Origin: Candidatus Saccharimonadota bacterium | GTDB taxonomy: Bacteria; Patescibacteriota; Saccharimonadia; Saccharimonadales; OFTM59 | Length of the DNA: 58,132 bases | Direction of reading: 5' to 3' | NCBI GenBank assembly: GCA_029260855.1 | Contig: JAJDCK010000002.1 | Span: forward strand, 1-58,132 | Part shown: piece by piece, positions 1 through 58,132 of the stretch | Layout: every line of letters starts with the position of its first letter | Position numbering within the stretch: the stretch's first letter is position 1 | Notes under the pieces: generated by a model | Database searches by the model: none | The model's input: the letters and a program-made list of their open reading frames with translations, nothing else | Told to the model about the DNA's origin: nothing | Translations under genes and position numbers: made by a program

Positions 1-1175
1 CCGAACTTCGGCCACCAGCCCATATCCCACTCAAAGTTATCAAGCAAACTCCAGTGGAAGTAACCGCGCAGGTCTACCCCTTCACTTACTGCTCTTTCCA
101 TTGCCACGATCGTTTCCTCTATCCACCAGCGCCGATAATTATCCTCGGCATCCGCTAGTCCGTTTTCTGTAATAAAAATTGGCTTTTTAAACCGCGCCCA
201 AACCCGAAGCAATAACGGATAAATACCCTCTGGTTCCATATAAAAACCTATGTCGTTTAATGGTACCTTGGGGTTTTTTCTTTTGCCAAAACCGGTGTAA
301 TAGTCACTAAAATAGTAGTTGACACCTACAAAATCCTGATGTCGTCTAATTCGCTTTAAAAACCACCAGTTCCAAAAATAACGCATCCATTTTGTGGCTA
401 TCCCGTCAATCCCATTGTGCGGCCTTTTCGCCTGAATGTTTGCCAGGTTAGGCGCACAGCCAATCTGCAAGGTTGGTTTTTGCTTTTTTAAAATCTTATA
501 TGCACGCTTGTGTGCCTGCGCAAGGTTCCAGTAGACTTTTATAAATGACAGTGGGCTGATTTTGTTGGGTGGCCAGCGACCTATTAAATAACTGATTGAT
601 GCGTAGTTATTGGGTTCATTAAGCGTTATGACGTACTGGACATCATGCAGAAGCTCCTGCCCCACCTTGGCCACAAAACGATCGAAATATTTAAGATTCT
701 TCTTGTTCTCAAACCCGCCTTTTTCAGCAAACCACACAGGTAACGTCCAGTGCCATATGTTCAAGAATGGTTCAATCTTGCGAGTCCGAAGTTCTTGTAT
801 GTACTCTTTATAATGGGCAATTTCCTTTTCATCCCATTTGCCTTCTTCGGGTTCAATCCGTGACCACTCTAGGCTAAACCTGAACGCATTAAGATTAAGT
901 TGCTCTAGTAATCCAAAATCTTCTTTGTAGCGTCGGTAATGATTTACTCCAGAATCCGAAACATAGTTGCCAGGATCTTCGGCCTGAGTCTTGATCTTTT
1001 CCCAGTTCGGTAACCAGCTCATGCGTTGATGAGCGGTCTGGGCCAACTCTTTTGCGTGAGCCAGCTCCCACACAGTCCACTGGTTATAGTTACCGCCCTC
1101 TACTTGGTGGCTAGCCGTGCTCGCGCCCCAAAAAAAATGCTTAGGAAAAATTTCAGCGTCTTGGTTTTTATTCAT
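1..1175 (-). CDS. Glycoside hydrolase family 1 (beta-glucosidase), 3' end runs off the window
   Basis: Not in the ORF track. Manual translation from ATG 1175 (MNKNQDAEIFPKHFFWGASTASHQVEG...) is open to position 3. GH1 motifs: FWGASTASHQVEG, RFSLEWSRIEP, acid/base TLNEP, nucleophile ITENG, WSLLDNFEW. Confidence 0.95.
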   Translation of the reverse strand, partial: MNKNQDAEIFPKHFFWGASTASHQVEGGNYNQWTVWELAHAKELAQTAHQRMSWLPNWEKIKTQAEDPGNYVSDSGVNHYRRYKEDFGLLEQLNLNAFRFSLEWSRIEPEEGKWDEKEIAHYKEYIQELRTRKIEPFLNIWHWTLPVWFAEKGGFENKKNLKYFDRFVAKVGQELLHDVQYVITLNEPNNYASISYLIGRWPPNKISPLSFIKVYWNLAQAHKRAYKILKKQKPTLQIGCAPNLANIQAKRPHNGIDGIATKWMRYFWNWWFLKRIRRHQDFVGVNYYFSDYYTGFGKRKNPKVPLNDIGFYMEPEGIYPLLLRVWARFKKPIFITENGLADAEDNYRRWWIEETIVAMERAVSEGVDLRGYFHWSLLDNFEWDMGWWPKF

Positions 1176-1207
1176 CTTTAAGTGAATTATAGCAGGCGTT
1201 TATGTAT

Positions 1208-1936
1208 TTATCGGCGGTATTCGGGGTTTTCAAAGTCAAACCTTGCACCAGCGTCCCATTTGCTGCGCTGATTTCCATAAGCCGGGATACCGCCGTTGTC
1301 ATTCAGCAACTTGGCCATATGCATAAGGTTCCAGGCCATGAATGTTGTGTTGCGGTTAGTGAAGTCGTTATCCAAACCAACCCGTTTACCGTCTACTTCA
1401 TCACCATAGCTAGCACCTGGCCCGGCTTCGCCAATCCAGCCGGCATCCGCTTGCGGCGGGATCGTGTAGCCAAGATGCTGCAAGCTATAGAGTATGTTCA
1501 TCGCGCAGTGCTTAACTCCGTCTTCGTTACCAGTAATCAGACAGCCCCCAACCTTTCCATAAAACGCGTATTGGCCGCTTTTGTTCAGGTCGCCCGAGCT
1601 TGCATAAAGCCGCTCAATTACCTGTTTAGTGATTGAGCTATTATCGCCCAGCCAGATTGGACCTGCGATCACTAAAATATCTGCCTCCTGGACCTTCTTA
1701 TATATCTCCGGCCATTCGTCTACTTGCCAGCCCTGCTTGGTCATATCCGGATAAACGCCGGTAGCTATTTCATGATCGATCGGACGGATTAGTTCAGTTG
1801 AGACGCCCTGTTTTTTCATAATGTCACGACTGACATTAACCAGTAGCTCGGTATGACTTTTTTCGGGCGATTTTTTAAGTGTGCAATTAAAGAAAAGTGC
1901 CTTAAGCCCTGTAAAATCATATTTAATGTTCGTCAT
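1208..1936 (-). CDS. Flavodoxin-like / NAD(P)H-dependent FMN reductase family protein
   Basis: Flavodoxin-fold pattern NCTLKKSP...SHTE, ADILVIAGPIWLG, GKVGGCLITGNEDG. Confidence 0.85.
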   Translation of the reverse strand: MTNIKYDFTGLKALFFNCTLKKSPEKSHTELLVNVSRDIMKKQGVSTELIRPIDHEIATGVYPDMTKQGWQVDEWPEIYKKVQEADILVIAGPIWLGDNSSITKQVIERLYASSGDLNKSGQYAFYGKVGGCLITGNEDGVKHCAMNILYSLQHLGYTIPPQADAGWIGEAGPGASYGDEVDGKRVGLDNDFTNRNTTFMAWNLMHMAKLLNDNGGIPAYGNQRSKWDAGARFDFENPEYRR

Positions 1937-1965
1937 AAATTCCTCCCCTTATTAAGTCTTACTAA

Positions 1966-2559
1966 TTACATTTTACTCTTTTTGGGTGGCATGTATGTGT
2001 CCTCTTGTAGCTCTTCGATCATTCTTGTGATCCTGCGTATTCGCGTATCCTTTTGCTTGGCTTGATCTATCCACTTTATATAGCCTTTCTGCTGATAATA
2101 CGGCCTCGAGAAATAGTCATCCTTTACGCCGTGGGCACGCAATTCTGCGTCCATGTCATCGGGTAGAACAATGGGCCTATGGGGCTCGGGCGTAAAGCTA
2201 ATTTGCTGCCCTAAACTGTTAATTCTGACCGCCTCTTTCAATAACTGAACAATTATTTTACCCGGAATTTTAATATTTTTATAAAGCTTCACTGTCCGTT
2301 GCGCCTTGTTCTGGGTGGGCTCGAACAAATTATGACCATTATCCAAAAGTGCTCCTTGCGGAAAGCTTAGGTGCACCCAGTCTTTCGCACAAAAAACCCA
2401 GACAACAATACCGTTATGCTCAAAAGCTGGCGCCCCCCACTTCAGGGTTTCTTGTATAGCGTTATCCGATTGGTGAATAAGTCTTCTGAGCTCAATCACG
2501 GCTTTGCGCTGCCATTCTTGACTTAACTTTGCTACGTACGCATTAACTCCGGGATTCAT
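1966..2559 (-). CDS. DUF1801 + YdeI/OmpD-associated (bacteriocin-protection) family protein
   Basis: N-terminal ETLKWGAPAF (DUF1801-like). C-terminal LPDD...YIKWIDQAKQKDTRIRRI (YdeI/OmdA-like). Confidence 0.8.
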   Translation of the reverse strand: MNPGVNAYVAKLSQEWQRKAVIELRRLIHQSDNAIQETLKWGAPAFEHNGIVVWVFCAKDWVHLSFPQGALLDNGHNLFEPTQNKAQRTVKLYKNIKIPGKIIVQLLKEAVRINSLGQQISFTPEPHRPIVLPDDMDAELRAHGVKDDYFSRPYYQQKGYIKWIDQAKQKDTRIRRITRMIEELQEDTYMPPKKSKM

Positions 2560-2563
2560 ATGC

Positions 2564-3277
2564 CTATGATAACGTAATTTTCATATACTGTGACCTTGTT
2601 TCTAGCGGCAACTTTTCAATAGAATAGCGCAGCATTGTTCTTGGCATTACAGTTGCATGCAAGTCCAAAAATGCTTTTAGCGCTTGGTCGTCTTTCTTGC
2701 CTGCTTCGCGGAGCATCCAGCCGACGGCTTTGTGTATCAAATCTTGTTCGTCTTTCATTAAGAGCTCCGCTAGCTTAAGTGTATCGGCCAGTTGATACTC
2801 GCGGATGAATTGCCAGGTGCTAACAATAGCTATTCGGCGTTCCCACATATTTTTTGATCTGGCAAGCTTATACAAAATATCTCTTGGCTCGTCACTGAGA
2901 TAGCCACCGACTATATCGCGACAACTGACATCAATAATATCCCAATTATTCAACCTGTCGGTACGTCTGAGATATAAATCAAAAAGCGCTTTCTTTTCAA
3001 GCTTAGTTGTCCGGCGTGATTTTGCTTGTTCGGTCATGATAATAGCTGCGGCTAAACGATGTTCGTGAATCGGGCTGTCCATTAGTTTCTCAATTTCGGA
3101 TAGCGCTAAATCCTTGAAGTCTCGGCAGACCAAACGAGTCATCGGAGTGCGAACACCAATGAACTGATCGCCTTCACCATATTGCCCGGGACCAGTTTTG
3201 AAAAAACGCTGCAAAAAAACCGCATCCGTGTCGCTCGCATATTTAGCAAGCGCCTCTTGGACTCCACGCGCCTTCAT
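2564..3277 (-). CDS. DNA alkylation repair protein (AlkD-like HEAT-repeat glycosylase)
   Basis: FFKTGPGQYGEGDQFIGVR, NNWDIID, WERRIAIVST, IHKAVGWMLREAGK, PRTMLRYSIEK. Confidence 0.9.
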   Translation of the reverse strand: MKARGVQEALAKYASDTDAVFLQRFFKTGPGQYGEGDQFIGVRTPMTRLVCRDFKDLALSEIEKLMDSPIHEHRLAAAIIMTEQAKSRRTTKLEKKALFDLYLRRTDRLNNWDIIDVSCRDIVGGYLSDEPRDILYKLARSKNMWERRIAIVSTWQFIREYQLADTLKLAELLMKDEQDLIHKAVGWMLREAGKKDDQALKAFLDLHATVMPRTMLRYSIEKLPLETRSQYMKITLS

Positions 3278-3279
3278 AG

Positions 3280-3885
3280 CTATGACCTGGCAGGTGCTTG
3301 AGGTTTGCCGGTCGGCCGTCTACCGCGATGTTTATGGTCATAGTACGACAGCGTGTTCTTGTGATGGTCAAGTCTGACTATGTAATCATCAAAACGGTTA
3401 TATAAGCCCGAGTAGTGGCTGCCCGGGGTTAGAATCTTTAACAGCTTCTTTTCCTCATGAAGGTACTCAACTAAGCTATAAAAGTCTCCGTCCCCAGACA
3501 CCAGGATTGCCTGGTCATAATTCTTAAGTTCTTTCATTGCCCAGAGCACTAAGTCTGCATCAATATTGCCTTTGACCGGTTTCTTTTCTTCGTCATGCCC
3601 CTTGCCTATTTTTTCTTCCGTATGTTCTTGACGTGGACGCGTCATATCATATGTCGGTTTTAGCACTATCATGTATCCCGCGTTATGCATTTGCTCATAT
3701 AGGTTTTCATACTCAGGCACGTAGCCAATAAACATGAACGCCTCTGTTACACCGAACTCGTCAGCTAAGAATTGACGGAATTTTTTCCAATCCATTTTCC
3801 AGCCATTGCGCTGGACACTTACATTCAAATTTTGACTATCAATAAAGGCGTAGACCCGGGTTGGTTTTTTGGACCTTCTTCTCAT
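3280..3885 (-). CDS. NYN domain (LabA/DUF88, PIN-like) putative RNase
   Basis: AFIDSQNL, KGNIDADL and LVSGDGDFYSLV acidic motifs. Confidence 0.88.
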   Translation of the reverse strand: MRRRSKKPTRVYAFIDSQNLNVSVQRNGWKMDWKKFRQFLADEFGVTEAFMFIGYVPEYENLYEQMHNAGYMIVLKPTYDMTRPRQEHTEEKIGKGHDEEKKPVKGNIDADLVLWAMKELKNYDQAILVSGDGDFYSLVEYLHEEKKLLKILTPGSHYSGLYNRFDDYIVRLDHHKNTLSYYDHKHRGRRPTGKPQAPARS

Positions 3886-3972
3886 GCCCCAATTGTACTA
3901 CCAAATGAACAATATCGCCCCAAGCTCACATAATTAGTTTTTCGTGTTTTATATTTTATGATTGCGTAATAG

Positions 3973-4578
3973 CTAACCTGCGGCTTCCTTCGACTGCTTA
4001 ACGGGTTGGTTCGGCATAATCCTAGTAAGCGTCGGCTTGCCGTAATTCAGCGGCACGTATGCGCGTGACCCAACTTCATAAATACCGCCATCGGCGTGCA
4101 AATGACCATTATCTATGGCGAGTAATACGCCGTTTTCTCTATAATACTCGTCCGAGCTCTCCCCTAGTTCTTCCCTAGACGGCGCATCATACCAGCCGCC
4201 CGCCCACAAACCTGCAAAATGACCAGCTACTGCAGCATCCGGGTTTGTGATATCCCATGCAAGCTCCACGTCGGACTCAACTTTTACAGCTAATGAGCCT
4301 ACATTGCTAACCAAAACATCCGTACCGTGTTCAATCATTAATTTGGCCTCAAGCGCCGTAATAAAGTGGTCTTCTTTTTCATCATATACATCAGGGTCTA
4401 ACCCTATGGCCCCGAGCAGAAACAAATCATGGCTTTTAAGCAGCATCTCAATAGTTGGCTGCACCAAAACTGTCTCGTATGCCTCAGCAATCGGTCCATC
4501 ATGTAGACTAACCAACTTGAGTTCAAGTGGATAAGCATTTGCAATTATTCGTTCAAAATCACTCTCGTCACGCGCCAT
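3973..4578 (-). CDS. Hypothetical acidic protein
   Basis: 201-aa ORF co-directional with neighbours, with a -10-like box just upstream of ATG. No family recognised. Confidence 0.65.
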   Translation of the reverse strand: MARDESDFERIIANAYPLELKLVSLHDGPIAEAYETVLVQPTIEMLLKSHDLFLLGAIGLDPDVYDEKEDHFITALEAKLMIEHGTDVLVSNVGSLAVKVESDVELAWDITNPDAAVAGHFAGLWAGGWYDAPSREELGESSDEYYRENGVLLAIDNGHLHADGGIYEVGSRAYVPLNYGKPTLTRIMPNQPVKQSKEAAG

Positions 4579-4640
4579 TAGCGAATAATATATTACGAAG
4601 TATGTTTTAAAAATTGCTAATGGTTATATTGTTCTAATTA

Positions 4641-5348
4641 TTAATTAGGGCTTTCGTCACACACCCTAAACACTGCATTAAGATTCCGGACTTGATATCT
4701 TTTGACTATACTCAATCCAGGTGATAGGCCTAGATTACGCAGTGCTGATTCAATTTCTATGCGGTCTGATAATCTAAGCTCGTCACTAATGTGGCCATAC
4801 ACCACACCAGCTGCATGGTTATGATTTGTGAACACGGGCGGCTCCCAATAGATTTCATCTTCATCATCGGTTTCTCTAATTTGATATGTTTCTTCTACAT
4901 ACACATAAACGTCTTCATCAGTAAAATTATATCTTTGTGTCATCCACGGTTTATAAGCGCTCGGATCATCAAGTATAGCTTCAACCTTTTCTGGTGTTTC
5001 GCTATCTTGTAAAGCATCTATTAAATCCACCATTTTATCTGGGCACATGGTTTCAACTTTGAGCAATACCCCACAAACTGTTGGCGGCTCTTCACCTTCA
5101 ACTGTATTGTCGTGATCCAGATAACACATACCATGAAAACTTAAGAGTGCGAGCCCTTTAGCTCCTGGAATTCTGCGATGTATTTCTACTTCTTCGCCCG
5201 GCATGGCGTTATCCATAAAGTTTCTGTCTGGGTAAAGATTTTCAAGCGCTGGCCAGATTACATCTTCTAAGAATTTCCATACTTCATCCTCATCCAAAAG
5301 CCTGTCGCTTGCACCGTCGTATTCTAAAGACTCCGGAGTATTTGCCAT
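4641..5348 (-). CDS. Hypothetical acidic protein
   Basis: 235-aa D/E-rich ORF filling the gap between genes. No family recognised. Confidence 0.7.
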   Translation of the reverse strand: MANTPESLEYDGASDRLLDEDEVWKFLEDVIWPALENLYPDRNFMDNAMPGEEVEIHRRIPGAKGLALLSFHGMCYLDHDNTVEGEEPPTVCGVLLKVETMCPDKMVDLIDALQDSETPEKVEAILDDPSAYKPWMTQRYNFTDEDVYVYVEETYQIRETDDEDEIYWEPPVFTNHNHAAGVVYGHISDELRLSDRIEIESALRNLGLSPGLSIVKRYQVRNLNAVFRVCDESPN

Positions 5349-5404
5349 ATTTATAGCATCTATTGACTAAGACTAAATTGCAAGATCTTATATGTAAAGC
5401 TGTA

Positions 5405-5614
5405 TTATTCTTTGTCTGGCGCAGTTGTTGGCTCTTCTGGAACCACAATCCACATGATCACATAAGGCAATATGCCGGGTAACCCACCTGGTAGAAGCAA
5501 TATAAAGAATATTACTCTGATAATTATTGGGTCTACCTCAAAATATTTGGCCAGACCGCCACATACGCCGGCTATCATCCTGTCTGTTTTGGAACGATAA
5601 AGCTTCTTCGCCAT
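5405..5614 (-). CDS. PspC domain membrane protein
   Basis: KKLYRSKTDRMIAGVCGGLAKYFEVDPIIIRV...YVIMWIVVPEEP is the PspC signature. Confidence 0.92.
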   Translation of the reverse strand: MAKKLYRSKTDRMIAGVCGGLAKYFEVDPIIIRVIFFILLLPGGLPGILPYVIMWIVVPEEPTTAPDKE

Positions 5615-5655
5615 GAGTCTATTTTAACAGAGTTGTTGTTTATTAATTGACCAGT

Positions 5656-6225
5656 TTATAGCAGTTCGCTTATGATTTTATAAAACTTGTTGGTGCGCAT
5701 AGTGTTTCCTGGCATAAAATGTCCGTCTTCCGGTATGTTTTTGCGCGTAGCTCCAGGGAATGTAGACATTAGCATCCCCGCACTTTGCTTTGCTTCTTTT
5801 CCGTCATGGGAGCTATAAAATATTGCCATGCCACCTGCGCATCGTTCGATAAGGCTTGGGTCTAATACAAAATCAAACAGGCTTCCGTATCTACGGTTCG
5901 GGTCAAGCCATGGCGCTACGAGCACAAGTTTTTTAACAGCTACATCTGGGTTTTCGCTCATCCACCTGATTGATAGGCCTGCCCCCATGCTGTGGCCGAT
6001 AACCAAAGTATCTTCAGTGATGGGAGTTTTTAAAGCTTCGTTAATACAGTTTTCATATACAGGCGCATATGGTTTAGGTAGCTCTGGAATAGTTGTGGGG
6101 ATTCCCATATGCCCCAATGTTTGAGCCAGCCATGGCAGCCAGTTTGCTTCATGCGGCTTCGGCTGACTTGGGTCCATATACCTCTCTATTGAAGGTTTAC
6201 CGTGCAATATTATCGCGTTAGTCAT
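5656..6225 (-). CDS. RBBP9/YdeN-family alpha/beta hydrolase
   Basis: IILHG, NWLPWL, nucleophile elbow GHSMG, LVLVAP, SHD, GHF. Confidence 0.85.
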   Translation of the reverse strand: MTNAIILHGKPSIERYMDPSQPKPHEANWLPWLAQTLGHMGIPTTIPELPKPYAPVYENCINEALKTPITEDTLVIGHSMGAGLSIRWMSENPDVAVKKLVLVAPWLDPNRRYGSLFDFVLDPSLIERCAGGMAIFYSSHDGKEAKQSAGMLMSTFPGATRKNIPEDGHFMPGNTMRTNKFYKIISELL

Positions 6226-6258
6226 TTCGTCTCAATATTTTTCTGTCAATATAAAAAA

Positions 6259-6909
6259 CTACGATTCCCTGAACAGGATTTCGGTAACTACAGGATCCCC
6301 TTGGCTATCTACCATATACTTGGCCACAACGGGTTGGCGCATAGGTCCCAAATGATCACCTTGATACATATCTAGCTGGTATTCAGCAAATTGAGTTAGG
6401 GGTATATCCAAACCACGTCCATCAGTTAAAACTGCCTGGAACTTATGTACGTCTCCTGACAAACGAACGTTTTTTATCATGCCGCTGATTGTACTAGCAT
6501 CAATTTTTGATACTTCGTTGGGAGCAAGTAATTGTTCACCCATATTTCTTGGGCCATTATATAGAGGCGGATCTTTTACCTTGTTGCGCGCATTAGTATT
6601 AGTCAGGGCTGTAATGTCCAGCTCTTCTGCAGCCTCCACTATGTATTGTCCCGCATTAGACAGACGGCATACATCCCTTTTTACGTCTACAAGGTCAAAA
6701 AAGGTCATACCATCCTTTTTCAAGGCAACGTTAAATTCCGACGCTGTAGATTCCATCGTCTTAACTTCAAAGCATTCAAGCGACAATCCAAGTCTGGTGG
6801 CAATAAAAACCGCAGCAGCATAAGGAGAGTCAAACTCCATTAATACTTGTTCTTGGCTCTTAACAGCCTGTGGCTCAGCTATCCTAAGATCTATCTCATC
6901 AACTGCCAT
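6259..6909 (-). CDS. Hypothetical protein
   Basis: 216-aa ORF with TAGAAT 8 nt upstream of ATG. No family recognised. Confidence 0.65.
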   Translation of the reverse strand: MAVDEIDLRIAEPQAVKSQEQVLMEFDSPYAAAVFIATRLGLSLECFEVKTMESTASEFNVALKKDGMTFFDLVDVKRDVCRLSNAGQYIVEAAEELDITALTNTNARNKVKDPPLYNGPRNMGEQLLAPNEVSKIDASTISGMIKNVRLSGDVHKFQAVLTDGRGLDIPLTQFAEYQLDMYQGDHLGPMRQPVVAKYMVDSQGDPVVTEILFRES

Positions 6910-7006
6910 TTAAGTTTATTCTAATATATTATGGCTGTTTTTACAATAATCCTTGGTCTGCGTATTGTTACATTTCCATCAATCTTTTTGCTTCAGTCGC
7001 TTTTTG

Positions 7007-7330
7007 TTATATCCATCTACGTTGTTTGTTTTTGTCTTCTTTCTGACGAAAGGCCTCCTCCAGGTCCACTTCCAAAATATTTGCCATATGCAGTATGTAT
7101 ATAAGTAGGTCTGCCAGTTCGTCCGCAGCGTTAAGCCCTTTAGCGGTAGCGTCGGTCTTCACACCGCTGGTCTTTCTAACAATTCGAGCCATTTCTCCAA
7201 CTTCTTCAGTAAAAAGCACAAAAGCCTCGGTTAATGTTTCTTTGTCAAAGCCTCTTTCCTTGCATAATTCATCTACGTATTGTTGAGAATCTTTGAGCGT
7301 AGGGTTGTAGGGAAGATTTAAATTGGACAT
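7007..7330 (-). CDS. MazG-like nucleotide pyrophosphohydrolase
   Basis: All-alpha NTPase motifs TEEVGEMA and DELADLL. Confidence 0.9.
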   Translation of the reverse strand: MSNLNLPYNPTLKDSQQYVDELCKERGFDKETLTEAFVLFTEEVGEMARIVRKTSGVKTDATAKGLNAADELADLLIYILHMANILEVDLEEAFRQKEDKNKQRRWI

Positions 7331-7396
7331 AGGTCAATCTTAGCACCATAGAGTCCATGTCGTTAAGTTTATACAGTGCACTATTAGGCTGGCTAT

Positions 7397-7456
7397 GTCC
7401 AGTATTCTGCAATAATGTTGCATAATACTGGACAAGCTTACGTAAGTTGCTACACT
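7397..7456 (+). promoter_or_regulatory. 37-bp inverted repeat overlapping a sigma70-like promoter of the 7497 gene
   Basis: GTCCAGTATTCTGCAA (7397-7412) / TTGCATAATACTGGAC (7418-7433), 1 mismatch. TGGACA 7429-7434, 16 nt, TGc-TACACT 7451-7456. Confidence 0.6.
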
Positions 7457-7496
7457 TAATACCATAAATTAACTGTTTTTATAACAGGAGGGTAGT

Positions 7497-8189
7497 ATGA
7501 ACGACGAGTCAGGTATCGTAAACCAATTTAGGGATTCTGCAAATGAATTCTGGACATCGGTAGGTGGCTACTTACCGAAGGTCTTTGGTGCGCTTTTGCT
7601 ATTAGTTTTGGCGGTTATTGTCGCTAAATTAGCACAAGCTGGTGTTACAAAAGTCCTTAATCTAATAGGTGTAAACAAGATTGCAAAAAACAAAACAGTA
7701 TCTAGAAGTCTAAAAACGGCGGAAATCAATGTAGATTTTGTCGAGATTAGCAGCCGGATCGTGTTCTGGGTGATTATCATCATCTTCGCGCTTACTATTT
7801 CAGACGTGCTCGGCTTAACAGCAATGGGCGATGTAATCAATAGCTTGCTTGGCTACCTGCCTAGTGTATTAGCTGCAGCTATCGTGCTTACAGTCACAAT
7901 TGCCGGTGCCCGCCTAGTACGAGACGTTGTTACGGCTTCTCTGCACCGCATGCGTGTAGACTTTGGTCACGGCATTGGTAACCTGACGTTTTACTTGATC
8001 ATGCTGTTTGGCACGTTAATGGCAATTGATCAGCTCGGGTTTGACACTACGGTCCTTGCCACAAACATCAATATTATTGTTTCTGGCTTTGTGCTCGCGT
8101 TTGCACTAGCCTTTGGGCTTGGCGGCCGAGACGTTGCCAGTCGTGTTCTGGAAGATGCCTACGCAAACTTGCGCAAATCTAAAAAATAA
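7497..8189 (+). CDS. Small-conductance mechanosensitive channel TM-helix protein (CmpX-like)
   Basis: Five hydrophobic segments with repeated YLPKVFGALLLL / YLPSVLAAAIVL and a C-terminal ALAFGLGGRDVA. SD AGGAGGG upstream. Confidence 0.85.
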   Translation: MNDESGIVNQFRDSANEFWTSVGGYLPKVFGALLLLVLAVIVAKLAQAGVTKVLNLIGVNKIAKNKTVSRSLKTAEINVDFVEISSRIVFWVIIIIFALTISDVLGLTAMGDVINSLLGYLPSVLAAAIVLTVTIAGARLVRDVVTASLHRMRVDFGHGIGNLTFYLIMLFGTLMAIDQLGFDTTVLATNINIIVSGFVLAFALAFGLGGRDVASRVLEDAYANLRKSKK

Positions 8190-8202
8190 AACTTCAGTTA
8201 TC

Positions 8203-8242
8203 AAAACCGGCTCCTTACTATTAAGCGAGGAGCCGGTTTTTT
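8203..8242. terminator. Bidirectional intrinsic terminator
   Basis: Stem AAAACCGGCTCCT (8203-8215) / AGGAGCCGGTTTT (8228-8240), 12-nt loop, T/A tracts, between convergent genes. Confidence 0.85.
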
Positions 8243-8275
8243 ATGGGCGGCGAGCAGTATTGACGACAGTTAACC

Positions 8276-9229
8276 CTACTGGTATATGTCGGTAGCGTTT
8301 CTGGATTTTTCTTTGCTAAAACCTAGTTCTGCCATCATTTTTAGTGCTGCTTCCTCTCCGGGGCTACTGTACGTTACCTCTTCTGTGTTGCTAACTATTA
8401 AGTTTTCTGGGCTAGTGTTTGTGGCGTATAGATTGAACTCGATGATAGCGTATGTTTGAGCATCTAATACAACTTGCGTAATTTCATGCTGGCATTCAGT
8501 AAAGTTACTGGTCAATTGTGGGTCCGGCAGCAGATAAAACTGGTACACGCGTCGCCCCTTTGCTTCGGTTTCTTTGATGCCATCAACAGCAATATCTTGT
8601 CCGTCTCCATCAAGAACCTTGTATGCAAGCTTGTCGTTATTTTTGTAGTTTTCAAAAAAACTTGGGATCGATACATCCTGCGGAATATCAACATACATCT
8701 CGATTGGCGTATCATCGTACCGAGAAATTTCTGTCAATAAAGCACCGGTTTCATCTTCAATTCGGCTATAAGAAGCCTCAACGTTTGTAGAGCTAGAATT
8801 AAACGCCATGCTTATAGTTCTTTCTCTCGGCGCCCCGCTCCCCATGCCCACAACCCGACATTCCTCAAACATGGGCCCTTGCTTAAACATCCTTATTGAC
8901 TTATAAAACTCAGCCTTACTGGGATCAACCAATTTATAGTAGTTTTCCGATCTTTCTAGTAGCTCCTCTGCGCTAACTTTTTGTGAGATCAGTGGGCTGG
9001 TGTAGTTGTTGTTTGGAGCTCCGGTTGTAATCACTAGTACAGCGATCAGAACACCAGCTACAGCCATTAGCGCTGGCGCTAGTTTAAGCCACCGCTTAGT
9101 TTTGGGTTGTTCGTGACTTTGCTGAGATCGTCTCAATATTCGACTTCTTAGCTCCATTTTAAAATCTTTATCAAGGATTAATTTATCACTCGCAAATTTG
9201 CTAATTAGTTTGCGTTCGTTGCGCTTCAT
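8276..9229 (-). CDS. Putative single-pass anti-sigma factor
   Basis: Basic ~50-aa N-terminus, one TM helix (ALMAVAGVLIAVLVITTGA), large extracytoplasmic domain. ATGA overlap with the ECF sigma stop. Confidence 0.6.
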   Translation of the reverse strand: MKRNERKLISKFASDKLILDKDFKMELRSRILRRSQQSHEQPKTKRWLKLAPALMAVAGVLIAVLVITTGAPNNNYTSPLISQKVSAEELLERSENYYKLVDPSKAEFYKSIRMFKQGPMFEECRVVGMGSGAPRERTISMAFNSSSTNVEASYSRIEDETGALLTEISRYDDTPIEMYVDIPQDVSIPSFFENYKNNDKLAYKVLDGDGQDIAVDGIKETEAKGRRVYQFYLLPDPQLTSNFTECQHEITQVVLDAQTYAIIEFNLYATNTSPENLIVSNTEEVTYSSPGEEAALKMMAELGFSKEKSRNATDIYQ

Positions 9230-9750
9230 AAGTTCTCCTTCCTGGCGTGCATAAAATGTTCTTGCGACTCCACGAGTTGCTTTAAGCGCCTAAAACCCCG
9301 CTTATAGGTGGTCTTAACATAATTGACGTCTTTCCCGAAATGATTCGATATTTCTTTGATACTCAGCTCCTCAAGTAAACGAAGGCTAACGATTTCGCGT
9401 TGTTTTTCTGGTAAAAGTGCGATTACGCGCGCAGCCCTTTCCTTTACCGAGACGTCTTCAAATTCTTCTATCTCTTGACTGGCATAACCCTCAAAGTCAT
9501 CCATACTTTCAAGCACAAGCTCGTGCTTTCGATATTTATCACGCAAATATGTTAGCCATGTATTTCGCATTATTCCATATAGGTATTTAACTTTATCGTC
9601 AATAACCGCCGCGCTTCCCTCAACGCGCTCCAAGTATGACATAAATGTTGCCGACGTCAGGTCTTCGGCTATGTCGCGGTCTAGGCATTTTATATAAAAG
9701 AACTTGTATACCTTTTCAACGTAGCCATCGTAGATTTCTTCTATATCCAT
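9226..9750 (-). CDS. ECF-type RNA polymerase sigma factor
   Basis: Region 2 AEDLTSATF and region 4 LPEKQREIVSLRLLEELSIKEIS...VKTTYKRG. ATG 9750 with upstream AAGGA is preferred over TTG 9771. Confidence 0.88.
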   Translation of the reverse strand: MDIEEIYDGYVEKVYKFFYIKCLDRDIAEDLTSATFMSYLERVEGSAAVIDDKVKYLYGIMRNTWLTYLRDKYRKHELVLESMDDFEGYASQEIEEFEDVSVKERAARVIALLPEKQREIVSLRLLEELSIKEISNHFGKDVNYVKTTYKRGFRRLKQLVESQEHFMHARKENL

Positions 9751-9803
9751 AGTTTTCCTTTCACCCTCCAAGTCGCAAAAGGGGTACAGTCAATCTGTTC
9801 GTG

Positions 9804-10208
9804 TCAAGCAAATCCTGTTGTTATTTCCTTATTGGAATGAGCTTTGAGCCAGGCGGCAACAACCGGTATGTCCAGGTGCTCTACAGCGATCTGCACTGCA
9901 AAGTCCTCCATGTCTTTATCTTTTAACACTGAGGTGTCGTAACCGTTTAAGTTCAAAAATACTAGGGCTGACATTATTCCCGTTCGCTTATTTCCATCCA
10001 CAAAAGGATGATCAGCAATGACACCACGTAAAAGAACAGCGGCCTTTTCAAAAATTGTCGGATACAACTCCTCACCGAAAACCTCTTGTTGCATAGCTGC
10101 AAGGGCCGATTCTAGGCGACCAGAATCTCTTGTGCCTTGCGACCCGCCTGACGCGTCAATGATCTGAAGATGTATGATCTCCAGATCATCTAGACTTAAA
10201 AACTTCAT
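9804..10208 (-). CDS. doc: Death-on-curing (Doc/Fic) family toxin
   Basis: G.RD.G.LESAL and the Doc-type catalytic motif HPFVDGNKRTG. Confidence 0.92.
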   Translation of the reverse strand: MKFLSLDDLEIIHLQIIDASGGSQGTRDSGRLESALAAMQQEVFGEELYPTIFEKAAVLLRGVIADHPFVDGNKRTGIMSALVFLNLNGYDTSVLKDKDMEDFAVQIAVEHLDIPVVAAWLKAHSNKEITTGFA

Positions 10209-10429
10209 CTCTGACTAAGGTTTTTTAGCGCTTTTTTATGTCGCGCAATCAACTTTTGAGTTAACCCAACTACCTCAACCTGGTGATCGTCTGCCGACAC
10301 AGGCCGTTTTGCAGTGATTTCCAGCTCTTCGCCAGGCTTGATGCCATAGTGACGGGCGTCACGAGCTGGTATGGTAACAGCTAAGCTGTCACCTACTTTA
10401 ATAACTTTTTGGATAGATTTTATTGTCAT
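10205..10429 (-). CDS. AbrB/MazE/SpoVT-family antitoxin
   Basis: KVIKVGDSLAVTIP...GIKPGEEL swapped-hairpin motif. ATGA overlap with doc. Confidence 0.88.
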   Translation of the reverse strand: MTIKSIQKVIKVGDSLAVTIPARDARHYGIKPGEELEITAKRPVSADDHQVEVVGLTQKLIARHKKALKNLSQR

Positions 10430-10435
10430 GCCGAC

Positions 10436-10479
10436 ATTATAACAAAATTATACTATTATTGCAATAATATTATAATTTT
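10436..10479 (-). promoter_or_regulatory. TA-operon extended -10 promoter and 36-bp palindromic operator
   Basis: TGtTATAAT (10444-10436) lies 6 nt before ATG 10429. Palindrome AAAATTATACTATTATTGCAATAATATTATAATTTT (10444-10479), one mismatched pair. Confidence 0.7.
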
Positions 10480-10505
10480 CATAGATTGGGGTCAATCATA
10501 GCAGC

Positions 10506-11009
10506 TCATAAGGTTTGTAAAAATTTGTTTGCTGCGCGTGAGGTTTTAAAAATAATAACTTTTTTATTCTGATTATTTTGTATCTCGTTTACTATTGATG
10601 GACGCTTGTTTCTTTTAAATCTCAGTACATACTTCAAAAATTTAATGCTAAACTCTTCATTCCAGTCTTTTGGCATATCCTTGCGTCTTTGGTCCTTATG
10701 TAAAAACCATCTCCTCAAAACCCTGTAGGCGCAAAGAAATGTTGGATAGTCCAAAAATATTATTGTATCCGCTTGTTTAAAACGCTGAGGGATAGTTCGC
10801 CCGTAATTTCCGTCTATAATCCATTTATCGGGAATCATCAATTTTAGTATATGTTCTACCCATGCCTCCTTGTCATGGTAATAATTATTTTGTTTTTGAT
10901 GATAGTGATAATCCAAGTGGATTAGTGGTAATCTCGTTTTTTTAGCCAATTTTTGTGCAAATGTAGTCTTGCCAGCTCCTGGGCTTCCCACAACAACAAC
11001 TCGTTTCAT
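10506..11009 (-). CDS. Adenylate-kinase-like P-loop protein (FlaR / topology modulation family)
   Basis: GSPGAGKTT, LIHLD, WIIDGNY, ADTIIFLD. Confidence 0.85.
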   Translation of the reverse strand: MKRVVVVGSPGAGKTTFAQKLAKKTRLPLIHLDYHYHQKQNNYYHDKEAWVEHILKLMIPDKWIIDGNYGRTIPQRFKQADTIIFLDYPTFLCAYRVLRRWFLHKDQRRKDMPKDWNEEFSIKFLKYVLRFKRNKRPSIVNEIQNNQNKKVIIFKTSRAANKFLQTL

Positions 11010-11041
11010 CTTGCGTTAATCATAGCAGTTTTATGGTCGGA

Positions 11042-11932
11042 TTAAGTGTTTTGTGTAGCCGGCTTTTTATAGTTCTTCAAATGTGCTCCAGATGCTTCAC
11101 GATTTTTCTTAACTTGTATTCTTCGTAGCATTTCCCGATCCTGCGCTAATGCCTCTTCTATACTATTGGTTACATGTACTATGTTTTGCGTACCTTTTCC
11201 CGGAGGAATTATTAAATCTTTTGAGCGGGCCACAGGATCATCACGAAATGGAGCTTTCATTCGTCTGAAGTGTCGTTGATAACCCTCTATACCACCAAGC
11301 CTATTGAGAATATACTCTCTTAAATCACCCTCTTGTTCTAAGGCTTCCCGGGTCGTTGGTGCGGTTAGATATTCTGGAAGGGCTAATTCGTCTGGCTTTA
11401 TAAAATGATTATAATCGGGGTGTTTTTCGGGTAAGGCTATGCTCTGGTCCGTTACAAAGTCCACAAACATAAGCCGACAATTTGCTACACCTCCCACTGC
11501 CATGGAATAGGTGTACATCAAGTTATCAACCGCTATTTGATAACTACGGTCGTGTCCTTCAATATCAAACGGCAAAGTCTCTGGCCTAATTGTATGTATG
11601 GCACTCACCAAGCCTTTCACAACCAACAAGGGGTATATGGCCTCCGGTGTTCCAGATATTCCTGTGTTCCTAGTTTGCTTTTCTGCGCGCACGCTAAGCC
11701 GTGTACCGACAAAGTTTTCGGTTTCTTGGCAGCTCCAACTGTCAAAATAATCAATAAAGTGTTGCGTATCGCCTTGTATCTGAAATGCCTTACCCTCGGG
11801 CGCCAACCATTCACGTTCGCCGGTCAATGGATCTTGGCTGCATATAAGCTCTTCACAGCCAAATTCTGCAGCAATACTGAGTTCCTGCTCCGCGCGCAAG
11901 CCAGTCATAAGGAGCTTACTTAAATCTCTCAT
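11042..11932 (-). CDS. Hypothetical protein with divergent nucleoside-diphosphate-kinase-like C-terminal region
   Basis: IRPE, LPEYLTAP and QNIVHVTNSIEEA align by eye to NDK IKP, LVEFMTSGP and N.THGSDS.ESA. Confidence 0.5.
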   Translation of the reverse strand: MRDLSKLLMTGLRAEQELSIAAEFGCEELICSQDPLTGEREWLAPEGKAFQIQGDTQHFIDYFDSWSCQETENFVGTRLSVRAEKQTRNTGISGTPEAIYPLLVVKGLVSAIHTIRPETLPFDIEGHDRSYQIAVDNLMYTYSMAVGGVANCRLMFVDFVTDQSIALPEKHPDYNHFIKPDELALPEYLTAPTTREALEQEGDLREYILNRLGGIEGYQRHFRRMKAPFRDDPVARSKDLIIPPGKGTQNIVHVTNSIEEALAQDREMLRRIQVKKNREASGAHLKNYKKPATQNT

Positions 11933-12065
11933 GTTGTGTTAATTATAGCAAAACTAGTGCGGCTTTTCGGCCCAGGACGACCTACATTTTCGCCGTATAC
12001 AGTAAGATCGACGCCGTATTTATTAAATTTTTGCGTTCTGTCAGCAGTAAATTTATACTTCATAC

Positions 12066-13358
12066 CTATAAAAGTTTTGAGATGAGTACATCAGTTTTCA
12101 CTCTTTCCTGCTTGGTTGTATCCCTATTCCTCACCGTAACTGTGTTGTCGTCTAGGGTTTGGAAGTCTATTACTACGCAGTAGGGGGTGCCGATTTCGTC
12201 TTGGCGACGGTAGCGCTTGCCTATGTTGCCGTTGTCATCAAACATAACATTGCCGAACTCTTTTTTTAACATCTTGTAAACTTCCCTGGCCTTTTCTACA
12301 AGCTCCGGCTTGTTTTTAAGCAGCGGGCTGACCGCCACTTTTACCGGTGCTAGGTGCGTGGGGAGTTTAAGGTAAGTGCGCTTTTCGCCATTTACTTCGT
12401 CTTCAGTGTAAGCGCTGGTTAGTACGGCCATAATGGCACGCTCTACGCCAAAGCTTGGTTCTATCACGTGCGGTACGAATGGTGTGCCACCGTCTTTTGG
12501 CCGGTATTCCATGCTTTTGCCACTGGCCTTTTGAATATTCATAAGGTCAAAGTCTGTGCGGTAAGCCAGGCCAAGCAGTTCGTCGCGACGGTGTGGAAAA
12601 TCGTATTCATAATCTATGGTGCGCTTACTGTAATGGGCACGGTCTTCTGCTGGCACTTCTACTTCGTAAACTTTTTCTAAACCAAGTTGTTTTAAGAAAC
12701 CCTTGATGTTGTCTTGCCACTGCTTAAATGCTTCTTCCCATTTGTCGGGGTGTACAAAATATTCAATTTCCATCTGTTCAAACTCGCGTGAGCGGAACAC
12801 AAAATCACGCGGACTGATTTCATTGCGGAACGCCTTGCCCATTTGCGCAATTCCAAACGGTACGTCTGGATAGAAAACATCAACTACGTTTCGGTAATTA
12901 GTAAATATTCCTTGCGCTGTCTCAGGCCGTAAATAACTAACCGAGTTTTCGTCGTCAACTGGCCCGACATTGGTCTTAAACATCATGTTAAACATCCGGG
13001 GTTCGCCAAAGGTGCCGGTCTTGCCGCAGTTTGGGCATTTGTCGCCTTCTAAATGATCGGCGCGGTAGCGTGATTTGCAGTTACTACATTCAACCAGCGG
13101 ATCGGTGAACGTATCAACATGGCCGCTGGCCTGCCAGACTTTTTGGTTCATTAATATTGCGGCGTCTACGCCGTACATGTCGTCGCGGTTTTCTACAAAC
13201 GTCTTCCACCATAAGTTCATTATGTTGCGCTTTAGCGCCAGCCCAAGCGGACCGTAGTCCCAGGTGCCAGACAAACCACCATACACATCAGAGCCAGGGA
13301 AAATAAACCCGCGGCGTTTGGCTAGGCTTACAATGTCTTCCATTTTGACTTCGCTCAT
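12066..13358 (-). CDS. glyQS: Glycine--tRNA ligase (homodimeric alpha2 type)
   Basis: YGGLSGTWDYGPLG, YLRPETAQG, FRNEISPR, EFEQME, IEPSFGVER, anticodon domain IGKRYRRQDEIGTP. Confidence 0.97.
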   Translation of the reverse strand: MSEVKMEDIVSLAKRRGFIFPGSDVYGGLSGTWDYGPLGLALKRNIMNLWWKTFVENRDDMYGVDAAILMNQKVWQASGHVDTFTDPLVECSNCKSRYRADHLEGDKCPNCGKTGTFGEPRMFNMMFKTNVGPVDDENSVSYLRPETAQGIFTNYRNVVDVFYPDVPFGIAQMGKAFRNEISPRDFVFRSREFEQMEIEYFVHPDKWEEAFKQWQDNIKGFLKQLGLEKVYEVEVPAEDRAHYSKRTIDYEYDFPHRRDELLGLAYRTDFDLMNIQKASGKSMEYRPKDGGTPFVPHVIEPSFGVERAIMAVLTSAYTEDEVNGEKRTYLKLPTHLAPVKVAVSPLLKNKPELVEKAREVYKMLKKEFGNVMFDDNGNIGKRYRRQDEIGTPYCVVIDFQTLDDNTVTVRNRDTTKQERVKTDVLISKLL

Positions 13359-13597
13359 GACTTAACCTTTTCTTCTTTATAAAACCATTCGTATATACCG
13401 TATATCCAGGTAAACAAATAAACCACAGCCAAAGCAAAAATACCCCACTGCTCGCTCCTGATAGTAGAAATAAACCAGAACGGCTGCGAGCATAGCCCAA
13501 CTACAAAGCCCCACTTGTTCTTACGGGCAATTAGTACTATAGCGCCAACACCCAGTACAAAAATCGCAGTCTGCGTAATTAAATCTAAAGTATCCAT
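13355..13597 (-). CDS. Small 3-TM membrane protein resembling half of a PnuC transporter
   Basis: ARKNKWGF...YGIYEW pattern, 80 aa, three hydrophobic helices. ATGA overlap with glyQS. Confidence 0.55.
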   Translation of the reverse strand: MDTLDLITQTAIFVLGVGAIVLIARKNKWGFVVGLCSQPFWFISTIRSEQWGIFALAVVYLFTWIYGIYEWFYKEEKVKS

Positions 13598-13686
13598 CTT
13601 AAGAAGAGATTATAGCGGGTTTAAACGAATTCTTCTATTAGTTAAGGCTTTCTATCTTTTGATATATATTATATAATCCATTTATT

Positions 13687-13905
13687 ATGAGTATAGAAGG
13701 ATCCGGGGACCAAGAGCCGACAATCTTACACACGTTAGACAAGGATAGATTAAGGGCTTCTACCAGCGAGATTATACAAAGTGTTCCGCCAGATGATAAT
13801 GATGAATTTGTGAGTGATAAGTTCTTAGATGAGGCTGAAAGACGTTTCATGCGAGTTTTATTTGAGGAGCAGGATCAACATCCTCCTGAACAGCCGGATA
13901 CTTAA
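13687..13905 (+). CDS. Hypothetical small acidic protein
   Basis: 72 aa with TATAAT 9 nt upstream of ATG. Its stop overlaps the recO stop. Confidence 0.5.
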   Translation: MSIEGSGDQEPTILHTLDKDRLRASTSEIIQSVPPDDNDEFVSDKFLDEAERRFMRVLFEEQDQHPPEQPDT

Positions 13906-14594
13906 ACTCTAACGAGGCGGGAGAGCATAGTGTTGGCTAGTTGGAGTGCTTCGCTGGCTAGTTTCTCTGTACCTTGTACCTGTATTAGCTTGTCAGGTTC
14001 GGATGTACCTATGCCCAGGCGCAGAAGTTTTATGTGATTAGCCGTGTACGGACCTTCATCGTGCGCACGGAAGGCCATGTCGTCGTAAGAAAATATGTAA
14101 TTCTTATCCGCCGTCAGTTCGTTCCCTGCCGTATCTTGGCGCAACTTCGGGCTATGACCAGTTATCTTGAGCAGCTGCATAGTAAACCACAGCTCCACCA
14201 ACTCACGACTCAACTTCCTGTCGTTCAGGCCGCCGAGTACCGCTTCAAGCAACGTAAAATATTCTTCTCCGGCGGCATCCTCTGTAACCCTGTTTATGCG
14301 CTTTAGCAGTTCATAACCAAGCATCGTACGGTTTATGTCGCTAACGATATCGCCATAATGGGTAATAAGCCGCGAAGATATAAGCGTGCCGATCTCTTTG
14401 CGACCAGGCAAAAAGGTAATGTCACTGACGCTAAAAAGTTCAATACCGCCAGCCAGCTTGGACTTAACGCGCCGGACGCCTTTGGCCATAAGTCGGATTT
14501 TACCGTAATCCGGCGTAAGTACGGTTATGATCCTATCCGCTTCCTGGAAGCTAGTTCTTGATAAGACTATTCCCTTTGTGACAATCTGCTTCAC
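13902..14594 (-). CDS. recO: DNA repair protein RecO
   Basis: GIVLSRTSFQEADRIITVLTPDYGKI..MAKGVRR.KSKLAG OB-fold start. Confidence 0.95.
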   Translation of the reverse strand: MKQIVTKGIVLSRTSFQEADRIITVLTPDYGKIRLMAKGVRRVKSKLAGGIELFSVSDITFLPGRKEIGTLISSRLITHYGDIVSDINRTMLGYELLKRINRVTEDAAGEEYFTLLEAVLGGLNDRKLSRELVELWFTMQLLKITGHSPKLRQDTAGNELTADKNYIFSYDDMAFRAHDEGPYTANHIKLLRLGIGTSEPDKLIQVQGTEKLASEALQLANTMLSRLVRV

Positions 14595-14971
14595 ACTACA
14601 GCTGGCTCTAAATAGTTAACTACCGACACTAGTTGACGAAGTTTGGTTTGGGGTTTGTATAGAAAACGAGCGACGCCGAGCTGTTCAAACAGCTTAGCGC
14701 CCCCTGTTACAGACTCCTCCGGAACAAGCGACAGCACAATAACAGGTATGTCTTGCCATTCTGGGTACGACCTAAATTCGTACAAAAATTCTATGCCGTT
14801 ATGTGACGGCAATTGTAGTTCTAAAATAACAATGTCGGCCCGTTCGGAATCGGCCTGATGTATAGCCGACTGTGCACTGGGCCGCCAGCTGACATTATGA
14901 CCACTTTGCTCAAGCGCATCTTTATAATTGCCAGCTAGTATTTTGTCGGGTTCAATGAGTAGTATTTTCAT
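14591..14971 (-). CDS. Atypical single-domain response regulator receiver (phospho-Asp replaced by Glu51)
   Basis: Receiver fold KILLIEPD, DIVILELQLP, NGIEFL, PVIVLS, FLYKP. Confidence 0.85.
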   Translation of the reverse strand: MKILLIEPDKILAGNYKDALEQSGHNVSWRPSAQSAIHQADSERADIVILELQLPSHNGIEFLYEFRSYPEWQDIPVIVLSLVPEESVTGGAKLFEQLGVARFLYKPQTKLRQLVSVVNYLEPAVV

Positions 14972-15675
14972 ACAAGAATCAGCTGCGGATTAGGCGCTAA
15001 TGTCACGGCCAGACCGCTTAGTTTACTGTGGTGTGAAACATGCAGCTTGCCCGACATAGCCGCAAATAACGAATCGGCCACAAAAATACCTGCCGAGGAA
15101 CTGTGCCCGAATGTAGGCAAAGATTGCCGCGCGCGGCCGTGTAATAGCTTGGCTCGCTGGAACATATCATTTGTAAGTTCCTTGTGGTTACCATATGTCC
15201 CCGCAACAATTCCCCACCGACTTTTATGTGCGCCTAGAACTAAACGCGGCTTACGTACCCCAGATTCTTGCTGCGCTTCAATGAATGAATACCCAAGCGA
15301 TACCATGGCGGCTTCCAGACTTTTGCGGTGCCCCATGACCGGAGCATACCTGCCACTTAAATGAAGCTCAATGTCACAAGAATATTCCTGGGCTATCTTA
15401 TCAAGACGTTCAGCTGCGCCTTGCAGAACTGACGATATTGAAACAGGCTCAAACTGCAGTTCAGCTTGCGCTTGGGATAGCTGGCGGCTTAATAAGTAGC
15501 TGTCTATCAGATGCAGAGCCATATCAGCCACACTCTCAATGTGCTCATACCGGACTTCTTTGCCCATCTTGGCCAGCTCAATGTGTTGGGATATGTGCAT
15601 AAGCGGCAGCTTAAGCTGTTCGGCGAGCGCCAACAGTAGCTGCTCACTATCCCTGTACTGATCAGACGTTGTCAT
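14968..15675 (-). CDS. Degenerate cytoplasmic histidine-kinase-like protein
   Basis: HisKA-like LAEQLKLPL (H-box His replaced by Glu19), EPVSI linker, eroded N/G1/G2 boxes (SSSAGIFVADSL). Confidence 0.7.
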   Translation of the reverse strand: MTTSDQYRDSEQLLLALAEQLKLPLMHISQHIELAKMGKEVRYEHIESVADMALHLIDSYLLSRQLSQAQAELQFEPVSISSVLQGAAERLDKIAQEYSCDIELHLSGRYAPVMGHRKSLEAAMVSLGYSFIEAQQESGVRKPRLVLGAHKSRWGIVAGTYGNHKELTNDMFQRAKLLHGRARQSLPTFGHSSSAGIFVADSLFAAMSGKLHVSHHSKLSGLAVTLAPNPQLILV

Positions 15676-15765
15676 ACTCGCCTGTTACCCTCAAGTTATA
15701 GCTTCAGTATAGCACTGCTTAGCCATACCGAAACTCCTAACGCCTATATAGTAGCGCCAAGATAA

Positions 15766-16467
15766 CTAAGGGGAAAATGAAAGGTTTTTAAGGATTATTT
15801 CGTCAAAATCATTGGTGAATTGTTCAGATTCAGCCGTCAACTTGAGCGTCTTATCTCTCAAGGGGAACATCACGATTGAGCCCTTTTTCTTGTTGTCTAT
15901 TTCGCCATCTATTCTAACACCGGCCGTATCACTGGACTGAATGGGGGTTACTGTTACTTTGCCGTTTTTACTATCAGTTTCAAATTTTTTAATCAACTGT
16001 GCGTAATCACCCTCTATAACTTCTAGGTGTAGCGCAAAAGCAGTAGCAGACCTCAAGCCTGGCACAAATCCGGGGTGGAAATAACCATTAACCGGCGTAC
16101 CATTACTTTCATCTTCCGCAACAAATGCCGACCAGGTTTTGGGATACACAATCTTTACGCTACCAAAGGCTGATGGTCCCTGGTAGGTCGCGTATGGGCT
16201 CTTTTCTTTTTCTGCTAGCTCGGCGTCTTTTTGGTTGCTAATTTCTTTAGCCGACTCTTCGTTCGCCAAGGCTAATCTTTGCTCAAAGTTATTGTTGAGG
16301 TCGTTGTACTTTGAAAATGATGTAAACCACAAATACCCAAGCACCAATGAAACCACTATAAAAATCGCCAAGGCTATAAGAAGCGCAAGACTATGGTTCC
16401 TTTTGATTTGTGATGCAACATAAGGTTGTTGAGGGTACTGCCCCGGCTGCGGGTAATTTGGGTCCAT
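15766..16467 (-). CDS. Membrane-anchored hypothetical protein (possibly PsbP/Mog1-like fold)
   Basis: P/Q-rich N-terminus, one TM helix, short coiled coil, then KIVYPKTW-type beta domain. Confidence 0.65.
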   Translation of the reverse strand: MDPNYPQPGQYPQQPYVASQIKRNHSLALLIALAIFIVVSLVLGYLWFTSFSKYNDLNNNFEQRLALANEESAKEISNQKDAELAEKEKSPYATYQGPSAFGSVKIVYPKTWSAFVAEDESNGTPVNGYFHPGFVPGLRSATAFALHLEVIEGDYAQLIKKFETDSKNGKVTVTPIQSSDTAGVRIDGEIDNKKKGSIVMFPLRDKTLKLTAESEQFTNDFDEIILKNLSFSP

Positions 16468-16496
16468 ATTAAGCTAATGTTAACATAACCAGGCTT

Positions 16497-16988
16497 TTAT
16501 TTGTACTGATACAGGAAAACACCGTGGCGCACCTTTACTGGTTTCTTTCCGGGGACCTTAAATGCGATGCTGGTCAGCTTAATAGAACGCTCGCTATATT
16601 GTTGTATAATTTTTTTATCCAGTTTTTTCATATAACGATCAAGTAAAAAGACGAATATGCCGTCAGCCGTTGGCCAATCTTTGACCCAGTAGTCGCCCCA
16701 TATTATTTTAATATTCTTTCTGTACTTCCAGGTACGCAGCCTAGCTACTAAAACGAGTAAGGGGTTAAGTTCATAGCCTATAACTTTACTGCCGCGCTTT
16801 GCAGCCTGCTGCACTACACGGCCATCACCACACCCCAGCTCCAATAACACCTGACCGGGCTTGAGGCCTAGCATGTCTAGCGCAACATCTGTTTGCTTCT
16901 TGAGTGTTGGCAGATACGGTGCGCCCCGAAAGACCACAAACCCAAAAACCAATACCAGTAGACCTGCGGGCACTAAGAATAGGCTCAT
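16497..16988 (-). CDS. SAM-dependent methyltransferase with N-terminal membrane helix
   Basis: GAPYLPT, LLELGCGDGR motif I, GYELNP. Confidence 0.88.
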   Translation of the reverse strand: MSLFLVPAGLLVLVFGFVVFRGAPYLPTLKKQTDVALDMLGLKPGQVLLELGCGDGRVVQQAAKRGSKVIGYELNPLLVLVARLRTWKYRKNIKIIWGDYWVKDWPTADGIFVFLLDRYMKKLDKKIIQQYSERSIKLTSIAFKVPGKKPVKVRHGVFLYQYK

Positions 16989-17191
16989 TGAGACGGTTGA
17001 GTGAAATCTTTTTTTATTTTTTGAATTTTGTTGTCTGCTAATTTCAAGTATGCTTCAAGCTCTTTCAGGGCCCGCATACCGCGCTCGTAATTGGCTACAG
17101 CCGTATCAATATCACCGTCAGAAGCTTGTAGCTGGTCTAATATCTTGTCAAGCTCTGTTTTGAGTTTTGTGTAGTTGGCTTGTTGTTTCAT
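16985..17191 (-). CDS. xseB: Exodeoxyribonuclease VII small subunit
   Basis: ELDKILDQLQ...YERGM...L..A..KI, directly downstream of xseA. Confidence 0.9.
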   Translation of the reverse strand: MKQQANYTKLKTELDKILDQLQASDGDIDTAVANYERGMRALKELEAYLKLADNKIQKIKKDFTQPSQ

Positions 17192-17195
17192 GGGC

Positions 17196-18314
17196 TTATT
17201 TTATCTTAACACTACTAATTTGCGCTATTGATTTAGCATCTTGCAGCTCAATATCTATGATCATATCCTTTTTCAGCTGAGCCCCCGATCGTATGAGCTT
17301 GCCTCCCTGCCTTAATATAGCGTAGCCACGTGTTAGCGCTGATGCGGGGTTGAACGCAGCAAGCAGATGTTTTTTAAGGTCTAATCGGGTAGATATAGCG
17401 TCCAGCTGGCGAGTCATGGTGTCATTTAGGAGGCTTGTGTAATCTGTACGTTCCCGGCGTTTTTCACTTAGCAACTCCTCTACTGTTCGTGTCATAACAG
17501 CTTGGGTCTGTGGTAAACGCTCAATAATCTCTGCCTTGTCTGGTACGAGCATCTCGGCCGCATTGCTGGGCGTGCTGGCGCGCAAGTCAGCGGCCAGCTC
17601 AGCTAGGGTAACGTCCACCTCGTGACCGATTGCTGCCAGAGTCGGAATACGGCTGCCGGCAACCGCTCGCGTAACCTGCTCCGTACTAAAGGCCCCGAGA
17701 TCTTCTGCGCTACCACCGCCACGTATAATCACCAACACATCAACTGGCTCGGCGTGGCTATTAAAATACTCGATCGCCCGCACAATCTGCCCAGGTGCTG
17801 GCTCCCCTTGCACCTGCACGTCAGCCAACACGACCTCAATTCCACCCCAACGCGTGTTTATAATTTTTACAAAGTCTCCGTATGCAGCAGACTCTCCTGA
17901 TGTAATAAGACCGACCCGCTGGGGAGGAAATGGCAATAGACGCTTGCGACCAGCGTCAAACAAGCCTTCGGCAACAAGCTTGCTTTCCAGCAAGGTTGCC
18001 GCGCGCCTAAGTGAGCCGTCTCCCACTGGCCGCATAGATTGCACACCAACACTAAAACCATATTGCGGATGCAGCCTAGGAACCCCTTTGACCTGCACCA
18101 TTAGTCCGTCTTCTAGCGGTCCTGGCAGTTGGTAAACTGTGCCGAAGAATTTTACGCTAGCGTACTCATCCTTCAGGTCAAAATACACCCACTTGCTCTT
18201 GCTAACACGAAGGTTCGCTAGCTCGCCCACAATAGACACGCCCGGATACGCAAACTCAAATGTCTGGTTTAGAGAAGCGACAAAATCCGCCGGGGAAAAA
18301 ACAACCTCTTGCAT
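17196..18314 (-). CDS. xseA: Exodeoxyribonuclease VII large subunit
   Basis: GELAN...YFDLKD, VGLITS, VQVQGE.A, IIRGGGSAEDL.F, AIGHEVD.TLA...AD.RASTPS.AAE. Confidence 0.96.
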   Translation of the reverse strand: MQEVVFSPADFVASLNQTFEFAYPGVSIVGELANLRVSKSKWVYFDLKDEYASVKFFGTVYQLPGPLEDGLMVQVKGVPRLHPQYGFSVGVQSMRPVGDGSLRRAATLLESKLVAEGLFDAGRKRLLPFPPQRVGLITSGESAAYGDFVKIINTRWGGIEVVLADVQVQGEPAPGQIVRAIEYFNSHAEPVDVLVIIRGGGSAEDLGAFSTEQVTRAVAGSRIPTLAAIGHEVDVTLAELAADLRASTPSNAAEMLVPDKAEIIERLPQTQAVMTRTVEELLSEKRRERTDYTSLLNDTMTRQLDAISTRLDLKKHLLAAFNPASALTRGYAILRQGGKLIRSGAQLKKDMIIDIELQDAKSIAQISSVKIK

Positions 18315-18364
18315 ACAATAACTTTATCACTAATCTTTTAAATGCAGCTGCATGGTCCCGTTTT

Positions 18365-19411
18365 TTATTTTTCTGAGTGTGGGTTTTCGTAGTGCAAGGC
18401 TTTTTGATAAAAGTAGTAGCCGACTGGCAGTTGCACGCTCATACTCACAACCCTAAACGCTATTACGATTGGCAAACTCACACCCGGGTGTACTCCGGCA
18501 GCGGCAAAAACAGCCGTCATCAGCCCTTCATAAATCCCGATTCCGCCAGGTAGAATAGACATAATACCTGCAAAATTAGCCACCGCGTACGCGATAATTA
18601 TAGAACCAGGGTTTACGAACTGCCCGAAAGCGACGAACACCGCAAAAACTGCAGTAATTTCACTAATATTAGCGAGCAGCGCGAACCGGAGCGGAGACCT
18701 TAGATCAGCAACATGCCGCCTAATCAAACGATAATTTTCGTGCAGCTCCCTGAACACCCGCTGCACCCGGTTGATATTGATAGTTTCCGGGTGACGTGGT
18801 CTGACAATCTTGATAATACGGTTTAAAATCCTGGTTAAGCCAGTAAAGAAAGCGTTCAGCCTGGACTCGTTACTGATAACGAACAGGACCATGAGCGTAC
18901 CGGTCAAAAGCAGAGTCGCCAGCGAGCCAGCAATCATCATAACGAACGCGCTCACCTGCCCACTAAAAGACAGCAACAACAAACCAAGGGCTAGTAATAC
19001 CTGAAAAGACACAAACAACAGCGCAAAGCGCATAATCTGCACCAAAGTCGCCTTGCCCACAGAAACACCTTCGTTCTTCAGACGAATACTTAAATACGAG
19101 AATCCGCTCACACCGGCTGTCGGAAACACATTGTTCACGAAATTCATTTCTAAACTAAGCCTCATCATTGACCTTGTACGGAAGCGGTTACCAAGAATCC
19201 TAAACACCGATTGGTACATCTTCCCTTGAGAAAAATGGTTTAAAGCCGACAGTGGTACGATCAGCAATACCGGCCACGGGTTTGCGGTCTGTAGATTTTT
19301 TAGGGTCTGAAAGATCTGTTCACGAAGCGCATAGCCGGTAAGCACCAGGGCACCAAAAGTGACTAGTGTGAGCAGTATTTTCCAGCGACTGCGCTTTATC
19401 TTATCTACCAT
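18365..19411 (-). CDS. Lysylphosphatidylglycerol synthase TM-region (UPF0104, flippase-like) membrane protein
   Basis: NNVFPTAGVSG, multiple TM helices, LPGGIGIYEG, FRVVS. Confidence 0.85.
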   Translation of the reverse strand: MVDKIKRSRWKILLTLVTFGALVLTGYALREQIFQTLKNLQTANPWPVLLIVPLSALNHFSQGKMYQSVFRILGNRFRTRSMMRLSLEMNFVNNVFPTAGVSGFSYLSIRLKNEGVSVGKATLVQIMRFALLFVSFQVLLALGLLLLSFSGQVSAFVMMIAGSLATLLLTGTLMVLFVISNESRLNAFFTGLTRILNRIIKIVRPRHPETININRVQRVFRELHENYRLIRRHVADLRSPLRFALLANISEITAVFAVFVAFGQFVNPGSIIIAYAVANFAGIMSILPGGIGIYEGLMTAVFAAAGVHPGVSLPIVIAFRVVSMSVQLPVGYYFYQKALHYENPHSEK

Positions 19412-19488
19412 TTACAGCCATTATAGCCTAAAGACCGCTTCTGCATTAAATCTCTGCACGGGGTAATAAACCCGCTATACTTAATGGC

Positions 19489-20679
19489 ATGAGTAAATCT
19501 ATATGTATATTGGGGCGCCAGCCCCTTCTGGGGTTGGTTGAACTAGAAAGTTTATTTGGCCCCGATAAGGTGCGTGCGGTTGGCCAGGCAGCAGAGGTTG
19601 ATACCGATGACCGAATTGTGCCCCTAGACAGACTAGGTGGCACACAGAAAATCTGTAAACTCCTCGCCTATCTCCCTTATAACAACTGGAGACAACTAGA
19701 AAAGCACTTGATTGAAAATGTGCCTCAGCATTTAGATTTTCTGCCTGACGGAAAACTCAAATTGGGCTTGAGCGTCCACGGGTTCAACGTAACCCCCAGA
19801 CAAATCAATGCGTCAGGCCTGGCGCTCAAAAAGAGCATCAAAGCTTCTGGACGATCAGTGCGCATCGTGCCTAACACTACTGCTGCGCTGAGTACTGCTC
19901 AAACAATCCACAACAACATGACCGGGCCCCTCGGCATGGAGCTAGTGCTGATAGCTGATGGTGGACAAACAGTGTTAGCACAGGTGATTGCGGTGCAGAA
20001 CATTGCAGCCTACGCGGCTCGTGACCAAGCCAGGCCCAAGCGTGATGCGCGTGTGGGCATGTTGCCACCAAAGCTTGCTCAAATAATAGTCAATCTTGCT
20101 ATCGGCAGGATTAAGGAGACGACAAACAACTCTACTAAACCTCACCCCTTAACCGTGCTAGATCCGTTCTGCGGGACTGGGGTTATCTTGCAGGAAGCAG
20201 CACTTATGGGATGCAATGTATACGGCACCGACCTAGAACCCCGTATGGTTGAATATTCAGAAGCTAATCTAGACTGGCTTGGGGCGAGGACTATCAAACA
20301 ACTGCTCCGCGTGGGCGATGCAACTTCGACGCAGTGGGAAGAACCGTTTAGTGTGATTGCATCAGAGACATATCTCGGACGGCCTTTCTCTGCCGAACCT
20401 TCTATAGAAGTACTGCACGGTGTGATGCAAGACGTAGACACCATCTTGCGCAAATTTCTCCGAAATCTTGCAGGCCAAACTTCGCCCGGCTTCCGACTTT
20501 GTCTGGCTGTCCCCGCCTGGAAGACCCCGCAAGGCTTCAAACACCTTAAAGCGCTTGATTCTCTTGATGAAATCGGTTATACTCGTCAGAGTTTTGTTCA
20601 TGCCAATGAACGGGAGTTGGTCTATCACAGGCCAAACCAGATCGTTGGCCGTGAACTAGTCGTTTTACAACGTAAATAA
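19489..20679 (+). CDS. Trm11/TrmG10-like RNA methyltransferase
   Basis: ILGRQP.L...EL N-terminus, RD...P.RD..VGMLPPKLAQI, motif I VLDPFCGTGVIL, motif IV variant SETYLG. Confidence 0.8.
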   Translation: MSKSICILGRQPLLGLVELESLFGPDKVRAVGQAAEVDTDDRIVPLDRLGGTQKICKLLAYLPYNNWRQLEKHLIENVPQHLDFLPDGKLKLGLSVHGFNVTPRQINASGLALKKSIKASGRSVRIVPNTTAALSTAQTIHNNMTGPLGMELVLIADGGQTVLAQVIAVQNIAAYAARDQARPKRDARVGMLPPKLAQIIVNLAIGRIKETTNNSTKPHPLTVLDPFCGTGVILQEAALMGCNVYGTDLEPRMVEYSEANLDWLGARTIKQLLRVGDATSTQWEEPFSVIASETYLGRPFSAEPSIEVLHGVMQDVDTILRKFLRNLAGQTSPGFRLCLAVPAWKTPQGFKHLKALDSLDEIGYTRQSFVHANERELVYHRPNQIVGRELVVLQRK

Positions 20680-20685
20680 GACATC

Positions 20686-20805
20686 CAACGCGAAAGTCGC
20701 CCTTAGGTACGTGCAGTACAGGGCGAGACAGAGCAACGGAGCAAGCCGTACATTGAGGTACGGCGCGCGAGTAGCGCAGGTATCAACGCAGTAATGTGCG
20801 TACAT
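20686..20805. repeat. Intergenic palindromic element (REP/PATE-like or structured leader) upstream of rpmA
   Basis: Hairpins TCGCCCT..GTAC-GTGCA-GTAC-AGGGCGA (20697-20726) and GCCGTAC-ATTGAG-GTACGGC (20745-20764). CAACG recurs at 20686, 20734 and 20784. Confidence 0.5.
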
Positions 20806-20816
20806 AGGAGTGACGT

Positions 20817-21089
20817 ATGTCACATGTCAAAGCAGGTGGTACTAGTAAAAACGTTAAGGATAGTCCGGGCCAACGACTCGGTGTTAAGCTATTTGGTGGC
20901 CAAAAGGTCCGAACCGGCCAGATTATCGTTCGCCAAACCGGTATGACTAAGCGCGGCGGCAAAGGTACATTCATGGGCCGTGATTTCACTATTCATGCTG
21001 AAAAAGACGGTATCGTCCGTTTTAACACTCGCAGATTCCGACTTTTTTCAGGCAAAACTACCGCCCGCACCGAAGTCACCGTTGAATAA
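20817..21089 (+). CDS. rpmA: 50S ribosomal protein L27 (short form)
   Basis: MSHVKAGGTSKNVKDSPGQRLGVK...GQIIVRQ...GRDFTIHA. SD AGGAG upstream. Confidence 0.97.
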   Translation: MSHVKAGGTSKNVKDSPGQRLGVKLFGGQKVRTGQIIVRQTGMTKRGGKGTFMGRDFTIHAEKDGIVRFNTRRFRLFSGKTTARTEVTVE

Positions 21090-21092
21090 ATT

Positions 21093-21674
21093 CTACGCTA
21101 CAAACTGATCTTTCATCTGATCCATCATCATGGCTTGGTTATCTATACTAGGGGTTACGGTCGCAGTCATGGCCAATACTGCTAACCTAAGACCATCAGC
21201 TGGTTGACCATTCATTTCTAGTTCAAACGCTTGATTTCCTGCCCACATAGTTTGCGAACTAATATAGCTGGCCAGTTCATTGAAATCAATGTCCTTACCA
21301 TGCTCAAAAATAAGTGCATAATACTTAGAAAATATAGTTAGCTCGCTGTTACTCAGACCACCATGTTGCTGAAGATACATAGAATAATCGTCTCGTTCAG
21401 CTCTGCTAGATGCCGCACCCATCGCGGCCGCCGAACCAGCTACAATAACACCGCGGTTTTGAGTATCCGTAAGATCAAGTGACGCAACATAATTCATAAA
21501 AGCGTTCGCTTGCCTGCCTTGTTCTGTTTTTTCATGATAACCATATGGCCCGCGCCCCTTAGTGTTCGCCACAAACTGAAAATGCTGGCTTAAAACCGCA
21601 TATTGATCCGATTTAATTTTATATTCGGAGTTTTGAGGGCCTTGTGGTGGTTTTGCTCTTTCGCCGTTTGTCAT
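21093..21674 (-). CDS. Hypothetical protein
   Basis: 193-aa ORF with a clean upstream promoter. No family recognised. Confidence 0.65.
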   Translation of the reverse strand: MTNGERAKPPQGPQNSEYKIKSDQYAVLSQHFQFVANTKGRGPYGYHEKTEQGRQANAFMNYVASLDLTDTQNRGVIVAGSAAAMGAASSRAERDDYSMYLQQHGGLSNSELTIFSKYYALIFEHGKDIDFNELASYISSQTMWAGNQAFELEMNGQPADGLRLAVLAMTATVTPSIDNQAMMMDQMKDQFVA

Positions 21675-21702
21675 TTTTATTTCTACAATTATTAACTACA
21701 CG

Positions 21703-21731
21703 ATAATAGCATAAGCTTTGTTAAAAGTCAA
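21703..21731 (-). promoter_or_regulatory. Sigma70-type promoter of the 21674 gene
   Basis: TTGACT (21731-21726), 17 nt, TGc-TATTAT (21708-21703). Confidence 0.75.
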
Positions 21732-21749
21732 TGCCATGGCGTCTGTTAT

Positions 21750-22180
21750 CTAGGCTACGTTCAGATGCTGTTTGATTTTGTCTACTACGTCCGCAATCAC
21801 AACTTGTGATTTTACTAGGTAATCGTCAACGCCTAGTGAACTCGCTCGTTCGCGGTCGGCTTCTTGGCTCAGTGCGGTAAGCATGATTACTTTGATATTG
21901 GCCGTCTCTGGAGTGTTACGTATTATATCAAGCACATCAAACCCGCTGACCTTAGGCATCATGACATCCAGGAGTATCAAATCGGGCTTGAATTCCAGGG
22001 CAGCAGCCAGGGCGTCTTCACCATTGGGTACTCGGCGAACTACAAAGTTTTCGGCCTGTAGGCGTATTGTATAAACACTGGCCAAGCCATTATCGTCCTC
22101 AACTAATAGAATTTTCTTTGGTTGCGGTTGGGGTTCTCTGAAGGCTTAACTTGATGTTTGTCGTTATTCATCATGCTCAT
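21750..22180 (-). pseudogene. Single-domain response regulator split by an apparent 1-nt frameshift (or sequence error)
   Basis: The ATG 22180 frame stops at 22103. The -1 frame carries KKILLVEDD...LILLDVMMP...MLTAL...YLVK but has TAA at 22148-22146 and no ATG before beta1. Confidence 0.65.
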
Positions 22181-22181
22181 G

Positions 22182-23804
22182 CTAAGGGTTTTGGGGCTTT
22201 TTTGCAACAAGAGCCCTTATAAATCCGCTGAACATAGGGTGCGGACGGTTCGGTCGGGACTTAAACTCTGGATGAAATTGACTCGCCAAGAAAAATGGGT
22301 GGTTAATCGCTTCAATCATTTCTATCAGCGCCCCGTCGGGGCTTATGCCCGAAGCTCTGAGACCCCAAGCCTCATAGATGTCACGGTAGCTATTATTGCA
22401 CTCGTATCTGTGACGATGGCGTTCCGTGGTCCTTTTAGACCCGTATACTTTTTCTGCCAAGCTTCCCTTTTGAATGTCGCACGGATAGTTGCCAAGCCGC
22501 ATAGTACCACCGGTGTTTTCTTTGCCTTTTTGTCCGTCCATTGTACTGATAACCAAATCGTTACTTGATACATCTAATTCGGCTGATGTAGCGTGGATAA
22601 GACCGCCGTTGCGAGCGGCTGCGATTACGGCCATCTGTAGGCCTAAACACAGTCCCAAATATGGTAGACCGGTTTTAAGTGCGTATTGAGCGGCTTTGAT
22701 CTTGCCTTCAAGCGCCCTCGTACCAAAACCTCCTGGCACTACAATACCGTCCACATCGCCTAGAACGTCCTCTATCAAAATATCACCACTTTCTATTGCT
22801 TCAGCATCTATCCATTTGATTTCTGCTGAAACGTTGCTCCACATAGCCGCTGAACGCAAAGCTTCAAATACCGACATATAAGTGTCTTGGTTGTCCATAT
22901 ACTTAGCTACAACCCCGACGCAAACTTTGTTCGAATATTGTGTTTTTGCACGCTTTACCATTGAGCGCCAGTCCTTAAGTTCCGGTTTGGATATCTTAAG
23001 GTTTAAGCGTTCGGCTATAACCCCCGCGATACCGCTGTCTTCAAGTGTCAAGGGAACTTCGTAAATGCTTTGGGCGTTAGGGAGAAGCACTATTGCCTCT
23101 GCCGGGATGCCGCTGAATAAACTGAGTTTGCTGATGGTAGATTTTGGCGCCTGTTGTTCGCTTCTGGCTGCAAGCACATCTGGCACAATACCTAGCGCCC
23201 TGAGTTCACGCACTGCATTCTGGGCCGGCTTGGTTTTAAACTCGGCACTAGCCCCCAAATAAGGCACGTAAACTACATGCACGAATAAACAATTACCTCG
23301 CCCAACAACAAATGGCAGTTCACGGATCGCCTCCAAGAAGCTTAGGCTCTCGTAGTCACCAACCGTGCCACCGATTTCTACAATATGCACATCGTAACTG
23401 TTTCCCGCGGCAATAATCTCTTTCTGGATTGCCTGAATAACGTGAGGGATAATCTGTACGGTCTTGCCAAGATACTTACCGGCGCGCTCGTCTTCTATGA
23501 CCTTACGCAAAACCCGTCCGCTCATCAGCGAGCTGGCCTGAACAAGCTCTTGGTCCATAAAGCGCTCGTAATGGCCAAGGTCAAGGTCGGTTTCAGCTCC
23601 GTCCTTGGTGACAAAGCATTCACCATGTTCTGCGGGGTTGAGCAGCCCTGCATCGGTATTAAGGTAGGGATCACACTTTTGGATGTTTACGCTTAGTCCA
23701 CGGGCTTTAAGAGTATGCCCGATTGAGGCGGCCGTGATACCCTTCCCGAGCCCGGAAAGCACACCACCAGTAACAAACACATACTTAGTAGGCCGCTTAG
23801 CCAC
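22182..23804 (-). CDS. pyrG: CTP synthase
   Basis: KYVFVTGGVLSGLGKGITAAS, ETDLDLGHYERF, GLCLG, ERHRHRYE, QFHPEF. GTG 23804 with SD AGAGAGGT is preferred. Confidence 0.97.
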   Translation of the reverse strand: MAKRPTKYVFVTGGVLSGLGKGITAASIGHTLKARGLSVNIQKCDPYLNTDAGLLNPAEHGECFVTKDGAETDLDLGHYERFMDQELVQASSLMSGRVLRKVIEDERAGKYLGKTVQIIPHVIQAIQKEIIAAGNSYDVHIVEIGGTVGDYESLSFLEAIRELPFVVGRGNCLFVHVVYVPYLGASAEFKTKPAQNAVRELRALGIVPDVLAARSEQQAPKSTISKLSLFSGIPAEAIVLLPNAQSIYEVPLTLEDSGIAGVIAERLNLKISKPELKDWRSMVKRAKTQYSNKVCVGVVAKYMDNQDTYMSVFEALRSAAMWSNVSAEIKWIDAEAIESGDILIEDVLGDVDGIVVPGGFGTRALEGKIKAAQYALKTGLPYLGLCLGLQMAVIAAARNGGLIHATSAELDVSSNDLVISTMDGQKGKENTGGTMRLGNYPCDIQKGSLAEKVYGSKRTTERHRHRYECNNSYRDIYEAWGLRASGISPDGALIEMIEAINHPFFLASQFHPEFKSRPNRPHPMFSGFIRALVAKKPQNP

Positions 23805-23916
23805 TATAAACACCTCTCTTTATGAACCATACTCTAACATACGACTAACCGAACCTGAAGGATGATTTAGAAAAGTTTTTTCTGAAAGAGATATTGCGTC
23901 TGTTGTGTAGCGATTG

Positions 23917-25116
23917 TTATCTTTGTAAAAGTTCTAGGGCTTTGTCCTTTTGTGGGTCGCGATGGGCTGCATAGTCGTCGTTGGTGCGAGCAATCTTTTC
24001 GTCAGGCTCTATGCCTTCTTCGTCAATATTTTTACCGCTTGGGGTATACCAGCGCGCAATGGTTACTTTCAGAACTGTGTTGTCTTTGAAGTTTACTAGT
24101 TGCTGTACGCTGCCTTTACCGAAAGTAGTTTCACCAAGCAAACGCGCCAAGCCGTGATCTTTTAATGCACCTGCGGTAATCTCGCTAGCACTGGCGCTGC
24201 CTTCGTTAATAAGCACGATTGTTGGCGTACCGTTTAATATAGCTCCGGCATTTGCCCGAAACGTCTTGATTGTTTTACCGCCCCGTTTTTCTTCTAGTAC
24301 TGTTTCGCCTCTGTTGACCCACACTGCAGATAAATCTACTGAAGCGTCTAAGAGTCCGCCGGGATTATTACGGACATCCAGAATCACCCCCTTGACTGCT
24401 TTTTGTTTGAAGTCATTTGCTGCAGCCCGCGCCAGCTCGGCAGTGTCTTCGCCGAACCTACTGATTTTCATATAGCCGATGTTACCACTTAATATTTCTG
24501 AGGTTACACTAGGTATATTTATTTGTGCGCGAGTAATCTTAAACTCCAGTTCAGACGCCTGCCCTTCACGAATGATTGTCAGCGTGACCTTTGTGCCTTC
24601 CGGGCCACGGATCTTCTTGACCGCTTCTGAAACCGAAAGATCCAGCGCATTTTCGCCATCAATTTTAGTAATTATATCTTTTGCCCTCAACCCTGCTTTT
24701 TCGGCTGGAAATCCAGCGATTGGAGCAATTATGACTATGACTTCGTCTTCCTTGCTTAGCTCCGCGCCGATACCAGTAAAACTGCCTGTCAGTTGTTCGT
24801 CGAAGTCAGCAGATTCCTTGGCATCGAGATACTCTGTGTATGGATCTCCCGCGGCTTGAGCCAAGCCCTCTTTAAGCCCATCCAATAGGTCGTCAGCACT
24901 TAATTCTCCATCGTAGTTAGTGCGCAATGAATCATAGACTTGTTCAACCGACGCATAGTCCAGGTTTTCGGGCAAGTCGTTTTGCGAGGCTTGGTGGCGA
25001 CTTCTTAGGCTATTTGTTACCAGCCCTGAACTACCCGCTACATATCCAATATAAAATATCAAACAAGCTATGGCCAACCCGACTACAGGTTTAGAGAATA
25101 ATTCAAACTTTCGCAC
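23917..25116 (-). CDS. ctpA: Carboxy-terminal processing protease, S41 family with PDZ
   Basis: N-terminal TM, DPYTEYL, GIGAEL (PDZ), LDVRNNPGGLL, GSASASEI, TFGKGSVQ. Confidence 0.93.
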   Translation of the reverse strand: MRKFELFSKPVVGLAIACLIFYIGYVAGSSGLVTNSLRSRHQASQNDLPENLDYASVEQVYDSLRTNYDGELSADDLLDGLKEGLAQAAGDPYTEYLDAKESADFDEQLTGSFTGIGAELSKEDEVIVIIAPIAGFPAEKAGLRAKDIITKIDGENALDLSVSEAVKKIRGPEGTKVTLTIIREGQASELEFKITRAQINIPSVTSEILSGNIGYMKISRFGEDTAELARAAANDFKQKAVKGVILDVRNNPGGLLDASVDLSAVWVNRGETVLEEKRGGKTIKTFRANAGAILNGTPTIVLINEGSASASEITAGALKDHGLARLLGETTFGKGSVQQLVNFKDNTVLKVTIARWYTPSGKNIDEEGIEPDEKIARTNDDYAAHRDPQKDKALELLQR

Positions 25117-25231
25117 AGAAAAACCTCTCTATTTTGAATAACATATTCATTATCTCACACTGACGGTTATTATTGCCTACGGTCTGTGACAGTACTAAAA
25201 TTACAGCTTGTTTATAGGGTTCTCGGCTCCC

Positions 25232-26398
25232 CTAATAGGTTGAGTAGTTGCAGTGTGAATAACCCGAGCTAGGTGGAATCATATGAGCGTAAACACTAAA
25301 CGTACCGTCATTGTGCTGGATAACGACTGCGTAACCATATGCATTGGTACGATTAAAAAATGATGAGTCAGCCGAACATCCTCGTGAAATTATTTGGCCG
25401 TCAGCGACCGCTTTGACAGGCAGGCCTGCACCGCCGAAATCTATGCCAGGATGACGATCTGAGAGATATACCGGGTTATAGACGTTATACTGTTGCGTAA
25501 TCCTTACAGGGGTAACAGGATATATCCACCCGCCACCTTCAAGCTTAGAGTTAGGGTTAATCAACCCGCCGCCAGAGTTCCTTGCCTCTAAATGCAGGTG
25601 CGCGCCATCCGAGAAGCCCGTGTTACCCACGGTGCCTATTACATCGCCTGAGCTGACTGGGCCAAGGCTAACAAACACGCCACCCGCAAGACGTCTAGCA
25701 AGGGCGTTTTGGGCTGCTATTAATTCATTAATCTTCTTGTTGTTCTCTTTTATTTGGGAGTTGAAGGCCGCCTGTTCAGCTTGATTTAAATTAAGTAGTT
25801 TGTTCTGCTCTGCCCTTTGAGCGCCTATCTCTTGTTCAAGTTCTTTGTCTTCTTTGATAAGCTGTTCAATTTGTTCTCGCTGCTGCCTAAGCTGTAGTCT
25901 TAGAGCTGTGATCTTATCTACCTGGTCCTTTATCTTGTTCCTCACGACTTCGCGGTACTGCTGCTTGTCCACAAACTGACTTAGGTCCTTACTTGTTGCC
26001 AGCATTTCAATCATGCTTATTTGACCTTCTGTATACATGGCGCGTATGCTCTGCCCGAGAACATCTTTTTGTCTGACCAGTTCAATTTCAGCAAGTCTGA
26101 TCTCTTCTCTCAGCGCATTACTCTTGTTCTCGTTCTCGCGAATCTGAGCCTGTAATTGATTGATTCTGTCCTGAAGCTTATTTATGGCAGACTGTAGATC
26201 GCTCGCCCTTATGCGCAAAGCATCTACCAGAGCGTGGGAGTGAGCGTTTTCGTCCTTTAGTTGGTTTATCTGGTTCTGGTGAGTTTGGGCGCGCGCCAAC
26301 GGCATGACTAGCGCAGCAGCAAATCCAGCCACAACAAGCAAAACTATAAACTTTCTGGTTTGGCTTAAGATAGTGTTTTTATTTTTTTGTTTTAGCAT
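25232..26398 (-). CDS. Coiled-coil murein hydrolase (EnvC/PcsB-like) with circularly permuted M23 domain
   Basis: Signal peptide, long coiled coil, ISMIEML..SKDL, then GNTGFSDGAHLHLE before HPGID and YAHM. ATG 26398 is preferred because TTGATT-17-TACTAT overlaps the 26422 start. Confidence 0.85.
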   Translation of the reverse strand: MLKQKNKNTILSQTRKFIVLLVVAGFAAALVMPLARAQTHQNQINQLKDENAHSHALVDALRIRASDLQSAINKLQDRINQLQAQIRENENKSNALREEIRLAEIELVRQKDVLGQSIRAMYTEGQISMIEMLATSKDLSQFVDKQQYREVVRNKIKDQVDKITALRLQLRQQREQIEQLIKEDKELEQEIGAQRAEQNKLLNLNQAEQAAFNSQIKENNKKINELIAAQNALARRLAGGVFVSLGPVSSGDVIGTVGNTGFSDGAHLHLEARNSGGGLINPNSKLEGGGWIYPVTPVRITQQYNVYNPVYLSDRHPGIDFGGAGLPVKAVADGQIISRGCSADSSFFNRTNAYGYAVVIQHNDGTFSVYAHMIPPSSGYSHCNYSTY

Positions 26399-26517
26399 TA
26401 GCTTCTTAATAGTACCATGCATTGACTAGTAAATCAACCCCCCAGCAGTTATAAAATAGAGTTCAATCCTGCGCTCGTCCCTGCAAATGATTTGCGGTTG
26501 AGCGAATTGCACACTGT

Positions 26518-27498
26518 TTATTTGGATGTCTTGAATTTTAGATAGCGGTGCGTGGCAATAAAGGATGACGCAGCACCAATAATTATACCTACTAGTAGCT
26601 GCAAGGTCAAAATTGACCACAAGCGCTGTGAAAAAAATTCACCTGCGTACGTTATGTCTAGCAAGCCGAAACTGCTAGTACTCAGCGTAACTTGAGGAAC
26701 CGAGAGAAGCGCCTCGCATAGGCTTACTGACACAATAGCTGCCACGACACCGTATAATATACTTTCAACAATAAATGGCCCCCTTATATACCAGGTGCTC
26801 GCCCCTAGCAAACGCATAATCTTAAGCTCTTCCCGGCGATTAAATATAGCCATCTGGATTGTGTTAAGGATAATCAGCACCGATACGATCGCAAAAACAA
26901 TTACCCCTATAATTCCGATACGCTGCAACAAACGAGTGCTATTGGTAATGTTGTCAATTGCTTCCTTCCGGTCACCAGAATACGAAGTCTCGTCAGCTTG
27001 CAGCTCTTTGATCTCAGGTTTTTCTGCGTAATCACGTATGCCGTCAATTCGGTCTACATCGTAGGGCTTTATGCGCAAGAGAGCAAAAAGCGGATTATCG
27101 GTTTGAGAGATAGCCAGCAACAGGTCTATGTCGTCGTTGTTAGCCGCCTTGTACTCTTCCAGCGCCCTTTCTTTTGATACATATTCCACCGAACGAATAT
27201 TGCCCATGTTTTTTATGTCAGAAATTAATTGATCTCTGCGCTCTTCGGTTACAGAGTCTTTGAGATATACAGAGACATCAATTTTATCTTCAATCTGTTG
27301 AATCGTATGCGCAAACGTGGCGTTAGCAATGTAAGAGAACAGTATTATGCTAAGTGTAATTATCATTACGGCCACTGCAGCTATAGATAGCGAGGCGTTT
27401 CTAATAAAATTCTGACCACCGGTCTTGATAATTCGGCCAAAAGTTATCGCCTTATGGTTCCCTTGCTTTCGGGGTTTGTTGGGCTTTTTTTTAGTCAT
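26518..27498 (-). CDS. ftsX: Cell division permease FtsX
   Basis: NFIRNASLSIAA, VSVYLKD, SKERAL, NTIQMAIFNRREELKIMRLLGAS.WYIRGPF. Confidence 0.95.
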   Translation of the reverse strand: MTKKKPNKPRKQGNHKAITFGRIIKTGGQNFIRNASLSIAAVAVMIITLSIILFSYIANATFAHTIQQIEDKIDVSVYLKDSVTEERRDQLISDIKNMGNIRSVEYVSKERALEEYKAANNDDIDLLLAISQTDNPLFALLRIKPYDVDRIDGIRDYAEKPEIKELQADETSYSGDRKEAIDNITNSTRLLQRIGIIGVIVFAIVSVLIILNTIQMAIFNRREELKIMRLLGASTWYIRGPFIVESILYGVVAAIVSVSLCEALLSVPQVTLSTSSFGLLDITYAGEFFSQRLWSILTLQLLVGIIIGAASSFIATHRYLKFKTSK

Positions 27499-28187
27499 TT
27501 TGAGTCCTCGTTGTTGTACCGAGCATTCGCGCGGTCACTGACGACCCGGCCGTCACTGATAGTAATAACTCGTCTTTTTAGTTTATTCACTATGTCTTGG
27601 TTGTGAGTGGTTAAAATAACTGTTGTTCCGTAGTGGTTGATTTTTTCTAGGATCTTAATGATTTCCCATGCGTATTTGGGGTCAAGATTTCCCGTAGGCT
27701 CATCAGCTATTAGAATTTTTGGCTGGCGCACTACAGCCCTGGCAATGGCGACACGCTGGCGCTCACCGCCCGATAGCTCGCCGGTCATGCGTTTTTCCTT
27801 GCCCTTAAGACCAACGATATCCAGGACTTTAGGTACGGTGTGTGCGATCTCACGATTACCATAGCCTACAATTTCAAGAGCAAACGATACATTCTCGAAT
27901 ACATTTTTATTAGGCAGAAGCTTGAAGTCCTGAAAAACTACGCCGATTTTACGGCGCACCAGCGGTATGTCCTTATCGCGTAGTTTGTCATAGTCCAGAC
28001 CACCAACCACTATCTTGCCACTCGTAGGCTTCTCTTCTTTTGTTAGAAGCTTTAGGAGAGTTGATTTGCCCGCACCAGAGGCCCCAACGATAATAACAAA
28101 TTCGCGGGGCTCAACGTGCAAACTGATGCGATCAAGAGCTGTGTTTGTTCGGCTATATACTTTTGTTACCCTGTCCAGTAATATCAC
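27495..28187 (-). CDS. ftsE: Cell division ATP-binding protein FtsE
   Basis: Walker A GASGAGKST, VVFQDFKLLP, LSGGERQR, ADEPTGNLDP. Upstream of ftsX. Confidence 0.96.
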   Translation of the reverse strand: MILLDRVTKVYSRTNTALDRISLHVEPREFVIIVGASGAGKSTLLKLLTKEEKPTSGKIVVGGLDYDKLRDKDIPLVRRKIGVVFQDFKLLPNKNVFENVSFALEIVGYGNREIAHTVPKVLDIVGLKGKEKRMTGELSGGERQRVAIARAVVRQPKILIADEPTGNLDPKYAWEIIKILEKINHYGTTVILTTHNQDIVNKLKRRVITISDGRVVSDRANARYNNEDSK

Positions 28188-28209
28188 TCAGACATTATAG
28201 CAAAAGCAA

Positions 28210-28590
28210 TTAAACTGCGGGTGGTGGAGTTGGTGCAGCTGGTGGTTCTGGCGGTTGGGATGGTAACTCGGGAGCCGGGCTTGGGACCTGAGGTTGGTCT
28301 GGCTCTAAGGTAGGTTGAGCTGGTTCAGGTGGCATAGAATAATCTTGTGGTGCAACTGGAGCTACCGGCACAGTCTCCGGCATAGCTGGAGTTGGTTCAG
28401 AGTTTGCTACAGGAGGCCCGTCGGCTGAAGAACCTGCTGGCTCTGTTGGCGCTGAAGATACTCCGGCGACCGGTTCAGTAGGAGTGATTACTTGTGGTTC
28501 AGGCTGTCCTGATACTACTGCTGGTTGCTGCGCTGGCTCGCCCTGAGCTGGTGACATTGTTGGTGGTTGATTTTGGTCGTCTGGATTCAT
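28210..28590 (-). CDS. Pro/Gln/Ala-rich low-complexity hypothetical protein
   Basis: 126-aa ORF, predicted disordered from composition, fills the prfB-ftsE gap. Confidence 0.6.
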   Translation of the reverse strand: MNPDDQNQPPTMSPAQGEPAQQPAVVSGQPEPQVITPTEPVAGVSSAPTEPAGSSADGPPVANSEPTPAMPETVPVAPVAPQDYSMPPEPAQPTLEPDQPQVPSPAPELPSQPPEPPAAPTPPPAV

Positions 28591-28661
28591 TTTATTTCCT
28601 TTTTACTTTTTGTTTTTAAATGAATGGTCAAACTATAGCAAAACACTTATGTTTTGTCAAC

Positions 28662-29741
28662 TTAACCGTTGCCCATTGTGTGTTCCAGATAGGCTTCTAT
28701 TAGGGGGTTTAGGTTGCCATCAAGTACGCTTTCGGTGTCGCTTGTCTCGTATTTGGTACGGAGGTCTTTGACCTGTTTATAAGGATGCAGTACATACGAA
28801 CGTATTTGATTGCCCCATTCGGCTGACTGATTCGGACCCTTTAGCTGGCCTATTTGCTCAGCATGCTGCTCGATCTGTAGCTGGGCTAGGCGAGAACGCA
28901 GTATCGTCATGGCGGTTTCTTTGTTTTGTAGCTGAGAACGTTCGTTCTGGATAGCTACGGTTATACCTGTCGGCAGATGCGTAACCCTTACCGCCGAGTC
29001 GGTTGTGTTGACGCTTTGGCCGCCCTTGCCACCACTACGGTAGACATCAATTTTTAATTCTTTGTCGTCTATACTGATGTCTTCGGGCGCATCTATCTTA
29101 GGCAATACTTCAACTTTAGCAAAACTGGTCTGGCGTAAATTGTCGGAATTGAACGGACTTAGGCGGACCAGTCGATGTATGCCGTGTTCGCTTTTTAGTT
29201 TCCCGAAGGCGTAATCGCCACTAATTTCAATCGTTACGCTTTTTATGCCCGCCTCTTCACCGGCAGACTCCTCGATTGTTTTTACAGTAAACCCGTTTGT
29301 CTCAGCCCAACGCATATACATTCTTAGTAGCATCTGCGCCCAATCCTGCGCATCCGTACCGCCAGCCCCTGCATATAGGCCAAGGATGGCATCTCGGTCA
29401 TCGTATGGACCGCTTAGCTTGAGCCGGGATTTTAGTTCGTCAAAGCGTTTTTTTAGTTCTTCTATTTGTCGTGCTAGGTCGTCCGCCAAACTCTTATCAT
29501 TCAGTATAACCAAGTCGTAGATGTCACGAACCGCGCGCTCTAGTTGACGCCAGGGACTGATACGCTGCTCGAGCCGTACTTGGCGCTTCATTACATTTTG
29601 GGCGCGGATATTGTTCTGCCAAAAATCAGGCTCAGCAGAAGACTCGCGCAATTTAAGTAGCGCTTGCTCGTCATCAACGATATTTAATTGTGTTATCGCC
29701 TTCTCTACATCAACTAGAAGGTGTCTGGCGTGGTCTTCCAT
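28662..29741 (-). CDS. prfB: Peptide chain release factor 2 (single continuous ORF)
   Basis: GAGGTDAQDWA, RLSPF, GGKGGQ, NQIRSYV. Confidence 0.97.
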   Translation of the reverse strand: MEDHARHLLVDVEKAITQLNIVDDEQALLKLRESSAEPDFWQNNIRAQNVMKRQVRLEQRISPWRQLERAVRDIYDLVILNDKSLADDLARQIEELKKRFDELKSRLKLSGPYDDRDAILGLYAGAGGTDAQDWAQMLLRMYMRWAETNGFTVKTIEESAGEEAGIKSVTIEISGDYAFGKLKSEHGIHRLVRLSPFNSDNLRQTSFAKVEVLPKIDAPEDISIDDKELKIDVYRSGGKGGQSVNTTDSAVRVTHLPTGITVAIQNERSQLQNKETAMTILRSRLAQLQIEQHAEQIGQLKGPNQSAEWGNQIRSYVLHPYKQVKDLRTKYETSDTESVLDGNLNPLIEAYLEHTMGNG

Positions 29742-29805
29742 GACTGTTAATTATACTTCAAGAACCAGTTATAACTTATCCAGAAATATATGCCGGTCGC
29801 TTTGC

Positions 29806-31095
29806 CTATGACTTCCATAGTGGCTTAAGTTTGTCGTGTAGTTTGTTCACCACAGGCTCGCCAGCGTTGCCCAAAGCGCCCATTCCCCAAATATTTTCTT
29901 CAAACATTGCCTTGGCGATTGTTATAATACGATTTTTTGAAACAGCACGAATACGTTCAGGAAGCTTGTAGTAATCATCTACGACATCATCAAAGAAATA
30001 TCGGTAGCTATAGCCTGCCGCCGTACCTCCAGCCGTTTGACCGCTCCGTTGGTAGCGACCCAAAGCATATTGTTTGGCTGCGGTAACGTCATCGTCGTCT
30101 ATATCGCCCTCAAAAACAGAGTGAAGTTCTTTCATAATAATATCAAATAGTTTAGGGGCGTTTTTGGGCATAACCTGAGCACCAAACCACCAATTACTGT
30201 TATCGCGCGTCTGCCCAAAACCAGAGCTCATACTATAGACCAAGCCTTTCTCGCGAGCACTGCCAAGGATACGAGAATAAAGCGTCTCCGTCAGCATGGT
30301 GTTGATAAGACCCAGGGCGTCCGATTCTGGATCCCGCATACGGCGGGACATGAACGTATCAATATAGAAATACAAATTTTCAACCGTTTGGTTTGGTATG
30401 TATAGTGGGCTTGGTAATTTCTGAGCGACCTCTTGTGGTAGCTCCAGCCTTCCTTCGCCCCCTGGCAGCTCTGCTGCACCCAGCAAGTGGCGAATTATCT
30501 TTCGACGGGCGGGGGGCAACTGGCCCGCAATCACGAACCTCATATTGCTAGTTGTGTGCGTGCTGGTGTAGTGTTTGCGTATATCTTCCAGGGCAACATT
30601 TCTCATCATTAATAAACGTTTTTGATCTGTTAATACAGCAAACCCGTATGCTTCACGGAGAGCTAAACTCAAGTGGCGGAAATGATTATTGGATCGAGCG
30701 GTTAACTCCTCGCGAACGTTGCCGAACTCCGCCTCAAATTCATCCTGAAGAAACAAGGGTTTCGTGATAGCTATCATCATTAGATCAAGTATGCGGTCCC
30801 ATTCAAAATCTGCGCACTCGGCCTCGTATGTTATGTCGTAGGTACCGGTACTGGCGTTACAGTAGGCTCCGTTTTTTTCAAACTCCGCCTGGAAAAGACG
30901 CGCCTTAGGGATCAGTTCATTAGCACCTAATAAAACATGTTCCATAATGTGTGGGGTTTCCCACTTCTCTTTTGTGACTTGATATTCGCCTGCGCGAAAA
31001 TTCATTTCATATGTCATGACAGTGGCGTCAGGTATGTGCAAAAGAAGTCCGCGGGCGCCATTTTGCAGTACAACTTCAGTTACCGAGTGCTTCAT
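29806..31095 (-). CDS. M16 (insulinase/pitrilysin) family zinc peptidase
   Basis: Inverted zinc motif HIMEH, NASTG, downstream EEL. Confidence 0.88.
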   Translation of the reverse strand: MKHSVTEVVLQNGARGLLLHIPDATVMTYEMNFRAGEYQVTKEKWETPHIMEHVLLGANELIPKARLFQAEFEKNGAYCNASTGTYDITYEAECADFEWDRILDLMMIAITKPLFLQDEFEAEFGNVREELTARSNNHFRHLSLALREAYGFAVLTDQKRLLMMRNVALEDIRKHYTSTHTTSNMRFVIAGQLPPARRKIIRHLLGAAELPGGEGRLELPQEVAQKLPSPLYIPNQTVENLYFYIDTFMSRRMRDPESDALGLINTMLTETLYSRILGSAREKGLVYSMSSGFGQTRDNSNWWFGAQVMPKNAPKLFDIIMKELHSVFEGDIDDDDVTAAKQYALGRYQRSGQTAGGTAAGYSYRYFFDDVVDDYYKLPERIRAVSKNRIITIAKAMFEENIWGMGALGNAGEPVVNKLHDKLKPLWKS

Positions 31096-31105
31096 GGGCT
31101 GGGTC

Positions 31106-33712
31106 CTATCTCTTCTTTCGCTTTGCTTTTTGTCGCCTTTGACGTTCAGCCTTGCGAGTTTTTTTGATTTTCTCGTGCTTTTGGCGCTTTTCGGCTTTCT
31201 CTACTTTTAGCGGCACGAAGTCGGTCTCGTGGAACTCGTCTGCCTCCATAATACGGTCAGCATTATCTACCGACTTGCGGGCAGCTCTAGTCAGTTCGGT
31301 TTCTATCGGCTGGTCCAGCTCATCAGGGTTGACCGGCCGTGAATGGAAGATGGTCCGTACAACATCATGACGAAGTGTCGTCTGCATATCTTCAAATAAT
31401 CGTTGTCCTTGGCGTCTATACTCAACCAGTGGGTCTCTTTGCCCAACGCTAATCCAGTGTATACCTTCTCGCAGATGGTCCATGTTCTCAAGGTGCTGCA
31501 TCCAAAGATTGTCTAGTATCTGTAGGTAAATATCACGCTCTATTTTGCGCATAACATCTTTAGTGAACGAAACCTCCCGGCCTTCGTACAGCTCTCGCGC
31601 AGCCTCTACAAGACTTTGGCTGAACCTGTCTGCCGGGCTATCGAACAACTTGTCCAGGACCTTGTCGTCAAACGGAAATACTTCGGTTAGCGTAGTTTCA
31701 AATTGATCACTGGTTAACAAGGGCGAACTAGCTAGCGCTTGCGCCTCCTCCTGAATGTAGAGCTTAATTCGCTTACTGATGTCCTCTTGTACTAGCACGT
31801 CTCGGCGCATTGCGTACGTTGCGCGGCGGTGACGATTCATGACGTCGTCGTATTGAACAACATTTTTGCGCATATCAAAGTTGTGCCCCTCAACCTTTTT
31901 CTGGGCGCCCTCTAGGCTCTTGCTTATCACCCTGTTCTGGATAGGTGTCTCGTCATCTACCCCAAGGCGTTGCATTATTGTGCCGATGCGATCACCACCA
32001 AAAATACGCATAAGGTCATCTTCTGTGCTGACGAAAAATTGGGTCAGACCTGGGTCACCTTGGCGACCAGCACGACCACGCAACTGATTGTCTATACGAC
32101 GAGACTCGTGTCGCTCTGAACCGATAACATACAGACCGCCTAGCTCTGTTACACCCTTACCGAGCACGATGTCTGTGCCACGACCAGCAATGTTGGTGGC
32201 CAGTGTGACAGCGCCCTTTTCTCCCGCTTTGGCAACAGTTGACGCTTCGCGCTCGTTGTTTTTGGCGTTGAGGACTTGATGGGACACTTTCTTTTGCTTC
32301 AAGAGCACACTGAGCGCCTCGTTCTTTTCTATGGATGCACTACCGATCAGCACTGGTTGACCACGTTTTTGCGCGTCTTTGACTTCTTCTGCAATAGCTT
32401 TGAATTTGCCAAGCTCAGTTTTGTAGATACGGTCTGGCTTGTCGTCGCGTCTCAGCGGTTTGTTGGACGGCACCTCAATTACGTCTAGTTTGTAAATCTG
32501 ATGAAACTCTTCGCTTTCTGTCAGAGCGGTTCCGGTCATGCCTGAAAGTTTGTCGTATAAGCGGAAGTAGTTCTGGAATGAAATAGTCGCAAGCGTCATG
32601 GATTCTTCTTGGACCTCGACTCCTTCTTTGGCCTCAATCGCTTGGTGCAGGCCTTCGTTATAGCGCCGACCTTTTAGCAAGCGCCCCGTAAACTCATCAA
32701 CAATCACGACCTCGCCGTCTGACGTCACAACATAATCTTTGTCACGCTTGAAAATAGCTTGGGCTTTTAATGCCTGCTCAAGGTGATAAATTGTTCGAAT
32801 ATTATCCGTACCGTATAGGTTATCAATGCCGAGTATGCGCTGCACGTGCTCAACGCCGTCATCTGTCAGCACCACTGCACGGCGTTTTTCGTCTACTGTA
32901 TAATCTTGTTCTTTTTTAAGATTGCGTACGACTTTAGCGAATTGTGCGTAGGCGATACCACTGGTAACTGACGGGGCAGAGATAATAAGTGGCGTACGTG
33001 CTTCATCAATTAAAATAGAGTCCACTTCATCCACGATAGCGTAATTAAGTTCGCGCTGGCGTAACTGTTCTGTCTCGCGAACCATATTGTCACGAAGATA
33101 GTCGAAGCCAAACTCATTGTTGGTACCGTAAGTAATGTCTGCCCTGTAGGCTTCTTGGCGAGTACAAGGTTTCAAGTGCCGCAACCTTACGTCTTCGTGC
33201 TCTTTGTTATCAAATTTTGAATCATACACGTATGATTCGTCAGCGATTATTACACCTGTCTGCATGCCTAAGAAGTCATAAACTTGTCCCATCCAGCCTG
33301 CATCACGTCGTGCCAGATAATCGTTGACTGTGACTACGTGGGTGCCCTTACCGGTCAACGCGTTTAGATAGATTGGCAGGGTTGCAACTAGGGTTTTACC
33401 TTCTCCGGTCTTCATTTCTGCAACGTTGCCTTCGTGTAGAACCATGCCCCCTATAAGTTGCACATCAAAGTGCCTCTGGCCAAGGGTTCGCGTAGCAGCC
33501 TCGCGCGCAACAGCGAAAGCATCCGGCAATATCTTGTCTAGAGACTCTTTTTCTAGGCGCTTTTTGAGCTTGGCGGTTTGCTCTTTGAGCTGCTTGTCAG
33601 ACATTTTTTTGTACGTCTCAGCCAGCGCGTTAACATCTTTAACTCTTTTTCGGAGCCGCTTCACTGTTTTAGCTTGCGGGTCGCCTAGCACCCGTTTTAA
33701 AATCTTCTTCAT
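31106..33712 (-). CDS. secA: Preprotein translocase subunit SecA
   Basis: MKTGEGKT, VTVNDYLARRD, VDEVDSILIDEARTPLIIS, ESRRIDNQLRGRAGRQGDPG. Confidence 0.98.
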   Translation of the reverse strand: MKKILKRVLGDPQAKTVKRLRKRVKDVNALAETYKKMSDKQLKEQTAKLKKRLEKESLDKILPDAFAVAREAATRTLGQRHFDVQLIGGMVLHEGNVAEMKTGEGKTLVATLPIYLNALTGKGTHVVTVNDYLARRDAGWMGQVYDFLGMQTGVIIADESYVYDSKFDNKEHEDVRLRHLKPCTRQEAYRADITYGTNNEFGFDYLRDNMVRETEQLRQRELNYAIVDEVDSILIDEARTPLIISAPSVTSGIAYAQFAKVVRNLKKEQDYTVDEKRRAVVLTDDGVEHVQRILGIDNLYGTDNIRTIYHLEQALKAQAIFKRDKDYVVTSDGEVVIVDEFTGRLLKGRRYNEGLHQAIEAKEGVEVQEESMTLATISFQNYFRLYDKLSGMTGTALTESEEFHQIYKLDVIEVPSNKPLRRDDKPDRIYKTELGKFKAIAEEVKDAQKRGQPVLIGSASIEKNEALSVLLKQKKVSHQVLNAKNNEREASTVAKAGEKGAVTLATNIAGRGTDIVLGKGVTELGGLYVIGSERHESRRIDNQLRGRAGRQGDPGLTQFFVSTEDDLMRIFGGDRIGTIMQRLGVDDETPIQNRVISKSLEGAQKKVEGHNFDMRKNVVQYDDVMNRHRRATYAMRRDVLVQEDISKRIKLYIQEEAQALASSPLLTSDQFETTLTEVFPFDDKVLDKLFDSPADRFSQSLVEAARELYEGREVSFTKDVMRKIERDIYLQILDNLWMQHLENMDHLREGIHWISVGQRDPLVEYRRQGQRLFEDMQTTLRHDVVRTIFHSRPVNPDELDQPIETELTRAARKSVDNADRIMEADEFHETDFVPLKVEKAEKRQKHEKIKKTRKAERQRRQKAKRKKR

Positions 33713-33813
33713 TATACGCTCCCCTCTGAGTTGACTGTATCGTCAGCAATAAAGGCTATTGTACCTCATCAGGGATAAACATTGCCAGCATGATATGTTG
33801 TGTTTTGAAGTTA

Positions 33814-35007
33814 TTATCTCTGGAACCAGCGCGGGTCAAGCTCGGGCTGTTTTATGAGCTTTTTCAAATAATGTTCAAGTTGGAATGGCATCAATGATTG
33901 TAATGGGGCAGGCATATTTGTGCTGCCTGGCAGTAATTCAAACCTTTCGTATAGATAAAGTAACAAGTCCACCGCCTGTCTGAAGCGCTTCTGAACGCTA
34001 TCCGCTGATGGCATTTCGACATTTAATTCTTTGTGAAGCTGTGCAACTTCTTGAAGCTCGCAGACTGCATCTCCCTCTGCTTTCAGTTGTTTTTGATGCT
34101 CGTATAATAGCTGACTCTCGTCAATGAGAGGCTCCGCATCCCGATCGTTATCCATAACCCCTAAAAAGTGAACCGCATCCTTTGCGGTACGAGGGTCGAC
34201 ATCTGGGATGTTATCAGTAATGGCCTGTATCGTATCGTTACGATAGGGAGTCTGATGCAACGGGCCAAAAACTGATGTCCAAACATTTTGGAGGGCAGTT
34301 AATGCTTGGTCTCTTTTCGTCTCCGCCTTTTCACGTTCTTTGGTTACATTTTCTTGCACAACATCGGGTCGCATCGCAGATATTTCGCAAAATCGTTGTG
34401 GCGGAGAAATATTAATTGGGAGGATAAACTCGTAGTGTTGGCCGGATATACCTAGCAGCTTACTATTAATTTCCGCGATCTCTGTGAGTTTGGGGTGTTC
34501 TAGCCATAGTTCTTTGAGCCATGGCTTAACAACGTGTGGGCTTAGACCATTAATAATACTGGTAATTTTTTTATCCACGGAGACAGGCACTTCAATAGAA
34601 TGCTTCTCCAGGAAGCGCCGCATATCACCATCATGACTCATTATGTACGTCTTCGCAATAATGTGGGCTGATAGTGTTGCTATACGTAATGCGGTTTTAA
34701 AAAGTACAGACTGGGTTCTTATCGCATCGTCGTAGCCTTTTGGAGCCTCGCCATCCCATTCCCGAAATCCTGCCATATTAGATTGCGGGTCAATCGTATC
34801 AAGCGCCGAATGAGCATCACTGCCAGCATTGTGGCTATCGGCAATCAGTAGCGCTCCCGCCCATTGAGCGCGCTCTAACTCTTCAAAGACTTGGGGCTCA
34901 CTTAAATCATGCCCCTTAAGCAAACTTTCAAGGCCAGTTACTACATTGGCCTGGCAATACTGCGACAGCCCCTCGGAGGCGCCGACAGCCTCACTCATCT
35001 GGCTCAT
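33814..35007 (-). CDS. Hypothetical protein inserted between hpf and secA
   Basis: 397-aa ORF with SD GAGGAG and its own promoter. No family recognised. Confidence 0.7.
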   Translation of the reverse strand: MSQMSEAVGASEGLSQYCQANVVTGLESLLKGHDLSEPQVFEELERAQWAGALLIADSHNAGSDAHSALDTIDPQSNMAGFREWDGEAPKGYDDAIRTQSVLFKTALRIATLSAHIIAKTYIMSHDGDMRRFLEKHSIEVPVSVDKKITSIINGLSPHVVKPWLKELWLEHPKLTEIAEINSKLLGISGQHYEFILPINISPPQRFCEISAMRPDVVQENVTKEREKAETKRDQALTALQNVWTSVFGPLHQTPYRNDTIQAITDNIPDVDPRTAKDAVHFLGVMDNDRDAEPLIDESQLLYEHQKQLKAEGDAVCELQEVAQLHKELNVEMPSADSVQKRFRQAVDLLLYLYERFELLPGSTNMPAPLQSLMPFQLEHYLKKLIKQPELDPRWFQR

Positions 35008-35030
35008 CGTACTTATACTCCTCTATTCTC

Positions 35031-35077
35031 TGATATAGATATATATATCTATATCATATTATGTTCGCATTTGTCAA
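35031..35077 (-). promoter_or_regulatory. Promoter with perfect 26-bp palindrome over the -10 region
   Basis: TTGACA 35077-35072. TGATATAGATATATATATCTATATCA (35031-35056) is its own reverse complement. Confidence 0.6.
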
Positions 35078-35090
35078 GTCGCGTCTTACG

Positions 35091-35456
35091 TCAAGCTCCG
35101 GTGCGACGGTGGAGGCGGGCCAGGACTCTTCTGTGCAAACGCTGGGTGTTGTGTTTTTCTTTGTATTTTTTTAGATGGGTTTTTAATTTGGCTTCTACGA
35201 TATCTACCGCAGCAAAGGGGTTAAGAGTTGTTTCTTTGATGGTGAATGCCTCCCCTGGCAGGTTCAAAATAACTTCGCAAGTATGTAGTCTCCTGGCTTT
35301 TGCTTTTGTTTCTTTGATCAAGATTTCGGCGTGAGCCGATTCACGCGCATGCCTGGGCATATAACGGTCGACTTTACCTATTTTTCTGAAAATGTATTTT
35401 TTAAGTTCATCTGTGATAGTTGTGTGCACGCCACTGATTTTCAATTTTTTTATCAT
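35091..35456 (-). CDS. hpf: Ribosome hibernation promoting factor (short HPF/RaiA)
   Basis: ISGVHTTITDELKKY..RKI.KV, CEVIL.LPG, FAAVD....KL...LKKYKEK. Confidence 0.9.
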   Translation of the reverse strand: MIKKLKISGVHTTITDELKKYIFRKIGKVDRYMPRHARESAHAEILIKETKAKARRLHTCEVILNLPGEAFTIKETTLNPFAAVDIVEAKLKTHLKKYKEKHNTQRLHRRVLARLHRRTGA

Positions 35457-36751
35457 ATGGACTCCTTCCCTCCCATGTATGGCTTTAAGACATCTGGAAC
35501 CCGTACTTGTCCGTCAACTATCTGGTAATTCTCTACTATGGCTGCCAAAATACGGCTCATAGCAAAAGCTGTTGCGTCATTCGTATGGACCAGCTCTGTT
35601 TCTCCGCTTTTGCGCCGGATGCGCGTCTTTAGATCGCGCGCTTGGTAATCAGTCATGTAGTCAGCGGTATGGGTCTCTATATATCTGTTTTGTCCCGGGA
35701 ACCAGCAGTTCAGGTCTACACCGCTGGCATTTGGCTTGCCTATATCAAATGTGCATTTCCGAATTAACTGATATGGAAGACCAAGTTTTTGAACCATGTA
35801 TTCTTGCAGCGCAATTAGTAACTTGTGTTCATCCTCCCCTGCTTCCTGTGTACTGAAAACTTCCATCTCAAGCTTATCGAACTGATGAAGACGAATAATA
35901 CCTTCAGAGTCTTTTCCGTAGGTGCCAGCCTCTCTGCGAAAACTCGTACTATACCCGATATAACGGATCGGAAACATATCTTCTGACAGAATCTCGTTCC
36001 AGTACATAGTACAAAGAGTATGTTCGGCGCTAGCGTTTAACCATAAATCATCGTCCGCGAGTTTATAGGTGACTTCCTCTGCGTTGAGTCTGGCTGATGC
36101 AGTATAGGGCTCTGACCGGAGCATCGCAGGCGGGAGTATAGGCGTGAACGGTTTAGCAGCAACATTTAGATTGTTTTGCTGGATAATCTGCATAAGAATC
36201 TGTTCGTCGCCAAGAATATCCATTACGAATTGAATAAGCGCAAACTGCAAGCGAACCAAGCCCCCTTTTATATAAGCAAAACGGTTGCCGGCAATTTTTG
36301 CAGCGCGTTCTTTATCTACCAAGTCGCGGGGCTCGGCGATTTCCCAGTGCGGCCTAGGCTGAAACTCAAACTGCGGCTTATCTCCCCACTCTTTTTCAAC
36401 TACGTTTTCGTCTTCGCTGGCACCAACCGGCACATCATCTGCTGGCATGTTCGGGACCTGCTTAAGCAGCGCAATAAACTCTTGGTCTATTGAGTTTAAT
36501 TTATGTTCAAGGTCGGCCAGCTGATCTTTAATATCCCTGCCTTGGGCCATTTGTTCTTCGTCGGGGCGCTGCCCTTTGATATGTTCGCTTAGTTTGTTAC
36601 GCTGACGGCGTAAACCTTCAACTTGTACCAAAAGTTCTCGGCGCTTGGCGTCAAAACCAAGCAGCTGATCTATATCAACATCATAGCCTTTTTGCTTAGA
36701 CTTTTCTTTAACAAGTGCGGCATTCTCACGAATAAACTGAATATCTAACAT
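35453..36751 (-). CDS. serS: Serine--tRNA ligase
   Basis: MLDIQFIREN, ASAEH, FRREAG..GKD..GIIRLHQFDKLE, DYQAR, HTND.TAFA..R. Confidence 0.97.
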   Translation of the reverse strand: MLDIQFIRENAALVKEKSKQKGYDVDIDQLLGFDAKRRELLVQVEGLRRQRNKLSEHIKGQRPDEEQMAQGRDIKDQLADLEHKLNSIDQEFIALLKQVPNMPADDVPVGASEDENVVEKEWGDKPQFEFQPRPHWEIAEPRDLVDKERAAKIAGNRFAYIKGGLVRLQFALIQFVMDILGDEQILMQIIQQNNLNVAAKPFTPILPPAMLRSEPYTASARLNAEEVTYKLADDDLWLNASAEHTLCTMYWNEILSEDMFPIRYIGYSTSFRREAGTYGKDSEGIIRLHQFDKLEMEVFSTQEAGEDEHKLLIALQEYMVQKLGLPYQLIRKCTFDIGKPNASGVDLNCWFPGQNRYIETHTADYMTDYQARDLKTRIRRKSGETELVHTNDATAFAMSRILAAIVENYQIVDGQVRVPDVLKPYMGGKESI

Positions 36752-36765
36752 AGGGTTATTATACC

Positions 36766-37578
36766 CTAGGTTTTCAGTTTATTTAGAGCTTGTTTTACGG
36801 TTATGTCTTTTTTATCAAGGTGCTCTAAGGTGTCAATCGTGCGTTGTTTGGCATATGTACAAAAGTCGCACTCGCCACCCATGGCAGCTGTGCCAACCGG
36901 CGGCATTTCACCTTCCAGGCAAACCTTCATTCTATGAAGGGCGTTTTCAACCCAATCCGCATCACCTGTGTATGGAATAATTTTAGTCCGAAATTCTACG
37001 CGATTATTAAAACTGTCCAGATCTAGGCGGCCGTTGGCGTAGACAAAATAGCCCGTATCGTTCACTTGAAAACCGTTTTGTCTGAGTAGCCATTGATATA
37101 TTTCCATTTGGCGCTTATAGCTAATCTGCCAATCCGCATCAAGAGTAATTTCGCTTTGTTTGGCAGTTGCTTTATAGTCCACCACCATTAATTCGCCATC
37201 ATCATTTACCCATATATCGTCCACAGCCCCAAACACATATAAGTTAGTTGCTTCATGCAAGGTAGCTACACCGGTGAAGTTTGTACGCCATGTGTTGAGG
37301 TTGTCGTGCGCAAACGGAATAGCCTGCACGCCGAATTCAAGCATGATCGGGTGCGGCTTACCCTTTAGGCGGTAGCTATCAAATTCTTTTTTTAGTAGTT
37401 CGTCAATCGCTTTGTTGATCTGAAACGGCGGTCCGCTAGGTCGCGATAGTTTCATACGAGCGTCCAGCCAAAAACAGCGAGGACACTGCATAAAAAGTTC
37501 AATCTTGCTGCGACTGATCTTAAAGGCGCTTTTTTGGCCGGTCTTGTATGGTTGGCTTCGTGTTCTGCTGTAGCTCAT
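36766..37578 (-). CDS. PD-(D/E)XK (RecB/Cas4-like) nuclease with four cysteines
   Basis: CPRC near the N-terminus, GAVDD, VVDYK, QMEIY, C-terminal CDFC. Confidence 0.85.
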   Translation of the reverse strand: MSYSRTRSQPYKTGQKSAFKISRSKIELFMQCPRCFWLDARMKLSRPSGPPFQINKAIDELLKKEFDSYRLKGKPHPIMLEFGVQAIPFAHDNLNTWRTNFTGVATLHEATNLYVFGAVDDIWVNDDGELMVVDYKATAKQSEITLDADWQISYKRQMEIYQWLLRQNGFQVNDTGYFVYANGRLDLDSFNNRVEFRTKIIPYTGDADWVENALHRMKVCLEGEMPPVGTAAMGGECDFCTYAKQRTIDTLEHLDKKDITVKQALNKLKT

Positions 37579-37598
37579 GCTGGTATATTGTAGCAGCT

Positions 37599-37752
37599 AA
37601 TCCGTGGCCTAAGGGAGGCTAGCAGCGCATCACGGTTTCGACTGATTTAGTTTCTATATATTGTCGCGAGTTCGATGAGCAGGGTCGGCACCCCTTAGTT
37701 TGTCATGTAGTCAGCCTTCAAATTCGCCTGGCATGGAATGCGAAATCGGATT
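37599..37752 (+). ncRNA. Candidate structured ncRNA (6S RNA-like rod)
   Basis: Nested helices AATCCG/CGGATT, GGAGGCT/AGCCTTC, GATGAGC/GTTTGTC, GGGT-CGGC-ACCC. TGgTATATT (37581-37589) just upstream on +. No ORF. Strand is inferred. Confidence 0.4.
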
Positions 37753-37774
37753 TATGATCATTAATACTTACCGC

Positions 37775-38461
37775 TTAATTTATTAATTGCATTACAGCAG
37801 TGACGCAAGCAGTTTCGGCACGTAGGGTAAAATCGTGAAGGCTGAGTTGCGTGAGGTGGTGATCCTTGAACAGTTGCTTTTCTGAGTCAGACCAACCACC
37901 CTCTGGACCTATTAAAATACCGGCATTATCCATGTCCGTCCTTGTATTAGATTCGGTCTGCTCACACACAAGCAGAGGCACTCGTCCATCAAAATGCGTA
38001 ACTGCCGTTTCTACTTGCATGGGCTCACGAACCGCAGGTATGTCGCTGCGGCCACATTGTTCGGCAGCTTCTATCACAATTTTCTCTGCCCGTTCGAGGT
38101 TAAAGCCAGTCTTTTCGGAACGCTCCGCCAATAACGGCATAAAGTGGCTAGCTCCTAGCTCCGTACATTTTTGCAAAACCCAATCGTTTTTGTCTTTTTT
38201 GAGTAGCGACCATAACAAATAAATTTCTTTGCTCGGTACCTTGCGTTCAAAATCAGTAATTAGCTGCAAGTGTGCTTCACGTTCATTTATCTCAATTAAT
38301 TTGTATAGCCGATCATGTGTTGTGCCGTCAAATAACACAAGCTCTTGTCCGGGTGCCATGCGTAGAACCCGACGCCATTGATTAACTAGGCGAGCATCGT
38401 GCACCCAAAAATCATGCTTAAGCTCTATTTCGCTGCCTGTATAAAATCTATGAATTCGCAT
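37775..38461 (-). CDS. rsmE: 16S rRNA m3U1498 methyltransferase
   Basis: VLRM..G, LQKCTELG, EAAEQCGR..IP, IGPEGGW, LRAETA. Confidence 0.95.
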   Translation of the reverse strand: MRIHRFYTGSEIELKHDFWVHDARLVNQWRRVLRMAPGQELVLFDGTTHDRLYKLIEINEREAHLQLITDFERKVPSKEIYLLWSLLKKDKNDWVLQKCTELGASHFMPLLAERSEKTGFNLERAEKIVIEAAEQCGRSDIPAVREPMQVETAVTHFDGRVPLLVCEQTESNTRTDMDNAGILIGPEGGWSDSEKQLFKDHHLTQLSLHDFTLRAETACVTAVMQLIN

Positions 38462-40364
38462 GATGTGGTCGATACATCTTATTTGTGGTGGCCAATTTGT
38501 ATGACAAGTGCTTAGCGTTGTGCCTGGCCATTATGATAATAGTTCCTGAGGCTCCAAAGGCTCCTATAAACGAAGCGCCCGCCGCCATAGCAAAGGGCAC
38601 GTCCCTAACATCATGACCCGCCACTATACCCTCTTTCGCAGCAGCTAAGTAACTATTCACCAAACGATGGGCAGGATATGCGTCTTTGACTGCTTCAAAT
38701 TCTCGGATCGCTTTACTGAATCGGTTTTCTGAAAATAGCTGCAGGCCGTGCTCCCAACTGTTTTGTGTGGTACCACCTCGACCTAAAACAACATCGTTCT
38801 CGTGCGCCAAATCTTCTAAGTCCGCAATGTCGCGTATGTAGCTTTTTGCGGCATCGCTTGCTTCTTCGTTCTTGTAACGATATGTAAGTAACCCTAGCGC
38901 CTCTCCTGCTTCGTCAATTACAGGACCGCCGCTATTGCCCTGGGACGCATCAGCATCAGACTGAAACAGCCTATACCGACTACCAGCTGCCACACGTATC
39001 GCACTAATAGAGCCGTTTGTAGCCGTCACACTCAAGCTCTTGTTATCGGTCAGAATATTGTCTGCGTCACCCGGAAATCCGATAACGGTTATCTTCATGT
39101 TTTGTGTTACTTGGCCGTCGTATATCTTCAAATAGGGGGTGTTGTTGGCGTCTATCTTAATCAGCGCCACATCGCTAGTCGAGAAGCCTTCTTCGTTACC
39201 GGAGGCTAAGACAAAAAGGTCTTTTGGAGAATAGTCTATCCCTGTAAGGCTTGCCCGTTTCACCGTATCTGTATCTTTAAGGTGTAGCAAGTTTTTGACA
39301 TCTTGCTCTGAGTCAATAGCTAAAGCCCGCCCGCCAAGTGAAACAAGTAGCACGCTATGTTTGTTGTTTAACCTTATGGTGTTATTAGGGATATCGTACA
39401 AACCCGCAATAACAGCCGCCAAAAGCTCAGGCCTATCGCGCATAGCTGCCACCTGGTTTTCGCTTAACCCCATATATTTTAAGAAGTTACTAAGTGACAC
39501 CGGGTTGTTCAGCAACAAATCCACCAACACCTCCTCTGCCTCACGGGCTACAACATGACCGCTGGTCGCAATATAGCCCTCAGACGATACAAAAAACCCT
39601 GATCCAGCCGATGCATCACAACGCTCACCGCCTACTTCTTGATTATCAACAACAAGTGTCCCACAAGTAACACGATAAATTTTTACAACTGCTGGTGATA
39701 CCGAGTCAGCTACATAGCTTGCTGGCACAGTTTGTTTGGCAGCAAGCACACGTCCATTTGGTGCAAACGATAGCGTGTTTAATACGGCTTGAAAAGTTGC
39801 TGGCATCATATTTTTTGCTTGTAAGCCTTCTAGTTTCAGCGAAATCGGCATAGTCCTGTTTTGTCCGTCCCATTCAATTGAATAAACCTTGTAGTTTTTA
39901 TTGCCCAGCACAACAGATTGCTCATAGATATTCTTTCTAAAACCTACACCTGCAATTTGATCGTCAGAACTACTCAACAGAACTTTCCTTGGGGCTAAAT
40001 TGTTAGCTGACGCTTGGCTGGGTCGAGGTTGAATCGTGAGGCGTACGCTGGCCTGGGCTAAATCACTCGTCTGCCCCGGGCTAAGTTGCACATAATCTGC
40101 ACGACTCATGATACTAAGCCGGTTCGGGTCATACGCAAACGAAACCCAGTCCGACGAAAAAGGCGCCGTCGCAGCGTTAATTGTGCTTACTACTGATAAA
40201 ACCTCGTGTGTCTGCCCGGTTGGTAGCGTGCCAAGCGTTAACCCCAGAATTCCCACAAAAACCAACCAGGCTGCAATAACCAAAAGGCTAAGATGTCTGA
40301 CTAAATATGGTTTGTGATGATAGCGTGTCTTGAGGTTATTGGCCTGAGTTTTGTGCCCATCCAT
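38448..40364 (-). CDS. Membrane-anchored trypsin-like (S1) serine protease
   Basis: N-terminal TM, GSGFFVS...ATSGHVV (His), DVALIK (Asp), GNSGGP (Ser), TPR-like helices, C-terminal TM. Confidence 0.88.
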   Translation of the reverse strand: MDGHKTQANNLKTRYHHKPYLVRHLSLLVIAAWLVFVGILGLTLGTLPTGQTHEVLSVVSTINAATAPFSSDWVSFAYDPNRLSIMSRADYVQLSPGQTSDLAQASVRLTIQPRPSQASANNLAPRKVLLSSSDDQIAGVGFRKNIYEQSVVLGNKNYKVYSIEWDGQNRTMPISLKLEGLQAKNMMPATFQAVLNTLSFAPNGRVLAAKQTVPASYVADSVSPAVVKIYRVTCGTLVVDNQEVGGERCDASAGSGFFVSSEGYIATSGHVVAREAEEVLVDLLLNNPVSLSNFLKYMGLSENQVAAMRDRPELLAAVIAGLYDIPNNTIRLNNKHSVLLVSLGGRALAIDSEQDVKNLLHLKDTDTVKRASLTGIDYSPKDLFVLASGNEEGFSTSDVALIKIDANNTPYLKIYDGQVTQNMKITVIGFPGDADNILTDNKSLSVTATNGSISAIRVAAGSRYRLFQSDADASQGNSGGPVIDEAGEALGLLTYRYKNEEASDAAKSYIRDIADLEDLAHENDVVLGRGGTTQNSWEHGLQLFSENRFSKAIREFEAVKDAYPAHRLVNSYLAAAKEGIVAGHDVRDVPFAMAAGASFIGAFGASGTIIIMARHNAKHLSYKLATTNKMYRPHHANS

Positions 40365-40375
40365 ATCACTAGGAT

Positions 40376-41242
40376 TTAGGCGGCGAAACCAGCTATAGCA
40401 ATAGCAATAAATACAAACTGGGCTAACACTACAGTGACCACGTAGTTTCGTTCAACGAATTCATAATCATTTGATTGGCCGGTGCGCTTATTAGAGCGCC
40501 TGAGGTTAGACAAGACCAGCAAAAACCCTACCAGCAACGCTAAATCAAGCGCATAAACATACCAAGGGAAACGAATCATTCCGTAAAGCATTGTCCCAAA
40601 GAGTGAGACAAATATAGCGGACATTGCCGCCAAACCACTTACAAGCGACAGCCAGTAGTGTGCGGTTGTGCTTGTCCCTGCTTTTTGGTTCTGCCTTTCA
40701 CTTAACCAAGCAAAAACCATCGCTGACACCATAAATCCGCCAGCCATCTTAAGTGTAGCTATGTCCTCTACGCCGCTTACTATAGCAGCGATTTTAACCA
40801 TGATAGCCCCCGTAATCGCCAGCATCACCCATCGCCACAGATAAACGCGCCCAGCCTGAGCCCGCTCGTAACTAGCGCGCCAACGCGACAACACCAATGC
40901 GCTATATACTACACTAACAACAATCATTGATATAAGCAGCCATCTGACATCAAAATCAAGCAATATTTTTTCCGCAGGAACAAAAACAGTTTGAGATTCG
41001 CTTAAGAGCGCATCTTTTGTAACAAAGCTCAGCGAAAGAGCATAGTAAACCGGCTTAACCATTAGTAACACTATTGCAGCCAACACAGCCTGTAACACTA
41101 AGTTCGCCTTGTGCAAGATTCTAGTCTTCACAACAGTTGAGCTGTTTGCGGTTTTAGGGGTTACGTTTTTCTTGATTGTCTTGCTTGCTTTGGATTTTTT
41201 ACTCGCAGCGACTTTAGAAATAGTAGTCTTCTTTTTAACCAT
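40376..41242 (-). CDS. Heliorhodopsin-like 7-TM protein lacking the retinal-binding lysine
   Basis: Matches HeR motifs: Y.....G...WRWV, M....A..SG..DI..L, FAWLSE, W....G, P..VY, ERNYVVTVVLAQ (vs ERAYIVLSLVAK). Lys-rich cytoplasmic N-terminus. Confidence 0.8.
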   Translation of the reverse strand: MVKKKTTISKVAASKKSKASKTIKKNVTPKTANSSTVVKTRILHKANLVLQAVLAAIVLLMVKPVYYALSLSFVTKDALLSESQTVFVPAEKILLDFDVRWLLISMIVVSVVYSALVLSRWRASYERAQAGRVYLWRWVMLAITGAIMVKIAAIVSGVEDIATLKMAGGFMVSAMVFAWLSERQNQKAGTSTTAHYWLSLVSGLAAMSAIFVSLFGTMLYGMIRFPWYVYALDLALLVGFLLVLSNLRRSNKRTGQSNDYEFVERNYVVTVVLAQFVFIAIAIAGFAA

Positions 41243-41271
41243 AAAAAGACTATATCATGAATCTTCTAAGA

Positions 41272-41775
41272 TTAAATGTCTTTATACGGAATATGGCACA
41301 TTCCTTGGCCGGTTTTTTCGGTGTATTTTTGGTGGTATTCCTCGGCTTTATAAAAACGGACGGCCGGCACAATCTGAGTAACTATAGGTATTTTGGTTAG
41401 CGCTTGAAGCTCATCCTTAACCCTTTCTGCCACGAGCTTTTGTTCATCGTCAAAATAAAATATAGTTGACCTGTATTGATCACCTACGTCCGGGCCTTGG
41501 CGATTTAACTGCGTAGGGTCATGCATTCTAAAAAAGTGTCTGACCAAAACCTCATAGCTAACTGTTTCAGGGTCAAATTCAATCTCTAACACCTCTGCAT
41601 GACCTGTCGTATGGCCGCATACTTGTTCATAAGTTGGGTTTTCTACATGCCCGCCGGCGTAGCCTGCAGTTGTTTTAGCGACTCCGGGCACTTGGTCAAA
41701 ATAAAATTGTACCCCCCAGAAACATCCAGCTGCGAAAATCGCCCTACTCAGATAGCTACTCGCTAACTTTGACAT
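41272..41775 (-). CDS. msrA: Peptide methionine sulfoxide reductase A
   Basis: GCFWG, GYAGG, PTYEQVC, GHAE, HDPT..NRQG.D.G.QYRS, AEEYHQKY. Confidence 0.96.
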   Translation of the reverse strand: MSKLASSYLSRAIFAAGCFWGVQFYFDQVPGVAKTTAGYAGGHVENPTYEQVCGHTTGHAEVLEIEFDPETVSYEVLVRHFFRMHDPTQLNRQGPDVGDQYRSTIFYFDDEQKLVAERVKDELQALTKIPIVTQIVPAVRFYKAEEYHQKYTEKTGQGMCHIPYKDI

Positions 41776-42058
41776 CGCGCCAAAAAGCTACATAATCCGA
41801 AAAGTCTTTTTTGACTTTTTCTATAGCACCAGGGAGTGGAGCGGGATATGACCAGGCGTCATCCTGGCTTATATCATCGCCTCGCCCAACATTGAAGTAC
41901 TGGCAGACACCTTTCCAGGGACAAGTGTAGGGTGTGTCGCTTTTTTGTAATAAATCTTGGTTAACTGAACCTGGAGGAAAATACCAGTTGCCTTCAATAT
42001 AAATTAAATCTTCTTTTGGCGCCTCCGCTATAACTTTGTCGTTCCAGGTCGCTTTCAT
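41756..42058 (-). CDS. DUF427 domain protein
   Basis: EGNWYFPP, CPWKG...YF, AWSY. Confidence 0.88.
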   Translation of the reverse strand: MKATWNDKVIAEAPKEDLIYIEGNWYFPPGSVNQDLLQKSDTPYTCPWKGVCQYFNVGRGDDISQDDAWSYPAPLPGAIEKVKKDFSDYVAFWRDVKVSE

Positions 42059-42096
42059 AGTTACCCCCTCGCTTTATAGATGCCTGTATTGTATCA

Positions 42097-43632
42097 CTAA
42101 ACTTCTAGCCGAAGTCGCTTGAGCAGCCATTCTCTAGGCAAAATACTCAAGAACCAACCGGCGCGCGGTCCAGAATCTTTTCCAATGATGGCCCGGTAAA
42201 GTATCGTGAAAAGCTCTTTTGGAGCCAATTCGGTGCTGTCTTTGAGTTCATAAACCACATTGTGGAACCAGCCCCCATCCGCGCCTTCAGGTGCTTGAGC
42301 TATTTTTTCAGCGAGTTGAAGCAAATATTGACGCTCTTTGTCATTGAATTCATTAATATTTAATTCTTCTTTTAAGTTGAATTTCACGTCTTCCGGCGCA
42401 CGCTTTTCCAGCCATGCATCAATAAATTCAAGCTCGTGTTTTATTACCTCTTCCTCCGAAACAGCTACATCCGCATATTCTGTACGCTTAATGACATCCA
42501 GGGTTTTATCAATATTTTTTAATGACGCCTGGTAGCTCGCCACAAGATGAGAGAATGGCACCCGTGATACACTGCGTCGCTCGTCATTGCCACGTGTGGC
42601 TAGATACCAAAGCTGTTGTTCTGATTCGCTCCTATCAGACTGAGCAGCAAATGCGGCAAACTCATCCATCAGCTGAACAACTCCGTTAACCGGGTCAAAA
42701 TATAATCTTTTAAGCGGTGGAGCTTTGAGGATAAAATAGCGAACTACCTCGGGCGGCATGATTTTTGACCCCTCTACTGCATCCAGGCCAGTTCCCTTGC
42801 TGGCGCTCATTTTCTTGGTGTCACCGACCATATTTATGAAATCATAGGAAACCGGATATGGTGGCTCTGCTTCATAGACATCCCGCACAATCTGAACACC
42901 AGTATCATAGGAGCTGCCTTTGGTCATATGATCGCGTCCAGAAGGCTCAACATGCACACTCTGAAGCCACCAACGGCCCGGCCAGTCCAGTCGCCAATCC
43001 AGCTTCACTTCACCGCGCGCATAACTTACAATTCGACTATCGCCTTTTACGTCTTCGTACTGAATAGTTTTCTGAGCCGTATCAATGCCGATAAATTTAC
43101 GTTTTTTCAGGCGCCCGTTTTCCAGTACTTGAATCGGTGACCAATTTTCATCCAGCTTGCGTCCGGCTACTGTTTCTAGTGAGTGGCGAGCACTATCAAT
43201 CCGCTCAAGTGAACGTTCAATCGCTGGCACGTAGAATCCTTCCCGATATTTTTTATGTGCACGGATATACTCAACTTCGATGCCTAGCGCCTTGCAGCCA
43301 TCAACCAGTGTTTGCAAAAAATAATCAGCATAGGATTGATCCGAGCCGTCCGGTGCCGGCACATCACATAACGGGTATCCTAAATACTTTTCAAACTCGG
43401 GTGGGACATTGACTGGTATTTTGCGTAAGCCATCAAAGTCATCAACAAAATAAATATGGCGGGCTTTTCGGCCCCTCCTCCTTAGTTCTAGCAATATCGC
43501 ATCAGCCGTCACCATCTCGCGCATGTGACCGATATGATAAGTGCCAGAGGGGGTGCCGCCGGATTCAATTAATATCTCGCCTTCCGGGTGACGAGCAATT
43601 ACATCATCAGCTATCTGGTTAATCCACTGCAT
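42097..43632 (-). CDS. lysS: Lysine--tRNA ligase, class I
   Basis: HIGH motif (PSGTYHIGH), KLDWRLDWP.RW, KMSASKG, DSGPRAG. Confidence 0.95.
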   Translation of the reverse strand: MQWINQIADDVIARHPEGEILIESGGTPSGTYHIGHMREMVTADAILLELRRRGRKARHIYFVDDFDGLRKIPVNVPPEFEKYLGYPLCDVPAPDGSDQSYADYFLQTLVDGCKALGIEVEYIRAHKKYREGFYVPAIERSLERIDSARHSLETVAGRKLDENWSPIQVLENGRLKKRKFIGIDTAQKTIQYEDVKGDSRIVSYARGEVKLDWRLDWPGRWWLQSVHVEPSGRDHMTKGSSYDTGVQIVRDVYEAEPPYPVSYDFINMVGDTKKMSASKGTGLDAVEGSKIMPPEVVRYFILKAPPLKRLYFDPVNGVVQLMDEFAAFAAQSDRSESEQQLWYLATRGNDERRSVSRVPFSHLVASYQASLKNIDKTLDVIKRTEYADVAVSEEEVIKHELEFIDAWLEKRAPEDVKFNLKEELNINEFNDKERQYLLQLAEKIAQAPEGADGGWFHNVVYELKDSTELAPKELFTILYRAIIGKDSGPRAGWFLSILPREWLLKRLRLEV

Positions 43633-43777
43633 ACCGCTTAGTATCTGATATGTTTCATCTTACGGCAAGCTTTCAGGATCCGATTGTTGGAATTTCTGCA
43701 AATTGTTGGGCCATACCATTGATCAAGTCGCACTCAGCTTTCTGATGGTTCTTGTGGTTGGCGGTATAATACTTGGT

Positions 43778-44611
43778 TCAATTCGCAGCGCAATGTTCTT
43801 TAATTTCACATAGCACGTCTTCGTGTACGAGACCATTACTGGCAAGAGCCCCGTAATTGCCTGCAGGAGAAATCTTAATATCCTGCCCCTTTAGGTCTGT
43901 AACCCTGCCGCCAGCTTGTCTCACGATTATAATGCCAGCAGCAATATCGTGTGCATTGTGCCCTGGGAAAGCCGAGAAACCTAACAAACCATCAGCAACG
44001 CGGCAAAACTGTAGAGCTATTGAGCCCATGTATGTATTGTTAGCACTGGCCCGAAATTTCTTAGAAAGATACTGAAGATCGGGCTCAGCCCCTTGCCAGT
44101 GCATTGCACCATACTTGGTGTTCAGATGTGAGCCGTCTCGATTTACTCCTTTGATTACCTCGTTATTAAGTCTGGTAGGCTGCCCTTGCTCCGCGACGTA
44201 TAATTTGTTGAGTCTTGGAGCAAGCACAACCCCAAACACAACCACTCCCTGTACACTCAGGGCTAACGAAAAAGTAAACTCTTCATTATTCGGACTAGTT
44301 TCGCCAATAAAGTACCTTGTGCCGTCTATGGGGTCAACCACCCATAACACTTCGGCGTTTGGGTCCACAGACTGCTCCTCTCCCAGCACACCGTGGGACG
44401 GAAATTGGAGCTTGACTGCGTCAATCAGCCACTTGTTCACAAGCTTGTCGGTCGTAGTTACGTCGGTGCCATCCGCCTTCTTCACAATGTCATAATCACC
44501 TTGGGTCTGAGCTCGTAGCAGCTCCTGGCCCGCTCGTTCAGCAAACTCAACTCCAAAATCACAGACTTCGCGGCGGCCCACCGAGTCAAGGACGCTACGG
44601 GGAATAGACAT
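43778..44611 (-). CDS. Inositol monophosphatase family protein
   Basis: VTTTD, LGEE, WVVDPIDGT, GSIAL, HDIAAG. Confidence 0.9.
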   Translation of the reverse strand: MSIPRSVLDSVGRREVCDFGVEFAERAGQELLRAQTQGDYDIVKKADGTDVTTTDKLVNKWLIDAVKLQFPSHGVLGEEQSVDPNAEVLWVVDPIDGTRYFIGETSPNNEEFTFSLALSVQGVVVFGVVLAPRLNKLYVAEQGQPTRLNNEVIKGVNRDGSHLNTKYGAMHWQGAEPDLQYLSKKFRASANNTYMGSIALQFCRVADGLLGFSAFPGHNAHDIAAGIIIVRQAGGRVTDLKGQDIKISPAGNYGALASNGLVHEDVLCEIKEHCAAN

Positions 44612-44612
44612 A

Positions 44613-45071
44613 CTAAGTGATGGCTATTATGTTAAAGCTAGCGGGCTCACCGTTGGTTTTAAGCTCAACTACACCTCCTACTTTTTGACCAAGTAGCGCC
44701 TGGCCGATTGGAGATTCATCTGAAATTTTACCGCTCATCGGGTCGGCTTCAACCGTTCCAACGACCTGAAACTCTTTAGTTGTACCGTTATTCTTAAGAG
44801 TCACGGTAGACCCTAACTGAACCTTGCTGCCGTTTTTCGGCTTCTGAATTATAACCACGTTCATTAAAATGTGTTCTATCTCAGATATACGACTTTCGGC
44901 TTTATCTTGTTCTTGAAGCGCAGACGTGTACTCAGCGTTTTCGGATAGATCGCCAAACTCACGAGCCAGCTTGATACGTTCAGCAATCGGGCCACGCAGT
45001 GCGATCAATTCGGCTAACTCGCTTTTTAGTTCTGCAACTCCCTCAGCAGTAAGATGAAATTGTTTTTTCAT
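44613..45071 (-). CDS. greA: Transcription elongation factor GreA
   Basis: AREFGDLSENAEY, ISDESPIGQALLG. Confidence 0.96.
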   Translation of the reverse strand: MKKQFHLTAEGVAELKSELAELIALRGPIAERIKLAREFGDLSENAEYTSALQEQDKAESRISEIEHILMNVVIIQKPKNGSKVQLGSTVTLKNNGTTKEFQVVGTVEADPMSGKISDESPIGQALLGQKVGGVVELKTNGEPASFNIIAIT

Positions 45072-45129
45072 AGCAACCGCCCCTTCCCGGGTACTCTTCG
45101 CCCCGTATTTGGCTTAGTATATCAAACGT

Positions 45130-46380
45130 TTAGCTAACAAGTGTTTTTATTAATTCTTCCTTTGGCAGCAACTCGGCTTCTTTAGCTGTTCTTGCTTTTA
45201 GCTCAAAGGTCCCGGCACGTACCGTCTTCTCGCTTATAACGACGCGATATGGTATGCCAAGCAGGTCTGCGTCGGCAAATTTCTCGCCTGGTCGCATATC
45301 CCGGTCATCGTATATTACCTCAATGTTTAGTTTCGTCAACTCCTCGTACAATTCATCTGCTGCTGATACCACAGAAGGTATATTTCCCAGCCTTGCAAGG
45401 TAAACTTTAGCCGGTGCGATACTTGCCGGCCATACCAGCCCACGATCATCACTAAGCAGCTCAGCAACTGTGCCCATAACTCTACTCACGCCAATCCCAT
45501 AACAACCCATAAGCACCGTTTGTTTGTTGCCGGCTTCATCGTCTACCGCCAGGTCAAAAGGTCCCGAGAATTTAGTACCAAGGCTAAAAATATTACCTGT
45601 TTCTATGCCCTTAACTTCCTCTAGGTCAGCTTGGCTAACGCCAACCTCCACTAACACTTCATCGGTCAATACTTCTTTATTAATTGCTATGTTTTTGGCA
45701 CGGCTCAGGTAAATAGTATCCTCACCCGCATCGGAGAGGGTCTGAAACTCATGGCTAAATTTACTGAAGCTTCCACCGCTCGCAAAAGTCATAAAAGTTC
45801 TATCACCTATCCCAACTCGGTCGTATATTCTGCGGTAGGCTTTTTGAGCTTGATCATAAAAGCCATTGTGCTGTTGCTGTGTTAGCGCGAATGAATACAT
45901 ATCTTTCATCAAGAATTCGCGACCACGCATTAGACCGCTCTTACTACGCAACTCGTTTCTAAACTTTGTTTGTATTTGATAAGGTGCGAAGGGCAGATCT
46001 TTATATGAATTGATGTAGTTCTTCACTATTGGAACCAAGTTTTCTTCGTGGGAAAACCCTAGCCCGAGCTCGCTACCATTTGACAGCTTTGTTTTAAACC
46101 AATTATCGACAATTTTATCGTCCCATCGGTTTGTCGTCTCATAGCGCTCCTTAATTTGCAGAGCTGGCATGAGTATTTCTTGGCCACCTATTGCATTCAT
46201 TTCTTCGCGAATAATCTGTGATATGTTGTTTAGCACCTTCAAACCTAGAGGTAGATAACTATAGACCCCCGCCATTTCCTTATGGACAAATCCAGCTCGT
46301 ATCAGAAGCTGGGCGTTCTTTGCCGCTTCATCTGCCGGGTGGTCTTTTCTTGTTCTGGTAAATAATTGCGAAAGTCTCAT
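45130..46380 (-). CDS. proS: Proline--tRNA ligase (bacterial type without INS editing domain)
   Basis: LLIRAGF..K..AGVY, QTKFRNE.R, GLMRGREF.MKD.YSF, MGCYGIGVSR. Only 416 aa. Confidence 0.96.
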   Translation of the reverse strand: MRLSQLFTRTRKDHPADEAAKNAQLLIRAGFVHKEMAGVYSYLPLGLKVLNNISQIIREEMNAIGGQEILMPALQIKERYETTNRWDDKIVDNWFKTKLSNGSELGLGFSHEENLVPIVKNYINSYKDLPFAPYQIQTKFRNELRSKSGLMRGREFLMKDMYSFALTQQQHNGFYDQAQKAYRRIYDRVGIGDRTFMTFASGGSFSKFSHEFQTLSDAGEDTIYLSRAKNIAINKEVLTDEVLVEVGVSQADLEEVKGIETGNIFSLGTKFSGPFDLAVDDEAGNKQTVLMGCYGIGVSRVMGTVAELLSDDRGLVWPASIAPAKVYLARLGNIPSVVSAADELYEELTKLNIEVIYDDRDMRPGEKFADADLLGIPYRVVISEKTVRAGTFELKARTAKEAELLPKEELIKTLVS

Positions 46381-46399
46381 CTATGCTTCTCATTGTACA

Positions 46400-47185
46400 T
46401 TAAATAATGAAAAGTACGGTGAAGGCTACCAAATTTTTGATGGCGTGTAGCCCTATGGCCGACCACAAACTATCCGTTTTTTCCCTAAGATAGACCAACA
46501 CCATAGACAAAATAAAAGTATCAATACCGGCAATCCAAAGCAGCGGTTCCCCACTACTCCAGCCCAAATGCGCCGCACCGAACAATAAACTGGTTATTAT
46601 TGCAGCTACAGGTAGAGGTAGGTTTTTACGTAGGCCCGTGAACAACAACCCTCGAGTTAGAACCTCCTCGTAAAGTGGTGGCAGGACCACAAGGCCTAGA
46701 AACACTAACACCAATGCTATGCCTGAGGTGTCTGTACTAAATGCTAATTGCTGTGCTTGCGTTACATCAATAATATTCAAAAATTTACTTATAAAATAAG
46801 CAGCTACAAGATAAATAACGAAGTACCACCCATAGCCTACGAACGCATAGATAAGGTCGACAGGTTTTGGTTTCTTTAGGCCTATAGTTGACCATCTAGT
46901 TTTTAATAGTTTTATCACCCCGTGCACAAGGAAAATGCCCACAATCGCAACAGCGAGTTGGCTAACAAACGGACCAATAACCCCGGTCCTTAACCATTCG
47001 ATTATCGCGCCAACTGACGCACCTTGGGTCGTCAGGTAGATTGCCAGCAGATTGAGAGCAATAACCTGAGACAAGAAGTATATAAGTACCGCGCTAAATA
47101 CTGCAAAAACGGCGTTCAGTCGGTCGCCTTTCGGTGCGTGATGCCGCACGGAAACTACTGCTTCAGGCTCATCGTGAGCGCTCAT
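46400..47185 (-). CDS. CPBP (CAAX/Abi) intramembrane metalloprotease
   Basis: PLYEEVLTRG, FGAAHL, HAIKN. Confidence 0.9.
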   Translation of the reverse strand: MSAHDEPEAVVSVRHHAPKGDRLNAVFAVFSAVLIYFLSQVIALNLLAIYLTTQGASVGAIIEWLRTGVIGPFVSQLAVAIVGIFLVHGVIKLLKTRWSTIGLKKPKPVDLIYAFVGYGWYFVIYLVAAYFISKFLNIIDVTQAQQLAFSTDTSGIALVLVFLGLVVLPPLYEEVLTRGLLFTGLRKNLPLPVAAIITSLLFGAAHLGWSSGEPLLWIAGIDTFILSMVLVYLREKTDSLWSAIGLHAIKNLVAFTVLFII

Positions 47186-48301
47186 CTAAGTAAATAGTCT
47201 TTTTATATCAAGGAATGTAATAAGAAAAATTAATGCGAGTAACAACATAAATCCGGTGCCATGTATTAAATCTTCCCTGTCTTTGGTCAGCGGCTTTCTA
47301 AGCGCCCTAAATACTAAGGTAACAAAAAGTCTCCCTCCATCAAGCGCCGGTATGGGAAGAGCGTTCATAACAGCAAGGCTGATAGAGATCAGCGCGATAA
47401 GAAATAATATCTGACCTAGGCCTTCTGCTGCTGAGTCACTAATTAACTTAAAGATTGCTACCGGGCCTGCAACCGCATTTTGCGCCTCTTGGGTTTGGCC
47501 TTTAAATAAATTCTGCACTACGTAGCCTAGGCCACGGAATGAAAGATCGGTATATTGAACAGCGGTGGCAACACCAACTATTGGAGCTGACCAAGTAGCC
47601 TTAAATACTTGTGGATTTATTGAACTAACACCTAGGTAACCAGTGTTCTGCGTAGATGTTTGATTCAACGTCGCCTGTACTGTTTGCTCAGAGCCGTTAT
47701 CGCGACGGAATGAAAGATCAACTGTTTGGCCTTTGTAGGCCTCGGTTACACTGGGCAATATATTGGAGCTAGCTATTGGCTCCGCACCAATCCGTATTAT
47801 CTCGTCTCCGGTTACTAACCCGGCCCTTGAGGCAGGAGAATCTTCAGCTACACCTACAAAAACTTGGCTCTTAATAATATTGGTATCTGAAGCTATCGTA
47901 AATTGTTCTCTGTCGTAAAAAGGCAGAACCTTTAGATCCGCCTTGGGCATTCCGATTAACGCCAAGCCTGTGAATATAACCGCTGCTGCCACAAAGTTCA
48001 TGAGCACACCCGCCAGAATAATTTTAACCTTGGACCCGAGTCGGGCAGCACCAAAACTTCCCTCTGCTGTATCGGCATCGTTTTCACCTTTTAACTTTAC
48101 AAACCCGCCCAAGGGCAGCCAGTTCAGCGTATAAATGGTTCCGTTTTTCTTCTTTATCACCTTAGCTCTTGGCGGGAAACCAATACCAAACTCCTCCACG
48201 TCCACACCGTTTCTACGCGCAACGATAAAGTGCCCGATTTCGTGAATCACCACCAGGCCGACAAACATCAATATCCCAAATATTAGCAACACAATAGACA
48301 T
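47186..48301 (-). CDS. rseP: RIP metalloprotease RseP (M50, PDZ)
   Basis: HEIGH, FGIGF, LPLGGFVKL, PDZ domain, NALPIPALDGG. Confidence 0.95.
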   Translation of the reverse strand: MSIVLLIFGILMFVGLVVIHEIGHFIVARRNGVDVEEFGIGFPPRAKVIKKKNGTIYTLNWLPLGGFVKLKGENDADTAEGSFGAARLGSKVKIILAGVLMNFVAAAVIFTGLALIGMPKADLKVLPFYDREQFTIASDTNIIKSQVFVGVAEDSPASRAGLVTGDEIIRIGAEPIASSNILPSVTEAYKGQTVDLSFRRDNGSEQTVQATLNQTSTQNTGYLGVSSINPQVFKATWSAPIVGVATAVQYTDLSFRGLGYVVQNLFKGQTQEAQNAVAGPVAIFKLISDSAAEGLGQILFLIALISISLAVMNALPIPALDGGRLFVTLVFRALRKPLTKDREDLIHGTGFMLLLALIFLITFLDIKRLFT

Positions 48302-48345
48302 ATGAAACTTAGTATATAAAGTTTTTTAGTTATATCCTATAGCAC

Positions 48346-49041
48346 TTAGCCCCCATGCCGCCTTTGACGCATGGAATATTCTTCAAGTGCACTATACAGA
48401 TCTTGCTCCGTGAAATCCGGCCAGTGTTTTTTAATGAAGTACAGCTCTGAGTAATTGAGTCTATAAAGTAAGTAGCCGCTTAGCCTTTGCTCGCCAGATG
48501 TGCGAATCAAAAAGTCCACATCGGGCACCTCCGGATGATACAAGTACTTTCCAAGGGTGTCGTCATTGATTTCTTCACTTGATACTTTTTGATTTATTAT
48601 CTGCCTAACCGCATCGGCCAGTTCTTCTCGGCCACCATAGTTAAAACAAATCGCCAGGGTGCCGGCAGTATTATTTTTTGTTTTTTCTTCAGCTTTTTCG
48701 ATAGCTTTTATAAGCTTCGGGCTTAGGCGCTCCCGACTGCCCAGACAGACAACCCGAATATTTTCTTTGTTCAGCTCGGCAATGTCCTTATTCAACAAAA
48801 TGTAGGCCAAGGCCATAAGATACTTGACTTCATCGGATGTACGATTCCAGTTTTCTTTAGAAAAAATATAAGCTGAAACGTACTTAACCCCGTGATTTAT
48901 GGCTGCTTTAGTTATTGTTTTGAGGTTTTCATAGCCACGGTTGTGTCCGTCAAAACTTGGCAGACCCTTGGCTTTCGCCCACCGCCGGTTACCGTCAAGG
49001 ATCAAACCGATGTGAGCAGGAATAGTTGGCTTATCGGACAT
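48346..49041 (-). CDS. uppS: Undecaprenyl/polyprenyl diphosphate synthase
   Basis: HIGLILDGNRRWA, FSKENWNR, YGGREE, DFLIRTSGEQRLS. Confidence 0.96.
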   Translation of the reverse strand: MSDKPTIPAHIGLILDGNRRWAKAKGLPSFDGHNRGYENLKTITKAAINHGVKYVSAYIFSKENWNRTSDEVKYLMALAYILLNKDIAELNKENIRVVCLGSRERLSPKLIKAIEKAEEKTKNNTAGTLAICFNYGGREELADAVRQIINQKVSSEEINDDTLGKYLYHPEVPDVDFLIRTSGEQRLSGYLLYRLNYSELYFIKKHWPDFTEQDLYSALEEYSMRQRRHGG

Positions 49042-49059
49042 CTTAGGGATTATACCTGA

Positions 49060-49623
49060 TTAAACGGTCATTATCTCGGCTTCTTTAGATTTTGCGTGCG
49101 ATTCGATCTCGGCCTTAGTTGTGTTCATCACCTCGTCTACTTGTTTTTCTAAGCGCTTAGCATCGTCCTCGCCAATTTGTTTGTCTTTTTTGGCCTGATC
49201 AATATCACGCATGGCGTCGTGTCGGGCATTGCGCAGGCTAACCATTGCATCTTCAACCTTGCTGTTTAGGAGCTTAACGTATTCCCTACGGCGATCTTCT
49301 GTAAGTGGCGGTATGGGCACGCGCACGACCCGGCCGTCATCCATCGGGTTCATGCCAAGTGATGGATTGTCACGGATAGAGGCAGCGATAGCTTGCAGAT
49401 TACTGGGGTCAAAAGGCGTGATTTGAAGCTGTTGAGCCTCGGATGCGGTCACACTGGCCACTTGTATGAGCGGCATCTCTGTGCCATAAGCCCTCACCGT
49501 AACACTGTCCAGCATACTGGGGTGCGCCCGCCCAGTCCTAACTTTCTTCAGCTCTTCCTGAAAATGGCTCAATGATTGCTGAAATTTGTTGGTTGCCTGG
49601 TTCACAATTTGCTGCGGATTCAT
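49060..49623 (-). CDS. frr: Ribosome recycling factor
   Basis: KVRTGRAHP, I.PFD, PPLTEDRR, RNARHD. Confidence 0.96.
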   Translation of the reverse strand: MNPQQIVNQATNKFQQSLSHFQEELKKVRTGRAHPSMLDSVTVRAYGTEMPLIQVASVTASEAQQLQITPFDPSNLQAIAASIRDNPSLGMNPMDDGRVVRVPIPPLTEDRRREYVKLLNSKVEDAMVSLRNARHDAMRDIDQAKKDKQIGEDDAKRLEKQVDEVMNTTKAEIESHAKSKEAEIMTV

Positions 49624-49641
49624 ATTCAGTATCTTAGCATC

Positions 49642-50241
49642 TCAATTAATCTCGCCTAGCACAATACGGGAGAAGCGGCGGACGACGATGTTTTCGCCCA
49701 GTTTGGCGATGTGCTCTTTAATGTATGCTTCGACTGTTTGGTCGGGGTTCTTGACGAATGGCTGGCCAATTAAACAACGTTCTGCAAAATATTTCTTGAG
49801 CATTCCCTCTACTATATTATCAATCATGCTGTCTGGTTTGCCCTCTGATTTTGCCTTTTCGGCGAATTCAGTTGCTTTGACGTCCTGGACTTCGGTTGGG
49901 ATATCGTCTTGGGAAACGAATTCTGGGGCGCTAGCTGCAATGTGCATGGCAATGTCTTTGACCATGGCCTGAAATTCATCGGTTCGAGCAACAAAATCGG
50001 TTTCACAATTAACCTCTACCAATACACCTATGCGACTATCATGGTTGTACGTACCAATGATTCCGGAACGGGCTTCGCGTTCTCCGCGCTTTTCGGCTTT
50101 GGTCAAACCTTTTTTGCGCATGGCAGAAAGGGCTGTGTCAAAGTCGCCGTTCGCGTCTACCAGTGCTTGTTTTGCATCCGTAATCCCAACGCCGGTCAAC
50201 TCGCGTAAACGTTTAATTTCTTCAACGGTTATATCTGACAT
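49642..50241 (-). CDS. tsf: Elongation factor Ts (short form)
   Basis: IKRLRELTGVG..DAK.AL, EVNCETDFVA, RRFSR. Confidence 0.97.
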   Translation of the reverse strand: MSDITVEEIKRLRELTGVGITDAKQALVDANGDFDTALSAMRKKGLTKAEKRGEREARSGIIGTYNHDSRIGVLVEVNCETDFVARTDEFQAMVKDIAMHIAASAPEFVSQDDIPTEVQDVKATEFAEKAKSEGKPDSMIDNIVEGMLKKYFAERCLIGQPFVKNPDQTVEAYIKEHIAKLGENIVVRRFSRIVLGEIN

Positions 50242-50996
50242 TACTTGTCGCCTTTCGCGTCACTTTGCCCTTCTTTATCGGTGGGTTTGTCTGCTTTTTT
50301 AGCATGCTTGGCTTGGCCTGTTTCTATAGCTGCCTGTACGTAATCAGTGATCAGTTTTAGTGCTTTTATGGCGTCGTCATTGCATGGGATCGGGTAAGTC
50401 GCTTTGGCGGGGTCTGCATTTGTATCCACAATCGCAACGACCGGCACACCAAGCTTCTTGGCTTCTCTTACAGCGTTAGCTTCGTGGATCATATCTGTAA
50501 CGTAAACCGCGCCAAGCTTCGCCGTCATATCTTTAATACCACCGTAGATGTGATTCATGGCATCAATTTCTTCCTGAAATCTTTGAACTTCCAGCTTGCT
50601 GTATTTAGCTGCCAGCTGGCCGTTTTCCATCTTTTCTTCCAGGTCTTTTAGGTGTTTAATGCGCCCGCCGATAGTTGTGCGATTAGTAAGCATCCCGCCA
50701 AGCCATCGCTCAACAACATAAGGCATCTTGGTCGCTTCAGCAGCGGCTTTGGTAATGTCGTGCGCTTGGCGTTTGGTGCCAACAAATACTATTTGCTTGC
50801 CCTCGCTTGCAGTCTGCTCCAGGAAGCTCAGAGCTTCTTCTAGGCACTCAACAGTTTTAGTCAGATCAATAATATGATTACCTTCGCGCTTTGAGTGGAT
50901 GAACTGAGCCATGTTGGGGTGCCAACGACTGGTCTTGTGGCCAAAATGCGCCCCCGCTTCCATTAGTTTTTTGATATCTACTTCTGTAGATGCCAT
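50241..50996 (-). CDS. rpsB: 30S ribosomal protein S2
   Basis: EAGAHFGH...RWHP.M, FVGTK, RWLGGMLTN, VDTNADP, IPCNDDA. Confidence 0.98.
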   Translation of the reverse strand: MASTEVDIKKLMEAGAHFGHKTSRWHPNMAQFIHSKREGNHIIDLTKTVECLEEALSFLEQTASEGKQIVFVGTKRQAHDITKAAAEATKMPYVVERWLGGMLTNRTTIGGRIKHLKDLEEKMENGQLAAKYSKLEVQRFQEEIDAMNHIYGGIKDMTAKLGAVYVTDMIHEANAVREAKKLGVPVVAIVDTNADPAKATYPIPCNDDAIKALKLITDYVQAAIETGQAKHAKKADKPTDKEGQSDAKGDK

Positions 50997-51125
50997 GTAT
51001 TTCTCCTTGTTCTTCGTCTTGGAAACTGTAGCCGTCCTGCACGGAGCTGACTAAAGAGGATATGACTCCAAAACTGCTTTAATATTTAACTCGCTAATAC
51101 TAACAGTTTGCGGGCTTTTACGCAA
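50997..51125 (-). promoter_or_regulatory. rpsB promoter and ~95-nt 5' leader
   Basis: TTGCGT (51125-51120), 17 nt, TGt-TAGTAT (51102-51097). SD AAGGAG before ATG. Confidence 0.7.
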
Positions 51126-51155
51126 GGCCCCAAACCCACATGGCTCGGTAGTTAT

Positions 51156-54100
51156 CTATGTGCTCATTCCAGCCCAAAAAGCAGCATTGGCAGACGTTAT
51201 AGAGTTCGTGAGATTCACCGAGCTTATGGTTGTTTGACCGCCCGTAGTAACAGTAGCAAACTTTGATACAGCAAGCGCAAGACCAACATTACCTAGTCCT
51301 GGAGTAACTGTGCCCCGAGCAAATAATGGCATTGTCGTGCCGTTACAAAGAAACGCAATATAATAATCAGTCCCTAGTATTACTGCTTGGCCGGTGATAG
51401 TTGCTGTTTTTGTTCCTGTGGTGTTCCATTGAGCAGACATGTCTGTTGGAGATAGTTGGAGTAGCGCGCCGTTAGCATCTAACAAGGCCATGCAACACTG
51501 CCCGCCACCTGTAAGCGTGACACCGCCCGTTTGCACGGCCGAGTATAGCTTGGTAATCGTTTCGGACCTGAGCGCTGTAACGCGATTGAGATATATGATG
51601 CCGGAAACCAGCTGCGAGTTGTTAGAGGCAGATTCCGGATCAAGCGTTACAGCGTTTAGGCCGCGCTTTGAGGGGTGGGCAACAAACACGGTACTAATAA
51701 GACTGTCCGAACCCCCTGCCGCATGTGTAGTGGCATGTGTCGTAACCGATGCTGTTGGATAAGCGGCCGACTGCACCCAAGCAGCACCGTTGTGCACTAA
51801 TTCAATTGTAGAGACCGAAGCAGCGGCTGCCTGGGGCTGCCATGTTATGGATGACAGACTTCCGCCCCATGTAATAGCATGGTTACCCGTGCCGTCCTGC
51901 GTTAGAACTAGCATTAGACGTCCACCAGCAACAGGGTGTGTGGGGGCGTATATATCAACCCCCTGGTCAAGCGTTAGTGTGTGCACATGCCCAGACCGTG
52001 AGTCAGGTGTATAACTACCGCCCAGAGACGATGCGCTTCCGGCAGCATGAAGTTCGTGTCCACCCGTCAGCTGCACTAAATTAGTACCATCGGGTGAGAT
52101 AAAACGGAGGGCAGTAGTAGCATTTGGCGTTGGGTCCAATCGGAAATCGTAGTTGATCCCGTATACTCCATTAAACGCCATGCTGCGTCCGCCAGTACCG
52201 TCTTGTGTCAGGAGCAGGGTCAGCTCAGCACCAGGTGTCAAGTTGTTGGGTGAGCTTATTGTCGTCTGACCCGAGCCGTTACCACTGTCCAGTAAAACCT
52301 GGTGGATTCTAGCAACCCGCAGGTTAGGCTTGTATGTCCCTGCTGTCGGAGTCTGCAGGGAAGATCCTCCAGCATTATAGTAGGCGGAATTGAGTCGCGA
52401 ACTGACTTGGTTCCAAGAGATACCATCATAGATAAAAGAAACAGCACTAACCGCACTGGAATTAAAGTCAACTACCGAACCACTTAGCTTAAAAACCGCA
52501 TCAAATGTCACCAGTACACCACCGGCAACTGGCTGAGTAAAGATCAGTGTCAGCTGTTGACCGCGAAAACAAGGCCCACTAGTGTTACCGATTAGATTAT
52601 CCATTACTGGTGCGGCCACTGTTAGCGGGACGTCGGTTGCAAGACTGACTTCATTGATACCGCCTCGGTTTGGATCTGGAGTAAAAGTACCAGTACTCGT
52701 TGTGACAGTCCCTATGGTTCTGACGCCTAATTGGCTCCCGCAGATCACAGAATTGTTAACCGGGTCATTGTTAATCGTACTGACAGCGTGCGAGGCTGAT
52801 TGTAGGGTAATCGAGTTTCGGATTGGGAAGTTAATGAAATCTAGCGCAGATTGTTGGGTAGCCTGAGCACCCCCAAAACCATTATTGCCAGGCAAACGGT
52901 CAATTGCTAATACCCGAAATGCGCAGTTCGCTGAAGCATCTAGCTGCATACCATAACCGATGATTCCAGACTGGCCATTTGAATCTGGTATTCCAAGACC
53001 GTGGCCATTTGAATCAACAATAAAATCGCCCTGGCAACGCGTGGATCTTACGACAACACCATGCCGCCAGTTGTCTTGGGCTTCACACGAAGCGAATACC
53101 TGCCTGCCCGACACAATAAGCCACCCATCCCCATGGTTGCCGTCAAGTCTTCCACAAAAATATGCTTTGCAGGTCGCCCAACGGACATTACCGCCACCCG
53201 CATAAATGCCCTCTAACCCACAGTCGCCAATATGAATATTGACGTGCGTACCATCGGAGGAGCCGTCACGAAAACCTTGTCCGTCACAGGACTCAACCTT
53301 GAGATCAGTTACATGATCACCAGTGCTGCGTTGCGTGCCGATTGGTGTGTTGCCGTCAATCGCCAGACCATGCCCTGACGCTCCGGAAACTACTACATTA
53401 GATACGACGGGCTCTGAATCAACAACACTAAAAGCGGTCGGGGTTGCGGCCTCGCTGGTTAGATAAATACCGTTTATAACCAGTTGCACGCTATCCCCTG
53501 ATGAGTGGCTTGTTGCTGTTGTCCCCTGCCAGCCACGCCCAGTTGGCACGGCAACAAAACCATTAGTTGCAGAAGCAGCCTGCTGAGGTGTCAATGTATT
53601 GCCAGATTTTGCGGTGATTTGAATTGTTTCTACACCTATACGAATACGGAACGGTGCGGTTGGTAATATCGATCCGTCCGACACTGTGAAGCTGGCCTCG
53701 GTTGCACCGTCTGCAATCCCCGAAGTCAAGGTACAGGCCGCGCCATTTTGCTGCCCTACCTGGCGTTTTCTGTTACCACACACCCAAATATTACGAATAC
53801 TAAGAAGTTCCGCTAGACCGTTGTAGGATTCAATGATTCCCGAACCGGTGGCATTAAAAGTTGCTGACCCACTAGTGCCGTTGTATGAAAAAGTAGTCCC
53901 GCCGATTTTGGAGTTATTAGCTAGCAGTATGACACTCCCCCAGCCATCGCCGACCACTGATGCGTGTGACGGCACGAGGATTTTTTCAGAGGTCACATAG
54001 CTACCAGTACCTCTGTCCGGAAAATAAAGCGTGCCACCAACTACGCCGTCTGCCAACATGGCAGCAACTGCCGCTTGAATATATGGGGCCCAGTCGTTTG

Positions 54101-54938
54101 AAGCCGTTGTTGAAGGGCTCGGTGATGAATTGGCAGGGATTGGCCCATTAGCAACAAACCCGACTGGCGCGAATTTGGTAACGTCGTAAACCGGCCCATT
54201 GAATCTATCTACATAGGCTTTTGTGGCAGCATCCTGTGCAGATAGTGGGTCGGACATGTTCGTTGCTTTTTGGGAGTTAAACGATAGATCGCTCGTTGGA
54301 TCAGCAAGCTCGTCAAGGCGTAAAACATCACTACCTCCATCCTTATGGGTGGTAGCGTGTGTTGTTGGGGTGCGCGAATCCGTCAAGCGTGAATCATCTG
54401 CAACAACAACCCCCGTACCATTAATTGTGACTCCACCTGTAAAATCTTTGGCGCCAGTAACGTTTTCCGTACCGGCAAGGTGGACCACAGCACTGTCATC
54501 AGCTTTGCCGCCCAAACTAGTGTCTAACCCTGCTATTTTAGACTGTGCAATCGCAGCTGAATCATTAACGTCGGCGTTAATAATCACTCCTGCAGCTATC
54601 TGGGGACTGGTAGCTGTACCGCTTAAGTCACCAGCAAGCTGAACCACACCTTTGGTAGCAGCGTCAGCATCTGGGGTTCCCGCGCTAACTGTGTTATCTA
54701 CATACTGTTTCGTGGCAGCCTGCAGAGGAGCAGCAGGATCAGCCGGAAGGTTTACCGTACCCGTGAAGGTCGGACTAGCAAGTGGGGCCTTACCGCCTAA
54801 ATCGTTGGTGAGATTAGTAATCTTAGCTTGCGATAGTGGCTTCTGGGTACCGTCAGCATTATGTTCAACACTTAGATAGTCATTGAGTATGCTACCCCAC
54901 GTACCGGAATCAGAGCCGGGACTGGGCAACCTTGCCAT
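51156..54938 (-). CDS. Large phage tail-fibre/tailspike-like protein with beta-helix domain, no signal peptide
   Basis: N-terminal MARLP.PG.D.G.WG.ILN, fibre repeats AATKQYVD / AATKAYVD / TKGVVQLAG, HATTH..GGSD twice, pectate-lyase-like central region, three L.L..TQ..G repeats. Confidence 0.75.
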   Translation of the reverse strand: MARLPSPGSDSGTWGSILNDYLSVEHNADGTQKPLSQAKITNLTNDLGGKAPLASPTFTGTVNLPADPAAPLQAATKQYVDNTVSAGTPDADAATKGVVQLAGDLSGTATSPQIAAGVIINADVNDSAAIAQSKIAGLDTSLGGKADDSAVVHLAGTENVTGAKDFTGGVTINGTGVVVADDSRLTDSRTPTTHATTHKDGGSDVLRLDELADPTSDLSFNSQKATNMSDPLSAQDAATKAYVDRFNGPVYDVTKFAPVGFVANGPIPANSSPSPSTTASNDWAPYIQAAVAAMLADGVVGGTLYFPDRGTGSYVTSEKILVPSHASVVGDGWGSVILLANNSKIGGTTFSYNGTSGSATFNATGSGIIESYNGLAELLSIRNIWVCGNRKRQVGQQNGAACTLTSGIADGATEASFTVSDGSILPTAPFRIRIGVETIQITAKSGNTLTPQQAASATNGFVAVPTGRGWQGTTATSHSSGDSVQLVINGIYLTSEAATPTAFSVVDSEPVVSNVVVSGASGHGLAIDGNTPIGTQRSTGDHVTDLKVESCDGQGFRDGSSDGTHVNIHIGDCGLEGIYAGGGNVRWATCKAYFCGRLDGNHGDGWLIVSGRQVFASCEAQDNWRHGVVVRSTRCQGDFIVDSNGHGLGIPDSNGQSGIIGYGMQLDASANCAFRVLAIDRLPGNNGFGGAQATQQSALDFINFPIRNSITLQSASHAVSTINNDPVNNSVICGSQLGVRTIGTVTTSTGTFTPDPNRGGINEVSLATDVPLTVAAPVMDNLIGNTSGPCFRGQQLTLIFTQPVAGGVLVTFDAVFKLSGSVVDFNSSAVSAVSFIYDGISWNQVSSRLNSAYYNAGGSSLQTPTAGTYKPNLRVARIHQVLLDSGNGSGQTTISSPNNLTPGAELTLLLTQDGTGGRSMAFNGVYGINYDFRLDPTPNATTALRFISPDGTNLVQLTGGHELHAAGSASSLGGSYTPDSRSGHVHTLTLDQGVDIYAPTHPVAGGRLMLVLTQDGTGNHAITWGGSLSSITWQPQAAAASVSTIELVHNGAAWVQSAAYPTASVTTHATTHAAGGSDSLISTVFVAHPSKRGLNAVTLDPESASNNSQLVSGIIYLNRVTALRSETITKLYSAVQTGGVTLTGGGQCCMALLDANGALLQLSPTDMSAQWNTTGTKTATITGQAVILGTDYYIAFLCNGTTMPLFARGTVTPGLGNVGLALAVSKFATVTTGGQTTISSVNLTNSITSANAAFWAGMST

Positions 54939-54940
54939 AG

Positions 54941-55108
54941 TTACGCGCGCTCGCTGTAGATACGCAGTAACATAATATTTGAGCTGGTTTCGGTTTTTCT
55001 GCTTGCTTTTTGCGCACCGAGCACAAGCTTCGCCCCCACAGCCCTAGTATTGAGTTTTAATGAGCTAGCTAGATTGGTTGAATAGTCAAAATGTGTGCTT
55101 CTACCCAC
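54941..55108 (-). CDS. Candidate 55-aa upstream ORF coupled to the fibre gene
   Basis: Manual translation. GAGGAGG 7 nt before GTG 55108. TAA ends 2 nt before ATG 54938. Confidence 0.4.
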   Translation of the reverse strand: MGRSTHFDYSTNLASSLKLNTRAVGAKLVLGAQKASRKTETSSNIMLLRIYSERA

Positions 55109-55201
55109 AGAGAACCCTCCTCGGGTTATTCACTTCATCTTAACAGCATATGTTGGTGTATAGCAATAATCTTTATGGTTAATGGGGTTTTTTGCTGTGC
55201 A

Positions 55202-55417
55202 TCATGTATTGGTACGGTCTTGGCCGCGACGGCGCCTTGAGCGAACAATCCACACACTAACAATAATGCATAGAACGCCAAAGATAATTCCAGGCAATAT
55301 CATCTGCCCCGTATTGGCCAACCTAGACCCATGTTCTGTCACATCGCCGTAGATACTGCTCCCGTAGGCTTCTCGACCATACTGGGCGATGGTCGTAAAA
55401 ATAACTGCTTGCATCAC
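55202..55417 (-). CDS. Small protein with YG repeats and LAxTG sortase sorting signal
   Basis: QYGREAYGSSIYGD, then LANTG + hydrophobic helix + RSRRRR tail. Confidence 0.8.
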   Translation of the reverse strand: MMQAVIFTTIAQYGREAYGSSIYGDVTEHGSRLANTGQMILPGIIFGVLCIIVSVWIVRSRRRRGQDRTNT

Positions 55418-55420
55418 GCA

Positions 55421-55612
55421 CTACCGTCCATAGGGGCTTACGCCGTAGCCAGAGAGGGCTTTATCGTGATCTTGCGTGCTACTTAAACTGCTAAGATTGT
55501 TAAGTATCGAAGTTACGCCTACCACCGCCAGCAACCCGGCTATCATGTACTTAATAAACTCTTTCCTGGACATGTCTTTCTCTAATAGTTCGTGTATGTT
55601 GAAACGTGCCAT
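55421..55612 (-). CDS. Small protein with Tat-like (RK) signal anchor and C-terminal GYGxxxYG
   Basis: SRKEFIK matches S-R-R-x-F-L-K with R to K, followed by a hydrophobic helix. Ends GYGVSPYGR. Confidence 0.75.
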   Translation of the reverse strand: MARFNIHELLEKDMSRKEFIKYMIAGLLAVVGVTSILNNLSSLSSTQDHDKALSGYGVSPYGR

Positions 55613-55722
55613 AGCTACCTTGTTTTTATAGTGTTGCTGTGTTTGTGTGATCTACTCTTGATTGTAATACCTGTTGTGCTTATGTCAAGCTGCTTGGTAA
55701 GTCCTATGTCATAATCAATGCA

Positions 55723-56298
55723 ATGAGTTTGAGAGTTATTAATAATATTTTGGCGTTTGTTGTCATAATCATTGGGCTATACCTAGTGTTGTCCCCTTTT
55801 ATCCCTGACCTCTTATATAAGATAAGAAAGGTGTCACAAAATACCAAAATTCAAGCGCAAACCAGCAAGCTGAATCAGCCACCCATTGAGTCTGATATTC
55901 CTTCTGATAATCGTTTGCAAATACCTAAGCTCTCTCTTGACGAGAGGATCTATGAAGGCCGCTCTATCAATCTTATAAGTAAGGGCGGTACTTGGTTGCG
56001 GCCCTCAACTGCTAACCCAAGTGAGTCTGGCAACAGCGTTATTGTCGGGCACCGCTTCAACTACAATCGACCGGCGACATTTTATAATCTAGATAAGCTG
56101 GTATTCAAAGACAAAATCGCCGTTTTCTGGGAGAAAAAACGATATATTTACGAAGTATACGAGGTCCTTACTGTCAGCCCGTCTGATGTAAGCATAGAGG
56201 CAAGTACCGATAAACCAGGGCTCACACTTTATACCTGCACGCCGCTTTGGACAGCCCGCCAACGATTAGTCATAAAAACAAGGCTGGTTGAAGAATGA
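55723..56298 (+). CDS. Sortase (class D/E-like)
   Basis: N-terminal TM, RLQIPKL, GNSVIVGHR (His), LTLYTCTP (Cys), RLVI (Arg). Confidence 0.92.
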   Translation: MSLRVINNILAFVVIIIGLYLVLSPFIPDLLYKIRKVSQNTKIQAQTSKLNQPPIESDIPSDNRLQIPKLSLDERIYEGRSINLISKGGTWLRPSTANPSESGNSVIVGHRFNYNRPATFYNLDKLVFKDKIAVFWEKKRYIYEVYEVLTVSPSDVSIEASTDKPGLTLYTCTPLWTARQRLVIKTRLVEE

Positions 56299-56411
56299 AA
56301 GAGTGGCATCGTACAGTTTTCCTGTTGGCACTTCTATGTTTGGCTGTTATTTTCTTGCTTTATGCACGGCAGTCTTACGAGCAGAACTTTTTAGAGTCCT
56401 TTAACTACTAG
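56295..56411 (+). CDS. 38-aa single-TM protein coupled to the sortase
   Basis: Manual translation MKEWHRTVFLLALLCLAVIFLLYARQSYEQNFLESFNY. ATGA overlap with the sortase stop. Confidence 0.5.
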   Translation: MKEWHRTVFLLALLCLAVIFLLYARQSYEQNFLESFNY

Positions 56412-56438
56412 TACTAGGTACTTCTTGCTTAGAACAGC

Positions 56439-57413
56439 TCAGCTAACAATAGTCCTTATGTGCCTCCGAGCAGACGGTCTCCTGGCATCAGTTCTTTGTT
56501 GACTTGTCTGATGTCGCGAGTGACCGGTATGATCGGGAGACAGCACATCCATTACCCGTCTACGTATTGGACTTGAAGGCTTTTGAGCCCGATTTGCTAA
56601 ACCTGGTGGTGGCTTTGCGAACACAACATCAGGCGGACTGGTGGTTTTACTATATTGTTCGCTTGGGCTGTTTTGTTGGGTTTGTGCGTGTTTGCGCGAA
56701 CCGCGGTTAGTAACCCAAACCATAATAATGCCCACTTGGTACAAGAATATGATCGGCAGGGCCATAATCGCTTGGTTAAGCGGATCTGGGGTTGGCGTCA
56801 AGACGGCGGCAAGGATAAAGCTGAACACAATAACATAGCGCTGAAACTTCATCATCCCGCCGGGTTTGAGCGGTTTGATTCGGTTAACGAACAACAGGAT
56901 CAGTGGCGTTTGAAATATCAGTGCGAAGCCTATTATGTATGTCAAAGCAAAATTAAAGTATTCGTCAGCCCCGATCAAAGACTGAATGTTCGACCCACCA
57001 AAACTTGTCAGGAAGTGCAGTGCCGCAGGTAAACTAACGAAGTAGCCGAATAGCACCCCAAGAATCGCCAAGATAAAGGCCCATACGACGTATTTTACGA
57101 TAATACCTGTGTGATGCTTCTTCAAAAGTGGTGCTACAAAACAAAAAATCTGATACAACACAAAAGGCAGCGCTGCCACAAAACCGGTTGCAAGACACAG
57201 CTTAAAGATAAAATTGAACCCGCCAACTGGCGACGTATAATACAGGGTCTCTCCCAGTGGCTGCTGAATAAACCAGAGCAGCTTCTCGTGGAACAAATAA
57301 GCTACAGCCCCGAAAGCACCTATAGAAATCAGGCTAAGAGTCAACCTGAGCTGAAGTTCGCGCACATGCTCTATGAACGGTCTGCGAATAGTGCCGTATT
57401 CCGCACTATTCAT
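56439..57413 (-). CDS. tatC: Twin-arginine translocase subunit TatC (divergent, long C-tail)
   Basis: EHVREL..RL, YQ...FVAP.L, G....YF...P, LTPTPDP.NQ...A.P...LY. Confidence 0.93.
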   Translation of the reverse strand: MNSAEYGTIRRPFIEHVRELQLRLTLSLISIGAFGAVAYLFHEKLLWFIQQPLGETLYYTSPVGGFNFIFKLCLATGFVAALPFVLYQIFCFVAPLLKKHHTGIIVKYVVWAFILAILGVLFGYFVSLPAALHFLTSFGGSNIQSLIGADEYFNFALTYIIGFALIFQTPLILLFVNRIKPLKPGGMMKFQRYVIVFSFILAAVLTPTPDPLNQAIMALPIIFLYQVGIIMVWVTNRGSRKHAQTQQNSPSEQYSKTTSPPDVVFAKPPPGLANRAQKPSSPIRRRVMDVLSPDHTGHSRHQTSQQRTDARRPSARRHIRTIVS

Positions 57414-57434
57414 AATCTACCCCCGAAACGTTAC

Positions 57435-57641
57435 TTACTTCTGTTCAGTGTTTTTGTCGTCATTCTGTGATGCTGTTTTGTCTTTTTTATCCATGTTAGC
57501 CAATCCCCCGTCAAACCCTTTTTTGAGCTCTCCAGCTGACTCGCCCAAACTACGTGCTAGCTTTGGGAGCCTTGTTGCGCCAAACAGTAACAGTAGTATT
57601 ACTAATATAATTATTAGTTCCGGTAGCCCTAAACCAAACAT
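57435..57641 (-). CDS. tatA: Twin-arginine translocase subunit TatA/E
   Basis: GLGLPELIIILVILLLLFGATRLPKLARSLG. Confidence 0.95.
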   Translation of the reverse strand: MFGLGLPELIIILVILLLLFGATRLPKLARSLGESAGELKKGFDGGLANMDKKDKTASQNDDKNTEQK

Positions 57642-57716
57642 ATTTTCTCCTTTATTATGGTTTATGGTTATTATACTGTAAACGTAAGGATTCTCCCAAA
57701 TCTATACTTGACGTAA

Positions 57717-57745
57717 TTGACTCTTTGCTAACAGATGTGTATAAT
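57717..57745 (+). promoter_or_regulatory. Consensus sigma70 promoter of rpmE2
   Basis: TTGACT (57717-57722), 17 nt, TATAAT (57740-57745), then ATG at 57756. Confidence 0.85.
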
Positions 57746-57755
57746 CGCCCAAGTT

Positions 57756-58109
57756 ATGAAGAAAGACCTTCACCCCAACACCTATCGCCCGGTAGTTTTT
57801 CAGGACCTGTCAAATGGCTGGTCTTTTTTGACGCGCTCTACGGCTGCGACTGAAGAAAAGGTCAAATGGGAAGACGGCAACGAATACCCTCTTGTAAAAG
57901 TCCACATCTCTAGCGCTTCCCACCCGTTCTTCACCGGCCAGGAAAAACTGTTAGACATTGAGGGCCGCGTTGATAAGTTCAAAGCTCGTCAGGAAGCTGC
58001 CAAAGCTAAAGCCGAAGGTATGAAGAAAGCCGCTACCAAGACCCGAGTCAAAGAGCTTAAAGCTGACGAAACCCAAAAAATCGGTTCTCTCAAGCCTGGC
58101 CAACGCTAG
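57756..58109 (+). CDS. rpmE2: 50S ribosomal protein L31 type B (zinc-independent) with basic C-terminal extension
   Basis: [15 protein letters not shown]...[18 protein letters not shown]...D.EGRVDKF, no Cys. The ORF-track start at 57735 overlaps the promoter, so 57756 is used. Confidence 0.94.
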
Positions 58110-58132
58110 CTATAACCAGCCATAAACCACTT

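Follow-up and report, generated by a model that had tools for sequence, protein, structure and literature searches.

The window analysed here, a 58,132-nucleotide stretch of DNA from a Candidatus Saccharimonadota bacterium, one of the tiny, symbiotic Saccharibacteria, encodes on its reverse strand a small kinase-like protein, a stand-alone receiver and RecO, preceded by the gene for a single-pass membrane protein (Table 1). Direct reading of the sequence reproduced the arrangement given in a preliminary description of this DNA. The open reading frames, their strands and the position of an extended -10 element are all as claimed; the kinase and receiver genes share four nucleotides (ATGA, 14968-14971), and the stop codon of the receiver gene and the start codon of recO share another four (GTGA, 14591-14594). 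RecO was identified by TIGR00613 (95.9 bits, cut-off 48.7), RecO_N (71.7 bits) and RecO_C (30.5 bits).

Table 1. Genes and sequence elements at the recO locus of the window
Feature	Position	Strand	Remarks
Single-pass membrane protein gene (upstream neighbour)	15766-16467	(-)	conserved beside the pair
Extended -10 element TGCTATACT	15706-15714	(-)	upstream of the kinase-like gene; read directly and conserved
GAGGGTAA, Shine-Dalgarno-like	15685-15692	(-)	10-17 nt before the ATG at 15675
Predicted pseudo-histidine kinase gene	14968-15675	(-)	235 aa, soluble DHp+CA
Codon GAA, kinase Glu19 (phospho-acceptor His position)	15619-15621	(-)	placed by alignments
Predicted stand-alone pseudo-receiver gene	14591-14971	(-)	126 aa
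Codon GAA, receiver Glu51 (phospho-acceptor Asp position)	14819-14821	(-)	placed by alignments
recO	13902-14594	(-)	230 aa, GTG start; TIGR00613, RecO_N, RecO_C

The -10 element TGCTATACT was identical in the window and in three relatives (L002, L003 and L071), the intergenic DNA flanking it had diverged, and synonymous sites are saturated among the four sequences in which the element stays invariant. The Shine-Dalgarno-like GAGGGTAA was nearly invariant in the intergenic alignment of four sequences. A two-hexamer promoter scan did not list the -10 element because it has no -35 match, and conservation in the relatives was used to judge it instead. The genes were kept with zero internal stops in 56 of 61 related genomes, the other five giving no match, which argues that the features described here are not due to chance.

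Selection on the locus was estimated from substitution rates. The dN/dS ratio of the kinase-like gene was 0.04-0.10, that of the receiver gene 0.07-0.17 and that of recO ~0.05; these values are approximate because dS, calculated by NG86 and YN00, was at or near saturation for all available pairs. Between close relatives the kinase-like protein was the most conserved of four neighbours (87-91% at the amino acid level, versus 77-83%). The expectation of purifying selection (dN/dS < 1) acting on conserved substitutions was thus borne out, with ratios of ~0.04-0.17 and the replacement residues fixed in 120 of 120 homologues.

Catalytic residues of the kinase-like protein and the receiver

No Pfam family, HisKA (PF00512) and HATPase_c (PF02518) included, matched the kinase-like protein above its cut-off, and single-sequence searches of Pfam, NCBIfam and the PDB returned sub-threshold matches only (PhoR, RstB and CreC at E ~0.01; the hybrid kinase 6qrj at E 0.33). 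The protein was identified through a family profile, a structure model and its syntenic orthologues; every database checked labels it 'hypothetical' and without a Pfam domain, an annotation that the present finding corrects. The AF2 model (pLDDT 85, pTM 0.84) consists of a DHp half of a four-helix bundle (approximately residues 2-68) and a Bergerat-fold CA domain (approximately residues 76-226), with no transmembrane or sensor domain. The best Foldseek matches of this model were HK853 (E 1e-9, TM 0.68) and DivL (4q20), which had the highest TM-score (0.72-0.74). There were 252 PDB matches at E<=0.001, and all those among the matches listed were histidine kinase cores.

The H-box of the kinase-like protein reads A-E-Q-L-K-L-P-L and carries Glu19 at the position of the phospho-acceptor His, a placement on which three independent alignments agree: a family profile set against the H-box of CpxA, the syntenic canonical orthologues, and hhalign, which gave a probability of 99.8% for the window kinase against His-bearing syntenic orthologues. 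The N-box is S-L-G-Y-S-F-I-E where orthologues have N-L-x-D-N-A-x-K, with Ser130 at the site of the Asn that is found in 22 of 26 canonical orthologues. The G1 box is A-G-T-Y-G-N-H for V-R-D-x-G-P-G, with Gly162 replacing the Asp and His164 and Glu166 replacing the two Gly residues, and the G2 box is S-A-G-I-F for S-G-L-G-L, with G196 kept in 116 of 120 homologues. The HisKA phosphatase motif E/D-x-x-T/N, as defined in PMC12963549, is absent, Gln20 and Leu23 standing where orthologues have Glu and Thr/Ala/Ser. The alignments and the AF2 model therefore uphold what had been described for this protein, namely Glu19 in place of His, an N-box without Asn, eroded G-boxes and no sensor or transmembrane region.

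Residues E19, K22, P24 and Q231 are invariant in 120 of 120 close homologues, Gln231 lying within a conserved C-terminal QLxLV tail. Conservation within the protein is highest in the DHp helices, and the ATP-lid segment RRAxxLYGRARQPLP is strongly conserved despite loss of the Asn and Asp ligands; among database representatives the N-box Asn occurs in 3 of 147 and the G1 Asp in 1 of 147. Within the clade lacking both phospho-acceptors (the dead clade, see below) the His position has drifted further, to N, A, Y, L, R, S and D, with Q and D seen among database representatives, so a carboxylate on the kinase is not strictly required. Taken together, the alignments and the model identify the kinase-like protein as a pseudo-histidine kinase that has the histidine kinase fold, descends from a true kinase, is under selection and is predicted to be without kinase chemistry.

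The receiver was recognised by PF00072 (54.8 bits, cut-off 30.2), and its AF2 model (pLDDT 90) has a (beta-alpha)5 fold with RR468 as the top Foldseek match (TM 0.83-0.86). Glu51 aligns with KdpE Asp52 and E7-P8-D9 with KdpE E-D-E; orthologues have Glu-Asp where the window has Glu7-Pro8. Ser81 (the beta4 T position) and Lys106 (the beta5 K position) are kept. Among homologues E7, P8, E51, H57 and P107 are invariant in 120 of 120, K106 is present in 119-120 of 120 and S/T81 in 60 of 60, and the family carries the signature HNGIEFLYEFRSYxEWQ. The KdpE alignment and the homologues thus agree with the earlier reading of Glu51 at the phospho-Asp and EPD in place of the acidic pocket, and by the definition given in PMC12632262 (PF00072 recognised, phosphotransfer residues missing) the protein is a predicted pseudo-receiver. 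In pseudo-receivers the D site is most often taken over by Glu, which can mimic phosphorylation (PMC12632262). The phosphomimetic reading put forward in the preliminary description fits Glu51 together with the retained Ser/Thr81 and Lys106, although such a fit is no proof. Judged from their residues, the conclusion that both proteins are phosphorylation-dead is supported.

Distribution and ancestry of the pair

Every one of the 76 loci surveyed in the class Saccharimonadia has the gene order HK-RR-recO. The membrane protein adjoined the pair in 73 of the 76, and the receiver and recO genes overlapped by 4 nt in 49 of 75. A larger block, xseA-xseB-methyltransferase-membrane protein-HK-RR-recO-glyS, is common to the window and Southlakia epibionticum. 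Candidate members of the family were picked as short frames from a class-wide search with a mixed profile and then checked for synteny; the search served that purpose only, since it matched every genome because ordinary kinases were also picked up. At E<=1e-30, homologues formed 269 clusters at 50% identity.

Canonical pairs were found in oral Nanosynbacter-type species, in several deep families of the order and in other orders of the class. Their kinases keep HELKxPL, DNA, DxG and GLGL, and their receivers keep EDD and the Asp. Canonical syntenic orthologues match HisKA (38-51 bits) and HATPase_c (53-86 bits) above cut-off, intermediates match weakly, and members of the dead clade give no match to either family. 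Sequence similarity links the window proteins to Nanosynbacter-type and further canonical orthologues, and orthology to SEML1_0246/0247 of S. epibionticum is based on the eight-gene synteny, on gene sizes (HK/RR/recO of 708/366/675 nt, versus 708/381/693 nt in the window) and on Pfam content.

The acceptor residues were scored at the 76 loci. Both His and Asp were present in 26 and neither in 46; four had Asp without His, and none had His without Asp. In a tree of RecO and the membrane protein rooted on other orders, which represents two neighbouring genes and a quick search and is not a genome phylogeny, the dead state formed one clade with 97% support, comprising 46 of 76 rows including the window, and the canonical state was basal. 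An independent-pairs test of His/Asp co-loss yielded only one starred pair and was underpowered; the 2x2 table and the tree were used, with no P value. By the table and the tree, the two substitutions travel together across genomes.

The preliminary description had named homologues retaining His or Asp, relaxed selection, or a recO linkage that is not conserved as signs against it. Many homologues do retain His and Asp; the pair itself is under strong purifying selection, and the recO linkage is conserved. The spread of the His- and Asp-bearing homologues over oral Nanosynbacter-type species, deep families of the order and other orders of the class does not refute the finding; it shows that the pair was canonical in the ancestor and became dead in one large clade. 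The lack of a sensor or transmembrane region is also an ancestral trait and not part of the degeneration. The window's own genome contained no canonical paralogue and no other kinase frame of ~240 aa. An origin of the dead pair by duplication, with a canonical copy elsewhere, was rejected, there being no second ~240-aa kinase frame and the position being orthologous.

Possible modes of action and related systems

The comparisons above show that the HK and REC folds have been retained under strong purifying selection, with invariant replacement residues and a loss that was coordinated between the partners. Drawing on alignments and structure models, we think it reasonably probable that the pair is functional and derives from an essential mini two-component system, having become independent of phosphorylation. 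It would be the in-place orthologue of a class-wide system made up of a soluble DHp-CA kinase and a stand-alone receiver, with an extended -10 promoter of its own and translational coupling into recO. In the window clade the kinase has Glu19 in place of its acceptor His and is without the phosphatase motif and the Asn and Asp that bind ATP, and the receiver has lost its acceptor Asp (Glu51) and the metal-binding Asp (Pro8). Glu51, held by Ser81 and Lys106, may fix the receiver in one, probably active-like, conformation that would bind the target of the ancestral regulator as well as the DHp helix-1 face, which is still conserved in the pseudo-kinase. Such a module would be controlled by abundance or partner binding, not by phosphotransfer.

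The strongest alternative, which we consider unlikely, is that the pseudo-kinase titrates, or forms heterodimers with, one of the genome's five canonical kinases in the style of RetS-GacS, or that the pseudo-receiver docks on another kinase in the style of DivK-DivL or DivK-PleC, contact between the cognate partners being secondary. The genome of the window has nine receiver and six HATPase_c matches, the pseudo-kinases DivL and RetS are among the closest structures, and the conservation of the DHp helices would suit such a role. However, both partners changed together and their coupling was retained, which points to the pair as the functional unit, and the module is kept in relatives from several genera with few other kinase matches (1-3 per genome).

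Improbable to a greater degree is a RecO-directed module, in which the dead pair would bind RecO or tune RecFOR repair or the cell cycle and which would account for the translational coupling; a possible link to RecFOR repair or the cell cycle was raised in the preliminary description. The linkage to recO is conserved in gene order and overlap, as set out above, and one predicted promoter serves the three genes. Yet the coupling to recO is found equally in canonical pairs and is thus not tied to the loss of phosphorylation, and because the whole eight-gene block is syntenic between the window and S. epibionticum, adjacency carries little information. In Tn-seq of S. epibionticum, the genes for the syntenic membrane protein (SEML1_0245), kinase (SEML1_0246) and regulator (SEML1_0247) were called essential or growth-defective, with scores of ES/ES/ES, GD/GD/ES and NE/GD/ES, respectively (PMC10633639 Table S1), whereas RecO was scored NE/NE/GD and, unlike the kinase and regulator, tolerated insertions (25-36) (PMC10633639). 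Since the phenotype of RecO differs in this way from that of the kinase and regulator, nothing apart from adjacency speaks for a RecFOR-related function. The link to recO is a gene order inherited from the ancestor, and the ancestral function of the pair is important for epibiotic growth in Southlakia and distinct from RecO.

SEML1_0245, the counterpart by synteny of the upstream membrane protein gene and predicted to be Mog1p/PsbP-like, was called essential (PMC10633639 Tables S1 and S2). The membrane protein upstream of the pair has a variable P/Q-rich N-terminal tail, a transmembrane segment and a conserved extracytoplasmic domain. Signalling from this protein to the kinase through the cytoplasmic tail was considered and is doubtful, because the tail varies in length and sequence.

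No more credible than a link to RecO is altered chemistry with signalling still covalent, in which the receiver would be phosphorylated on Ser, Thr or Tyr as in plant pseudo-response regulators, a reshaped CA pocket would bind nucleotide, or Glu would carry an acyl-phosphate. The conserved ATP-lid and G196 would be in keeping with a nucleotide pocket, and in plant PRRs that have Glu at the D site other residues are phosphorylated (PMC12632262); against this, the N-box Asn and G1 Asp have been lost from almost all representatives, members of the clade may have N, A, L, Y or R at the His position, and no Ser/Thr kinase is linked to the locus. That the two genes are non-functional remnants heading for loss, as the missing catalytic residues, the absence of Pfam HK families and the five relatives without a match might suggest, is very improbable given dN/dS ratios comparable with recO, a kinase-like protein more conserved than its neighbours, fixed replacement residues, intact frames in 46 families and confident AF2 models.

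With a phosphorylation-independent derivative as the preferred reading, one conserved signalling module would exist both with phosphotransfer, in cultivated relatives, and without it, in the window clade. If this is true, the same orthologous system uses phosphotransfer in oral Saccharibacteria, and a large environmental clade does without it, a natural experiment in which two-component output is carried by binding alone. Understanding of pseudo-histidine kinases and pseudo-receivers, although both are known, is poor, and the switching of bacterial pseudo-receivers 'remains a mystery' (PMC12632262, a 2025 review); in the present case the change affected both cognate halves on one branch of the tree. 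An essential module that has gone undiscussed, consisting of a PsbP-like membrane protein, a mini-kinase and a receiver, also comes to light in Patescibacteria, whose control of cell cycle and differentiation is unknown (PMC11665869). That a cognate HK and RR jointly turned into pseudo-enzymes (His and Asp to Glu, ATP and Mg sites lost) while keeping a selected, probably essential function is in our judgement an evenly balanced proposition; no description of such a paired conversion was found in the searchable literature. The unchanged pair survives in cultivated, naturally transformable relatives, S. epibionticum being transformable, and this provides a direct experimental handle on whether H-to-E and D-to-E alleles or the dead pair can replace the canonical one, on the binding target of the receiver and on what phosphotransfer added.

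HK853 and RR468 of Thermotoga maritima together form an HK-RR complex of known structure. This system (PDB 3dge, 5uht, 6rfv) gives both window proteins their best structural match and shares with them a DHp+CA kinase docking a single-domain receiver that has no output domain. It differs in being catalytically active (His260, Asp53) and in the membrane sensor part of HK853; in the window pair both acceptor sites are occupied by Glu, and ATP ligands are absent, as is any transmembrane or sensor region. Glu19 and Glu51, if facing, would repel one another unless bridged. The canonical orthologues (SEML1_0246/0247 and those of Nanosynbacter spp.) likewise have a soluble kinase, a stand-alone receiver, coupling to recO and the upstream membrane protein, and share with the window the family motifs RSYxxW, QPxxxxxxSSG and a C-terminal QLxL. 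Their kinases have HELKxPL, DNAxxY, DxGxG and GLGL, and their receivers EDD, Asp, Ser/Thr and Lys; of all these the window pair retains only the Ser and Lys.

Caulobacter DivL-DivK (PMC4211667) shares the theme of a histidine kinase-fold protein, with Tyr for His, that acts by binding and reading a single-domain receiver. DivK, however, is a genuine receiver that can be phosphorylated and has other kinases to serve it, and DivL is membrane-anchored and contains PAS domains; the window receiver is as dead as its partner, and no other kinase is implied. Streptomyces venezuelae PsmA (PMC12963549) resembles the window kinase in having Glu for the H-box His, a residue that varies among orthologues, in having lost the ATP-binding and E/DxxT/N motifs and in acting by protein-protein interaction. 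It differs in being a large hybrid whose receiver keeps its Asp, in having no co-changed cognate partner and in not deriving from a system known to be essential. RetS and RocA are other pseudo-histidine kinases, a concept of Collins and Childers as relayed in PMC12632262.

The replacement seen in the window receiver recurs in pseudo-receivers with Glu at the D site, among them plant PRR/TOC1, fungal Rim15p and the bacterial ALRs ChxR, HP1043 and FrzS (PMC12632262). Rim15p, which has Glu in Ascomycota but a true receiver in other groups, presents a clade-specific switch like that of the window pair (PMC12632262). Those proteins are orphans or domains of larger proteins, whereas the window receiver is stand-alone and coupled with an equally dead cognate kinase. 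At the second position of the acidic pair it carries Pro, in contrast to the usual Asn of known pseudo-receivers.

Fold and active-site residues of the pair

The kinase-like protein encoded upstream of recO matched no Pfam family, and an NCBIfam search of its 235 residues returned PhoR, RstB and CreC only, all sub-threshold (E about 0.01). A large protein collection held 362 homologues, none with a Pfam domain; those with names were all "hypothetical protein" of Candidatus Saccharibacteria. An AlphaFold2 model (pLDDT 85, pTM 0.84) places two long helices ahead of an alpha/beta domain, and its top structural matches in the PDB were histidine-kinase cores (HK853, E 1e-9; DivL, CusS, RetS and others), with the highest TM-score given by the pseudo-kinase DivL (0.72-0.74). 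In a profile of 63 homologues the invariant Glu19 falls on the H-box histidine of CpxA. While canonical orthologues, which keep the phosphorylation residues, carry A-H-E-L-K-x-P-L at the H-box, the window protein carries A-E-Q-L-K-L-P-L, without the histidine and without the E/DxxT/N phosphatase motif. The canonical N-L-x-D-N-A-x-K is replaced by S-L-G-Y-S-F-I-E, V-R-D-x-G-P-G by A-G-T-Y-G-N-H and S-G-L-G-L by S-A-G-I-F. The protein is a predicted histidine-kinase fold without kinase residues, and its most conserved stretch is DHp helix 1, LALAEQLKxPLLQIARxAEL.

Beyond the last CA strand lies a C-terminal tail, P-x-x-Q-L-x-L-V (residues 227-235; 14968-14994), whose Gln231 was invariant in 76 syntenic orthologues, canonical and dead (phosphorylation residues lost) alike, and in 147/147 database representatives. 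To our knowledge this motif is absent from ordinary histidine kinases, and the tail looks like a putative docking peptide for some partner.

Aligned to KdpE, the receiver has Glu51 on Asp52 and Glu7-Pro8-Asp9 on Glu-Asp-Glu; the metal-binding aspartate is therefore replaced by proline. Ser81 still occupies the Ser/Thr position and Lys106 the Lys position. The receiver model is a clean (beta-alpha)5 fold (pLDDT 90) closest to RR468, the partner of HK853, which is among the top matches of the kinase-like model. Judged by alignment, the pair has lost every residue that autophosphorylation, phosphotransfer, phosphatase activity or Mg2+ binding would require.

Gene order in the window around the pseudo-kinase and pseudo-receiver genes
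Feature	Position	Strand	Remark
xseA	17196-18314	-	
xseB	16985-17191	-	
SAM methyltransferase	16497-16988	-	
Single-pass membrane protein, 233 aa	15766-16467	-	90-nt gap to kinase-like ORF
Kinase-like ORF, 235 aa	14968-15675	-	No Pfam match
Receiver ORF, 126 aa	14591-14971	-	Pfam receiver, 54.8 bits (cut-off 30.2)
recO, 230-aa product	13902-14594	-	Pfam RecO
PnuC-like ORF, 80 aa	13355-13597	-	Next after recO; PF04973, 33 bits, first third of family only
Glycyl-tRNA synthetase	After PnuC-like ORF	-	

Two states of the pair among relatives

The kinase-like protein was matched in 56 of 61 genomes (one per family, same order), with no internal stops. This search yielded 30 + 26 loci; a further 20 represent the order's largest family and other orders within the class. 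The linkage to recO pointed out in the preliminary description holds throughout, with the order kinase, receiver, recO at 76/76 loci; the membrane-protein gene lies upstream at 73/76. At one locus (L007) a 581-nt insertion (between 916 and 1498) separates the kinase-like and receiver genes, which elsewhere overlap or almost do so.

To the canonical class belong the order's largest family, several deep families and the loci from other orders. Its kinases carry AAHELK(A/T)PL, DNA(L/I)xY, RDxGP and SSGLGLYI and match HisKA and HATPase_c above cut-off; its receivers carry EDD, Asp, Ser/Thr and Lys. When named genomes were scanned, the largest family proved to be that of oral Saccharibacteria (oral taxon 488, Nanosynbacter spp., HOT-352, Minimicrobia vallesae), with His at 73/73 loci and EDD plus Asp at 63/73. 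The dead class covers the window and most other families: in its kinase the His is replaced by Glu (in a few cases by N, A, Y, L, R, S or D), and its receiver shows Glu for the acceptor Asp and E-P-D for the acidic pair. When the profiles of the two kinase classes were compared, 222 columns aligned at 99.8% probability and Glu19 fell on His.

The canonical state was basal on a tree of RecO and the membrane protein, built by quick search without the trait's own genes and rooted on other orders. All E/E/EPD loci fell in one clade of 46 rows including the window (97% SH-aLRT), with separate smaller losses outside it (L059/L062, L068 and L064). L059 and L062 combine a kinase without His with an Asp-bearing receiver, and have intermediate Pfam scores. 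At these loci (1567-2484 and 1792-2514), His is replaced by Leu and Asn and the N-box Asn is lost, with G1/G2-like motifs and weak Pfam matches remaining; the two come from related families and appear to be intermediates. The receivers of L024 and L050 have Asp although they lie inside the dead clade.

Both substitutions go together across genomes: 46 of the 76 loci have neither His nor Asp, 26 have both, four have Asp without His and none has His without Asp. The kinase site thus seems to have been lost first or jointly, never later, as read from raw counts for which an independent-contrast test is underpowered.

Between closest relatives (87-91% amino acid identity), the kinase-like gene had a dN/dS of 0.04-0.10, the receiver gene one of 0.07-0.17 and recO one of about 0.05, figures that are rough because dS is about 1-2, near saturation; the anticipated dN/dS below 1 is borne out for the pair to that accuracy. 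Among four neighbours the kinase-like protein was the most conserved between close relatives. Across each protein's 120 best database homologues, E19, K22, P24 and Q231 of the kinase-like protein and E7, P8, E51, H57 and P107 of the receiver were invariant, with K106 in 119/120. Searched exhaustively with a profile, 1.84 billion representatives gave 269 clusters at E<=1e-30 and just 766 at E<=0.001, which shows that the family has moved out of general kinase sequence space. The His site in the top 147 representatives was E in 117, Q in 10, D in 9 and H in 3. The pair retained its fold, both partners changed in coordination and the new residues are strongly constrained.

Many homologues keep His and Asp, so the substitutions described at the outset are not general among homologues; what stands is a dead class under strong constraint. 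Decay is excluded for practical purposes by low dN/dS, invariant replacement residues and intact frames in 46 families.

Coupling to recO and the ancestral module

Direct reading upheld the 4-nt overlaps ATGA and GTGA between the kinase-like, receiver and recO genes and the extended -10 element TGCTATACT at 15714-15706. Ahead of the kinase start, four relatives share this element without change and GAGGGTAA with next to none, so the three genes probably form a transcription unit apart from the membrane-protein gene. The receiver and recO genes overlap by 4 nt at 49/75 loci and by some other length at about 16 further ones, and a 4-nt or 1-nt overlap joins the kinase and receiver genes at 32/76, in canonical and dead pairs alike. 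These overlaps and the shared promoter argue that recO coupling is ancestral and real as co-expression. For the suggested function in RecFOR repair there is no evidence: the whole neighbourhood is syntenic, and Tn-seq phenotypes of RecO and the pair differ.

Those phenotypes come from Southlakia epibionticum ML1 (Wang et al. 2023, PMC10633639, Table S1), where xseA (SEML1_0242), xseB (0243) and a methyltransferase (0244) are followed by a hypothetical protein (0245, 663 nt), histidine kinase (0246, 708 nt), response regulator (0247, 366 nt), RecO (0248, 675 nt) and GlyRS (0249). Orthology with the window genes rests on eight-gene synteny and gene sizes. Over three time points, calls (ES, essential; GD, growth-defective; NE, non-essential) were ES/ES/ES for the hypothetical protein, GD/GD/ES for the kinase, NE/GD/ES for the regulator, NE/NE/GD for RecO and NE/NE/NE for the methyltransferase (PMC10633639). 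The pair's phenotype is not a matter of polarity on glyS, because RecO, between regulator and GlyRS, tolerates insertions (25-36 at T0-T2; PMC10633639). SEML1_0245, the syntenic counterpart of the window's membrane protein, is essential and flagged Patescibacteria-enriched; Table S2 assigns it a Mog1p/PsbP-like fold and 0246 HisKA + HATPase_c; the main text mentions none of 0245, 0246 and 0247 (PMC10633639).

Across the class, this membrane protein equals RecO in conservation; YPKTWS, DGYFHP, FALR and PLRDKTL are among its conserved motifs, and its cytoplasmic P/Q-rich tail varies. The receiver gene contains a perfect 7-bp hairpin, TGCCGTTATGTGACGGCA (14794-14811), scoring as terminator-like on both strands; it is probably chance, because the regional hairpin count is near shuffle expectation. 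The PnuC-like ORF and the start of glyS share 4 nt, and a close relative (L071) has a called 80-aa counterpart with the same Pfam match, so the ORF seems a conserved mini-protein, not a fragment.

Proposed mechanism and known systems

We consider the following proposal about evenly balanced between right and wrong. Glu51, held by Ser81 and Lys106, would lock the receiver into a single conformation; the receiver would still dock on the conserved DHp helix 1 of the pseudo-kinase and on the target of the ancestral regulator; and abundance or partner binding would take over control from phosphotransfer. Glutamate as a phosphomimic failed for some pseudo-receivers (PMC12632262). The Glu at the pseudo-kinase His site is replaceable within the dead clade, which counts against a strict need for it.

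Known pseudo-histidine kinases include DivL, RetS, RocA and PsmA. In PsmA, too, the His is replaced by Glu, and the residue varies between orthologues (PMC12963549). Pseudo-receivers whose acceptor Asp has become Glu are already known. Of receivers, about 2% have no phosphorylation site; for HisKA domains the figure is 0.9% (PMC12632262). Our literature search found no account of a separate cognate pair whose partners were both converted, remained a coupled unit and descend from a system essential in relatives.

The window encodes a further stand-alone receiver (21807-22112, minus strand). Elsewhere in the same 0.79-Mb genome, three tandem stand-alone receiver genes (contig C3:4141-5272, L035-L037; 125-130-aa frames) lie close to a large kinase where the contig ends, and the genome has nine receiver matches, mostly in frames too short for an output domain.

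Follow-up and report, generated by a model that had tools for sequence, protein, structure and literature searches.

The gene that directly follows ftsE and ftsX in this Saccharibacteria genome raises the question of what kind of FtsEX partner it encodes, as its product carries the motifs of an M23 peptidase in an unusual order. In canonical M23 peptidases HxxxD comes first, followed by YxH and then by HxH; the HxxxD motif and the second histidine of HxH provide the metal ligands, and the histidine of YxH and the first histidine of HxH are catalytic. In the window, i.e. the whole stretch of 58,132 nucleotides that was analysed, the gene is found in the following neighbourhood:

27495..28187, minus strand: ftsE, ABC ATPase of 230 aa, its stop overlapping the ftsX start (PF00005 ABC_tran, E 1.4e-37; ORF list)
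26518..27498, minus strand: ftsX, 326 aa, with extracellular and permease domains (PF18075 FtsX_ECD, E 1.6e-17; PF02687 FtsX, E 4.2e-12)
26582..26610, minus strand: promoter-like site TTGACC-17-TATAAT, 11/12, in the 3' end of ftsX (consensus scan only)
25232..26422, minus strand: peptidase gene (whole ORF), 396 aa, with signal anchor, coiled-coil stalk and circularly permuted M23 head (ORF list, Pfam, alignment, AF2)
23917..25116, minus strand: downstream neighbour, S41 C-terminal processing protease with PDZ, CtpA/CtpB-like (PF03572, E 6.7e-52; PDZ domains; CtpB_N-like)

The initial annotation had regarded the hydrolase as a partner of FtsEX, and the ORF list together with the Pfam matches agrees with this, the gene being placed directly after the ftsE-ftsX pair. 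The order ftsE-ftsX-hydrolase(s)-S41 is kept in the 8 relatives examined, and pyrG is also located downstream of the peptidase gene, together with the S41/PDZ protease. The near-consensus, sigma-70-like site within ftsX precedes the start codon of the peptidase by about 160 nt and could serve as an internal promoter for the peptidase gene. In the window and in eight comparable loci (L005-L012) the PDZ-bearing S41 protease is always the next gene after the hydrolases. In the same set the C-termini of the hydrolase heads are aromatic in both head types found, namely ...CNYSTY or ...SYGF in the circularly permuted M23 (cpM23) proteins and ...FVYF or ...FIHF in the CHAP proteins; it is a speculation that these aromatic tails are recognition signals for the adjoining S41 protease.

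The N-terminus of the peptidase protein consists of a basic stretch and a hydrophobic segment, FIVLLVVAGFAAALVMPLARA, followed by approximately 200 residues of long helices:

26291..26353, minus strand: hydrophobic signal/anchor segment, residues 24-44, FIVLLVVAGFAAALVMPLARA (translation; AF2 helix 5-35 with low pLDDT)
25682..26290, minus strand: coiled-coil stalk, residues 45-247 (AF2 secondary structure; phmmer to EnvC 8hd0_E)
25943..26041, minus strand: best-conserved stalk region (residues 128-160), located at the hairpin turn (alignment of 49 sequences; AF2)

Judged from the translation, the protein would be exported via its hydrophobic segment. According to the AF2 model the stalk is built from two long helices (76-133 and 147-210), between which a short helix (137-143) is placed, and from a third helix (214-247) that runs into the head. 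Residues 23-246 match EnvC (8hd0_E) in a phmmer search. In addition, the top Foldseek matches of the full model are EnvC from the V. cholerae FtsEX complex (8tzl_E), E. coli EnvC (6tpi_A) and M. tuberculosis RipC (8idc_E/8jia_E), but matches of the full model to the PDB are dominated by coiled coils and made through the stalk, and are thus informative for the stalk only. Within the best-conserved stalk part Y130, E139, L141 and S144 are nearly invariant among the 49 aligned sequences. By analogy to EnvC, residues 128-160 are presumed to be the FtsX-binding tip, and we infer that the peptidase binds to FtsX and is regulated in this way.

The stretch 25232-25690 (minus strand) encodes residues 245-396 and the stop codon of the 396-aa ORF, and the last 150 residues read ...GVFVSLGPVSSGDVIGTVGNTGFSDGAHLHLEARNSGGGLINPNSKLEGGG-WIYPVTPVRITQQYNVYNPVYLSDRHPGIDFGGAGLPVKAVADGQIISRGCSADSSFFNRTNAYGYAVVIQHNDGTFSVYAHMIPPSSGYSHCNYSTY, directly followed by the stop. 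The head and its motifs are arranged as follows:

25532..25681, minus strand: head, first half, residues 248-297, V..GD.IG.VGNTG.S.GAHLHLE...NP (PF01551 positions 63-91; C-terminal in a normal M23 domain)
25598..25600, minus strand: codon of H275, first half
25592..25594, minus strand: codon of H277, first half
25277..25531, minus strand: head, second half, residues 298-382, P..ITQ.Y...HPGID...AVADG...YGY.VVIQH...YAHM (PF01551 positions 2-52; N-terminal in a normal M23 domain)
25451..25453, minus strand: codon of H324, second half
25439..25441, minus strand: codon of D328, second half
25283..25285, minus strand: codon of H380, second half

All five codons were confirmed by direct reading of the DNA. 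PF01551 matches the protein with 61.7 bits (E 7.7e-17; cut-off 28.7) summed over two stretches. When the halves are scanned singly, residues 255-283 fall on profile positions 63-91 of 96 and residues 323-381 on positions 2-52, and either half alone clears the cut-off (30.6 and 38.4 bits, respectively). This split of the profile match into two out-of-order halves is what had been expected of a permuted domain. The same picture is obtained against the solved M23 peptidase 9gy1_A, where phmmer places residues 322-381 on chain positions 40-91 and residues 251-292 on positions 96-138, again out of order. As a control, the two halves were swapped in silico, which yields a single PF01551 stretch over positions 2-91 with 69.1 bits. 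The comparison was extended to 11 canonical single-domain M23 proteins from Actinomycetota, Firmicutes, a Woesebacterium, a betaproteobacterium, a Clostridium phage and a CPR paralogue: the de-permuted sequence aligns to most of them as one piece (about 1-137), and the native sequence breaks into out-of-order pieces against all of them (11/11). The head matches the M23 profile and contains all ligand and catalytic residues of the family, but not in the canonical linear order. The profile, the phmmer alignment to 9gy1_A, the de-permutation control and the 11 pairwise alignments all bear out the earlier proposal of a circular permutation. The M23 head is circularly permuted, with the motifs in the order HxH, HxxxD, YxH, and that this permutation is real and conserved we consider practically certain.

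The case that could have undone this proposal was a tandem M23 gene truncated by an assembly error, or more generally a product of misassembly, frameshift or pseudogenisation. Tandem M23-M23 proteins do exist, and the junction between the C-terminal half of their first and the N-terminal half of their second domain resembles the permuted order. However, the ORF is intact within a 58-kb contig and has normal neighbours, a copy from the same genus is 91% identical, more than 100 genomes assembled independently of one another show this architecture, and sequence conservation is strong. Furthermore, no M23 remnants were found before or after the permuted domain by Pfam scan and DNA reading, including the 115-nt spacer between the peptidase gene and the next gene. 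Because the architecture is conserved, we reject an artefact or decay product and leave it next to no probability.

Indeed, a word-indexed protein search yielded 48 protein clusters of 363-424 aa which cover both halves in the permuted order, and identity to the query ranges from 25 to 91% across the aligned homologues. Among the 49 sequences, G259, G263, G266, T268, G269, S271, G273, H275, L276, H277, E279 and P290 are invariant in the first half, as are H324, G326, D328, G342, G348, H370 and H380 in the second. All zinc and catalytic residues are thus present, in line with the initial annotation, and H275, H277, H324, D328 and H380 are each invariant.

For an estimate of the distribution, a cpM23 profile of 146 positions (A3) was built from the permuted domain only. 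Where the surveyed genomes contain canonical M23 genes, A3 matches these as two pieces in reverse order (e.g. G010:C13), so that the profile tells the two orders apart. A3 is matched as one co-linear piece (about 1-135) in approximately 52 of the 301 genomes sampled from the host's order and in 56 of 401 genomes across the phylum (E <= 1e-13), the ORFs being nearly always about 380-410 aa long. At an equal threshold, no intact co-linear match was found in 401 genomes of the phylum of a Firmicutes reference. Three cpM23 proteins from other classes were read by eye and are permuted, ending directly after YGHM or YAHL.

Several candidates were discarded on inspection. Co-linear-looking matches in Streptomyces, Nocardioides, Firmicutes, Duganella and Woesebacteria are joined out-of-order HSPs of canonical M23 domains, and gp15 of the Clostridium phage PhiS63, which seemed co-linear, was found to be canonical. 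A coiled-coil cpM23 protein is also encoded in a 1.1-Mb MAG labelled as uncultured Gammaproteobacteria (L019, CAZTFB010000002.1); this label is probably wrong and the genome likely that of a CPR bacterium.

The chain of the window's protein terminates 16 residues past YAHM, and this end differs between lineages:

25235..25276, minus strand: C-terminal tail, residues 383-396, IPPSSGYSHCNYSTY, lineage-specific (alignment)
25250..25252, minus strand: Cys391 (alignment)
25376..25378, minus strand: Cys349, in an insertion after RG (alignment)

In Saccharibacteria cpM23 proteins the conserved tail SGGPxACNYNTYY carries Cys391. Both cysteines are present in 47 of the 49 sequences, both are missing in one, and one has Cys349 alone; the tail and both cysteines are missing from the cpM23 proteins of other CPR classes (three examples read). 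Because the two residues co-occur, a disulfide between Cys349 and Cys391 that pins the new C-terminus is likely.

Whether the two halves can form one domain was addressed with AF2. The full model, made from the 49-sequence alignment, has a pLDDT of 85-95 over the head, and a head-only model reaches a pLDDT of 90.1 and a pTM of 0.86. The predicted strands of the head are found at the sites expected for M23, i.e. at VIGTVG, HLHLEAR, ITQ, GID, PVK, GQIISRGC, YAVVIQH and FSVYAHMI. No M23 structure was among the top 50 Foldseek matches of the head model in the PDB. Against viral models, canonical phage M23 domains cover half of the head model (71-79 columns, rmsd 1.8-2.1 A, TMq 0.40-0.43), and such a half-length superposition is expected for a permutant because the aligner is sequential. 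Since the model is compact and confident, the linker between the halves is short and the ligands of both halves are jointly invariant, we infer that both halves would form one M23-like domain with a single zinc site.

The halves might also come together between chains, with the HxH half of one chain pairing with the HxxxD half of another, so that dimerisation on FtsEX would make the active sites. Permutants and split domains can indeed swap, and an FtsEX-coupled precedent is known in PcsB, which functions as a dimer with the heads inserted into the partner's stalk. AF2, however, gives one compact single-chain domain, and the short linker between the halves has a conserved length, roughly that of the normal N- and C-terminal leads added together, arguing against a domain-swapped dimer, which we regard as quite improbable.

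Among the viral models, a co-linear superposition on the permuted head is obtained for three cyanophage virion proteins (Foldseek, about 150 columns, TMq 0.53-0.57). In one of these phages, Synechococcus phage P60, the C-terminal 160 aa of gp33 (L108:25297-25779) contain GSTGPHLD, which resembles the C-terminal half of M23, then GVDF...AFVHG, which resembles the N-terminal half, and then end. The C-terminus of gp33 may be a divergent permuted M23-like domain beside a phage tail lysozyme domain; sequence similarity between gp33 and the permuted head is non-significant.

The next question is whether the head cleaves peptidoglycan itself. The LytM head of E. coli EnvC is devoid of metal ligands and catalytically dead, and acts by activating the Amidase_3 enzymes AmiA and AmiB. 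An EnvC-type role, in which the permuted head would bind and activate another hydrolase without cleaving on its own, would fit the EnvC-like stalk and the position of the gene after ftsEX. In addition, some LytM factors with intact ligands also work as regulators. On the other hand, the five metal and catalytic residues missing from E. coli EnvC are invariant across the family, and no match to Amidase_3 was found in the host genome (0.79 Mb, 97.7% complete), compared with 8 of 14 control genomes that have one. Moreover, the same stalk carries a catalytic CHAP head in sister genomes. On these grounds, i.e. the invariant catalytic residues, the missing Amidase_3 and the catalytic nature of the alternative heads, the permuted head is probably an active endopeptidase, and an activator of the EnvC type appears unlikely. 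Elsewhere in the host genome, canonical-order M23 was found only at G000:C3:33792-34088, on another contig and within a 754-aa ORF; three CHAP ORFs are present away from the ftsEX locus, and the search for a second homologue of the stalk was negative. Among named relatives, those nearest to the host genome are Saccharibacteria/Saccharimonadales MAGs.

In many genomes of the host's order the homologous stalk bears CHAP in place of the permuted M23 domain. In the sister genus the CHAP-bearing stalk is 54% identical over residues 1-249. Both heads are found in tandem in one genome (G098), two others (G014 and G020) have two CHAP copies each, and the window's genus has the permuted M23 only. In another CPR class (L098:748-3168, genome G522) ftsX is followed by a 376-aa coiled-coil cpM23 protein and then by a 412-aa coiled-coil canonical M23 paralogue; a single locus thus combines both M23 topologies, borne by related stalks. 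In a quick maximum-likelihood tree of 58 stalks the head type changes at least 10 times, and 6 changes are forced by well-supported branches alone, a count that is to be taken as soft since the composition of coiled coils is biased and the tree has several long branches. The window's protein is placed in a clade with 98% support that comprises four cpM23 and two CHAP proteins, and in genome G007 the stalks of two tandem paralogues, a CHAP and a cpM23 protein, are sisters. Judged from these sequences, the stalks have either exchanged their heads or been homogenised within a genome, and the system is modular either way.

As to the origin of the permuted domain, an exhaustive profile search of 1.84 billion representatives was informative, as it yielded two groups of matches in addition to canonical M23. 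About 50 of the best 150 matches are C-terminal cpM23 domains matched in one stretch, in proteins of 360-430 aa, and many others match the cpM23 profile in three stretches. Four of the matches with three or four stretches were read (P0142, P0147, P0137 and P0138) and are tandem canonical M23-M23 proteins. In these the C-terminal half of domain 1 together with the N-terminal half of domain 2 mimics the permuted order, and one stretch of the cpM23 profile spans the junction. The permutant probably goes back to an M23 domain that was duplicated in tandem and then lost its outer halves, and tandem M23-M23 proteins are plausible precursors, being the intermediates expected on a route of duplication and truncation. 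Tandem proteins of this kind also yield false co-linear matches to a cpM23 profile.

Taken as a whole, the gene's product would be, with reasonable though not full confidence from sequence and model, an active FtsEX-gated peptidoglycan endopeptidase with a single zinc site. After export, the stalk, which is homologous to those of EnvC, PcsB and RipC, would dock on the extracellular domain of FtsX via its conserved hairpin tip. The head begins with a hairpin and the HxH segment (H275, H277), continues with the HxxxD...YxH segment (H324, D328, H380) and reaches the chain end soon after; only about 12-17 residues join both segments, which would fold into one M23-like domain. Zinc would be bound by H324, D328 and H277, and H275 and H380 would be the catalytic residues. 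ATP turnover by FtsE, transmitted through FtsX and the stalk, would free or position the head so that peptide cross-links are cut during division. The downstream S41 protease would probably govern the turnover of the peptidase.

By sequence, the stalk enters at the hairpin before the HxH strand and the chain leaves just past the YxH histidine, which points to the active-site side of the fold and not to the opposite face as suggested earlier. It is conceivable, and we put it forward as a tentative idea only, that the permutation is a functional rewiring rather than a neutral accident: the stalk attachment would have been moved from the remote N-terminal strand to the HxH hairpin and the chain end to a position after the YxH histidine, FtsEX would move the last stalk helix and thereby control the zinc site by mechanical gating, and the cpM23, canonical M23 and CHAP heads repeatedly exchanged on one stalk in CPR bacteria would be interchangeable but differently wired FtsEX effectors.

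Compared with known systems, the protein resembles EnvC of E. coli and V. cholerae (6tpi, 8tzl, 8hd0) in its ftsEX-adjacent gene, its secreted coiled-coil hairpin stalk and its M23/LytM-type head. It differs in that the EnvC head is in canonical order, without ligands and an activator of Amidase_3 enzymes, whereas here the head is permuted, has all ligands and is found in a genome without Amidase_3. The NCBIfam EnvC model NF008644 reaches 13.3 bits against a cut-off of 270, and other equivalog models also stay far below their cut-offs. The architecture and the catalytic residues are shared with proteins that combine a coiled coil with an active canonical M23 domain (Emergencia, Ihubacter and Selenomonadaceae; L023, L027, L035 and L071; the CPR paralogue at L098), but in those proteins M23 runs HxxxD, YxH, HxH, and the native sequence from the window aligns to them as two out-of-order pieces. 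PcsB of S. pneumoniae, CwlO of B. subtilis and RipC of M. tuberculosis (8idc, 8jia) likewise consist of an FtsEX-coupled stalk and a catalytically competent head, competence of the permuted head being predicted from its residues; their heads are however CHAP or NlpC/P60 cysteine peptidases and not zinc M23 domains. In the same Saccharibacteria order the homologous stalk bears a CHAP head at the equivalent locus. Tandem M23-M23 proteins (P0142, P0147, P0137, P0138) share the order of C-half and then N-half at their domain junction, but both of their domains are complete, giving three profile stretches, and their N-terminal parts are different, e.g. a BlaR1-like membrane domain in P0137.

Natural circular permutation within a cell-wall peptidase superfamily has a counterpart in the permuted NlpC/P60 families (YaeF/poxvirus G6R, LRAT-like), which are mentioned in a review (PMC6403190). 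Topologies related by circular permutation have also been described for the hybrid barrel-sandwich (HABAS) fold, which includes M23 (PMC11515920). Neither source, however, describes a permutation inside the M23 family, and full-text literature searches yielded no description of a permuted M23/LytM peptidase. In the source annotations the cpM23 homologues are named M23 family, MepM/NlpD or EnvC. This has consequences for annotation: pipelines that are blind to motif order give cpM23 the usual label 'M23 family' or 'EnvC', and a structure search with a sequential aligner can overlook it.

M23/LytM peptidases such as lysostaphin, LytM, ShyA and EnvC have a central place in the remodelling of the cell wall and in the design of enzybiotics, and a natural and widespread permutant shows that the M23 fold tolerates new termini beside its active site. 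In the CPR/Patescibacteria, whose cell division is poorly understood, the permuted M23 head is a lineage trait, and the use of one stalk for a permuted M23, a canonical M23 or a CHAP head in related genomes constitutes a natural experiment on how FtsEX transfers force or conformation to its effector.

Follow-up and report, generated by a model that had tools for sequence, protein, structure and literature searches.

Can a heliorhodopsin (HeR) be of use to a cell once it has lost the lysine that holds its retinal? HeRs were discovered in 2018, and what they do for the cell has been uncertain ever since; the roles put forward so far, as a partner that regulates glutamine synthetase or photolyase or in oxidative-stress signalling, all take light to be the input. 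The question is raised by a gene on contig JAJDCK010000002.1 of a Candidatus Saccharimonadota bacterium, a CPR bacterium with a genome of 790 kb; the whole stretch analysed, referred to below as the window, is 58,132 nucleotides long. The gene is laid out as a seven-transmembrane (7TM) core with a polybasic N-terminal tail. Our reading, which we consider probable, is that this HeR-family protein is no longer a rhodopsin pigment and is instead a retinal-free scaffold, kept by selection, that acts via its cytoplasmic face. The relevant features of the gene are as follows.

40376..41242, minus strand: HeR-family gene without the Schiff-base lysine, 288 amino acids (open reading frame, PF18761, AF2, Foldseek)
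40418..40420, minus strand: codon CAG for Gln275, at the site of Lys241 in HeR-48C12 (direct codon reading and alignments)
40823..40825, minus strand: codon ATG for Met140, at the site of the counterion Glu107 (direct codon reading and alignments)
41120..41242, minus strand: N-terminal cytoplasmic tail, residues 1-41 (composition; low pLDDT over residues 1-34)

The first-pass annotation had recognised a HeR-like architecture in this open reading frame, and the protein is confirmed as a true member of the family. It matches the PF18761 Heliorhodopsin profile over positions 10-230 of 242 with 72.8 bits (E 3.6e-20; curated cut-off 26.7 bits), and phmmer against the PDB pairs it with HeR-48C12 at E 1e-8, while its score against the NCBIfam 'HeR' equivalog NF038020 is 67.6 and does not reach the cut-off of 100. 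Alignments and the structural model were built on a database proxy, P0001, which differs from the window protein at a single residue (F286L). The AF2 model (pLDDT 92.8, pTM 0.86) has seven helices and an AB beta-hairpin (strands 66-76 and 87-98), the fold common to the canonical HeRs HeR-48C12 (6su3, 6uh3) and TaHeR (6is6). When this model was compared with the PDB by Foldseek, HeRs took all of the top 10 places (TaHeR at E 1.7e-11, TM 0.79/0.91, rmsd 1.8 Å) and type-1 rhodopsins appeared only at E > 1e-3; sequence identity to the solved HeR structures is about 17%. The predicted charge layout, with 13 Lys/Arg and no Asp/Glu in tail residues 1-41 and Arg/Lys-rich BC and FG loops, fits the N-in topology of canonical HeRs. 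Residues 1-34 of the tail have a pLDDT of 57-68, show no secondary structure in the model and are predicted to be disordered. This 41-residue polybasic extension is extra with respect to canonical HeRs, and comparable tails occur throughout the whole divergent subfamily to which the window protein belongs.

Compared with canonical HeRs, the window protein is without the Schiff-base lysine, Glu107, Ser237, His23 and His80, and has Leu in place of Gln213 and Tyr in place of Asn101. The phmmer alignment pairs ERNYVVTVVLAQ with ERAYIVLSLVAK of 48C12, so that Gln275 falls on Lys241, each 11 residues past the Glu of ER, and it places RWVM on RWVE, with Met140 on Glu107. A MAFFT alignment of 256 sequences gives the same two pairings, and together with the codons read directly from the DNA they bear out both substitutions, which had been called on the first pass. 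Val271 occupies the Ser237 site in the alignments, Gln51 and Ser114 occupy the His23 and His80 sites in the MAFFT alignment, and a search of TM7 for lysine found none. With Lys241, Glu107 and Ser237 lost, covalent binding of retinal by the known chemistry would be impossible, which supports the view, as far as the sequence tells, that the canonical retinal Schiff base cannot form in this protein.

Other family landmarks are retained. Equivalents of R104, W105, D127, E149, Y92, Y226 and E230 are present as in canonical HeRs. Within the lysine-less clade described below, a polar cluster on the cytoplasmic side is invariant (Arg137, Tyr125, Glu264, Glu182 and Tyr260, equivalent to R104, Y92, E230, E149 and Y226), as are Trp138 (W105), the dimer-interface Asp160 (D127) and the polybasic cytoplasmic tail. 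R104, W105, G124, D127, E149, Y196 and E230 are kept in all three groups: the canonical HeRs, the divergent ones with the lysine and those without it.

A search for relatives with the single HeR-like protein returned only a same-genus Candidatus Saccharibacteria MAG, and the wider history of the gene can be followed through its chromosomal position, for which the neighbouring features are needed.

37775..38461, minus strand: RsmE-type RNA methyltransferase gene (PF04452 and PF20260)
38448..40364, minus strand: membrane-anchored trypsin-like serine protease gene, 638 amino acids (PF13365, motifs)
41249..41257, minus strand: extended -10-like element TGATATAGT, candidate promoter of a leaderless mRNA (comparison with relatives)
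41272..41775, minus strand: msrA, peptide methionine sulfoxide reductase (PF01625, 215 bits)
41756..42058, minus strand: DUF427 gene (PF04248), an upstream member of the syntenic block
42097..43632, minus strand: class I lysyl-tRNA synthetase (LysRS) gene (PF01921), an upstream member of the syntenic block

The window gene is this genome's orthologue in an old HeR lineage of the Saccharimonadales whose members carry an N-terminal tail, and which across the order occupies one conserved position adjoining msrA, in the order LysRS-DUF427-msrA, HeR, (TRAM methyltransferase)-(protease)-RsmE-PDDEXK. Among 60 genomes sampled, msrA is the most persistent neighbour, lying upstream in 42 (within the fetched flank of at most 4 kb, on either strand); PDDEXK is found in 47, RsmE downstream in 38 and the TRAM methyltransferase in 31. 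In the window, msrA does precede the gene, as had been noted, with its stop (41272) 29 nt before the HeR-like start codon, and the neighbourhood check in CPR genomes shows that this msrA-flanked slot is common to 42/60 Saccharimonadales loci. In seven genomes the same slot is filled by canonical HHESK-type HeRs, that is, those with the canonical His23, His80, Glu107, Ser237 and Lys241, and in a phylogeny with HeRs the slot genes, canonical and divergent, form a single clade (support 100). Within the tail-bearing lineage the lysine has been lost in 22 of the 60 genomes, many separate times, and His23 and His80 were lost earlier than the lysine of the window's clade.

This history qualifies two of the first-pass claims. 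Both histidines are indeed absent from the window protein, but they are missing from the whole divergent subfamily, also from those members that have the lysine; the intramembrane charges Lys150, Lys165 and Asp233, described as new, are all present, but Lys165 is near-invariant in the subfamily (145/165), lysine-bearing members included. Histidine loss and Lys165 are thus not specific to the window protein, because they are traits of the entire lineage. Asp233 is confined to the nearest relatives, and Lys150 stands where the subfamily usually has Glu (Val117 in 48C12).

The window protein falls in a clade of 16-17 sequence clusters, with identities down to about 36%, in which no member has the lysine (SH-aLRT 94); its sister sequence has Arg at the K241 site, and a genome-based tree is concordant (support 96-99). 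In this clade the K241 site is Gln in 14-15 of the 16-17, with one Ile and one Thr; the Glu107 site is Tyr, Ile, Phe or Met and never acidic; the Ser237 site is Ala or Val; Gln213 is Leu in all members, and W173 is Trp or Met. Purifying selection acts on the gene as strongly as on the housekeeping genes beside it: dN/dS is about 0.1 (0.06-0.12) where dS can be measured, a rough figure since dS is saturated in most pairs, and dN resembles that of the neighbouring protease, RsmE and LysRS genes. In this clade the entropies relative to the core mean are 0.20 for the cytoplasmic cluster and 0.98 for the former retinal pocket; the corresponding pocket/core ratio is 0.92-0.94 in lysine-bearing divergent clades and 0.24 in canonical HeRs. 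A decaying, functionless relic of a HeR gene might be suspected from the missing photochemical residues and from the NF038020 score below cut-off, but this explanation is contradicted by the selection data and we reject it as wholly improbable, given open reading frames that are intact across the whole lysine-less clade at identities reaching about 36%, a conserved promoter and a confidently predicted fold. The earlier proposal of a retinal-free HeR scaffold agrees well with these data and with the uniform absence of lysine from the clade.

If retinal is no longer bound covalently, the former pocket could still hold something. We dropped the idea that it has been filled sterically, since the summed side-chain volume of its 18 sites is 2621 Å^3 against 2622 Å^3 in canonical HeRs (a crude sum), although the polar Schiff-base cavity, and it alone, looks bulkier, by about 95 Å^3 by the same crude measure. 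The unchanged volume would leave room for a non-covalent hydrophobic ligand, be it retinal, a carotenoid, or a lipid or quinone taken from the host, which would make the protein a pigment or a ligand sensor. The pocket is now nearly all hydrophobic (MSWMLTGAMMAMMFLLVQ), Trp138 (W105) is present in every clade member and Phe240 (F206) in the window protein and 9/17; moreover, HeRs are described as taking up exogenous retinal by a lateral opening, and most of them have been proposed to contain a carotenoid site. We nevertheless regard such a ligand as unlikely: the pocket sites show no greater conservation than the remaining core positions, unlike those of canonical HeRs, W173 varies between Trp and Met, Q213 is Leu throughout, and both counterion and polar anchor are missing. 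The genome also lacks a carotenoid pathway, in that a profile search for phytoene synthase (PF00494) found none in it and was positive in control genomes; negative searches of the genome with PF01036 and PF15461 are uninformative, as their controls were equally unresponsive.

The first-pass annotation had raised, as a further option, a Schiff-base lysine relocated to Lys150, and Lys165 can be considered along with it, either of which would create a new type of pigment. Lys150 does lie within a transmembrane helix (helix C) beside the pocket helices, and Lys165 is invariant in the clade. Position 150 is Lys in only about half of the lysine-less clade, being otherwise Ser, Glu or Gly, and is usually Glu in those subfamily members that have the canonical lysine, which makes a relocated Schiff base unlikely; Lys165 is just as invariant in members that have the canonical lysine, and it maps to Leu132 of 48C12, at the extracellular dimer interface and far from C15 of retinal. 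On conservation and mapped position we reject both lysines, and we give this alternative virtually no credence.

The gene downstream offers another possible role. It encodes a protease with a Trypsin_2 domain (PF13365, 69.3 bits; HtrA/DegS-like NCBIfam matches lie below their cut-offs), the motifs SGHV at 268, DVALIK at 398 and GNSGGP at 476, and hydrophobic segments at 19-37 and 593-611. The 11-nt gap between the HeR-like stop and the protease start (40364), reported on the first pass, is correct by the coordinates of the open reading frames. The suggestion made with it was that the HeR-like protein serves this membrane serine protease specifically, as its partner or regulator. A gap of 11-12 nt is shared by the window and three close relatives, the protease adjoins in all relatives of 50% identity or more wherever the contig extends downstream, two further lysine-less (Leu) orthologues, G098 and G040, have it 47-62 nt downstream, and both proteins have domains exposed outside the membrane. 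Against this, only 6/60 orthologous loci have a protease within 4 kb, a tRNA methyltransferase gene sits between the two genes in a lysine-less orthologue of 47% identity, and the three adjacent HeR-protease cases amount to only two independent events. Within the syntenic block of housekeeping genes the protease is a member that varies, and adjacency can therefore come from loss of the intervening gene. The adjacency in the window is real, but the link is weak because it is confined to close relatives and one other pair of lineages, and we think a dedicated partnership improbable.

The overall interpretation offered earlier is partly supported. It holds for the HeR scaffold and for the promoter discussed next; the protease partner is poorly supported and Lys150 has to be abandoned. 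An extended -10 element (TGnTAnnnT) lies 6 nt before the window ATG. The same element is found 5-7 nt before the ATG in 8/8 close relatives, in which the flanks have diverged, and is kept in 42/60 orthologous loci across the order; this conservation of element and spacing supports the earlier claim that the gene has its own leaderless promoter. A simple sigma-70 consensus scan called no promoter on the gene's strand, having missed the element because there is no -35 element. The extended -10 element is thus a supported candidate for the promoter of a leaderless mRNA, which would probably be co-transcribed with the protease and RsmE genes, the latter overlapping the protease stop by 14 nt in the window. 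From this mRNA the cell would make a light-blind, probably dimeric 7TM scaffold, a dimer being suggested by one feature, the conserved D127 equivalent. With its cytoplasmic face and its tail the scaffold would engage a partner, the membrane or the nucleoid, and may do so constitutively or in response to a non-photic cue.

The same genome encodes a canonical 48C12-like HeR on contig C6 (305 bits), and the HeR-like protein might form a heterodimer with it and modulate it. The conserved dimer-interface Asp would allow this, and a similar hypothesis exists for Rh-noK, lysine-less type-1 rhodopsins beside proton pumps. The two genes lie on separate contigs, however, another HeR is absent from 19/23 genomes with a lysine-less slot gene, loss of the lysine shows no association with a second canonical HeR (Fisher p = 1.0), and G002 and G057, of the window's own clade, have no canonical copy. 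We consider a heterodimer most unlikely, and continue to prefer a scaffold that acts without a canonical HeR.

Lysine-less relatives of type-1 rhodopsins provide the closest precedents: betaproteobacterial Rh-noK, haloarchaeal opsin-related proteins (Becker 2016) and freshwater flotillin-associated rhodopsins (PMC10308929) are described in these sources as having Gln, Thr, Leu or Arg at the Schiff-base site, as being retained by selection and as often occurring in genomes with a working rhodopsin. The evolutionary pattern is that of the window protein, in another rhodopsin family (type 1, N-out); Rh-noK is in tandem with a pump whereas the window gene adjoins no other rhodopsin, nor does it have the flotillin neighbour of the flotillin-associated rhodopsins. 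For HeRs themselves, Chiriac et al. 2022 (PMC9166423) found 98 in 86/1326 CPR genomes, mostly Saccharimonadia and forming new clades. These share organisms and gene family with the window gene and differ from it in the lysine: candidates were checked for SxxxK, and all motifs reported contain the lysine (SLVAK, SLIAK, SFVAK). Sequences without the lysine are likewise discarded from other HeR data sets. A literature search for lysine-less HeRs found no published description, and these proteins, rather than being described, seem to have been removed by the filters behind the published data sets. A vertically inherited HeR lineage has repeatedly shed its retinal-binding residues, while the protein, its polar cluster and its promoter are still selected, which argues for a useful role of the HeR fold in the dark. 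The lineage also provides natural 'blind' controls for the search for HeR partners and activities, and it adds to the view of how membrane proteins are reused in CPR bacteria with genomes of about 0.8 Mb.

Since the retinal residues are lost and selection is still strong, the fold probably has a light-independent job as well. It is possible, if somewhat doubtful, that this extends to the whole tail-bearing lineage, lysine-bearing members included, as a core function needing no light. It might work by way of the R104/Y92/E230/E149 cluster, which is invariant, together with the dimer and the polybasic tail, and might be connected to MsrA and to how the cell responds to oxidative damage; the Lys-Asp pair of the lysine-bearing members would then be, for the most part, an ion pair buried in the protein with a structural role. 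This wider reading is favoured by the pocket/core ratio of 0.92-0.94 in lysine-bearing clades, in which the former pocket is no better conserved than the core in general. Should it be true, these naturally retinal-free HeRs would open a direct way to the long-unknown cellular role of the family. Where Arg replaces the lysine, the acid at the counterion site is kept in 91% of cases, and where the replacement is neutral, 21% are still acidic; a structural ion pair is the explanation that we propose for Arg often replacing Lys with the acid kept and for neutral replacements tending to lose it. In the raw counts, loss of charge at the Schiff-base site goes strongly with a counterion that is no longer acidic (p = 8e-9); in phylogenetically independent pairs, an underpowered comparison, about four go the same way and 0 the opposite way, which is consistent in direction but not significant (p = 0.125).

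An enrichment in methionine tied to the adjoining msrA was also considered and dropped, the Met content of the core being 0.031 in the lysine-less clade and 0.034 in canonical HeRs. In the former pocket, Met occupies 4-6 of the 18 sites in the window's nearest relatives only.

Our analysis showed that the window protein is a true member of the heliorhodopsin (HeR) family that lacks the hallmarks of a retinal pigment, which agrees with the first-pass annotation of an HeR-like protein lacking the retinal lysine and the counterion. Its gene and the neighbouring msrA lie as follows:

40376..41242, minus strand: HeR-like open reading frame of 288 aa, read from the window
41272-41775: msrA of the window

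The Pfam Heliorhodopsin model PF18761 matches the protein with 72.8 bits (E 3.6e-20), above the Pfam cut-off of 26.7 bits; the stricter NCBI 'HeR' equivalog model gives 67.6 bits, under its 100-bit cut-off. The only PDB sequences matched by phmmer are heliorhodopsins, and its alignment to the canonical HeR 48C12 pairs ERNYVVTVVLAQ in the window protein with ERAYIVLSLVAK in 48C12, and RWVM with RWVE, placing Gln275 at the site of the Schiff-base Lys241 and Met140 at that of the counterion Glu107. A 48C12-anchored alignment of 256 sequences repeated both assignments and put Gln51, Ser114 and Val271 at the His23, His80 and Ser237 sites, respectively. The database protein P0001, whose sole difference from the window protein is F286L, served as a stand-in for the alignment and modelling steps. 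Its AlphaFold2 model (pLDDT 92.8, pTM 0.86; 122-sequence alignment as input) predicts seven helices, the HeR-specific AB beta-hairpin (66-76 and 87-98) and a disordered N-terminal tail. The ten best Foldseek matches in the PDB are all heliorhodopsins (TaHeR: E 1.7e-11, TM 0.79/0.91, rmsd 1.8 A), and type-1 rhodopsins rank after them, at E > 1e-3 only.

An exhaustive HMMER search recovered 457 clusters (50% identity) at E <= 1e-3 and 232 at E <= 1e-10, and 161 of those clusters were placed in a tree rooted on the canonical HeR of the same genome. A divergent subfamily accounts for 151 of the 161 rows (support 100). The majority of its members (104) have Lys at the Schiff-base site; the residue at the counterion position is Asp or Glu, position 150 is mostly Glu, and Lys165 is near-invariant. 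The window clade comprises 16 clusters (support 94), all without the lysine (Q14, T1, I1) and all with Y, F, I or M in place of the counterion; its sister has Arg at the Schiff-base site. Among the fixed changes specific to the window clade are Gln213 to Leu (17/17), Asn101 to Tyr/Trp, Gln216 to Ser and Phe79 to Tyr. On the full tree, basal rows outside the subfamily included, the lysine disappeared many times: parsimony requires 22 changes, and the well-supported branches alone enforce nine or more. Of 121 genomes from the order, Saccharimonadales, 98 contain PF18761, and in the 60 divergent copies the Schiff-base site is K in 38 and another residue in 22 (R 6, V 5, L 4, Q 4, T 2, Y 1).

Some features thought to be peculiar to the window protein turned out to have a wider distribution: the loss of the histidines is a lineage-wide trait, and Lys165, whose counterpart in 48C12 is Leu132 of the extracellular dimer interface, is shared by nearly the whole subfamily. 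The remote alternative that Lys150 is a relocated Schiff-base lysine found no support, as this site, where the usual Glu of the subfamily is replaced, is K, S, E or G within the window clade. Asp233 is confined to the nearest relatives (P0001-P0005, P0007 and P0008); of the closest sequences, P0001-P0008, six have it together with Lys150, a pattern that fits a local ion pair.

The CPR survey of Chiriac et al. (PMC9166423) reported 98 HeRs, mostly from Saccharimonadia, and in its check of the SxxxK motif listed only lysine-bearing motifs; other HeR studies call the lysine universal or filter out sequences without it. A 2026 survey includes two uncharacterized rhodopsin-like cluster representatives without the lysine, not identified as HeRs. 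Public records for these Saccharibacteria proteins read 'hypothetical protein' only. Lysine-less relatives of type-1 rhodopsins are documented, namely the haloarchaeal opsin-related proteins, Rh-noK and the freshwater flotillin-associated rhodopsins.

The HeR-like gene is under purifying constraint, with dN/dS of 0.06-0.12 where dS is unsaturated among eight window-clade members with DNA (dN 0.127 and dS 1.10 against P0002; dN 0.188 and dS 1.96 against P0003), and the neighbouring genes for the protease, RsmE and LysRS have a similar dN. The entropy of 18 retinal-pocket and Schiff-base sites, as a ratio to the core average, is 0.24 in canonical HeRs and 0.98 in the window clade, and eight cytoplasmic-cluster sites are strongly conserved in that clade (ratio 0.20). 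R104, W105, G124, D127, E149, Y196 and E230 (48C12 numbering) are at least 85% conserved in each of three groups: canonical HeRs, divergent members with the lysine, and those without it. We consider it likely that the window protein is a selected, functional scaffold that is free of retinal, and it would act through its cytoplasmic face and tail. Methionine occupies six of the 18 former pocket sites (M106, M140, M148, M171, M175 and M207); the five closest relatives (P0002-P0006) have four to five, the lysine-bearing subfamily has a mean of 1.0, and the rest of the lysine-less clade is without this feature.

The known chemistry cannot attach retinal covalently to this protein. Summed over the pocket sites, side-chain volume is unchanged between clade and canonical HeRs (2621 vs 2622 A^3), leaving room for a hydrophobic cavity that binds a non-covalent ligand, a reading to which we give little credence; the polar lining of the Schiff-base cavity alone is bulkier (1555 vs 1461 A^3). 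By raw counts the counterion is acidic in 69% of sequences with Lys, 91% of those with Arg and 21% of those with a neutral residue (Fisher p = 8e-9), and phylogenetically independent pairs run about four to none in the same direction (p = 0.125). Arg is the commonest substitute for the lysine, and in the tail-bearing subfamily even the clades with the lysine conserve the pocket sites no better than the rest of the core (entropy ratio 0.92-0.94; canonical 0.24). Together these two observations keep viable the rather doubtful idea that the whole tail-bearing lineage, lysine-bearing members included, works without light.

The same genome (790 kb in 18 contigs, 97.7% complete) carries a second HeR gene on another contig, C6:

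G000:C6:10019-10744 (L001:1495-2286), minus strand: canonical 48C12-like HeR gene, 305 bits
L001:1025-1441: glyoxalase-family gene directly downstream of it

The alignment of its product with 48C12 (E 7e-105) is gapless, with His23, His80, Glu107, Ser237 and Lys241 all intact, and a glyoxalase-type neighbour of HeRs has been noted previously in the literature. Phytoene synthase was not found in this genome (control genomes were positive); searches for type-1 rhodopsins and blh gave no match, but their control searches were likewise silent, which makes these two negatives uninformative. In a combined tree this HeR falls with the 48C12-like group, beside actinobacterial 48C12 and outside the clade of the divergent genes, suggesting a lineage apart that may have been acquired horizontally.

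The divergent genes share one chromosomal slot in 60 species-representative genomes from many families of the order. Upstream lies msrA in 42/60, on either strand, and further upstream LysRS (20) and DUF427 (17); downstream are genes for a PDDEXK nuclease (47/60), RsmE (38/60) and a TRAM/tRNA-U5 methyltransferase (31/60). In seven other genomes the slot is filled by a canonical HeR with the complete His23, His80, Glu107, Ser237 and Lys241 set, and these form one clade with all the divergent genes in the combined tree (support 100). We infer that the slot gene is the ancestral HeR of the order, passed on vertically; it would have diverged, losing His23 and later His80, and after that, repeatedly, the lysine.

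A sigma-70 scan found no promoter on the strand of the HeR-like gene. A candidate for the leaderless promoter that had been proposed emerged from comparison: TGATATAGT lies 6 nt ahead of the ATG in the window, an equivalent TGnTAnnnT stands at the identical 6-nt spacing in 8/8 clade loci with divergent flanks, and this extended -10-like element precedes an in-frame ATG opening MA(T/K)(T/K)KK... by 5-7 nt in 42/60 loci across the order (L041-L100). With this good comparative support, the gene seems to be transcribed as a leaderless mRNA order-wide.

The protease downstream has the motifs SGHV, DVALIK and GNSGGP, plus hydrophobic anchors at both ends, and is plausibly an active enzyme. It begins 11 nt past the HeR-like stop, and the RsmE start overlaps its stop by 14 nt (38448-38461), so that the three genes probably form one transcription unit. 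The proposal that the protease is a partner of the HeR-like protein draws on this adjacency; however, no more than 6/60 loci of the order have a protease gene within 4 kb, and a methyltransferase gene sits between the two in a 47%-identical orthologue. Four close relatives have a gap of 11-12 nt, and two others one of 164-177 nt. The three directly adjacent cases are all lysine-less and represent two independent events. The link is thus weak, a lead only. The second independent case is that of the distant orthologues L081 and L084 (genomes G098 and G040), with Leu at the lysine site and a trypsin-like protease, 39% identical to that of the window, 47-62 nt downstream.

The more persistent neighbour of the slot HeR is msrA. 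It has two forms: one runs on the same strand, with 60-77% identity to the window MsrA, the other on the opposite strand, with only 42-52%; both are seen inside the window's own family, and the adjacency has therefore outlasted a change of msrA type. A class I lysyl-tRNA synthetase (PF01921) is encoded upstream of the slot in the window (42097-43632) and its close relatives; in more distant relatives the equivalent position is taken by a class II-type enzyme (PF00152 plus OB anticodon domain; L006:2468-4438 and L010:1-1462). In the comparison of loci L102 and L104, the P0004 contig matches the window at 94% identity in RsmE (37775-38461) and at 70% in the HeR-like gene, and for the P0006 contig the figures are 85% in LysRS and 58% in the HeR-like gene; such mosaic identities suggest recombination among related Saccharibacteria.

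Follow-up and report, generated by a model that had tools for sequence, protein, structure and literature searches.

A conserved Saccharibacteria gene cluster combining Tat, sortase and phage-like fibre components, and its possible role in surface display

Introduction

Export of a signal-less protein by the Tat system with the help of a signal-bearing partner is exemplified by the hitchhiker pairs and complexes HybO/HybC, DmsA/DmsB, FdnG/FdnH and PaoABC (PMC4273604, PMC10924467). A precedent for Tat export followed by sortase anchoring is provided by the Tat-dependent sortase substrates of Actinobacteria (Palmer laboratory 2024, PMC10924467); the authors of that study state that signal-less C-tail partners were beyond the reach of their own search. 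Recognition of the Tat signal has been visualized by cryo-EM (PMC13323110): the first arginine of the signal contacts E15 and F94 of TatC, the phenylalanine sits in a pocket of F94, H12 and L13, and the second arginine contacts E103 and Y100. Further systems pertinent to the present analysis are the mosaic adhesive trimer (MAT) fibres of Bdellovibrio (PMC10769870) and the Elr/WxL pilus of Enterococcus (bioRxiv 10.64898/2026.10.17.759780).

Here we describe a gene cluster located at positions 51156 to 57641 of a 58,132-nt stretch of DNA, hereinafter the window, from Candidatus Saccharimonadota bacterium (GCA_029260855.1 JAJDCK010000002.1:1-58132). A preliminary description had interpreted this region as a candidate surface-display system that consists of a tail-fibre protein, two mini-proteins sharing a YG motif, a sortase and TatAC. 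The organism is a saccharibacterium, tiny and dependent on a host.

Gene content and context of the cluster

All five ORFs of the preliminary description were found in place, along with a sixth conserved component, denoted mini3, that was absent from it. The features of the cluster are as follows:

51156..54938, minus strand: fibre, an ORF of 1260 aa
54834..54938, minus strand: fibN, the head of the fibre, identified by alignment
52389..54206, minus strand: central body module of the fibre (residues ~245-850), identified by matches to other proteins
51159..51683, minus strand: C-terminal tip domain of the fibre (residues ~1086-1260), identified by sequence identity, AF2 and Foldseek
55202..55417, minus strand: mini2, 71 aa, identified as an ORF, TIGR01167-like, and by a family HMM
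55421..55423, minus strand: TAG stop codon of mini1, in frame with mini2
55421..55612, minus strand: mini1, 63 aa, identified by the NF038009 match, its family and motif statistics
55661..55688, minus strand: promoter-like TTGACA-16-TACAAT, ~50 nt upstream of mini1 (a consensus match alone)
55723..56298, plus strand: sortase, 191 aa (PF04203)
56295..56411, plus strand: mini3, an ORF of 38 aa with a single TM segment; its ATG overlaps the stop codon of the sortase
56439..57413, minus strand: tatC (TIGR00945)
57435..57641, minus strand: tatA (TIGR01411)

The number of promoter-like matches in the region does not exceed that in shuffled sequences. The cluster is flanked by rpsB, tsf, frr, uppS and an apparent gene for ribosomal protein L31. 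No further phage genes were found near the fibre gene in the window, where the neighbors are housekeeping genes and tatAC and the PHROG matches are weak only.

Synteny and co-occurrence

Co-occurrence was assessed in 31 tatC loci from species-level representatives of Saccharibacteria. Mini1 adjoins tatAC in 24 of these loci, mini2 (a signal-less LxNTG mini-protein) is present in 15, fibre genes with the 35-aa fibN head in 14, and YG-long forms in 5; the sortase and mini3 occur jointly in the same 14 loci, with the sortase no more than 2.2 kb from tatC. The YG-tipped anchors are confined to mini1-bearing loci (20/24 vs 0/7; Fisher p 1.3e-4); the species counted are kin, so that the p-values overstate independence. 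Among 80 fibN-centred loci of 8 kb, 19 contain tat or mini1, against an expectation of ~1-2%. Two observations count against a common role in display, namely that ~76% of the fibN genes do not adjoin tat and that fibN is found without mini1 at three tatC loci (L032, L033 and L041).

The most common arrangement is tatA-tatC-mini1 on one strand, as observed for 29 of the 56 mini1 genes. A fibN gene directly follows mini1 in 17 of the 56 cases (the gap ranges from -1 to 194 nt, and in 9 cases it lies between -1 and 30 nt), and a mini2 or YG-long gene does so in 6. Translational coupling of mini1, either to a fibN gene or to mini2, is frequent. The gene order in the window is rearranged with the full set retained; such rearranged sets recur in many Saccharibacteria species, and the set persists across many families of the order despite rearrangement. 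The cluster is conserved, far beyond chance grouping. Independent distribution of the components was not seen across the species-level representatives; they are syntenic, as the preliminary description anticipated. Other parts of that description that held are the Tat-like motif of mini1 and the phage-like nature of the fibre, whereas the sortase class, the LAxTG motif and the divergence of TatAC did not, as detailed below.

Mini1 and the signal pocket of TatC

Mini1 of the window is a free-standing, one-arginine, Tat-signal-like protein with SRKEFIK at residue 15 and GYGVSPYG at residue 55, which ends in GYGVSPYGR; the two consecutive arginines of the twin-arginine consensus (S-R-R-x-F-L-K) are absent. 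The family includes at least 192 members, and in 120 of these sequences, a helix-cap residue, the first Arg, Phe and Leu/Ile are invariant and in register, the second motif position is occupied by K (61%), R (21%) or A (12%), and the C-terminal YG motif is kept in 117. The motif is followed by a moderately hydrophobic h-region, and the flank beyond the hydrophobic helix is basic (mean +2.6), resembling Sec avoidance. The standard Tat-signal HMM, TIGR01409, matched only 1 of 17 mini1 members (E 0.005), which counts against involvement in Tat-dependent display. In contrast to the curated cut-off of 100 bits, the window protein scores 47.5 bits against NF038009 (E 1.5e-12); mini1 and 17 relatives yield near-full-length matches to this model with E values of 1e-12 to 1e-19 (1.1e-19 for the best relative), all below the cut-off.

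In the window TatC, the equivalents of H12, E15 and F94 are kept, and Y100 and E103 are replaced by K98 and H101, respectively (E. coli numbering). All 50 Saccharibacteria TatC sequences compared keep the residues that contact the first Arg and Phe, and none of the 50 has Glu at the E103 position. As judged by this comparison, the invariant positions of mini1 are exactly those expected to contact conserved TatC residues, and the variability of the second arginine parallels the loss of Y100 and E103 across the lineage. The Tat-like motif proposed originally thus fits an altered TatC pocket. The divergence ascribed to TatAC is not apparent otherwise: both proteins pass the equivalog cut-offs (tatC, TIGR00945, 153.4 bits vs 132.7; tatA, TIGR01411, 55.4 bits vs 53.9) and are ordinary save for the signal pocket. 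The window TatC has a C-terminal tail of ~85 aa.

Mini2, the sortase and mini3

Mini2 consists of YGREAYGSSIYG at residues 13-24, LANTG at residue 33, a TM helix and RSRRRR at residue 59, with 21 mostly hydrophobic residues separating LANTG from RSRRRR; it has the layout of a sorting signal, that is, an LPXTG-like motif, a hydrophobic helix and a basic tail. Against TIGR01167 (cut-off 15.9), mini2 scores 15.5 bits alone and 17.7 bits within a read-through protein with mini1. No signal peptide is present in mini2, in which 12 residues precede the YG motif, and the short forms cannot be extended upstream; the protein may enter the membrane without Tat. The family HMM detects mini2 in 26 loci or more, where tatA and the sortase are almost invariably its neighbors, and the consensus of the sorting motif is Lx[N/D]TG rather than LAxTG.

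The sortase matches PF04203 with E 7e-26, contains an N-terminal TM helix and, as originally noted, has its catalytic His, Cys and Arg intact (His110, Cys172, Arg179/181). Its assignment to class E cannot be retained, with a score of 63.7 bits against the 160-bit cut-off of NF033747; the class C score is higher (77 bits) and also below the cut-off, as are those for all classes. The mini3 HMM (E 7.7e-18) covers 18 loci, in which mini3 is always located directly 3' of the sortase.

The YG motif

The YG-long relatives carry ordinary Sec signal peptides, which shows that the YG tip is extracellular and also that mini1 is not just the signal that mini2 lacks, an explanation that we accordingly discarded. 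In a strict YG3YG3Y search of 475,000 residues, 17 of 17 matches were YG-family proteins, in which the motif is at the mature N-terminus, after AxA. The motif is also found in phage BRock, both on the tail sheath, where three related phages keep it unchanged, and on gp126, which bears it N-terminally and is encoded next to baseplate genes; ~0.008 matches are expected in BRock by composition. Among phages, fibN fibres occur in only one clade, the one with YG on the tail sheath and on a baseplate-adjacent protein; the phage support for a YG-fibN link comes from a single clade, which counts against display. A crude AF2 test on a natural mini1-spacer-fibN read-through chain yielded no YG-fibN docking, the YG tail being unstructured (pLDDT <50).

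The fibre and its head

The fibre begins with MARLPSPGSDSGTWG and contains neither a signal peptide nor a C-terminal anchor. It is a mosaic of the fibN head, a DUF5907 repeat (the only match in a Pfam search), a beta-helix-like body, three ~90-aa repeats and the tip domain; 1087 representative proteins match differing modules. The head is an invariant ~35-aa segment with the consensus MxRLPxPGxDxGxWGxxLNxxLxVxHNxDGxLK, which is located at the extreme N-terminus of ~96 distinct proteins (loci L030-L142) and is modelled as a short helix (pLDDT 75-93). The central body, common to P0123-P0125 and other proteins, is probably a beta-helix, given that a relative in L058 matches Pect-lyase_RHGA_epim.

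The tip domain is 30-37% identical to minor tail proteins of Streptomyces phages. Its AF2 model (pLDDT 86) is a predicted beta-sandwich with the fold of actinophage tail-fibre tips, which matches BRock fibres in Foldseek with E 2e-16 as well as the tail tips of Douge and Bxb1; the proposal of a phage-type fibre is borne out in the form of an actinophage-type tip. The fibN-collagen-tip layout of BRock gp186 is the same as that of short Saccharibacteria fibres. A trimer of the 1260-aa fibre (~390 kDa) would, to our knowledge, exceed in size the Tat cargoes described so far, which counts against its export by this route.

A possible display mechanism and its alternatives

The reading that we prefer, to which we assign a real but somewhat less than even chance, is that the cluster serves surface display as a module specific to the saccharibacterial lineage. 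TatA and TatC would recognize mini1 as a free-standing, one-arginine signal-anchor, the C-terminal YG tail of which would bind the fibN head of signal-less fibres folded in the cytoplasm. If mini1 binds fibN in this manner, it acts in trans as a signal, that is, as a minimal hitchhiker partner. Once exported, mini1 would keep the fibre at the membrane, with the N-terminus inside and the C-terminus outside. Stalk proteins that show the same YG at the outer tip would then serve as fibre docks, fixed either to the wall, when the sortase encoded nearby cuts mini2 at its LANTG, possibly aided by mini3, or to the membrane, as with the YG-long forms in relatives. Finally, the actinophage-type tip would bind the surface of an actinobacterial host. 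The cluster may accordingly represent an undescribed route for the export and anchoring of signal-less host-binding fibres. Tentatively, and with appreciable doubt, we further envisage a split-signal Tat pathway, in which a TatC without the second-arginine pocket reads a one-arginine signal-anchor whose YG tail plugs into the 35-residue head of hundreds of signal-less, phage-derived fibres, and the same YG plug, which virion proteins of actinophages either supplied or have in common with the cluster, is carried by stalks, anchored by sortase or in the membrane, that keep the fibres on the cell surface. If so, the cluster would equip an epibiont with a host-recognition array whose elements can be interchanged.

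It is also conceivable, albeit unlikely, that mini1, mini2 and YG-long proteins build an extracellular structure or dock and that Tat only inserts mini1, whose basic C-terminal tail would be unable to cross by Sec or YidC; mini2 would self-insert N-out as a tail-anchored protein, after which the sortase would attach it to the wall, and the fibN fibres would exit otherwise (by lysis, vesicles, a pilus or another system) and merely dock on YG. The Sec signal peptides of the YG-long relatives, which imply that the tip works outside the cell, speak for this scenario, and so does the short, Gly/Ser/Thr-rich, charge-poor N-tail of mini2 combined with a strongly basic C-flank. Signal-independent N-out insertion is known for short low-charge tails, for example, in the Pf3 coat protein. 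The location of most fibN genes far from tat, the failure of AF2 to dock YG in a cytoplasm-like fused chain, the type IV pilus genes that adjoin the cluster in L027 and L058, and the 'tail fibre-like protein' near the pam operon in a preprint on the CPR pilus (PMC13278184) point in the same direction. This scenario does not account well for fibN proteins that lack any signal, with no other exporter linked to fibN, for the mini1-fibN translational coupling implied by the 9 shortest gaps, or for the clustering of fibN with tatAC even without mini1 and YG anchors (L032, L033, L041, L035 and L136). Mini1 could instead be an accessory or regulatory Tat subunit (a TatB stand-in or a signal-site assembly factor) rather than a cargo adaptor, with the sortase, mini2 and the fibre as independent neighbors, which we consider quite unlikely. 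The NCBIfam label of the related family ('TatB_1, Tat system-associated protein'), the prevalence of the tatA-tatC-mini1 order, and the fact that we noticed no distinct TatB-type gene at these loci, several of which have a second tatA-like ORF, are in line with such a role. However, mini1 is built like a signal peptide, in which a motif-bearing polar n-region precedes a helix, and not like TatA/TatB, in which an N-terminal helix precedes an amphipathic one. Neither the C-terminal YG common to mini1 and the anchored proteins nor the strict co-occurrence of mini1 with YG anchors would be explained.

The mosaic structure of the fibre, with modules found in phage-like proteins, the numerous and mostly dispersed fibN genes, and the inflation of the statistics by kinship of the species would all agree with an inherited neighborhood beside a variable island, free of functional coupling, in which the fibre is a relic of a phage or mobile element. 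This is improbable given that the genes nearby are of the housekeeping kind rather than phage genes, that the set survives rearrangements across many families, that start and stop codons frequently overlap, and that every small ORF is intact and conserved at the motif level. Hardly credible is the notion that mini1 and mini2 together are a normal sortase substrate broken by a TAG codon that arose by nonsense mutation, reflects a sequencing error or is read through. The two ORFs are indeed in frame in the window, where TAG plus one codon separates them, and in L006 (with TAA), and the read-through product would bear both the signal and the sorting motif; but the relatives, at least 192 of them, stop right past YG with or without mini2 downstream, and in most loci mini2 is on the opposite strand, across tatAC. 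Because the frames differ in L007 and L031, mini1 and mini2 are two genes.

Comparison with known systems

In the literature found by our search, there is no published description of the Tat-sortase-fibre gene set as one system. As in the Tat hitchhiker systems, the proposed signal carrier is encoded beside a signal-less partner that would fold in the cytoplasm, and FdnH-type partners also possess a C-terminal membrane anchor. Unlike these, the carrier in the window would be a mere signal-anchor with a 10-residue YG tail and one arginine, and would serve many cargoes via a common 35-aa head, in a putative complex. NF038009 (TatB_1) resembles mini1 over nearly the full profile and its name reflects the same gene context, but mini1 scores below the curated cut-off and the model gives no mechanism. 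The actinobacterial substrates share with our proposal Tat export, a C-terminal sorting signal and sortase anchoring; they combine the twin-arginine and sorting signals on one chain, whereas in the window these are divided between two mini-proteins, of which mini2 may need no Tat.

The MAT fibres are, like those described here, chromosomally encoded, phage-like chimeras in which the N-terminal domain is invariant and the tips are exchangeable, and their owner, like Saccharibacteria, lives on other bacteria; they differ in having Sec signal peptides and an N-terminal domain of ~130 aa, in contrast to the ~35-aa, signal-less, Tat-linked fibN. In the Elr/WxL pilus, similarly to the proposed scheme, a small LPxTG protein is the wall anchor and a membrane-anchored helper primes the subunits, but every part depends on Sec, assembly proceeds through donor-strand exchange between WxL folds, the system is limited to Bacillota, and there is no sequence relation to the window proteins. 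The actinophage fibres (Streptomyces phages BRock, Success and FlowerPower; mycobacteriophages Douge and Bxb1) have the tip fold in common with the window fibre, at 30-37% identity; they would attach to the virion, whereas the window fibre is encoded amid housekeeping genes, away from any phage module.

Gene content of the locus

The preliminary description proposed that a small Tat-signal-like protein (mini1) carries a fibre protein through Tat, that a small LANTG protein (mini2) is the wall-anchored dock, and that the YG motif, a YGxxxYGxxxYG-type repeat, is the fibre-binding handle. All components that it named were recovered in place in the six-frame ORF list and in the sequence itself. 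Two features are new here: a small membrane ORF (mini3), and the identical reading frame of mini1 and mini2, which are separated by TAG and one codon.

Genes of the cluster in the window
51156-54938, minus strand: fibre, 1260 aa, begins MARLPSPGSDSGTWG and ends ...AFWAGMST, with neither signal peptide nor anchor
55202-55417, minus strand: mini2, 71 aa, YGREAYGSSIYG followed by LANTG, a hydrophobic helix and RSRRRR
55421-55612, minus strand: mini1, 63 aa, SRKEFIK, a hydrophobic helix and C-terminal GYGVSPYGR
55723-56298, plus strand: sortase (PF04203, E 7e-26) with His110, Cys172 and Arg179/181
56295-56411, plus strand: mini3, 38-aa single-helix ORF, its start shared with the sortase stop as ATGA

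The window tatC and tatA genes score above the NCBIfam cut-offs for both families. The source genome (790 kb, 18 contigs, the window being contig 2) contains four sortase-like genes. An assignment of the window sortase to class E was dropped on the NCBIfam class-profile scores. The mini3 proteins, which are 34-38 aa long across relatives (MSEKTKFWLLLGLL... there), are encoded in 18 loci, in each case directly 3' of the sortase gene, and may be partners of the sortase. The window TatC has a Pro/Ser/Arg-rich C-terminal tail of ~85 residues (residues ~240-324; 56439-56700, minus strand), which is conserved in part across relatives (...PRAQKPSSRRxxMDILSP...). The sole other window ORF matching a loose Tat-like pattern (25232-26422, minus strand; TRKFIVLLVV) looks like an ordinary signal-anchor protein and is unlikely to be exported by Tat.

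Conservation of the cluster in Saccharibacteria

Examination of co-occurrence and synteny across Saccharibacteria had been suggested in the preliminary description, and the cluster proves to be conserved in a survey of 31 tatC loci. These loci, from species-representative genomes, were scanned with 10-kb flanks using profiles built in the present analysis; the relatives were gathered through a tatC alignment and are all labeled Saccharibacteria or Saccharimonadales.

Genes found near tatC in the 31 loci
mini1: 24 loci, usual order tatA-tatC-mini1 on one strand
sortase of the window type: 14 loci
mini3: the identical 14 loci, always directly 3' of the sortase
mini2: 15 loci, usually on the opposite strand, between sortase and tatA
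fibre gene with the fibN head (a conserved ~35-aa N-terminal region): 14 loci

Five loci that lack a sortase encode, in its stead, a longer protein with a YG tip. Of the 24 loci with mini1, 20 have an anchor with a YG tip, of one kind or the other, and of the 7 without mini1, none has (Fisher p 1.3e-4; since the species are akin, the p-values of such cluster statistics overstate independence). A converse collection, obtained with a degenerate fibN DNA pattern, yielded at least 120 sites; ~70 of the 80 listed belong to Saccharibacteria, and fibN was confirmed by HMM in all 80. The 8-kb loci centered on these fibN genes include tatA, tatC or mini1 in 19 cases out of 80, against an expectation of 1-2%. 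Among 56 distinct mini1 genes, the direct 3' neighbor is a fibN gene in 17 (gap of -1 to 194 nt) and a mini2 gene or a gene for a longer YG-tipped protein in 6. The window differs from its relatives in gene order and orientation while the gene set is unchanged, suggesting that proximity of these genes is under selection.

In one relative (L027/L058), the region downstream of mini1, beyond the cluster, contains a gene of the integrase family and a complete operon for a type IV pilus (PilX_N, N_methyl pilins, prepilin peptidase, T2SSF and T2SSE). Three tatC loci without mini1 (L032 7339-7940, L033 9056-9639 and L041 4410-5270) contain a second tatA paralog, after which a fibN-headed protein of ~98 aa is encoded; the extra TatA of L032 has a C-terminal end, EQGYGQEGYGEDKNG, similar to the YG motif.

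Relationship between mini1 and mini2

Read-through of the TAG codon between mini1 and mini2 would produce a tidy sortase substrate, with the signal and the sorting motif on one chain. A search with the single mini1 sequence retrieved mini1 itself and nothing else; a profile search detected at least 192 mini1-type proteins, none of which has a name. Matches were obtained in 28 of 60 genomes of the same order, nearly always to the mini1 part alone, which there forms its own ORF of 55-85 aa with a stop directly after GYGSSxYG[GR], the same point as in the window. When mini2 directly follows mini1, it is in frame in the window and in locus L006, and out of frame in L007 and L031; in most species, mini2 is located on the opposite strand, on the far side of tatAC. 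Given the independent stops, the differing frames and the opposite strands in relatives, mini1 and mini2 are, by comparative evidence, two separate genes, and the single read-through protein is a highly improbable alternative.

mini1 as a predicted Tat signal

The NCBIfam profile NF038009 ('TatB_1, Tat system-associated protein') matches mini1 and 17 of the 17 relatives tested, in all cases below its cut-off. The mini1 family is not recognized by the standard Tat-signal HMM. The pattern shared by 120 members is a capping residue (D/N/S/T) followed by R-x-x-F-[L/I]; at the position after the first Arg, K accounts for 61% of members, R for 21% and A for 12%. The flank following the helix is basic, and the C-terminal YG motif is present in 117 of the 120. 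In the signal-bound E. coli TatBC complex studied by cryo-EM in 2026 (PMC13323110), the signal helix is capped by its first residue, the first signal Arg contacts E15 and F94, the signal Phe occupies a pocket formed by F94, L9, H12 and L13, and the second Arg packs on Y100 and forms a salt bridge with E103. According to an alignment to Aquifex TatC, the window TatC retains the equivalents of H12, E15 and F94 as H16, E19 and F92, with Y100 replaced by K98 and E103 by H101. The 50 Saccharibacteria TatC proteins compared all have H16 and E19, together with Phe or Tyr at position 92, and none of them has Glu at position 101. Thus, the conserved positions of mini1 are those for which the receptor residues are kept, and the free position is the one for which they are lost. 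From this match of signal and receptor, the strongest single argument available, we infer that mini1 is a genuine TatC ligand. Covariation, within the lineage, of RR and RK forms of mini1 with the residue at the E103 position was looked for and is absent because the loss of E103 is lineage-wide.

The YG motif as an extracellular tip

The short mini2 forms (70-121 aa) start with a sequence like MNKYYTVNFAQ, followed by AYGxGxYxxxxY, a Gly/Ser/Thr linker, Lx[N/D]TG, a helix and WRRPxK. None of them has a signal peptide, and none could be extended upstream. Since the N-tail of mini2 is short and carries almost no charge and its C-flank is strongly basic, mini2 could insert unaided with the N-terminus out. 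Longer YG relatives of 200-390 aa, together with one 90-aa form with LSDTG, possess a normal Sec signal peptide, STYGSGxYGxCxY immediately after the AxA site, and, at the C-terminus, a membrane helix followed by a basic tail.

Longer YG-tipped proteins in loci of relatives
L025 10257-11192
L028 7713-8624
L044 8996-9712
L038 8921-9688
L036 8823-9983
L013 749-1486

These proteins, in which Pfam detects no family, adjoin tatA in loci without a sortase and have a Ser/Thr-rich linker and a central region. In a scan of 475,000 residues (ORFs of at least 100 aa in the collected loci), all 17 matches to the strict pattern YG3YG3Y fall at the mature N-terminus of anchored YG-tipped proteins. Because the motif directly follows the Sec AxA site and the membrane helix is at the other end, the YG motif forms the outer end of an anchored stalk, at the N-terminus of the mature protein, and works outside the cell. 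The notion that mini1 is merely the missing signal of mini2 had to be given up since mini1 also coexists with the YG forms that carry a Sec signal.

The fibre and its phage relatives

The fibN consensus, MxRLPxPGxDxGxWGxxLNxxLxVxHNxDGxLK, begins at residue 1 in all family members and is followed by variable bodies, including collagen-like repeats, DUF5907 and pectate-lyase-like beta-helices. The window fibre is a mosaic, with 1087 representative proteins matching one module or another; searches of Pfam, NCBIfam, PHROGs and PDB sequences revealed DUF5907 and weak matches only, and a word-based homolog search with the beta-helix region returned the query alone. Residues ~800-1080, which separate the beta-helix body from the tip, comprise three tandem ~90-aa repeats, each with (L/M)xLxxTQxxxGG; similar repeats are present in the proteins P0126, P0130 and P0140. 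The last ~175 residues share 30-37% identity with Streptomyces phage 'minor tail proteins', and this tip domain is confidently modeled by AF2 as a beta-sandwich (pLDDT 86, pTM 0.82). Foldseek searches with the model retrieved collagen-like proteins of Streptomyces phage BRock (E 2e-16, TM 0.77-0.79). Further matches were the central fibre of Douge, the tail tip of Bxb1, carbohydrate-binding modules, and many minor tail proteins from phages of Streptomyces, Gordonia and Mycobacterium. The label 'phage-type fibre' is justified, 'prophage' is not, and it is reasonable to suppose that the host is an actinobacterium.

Among 50,697 phage records, fibN is found only in five related Streptomyces phages (six records). 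The phage protein that starts with it is collagen-like and has the same tip, and its gene is located among tRNA genes, outside the tail module. The strict YG motif, expected from composition ~0.008 times per proteome, is present in two BRock proteins.

YG-bearing proteins of phage BRock (locus L184)
25002-26945: tail sheath (GYGEGTYGGGTYGG), YG3YG3YG loop just after an apparent FN3-type insert
12232-14607: gp126, 791 aa, N-terminal motif STGYGVDIYGTILYG, gene beside the baseplate genes

The phages GiJojo, LuckySocke and pSt2308 have the sheath motif unchanged (~78% overall identity), and the YG-bearing sheath region is confined to the five phages with fibN. The virion, which has neither Tat nor sortase, has in common with the cell a fibN fibre and a YG motif on a presumed carrier structure. 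This co-occurrence, which amounts to one evolutionary event, supports a possible role of YG as the fibre handle.

Docking was examined by AF2 modeling, as a monomer, of a chain that occurs naturally in locus L047, where mini1, a spacer of 22 codons and a fibN protein share one reading frame; stops were rendered as Gly, and the two families were aligned without pairing. Confidence was high for the mini1 helix and for the fibN head; the YG tail had pLDDT <50 and no secondary structure, so that docking was unsupported in this model, a weak test given that a monomer of a probable trimer was used, without paired covariation and with contacts not reported.

Proposed mechanism and alternatives

Under the model that we favor, Tat would recognize mini1, the YG tail of which would take folded fibN-headed fibres out of the cell, the signal being supplied in trans. 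The YG-tipped stalks would then retain the fibres, with mini2 fixed by the sortase and the others held by their membrane helix, and the fibre tip would attach to the host. Taken as a whole, this model appears quite possible, if short of probable: ~76% of the fibN genes are not located near tat, fibN occurs without mini1 in three tatC loci, and the fibre, as a trimer, would be a very large cargo for Tat. The principal alternative, in which the YG proteins together form an external dock, Tat merely inserts mini1 and the fibres exit by another route, seems rather unlikely to us. We are more doubtful still that mini1 is a subunit of Tat. That the genes are mere neighbors is quite improbable. The cluster is a real, conserved gene system; its mechanism is plausible and as yet unproven. 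Of the preliminary description, the observation stands, and the interpretation, that of export by mini1 and docking through YG, is supported in part.

Significance and comparison with known systems

How ultrasmall epibiotic CPR bacteria recognize and hold their hosts is largely obscure, as is the reason for the retention of Tat in genomes of ~0.8 Mb. If correct, the proposed scheme would provide the first natural case of a Tat signal borne by a peptide of its own, a Tat code based on one arginine and matched by an altered receptor, a sortase substrate that lacks a signal peptide, and a modular means by which a cell mounts receptor-binding fibres of phage type. Testable host-range determinants for Saccharibacteria would be gained as well; the tips resemble the tip domains of phages of Streptomyces, Gordonia and Mycobacterium.

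We found no published description of this gene system, as had been supposed at the outset. CPR bacteria and sortases are not mentioned in a recent review of Tat, nor are Tat and fibN-type fibres in Saccharibacteria Tn-seq and type IV pilus papers; a preprint on CPR pili (PMC13278184) goes no further than noting 'a tail fibre-like protein' near a pilus operon. Signal-less C-tail partners of Tat have been declared unfindable by bioinformatics (PMC10924467), and the window locus is a concrete candidate for such a partner. None of the known systems considered unites all aspects of the window locus, each having one in common with it: Tat hitchhiking, Tat-dependent sortase substrates (PMC10924467), the MAT fibres of Bdellovibrio, and the Elr pilus of Enterococcus with its small LPxTG anchor.
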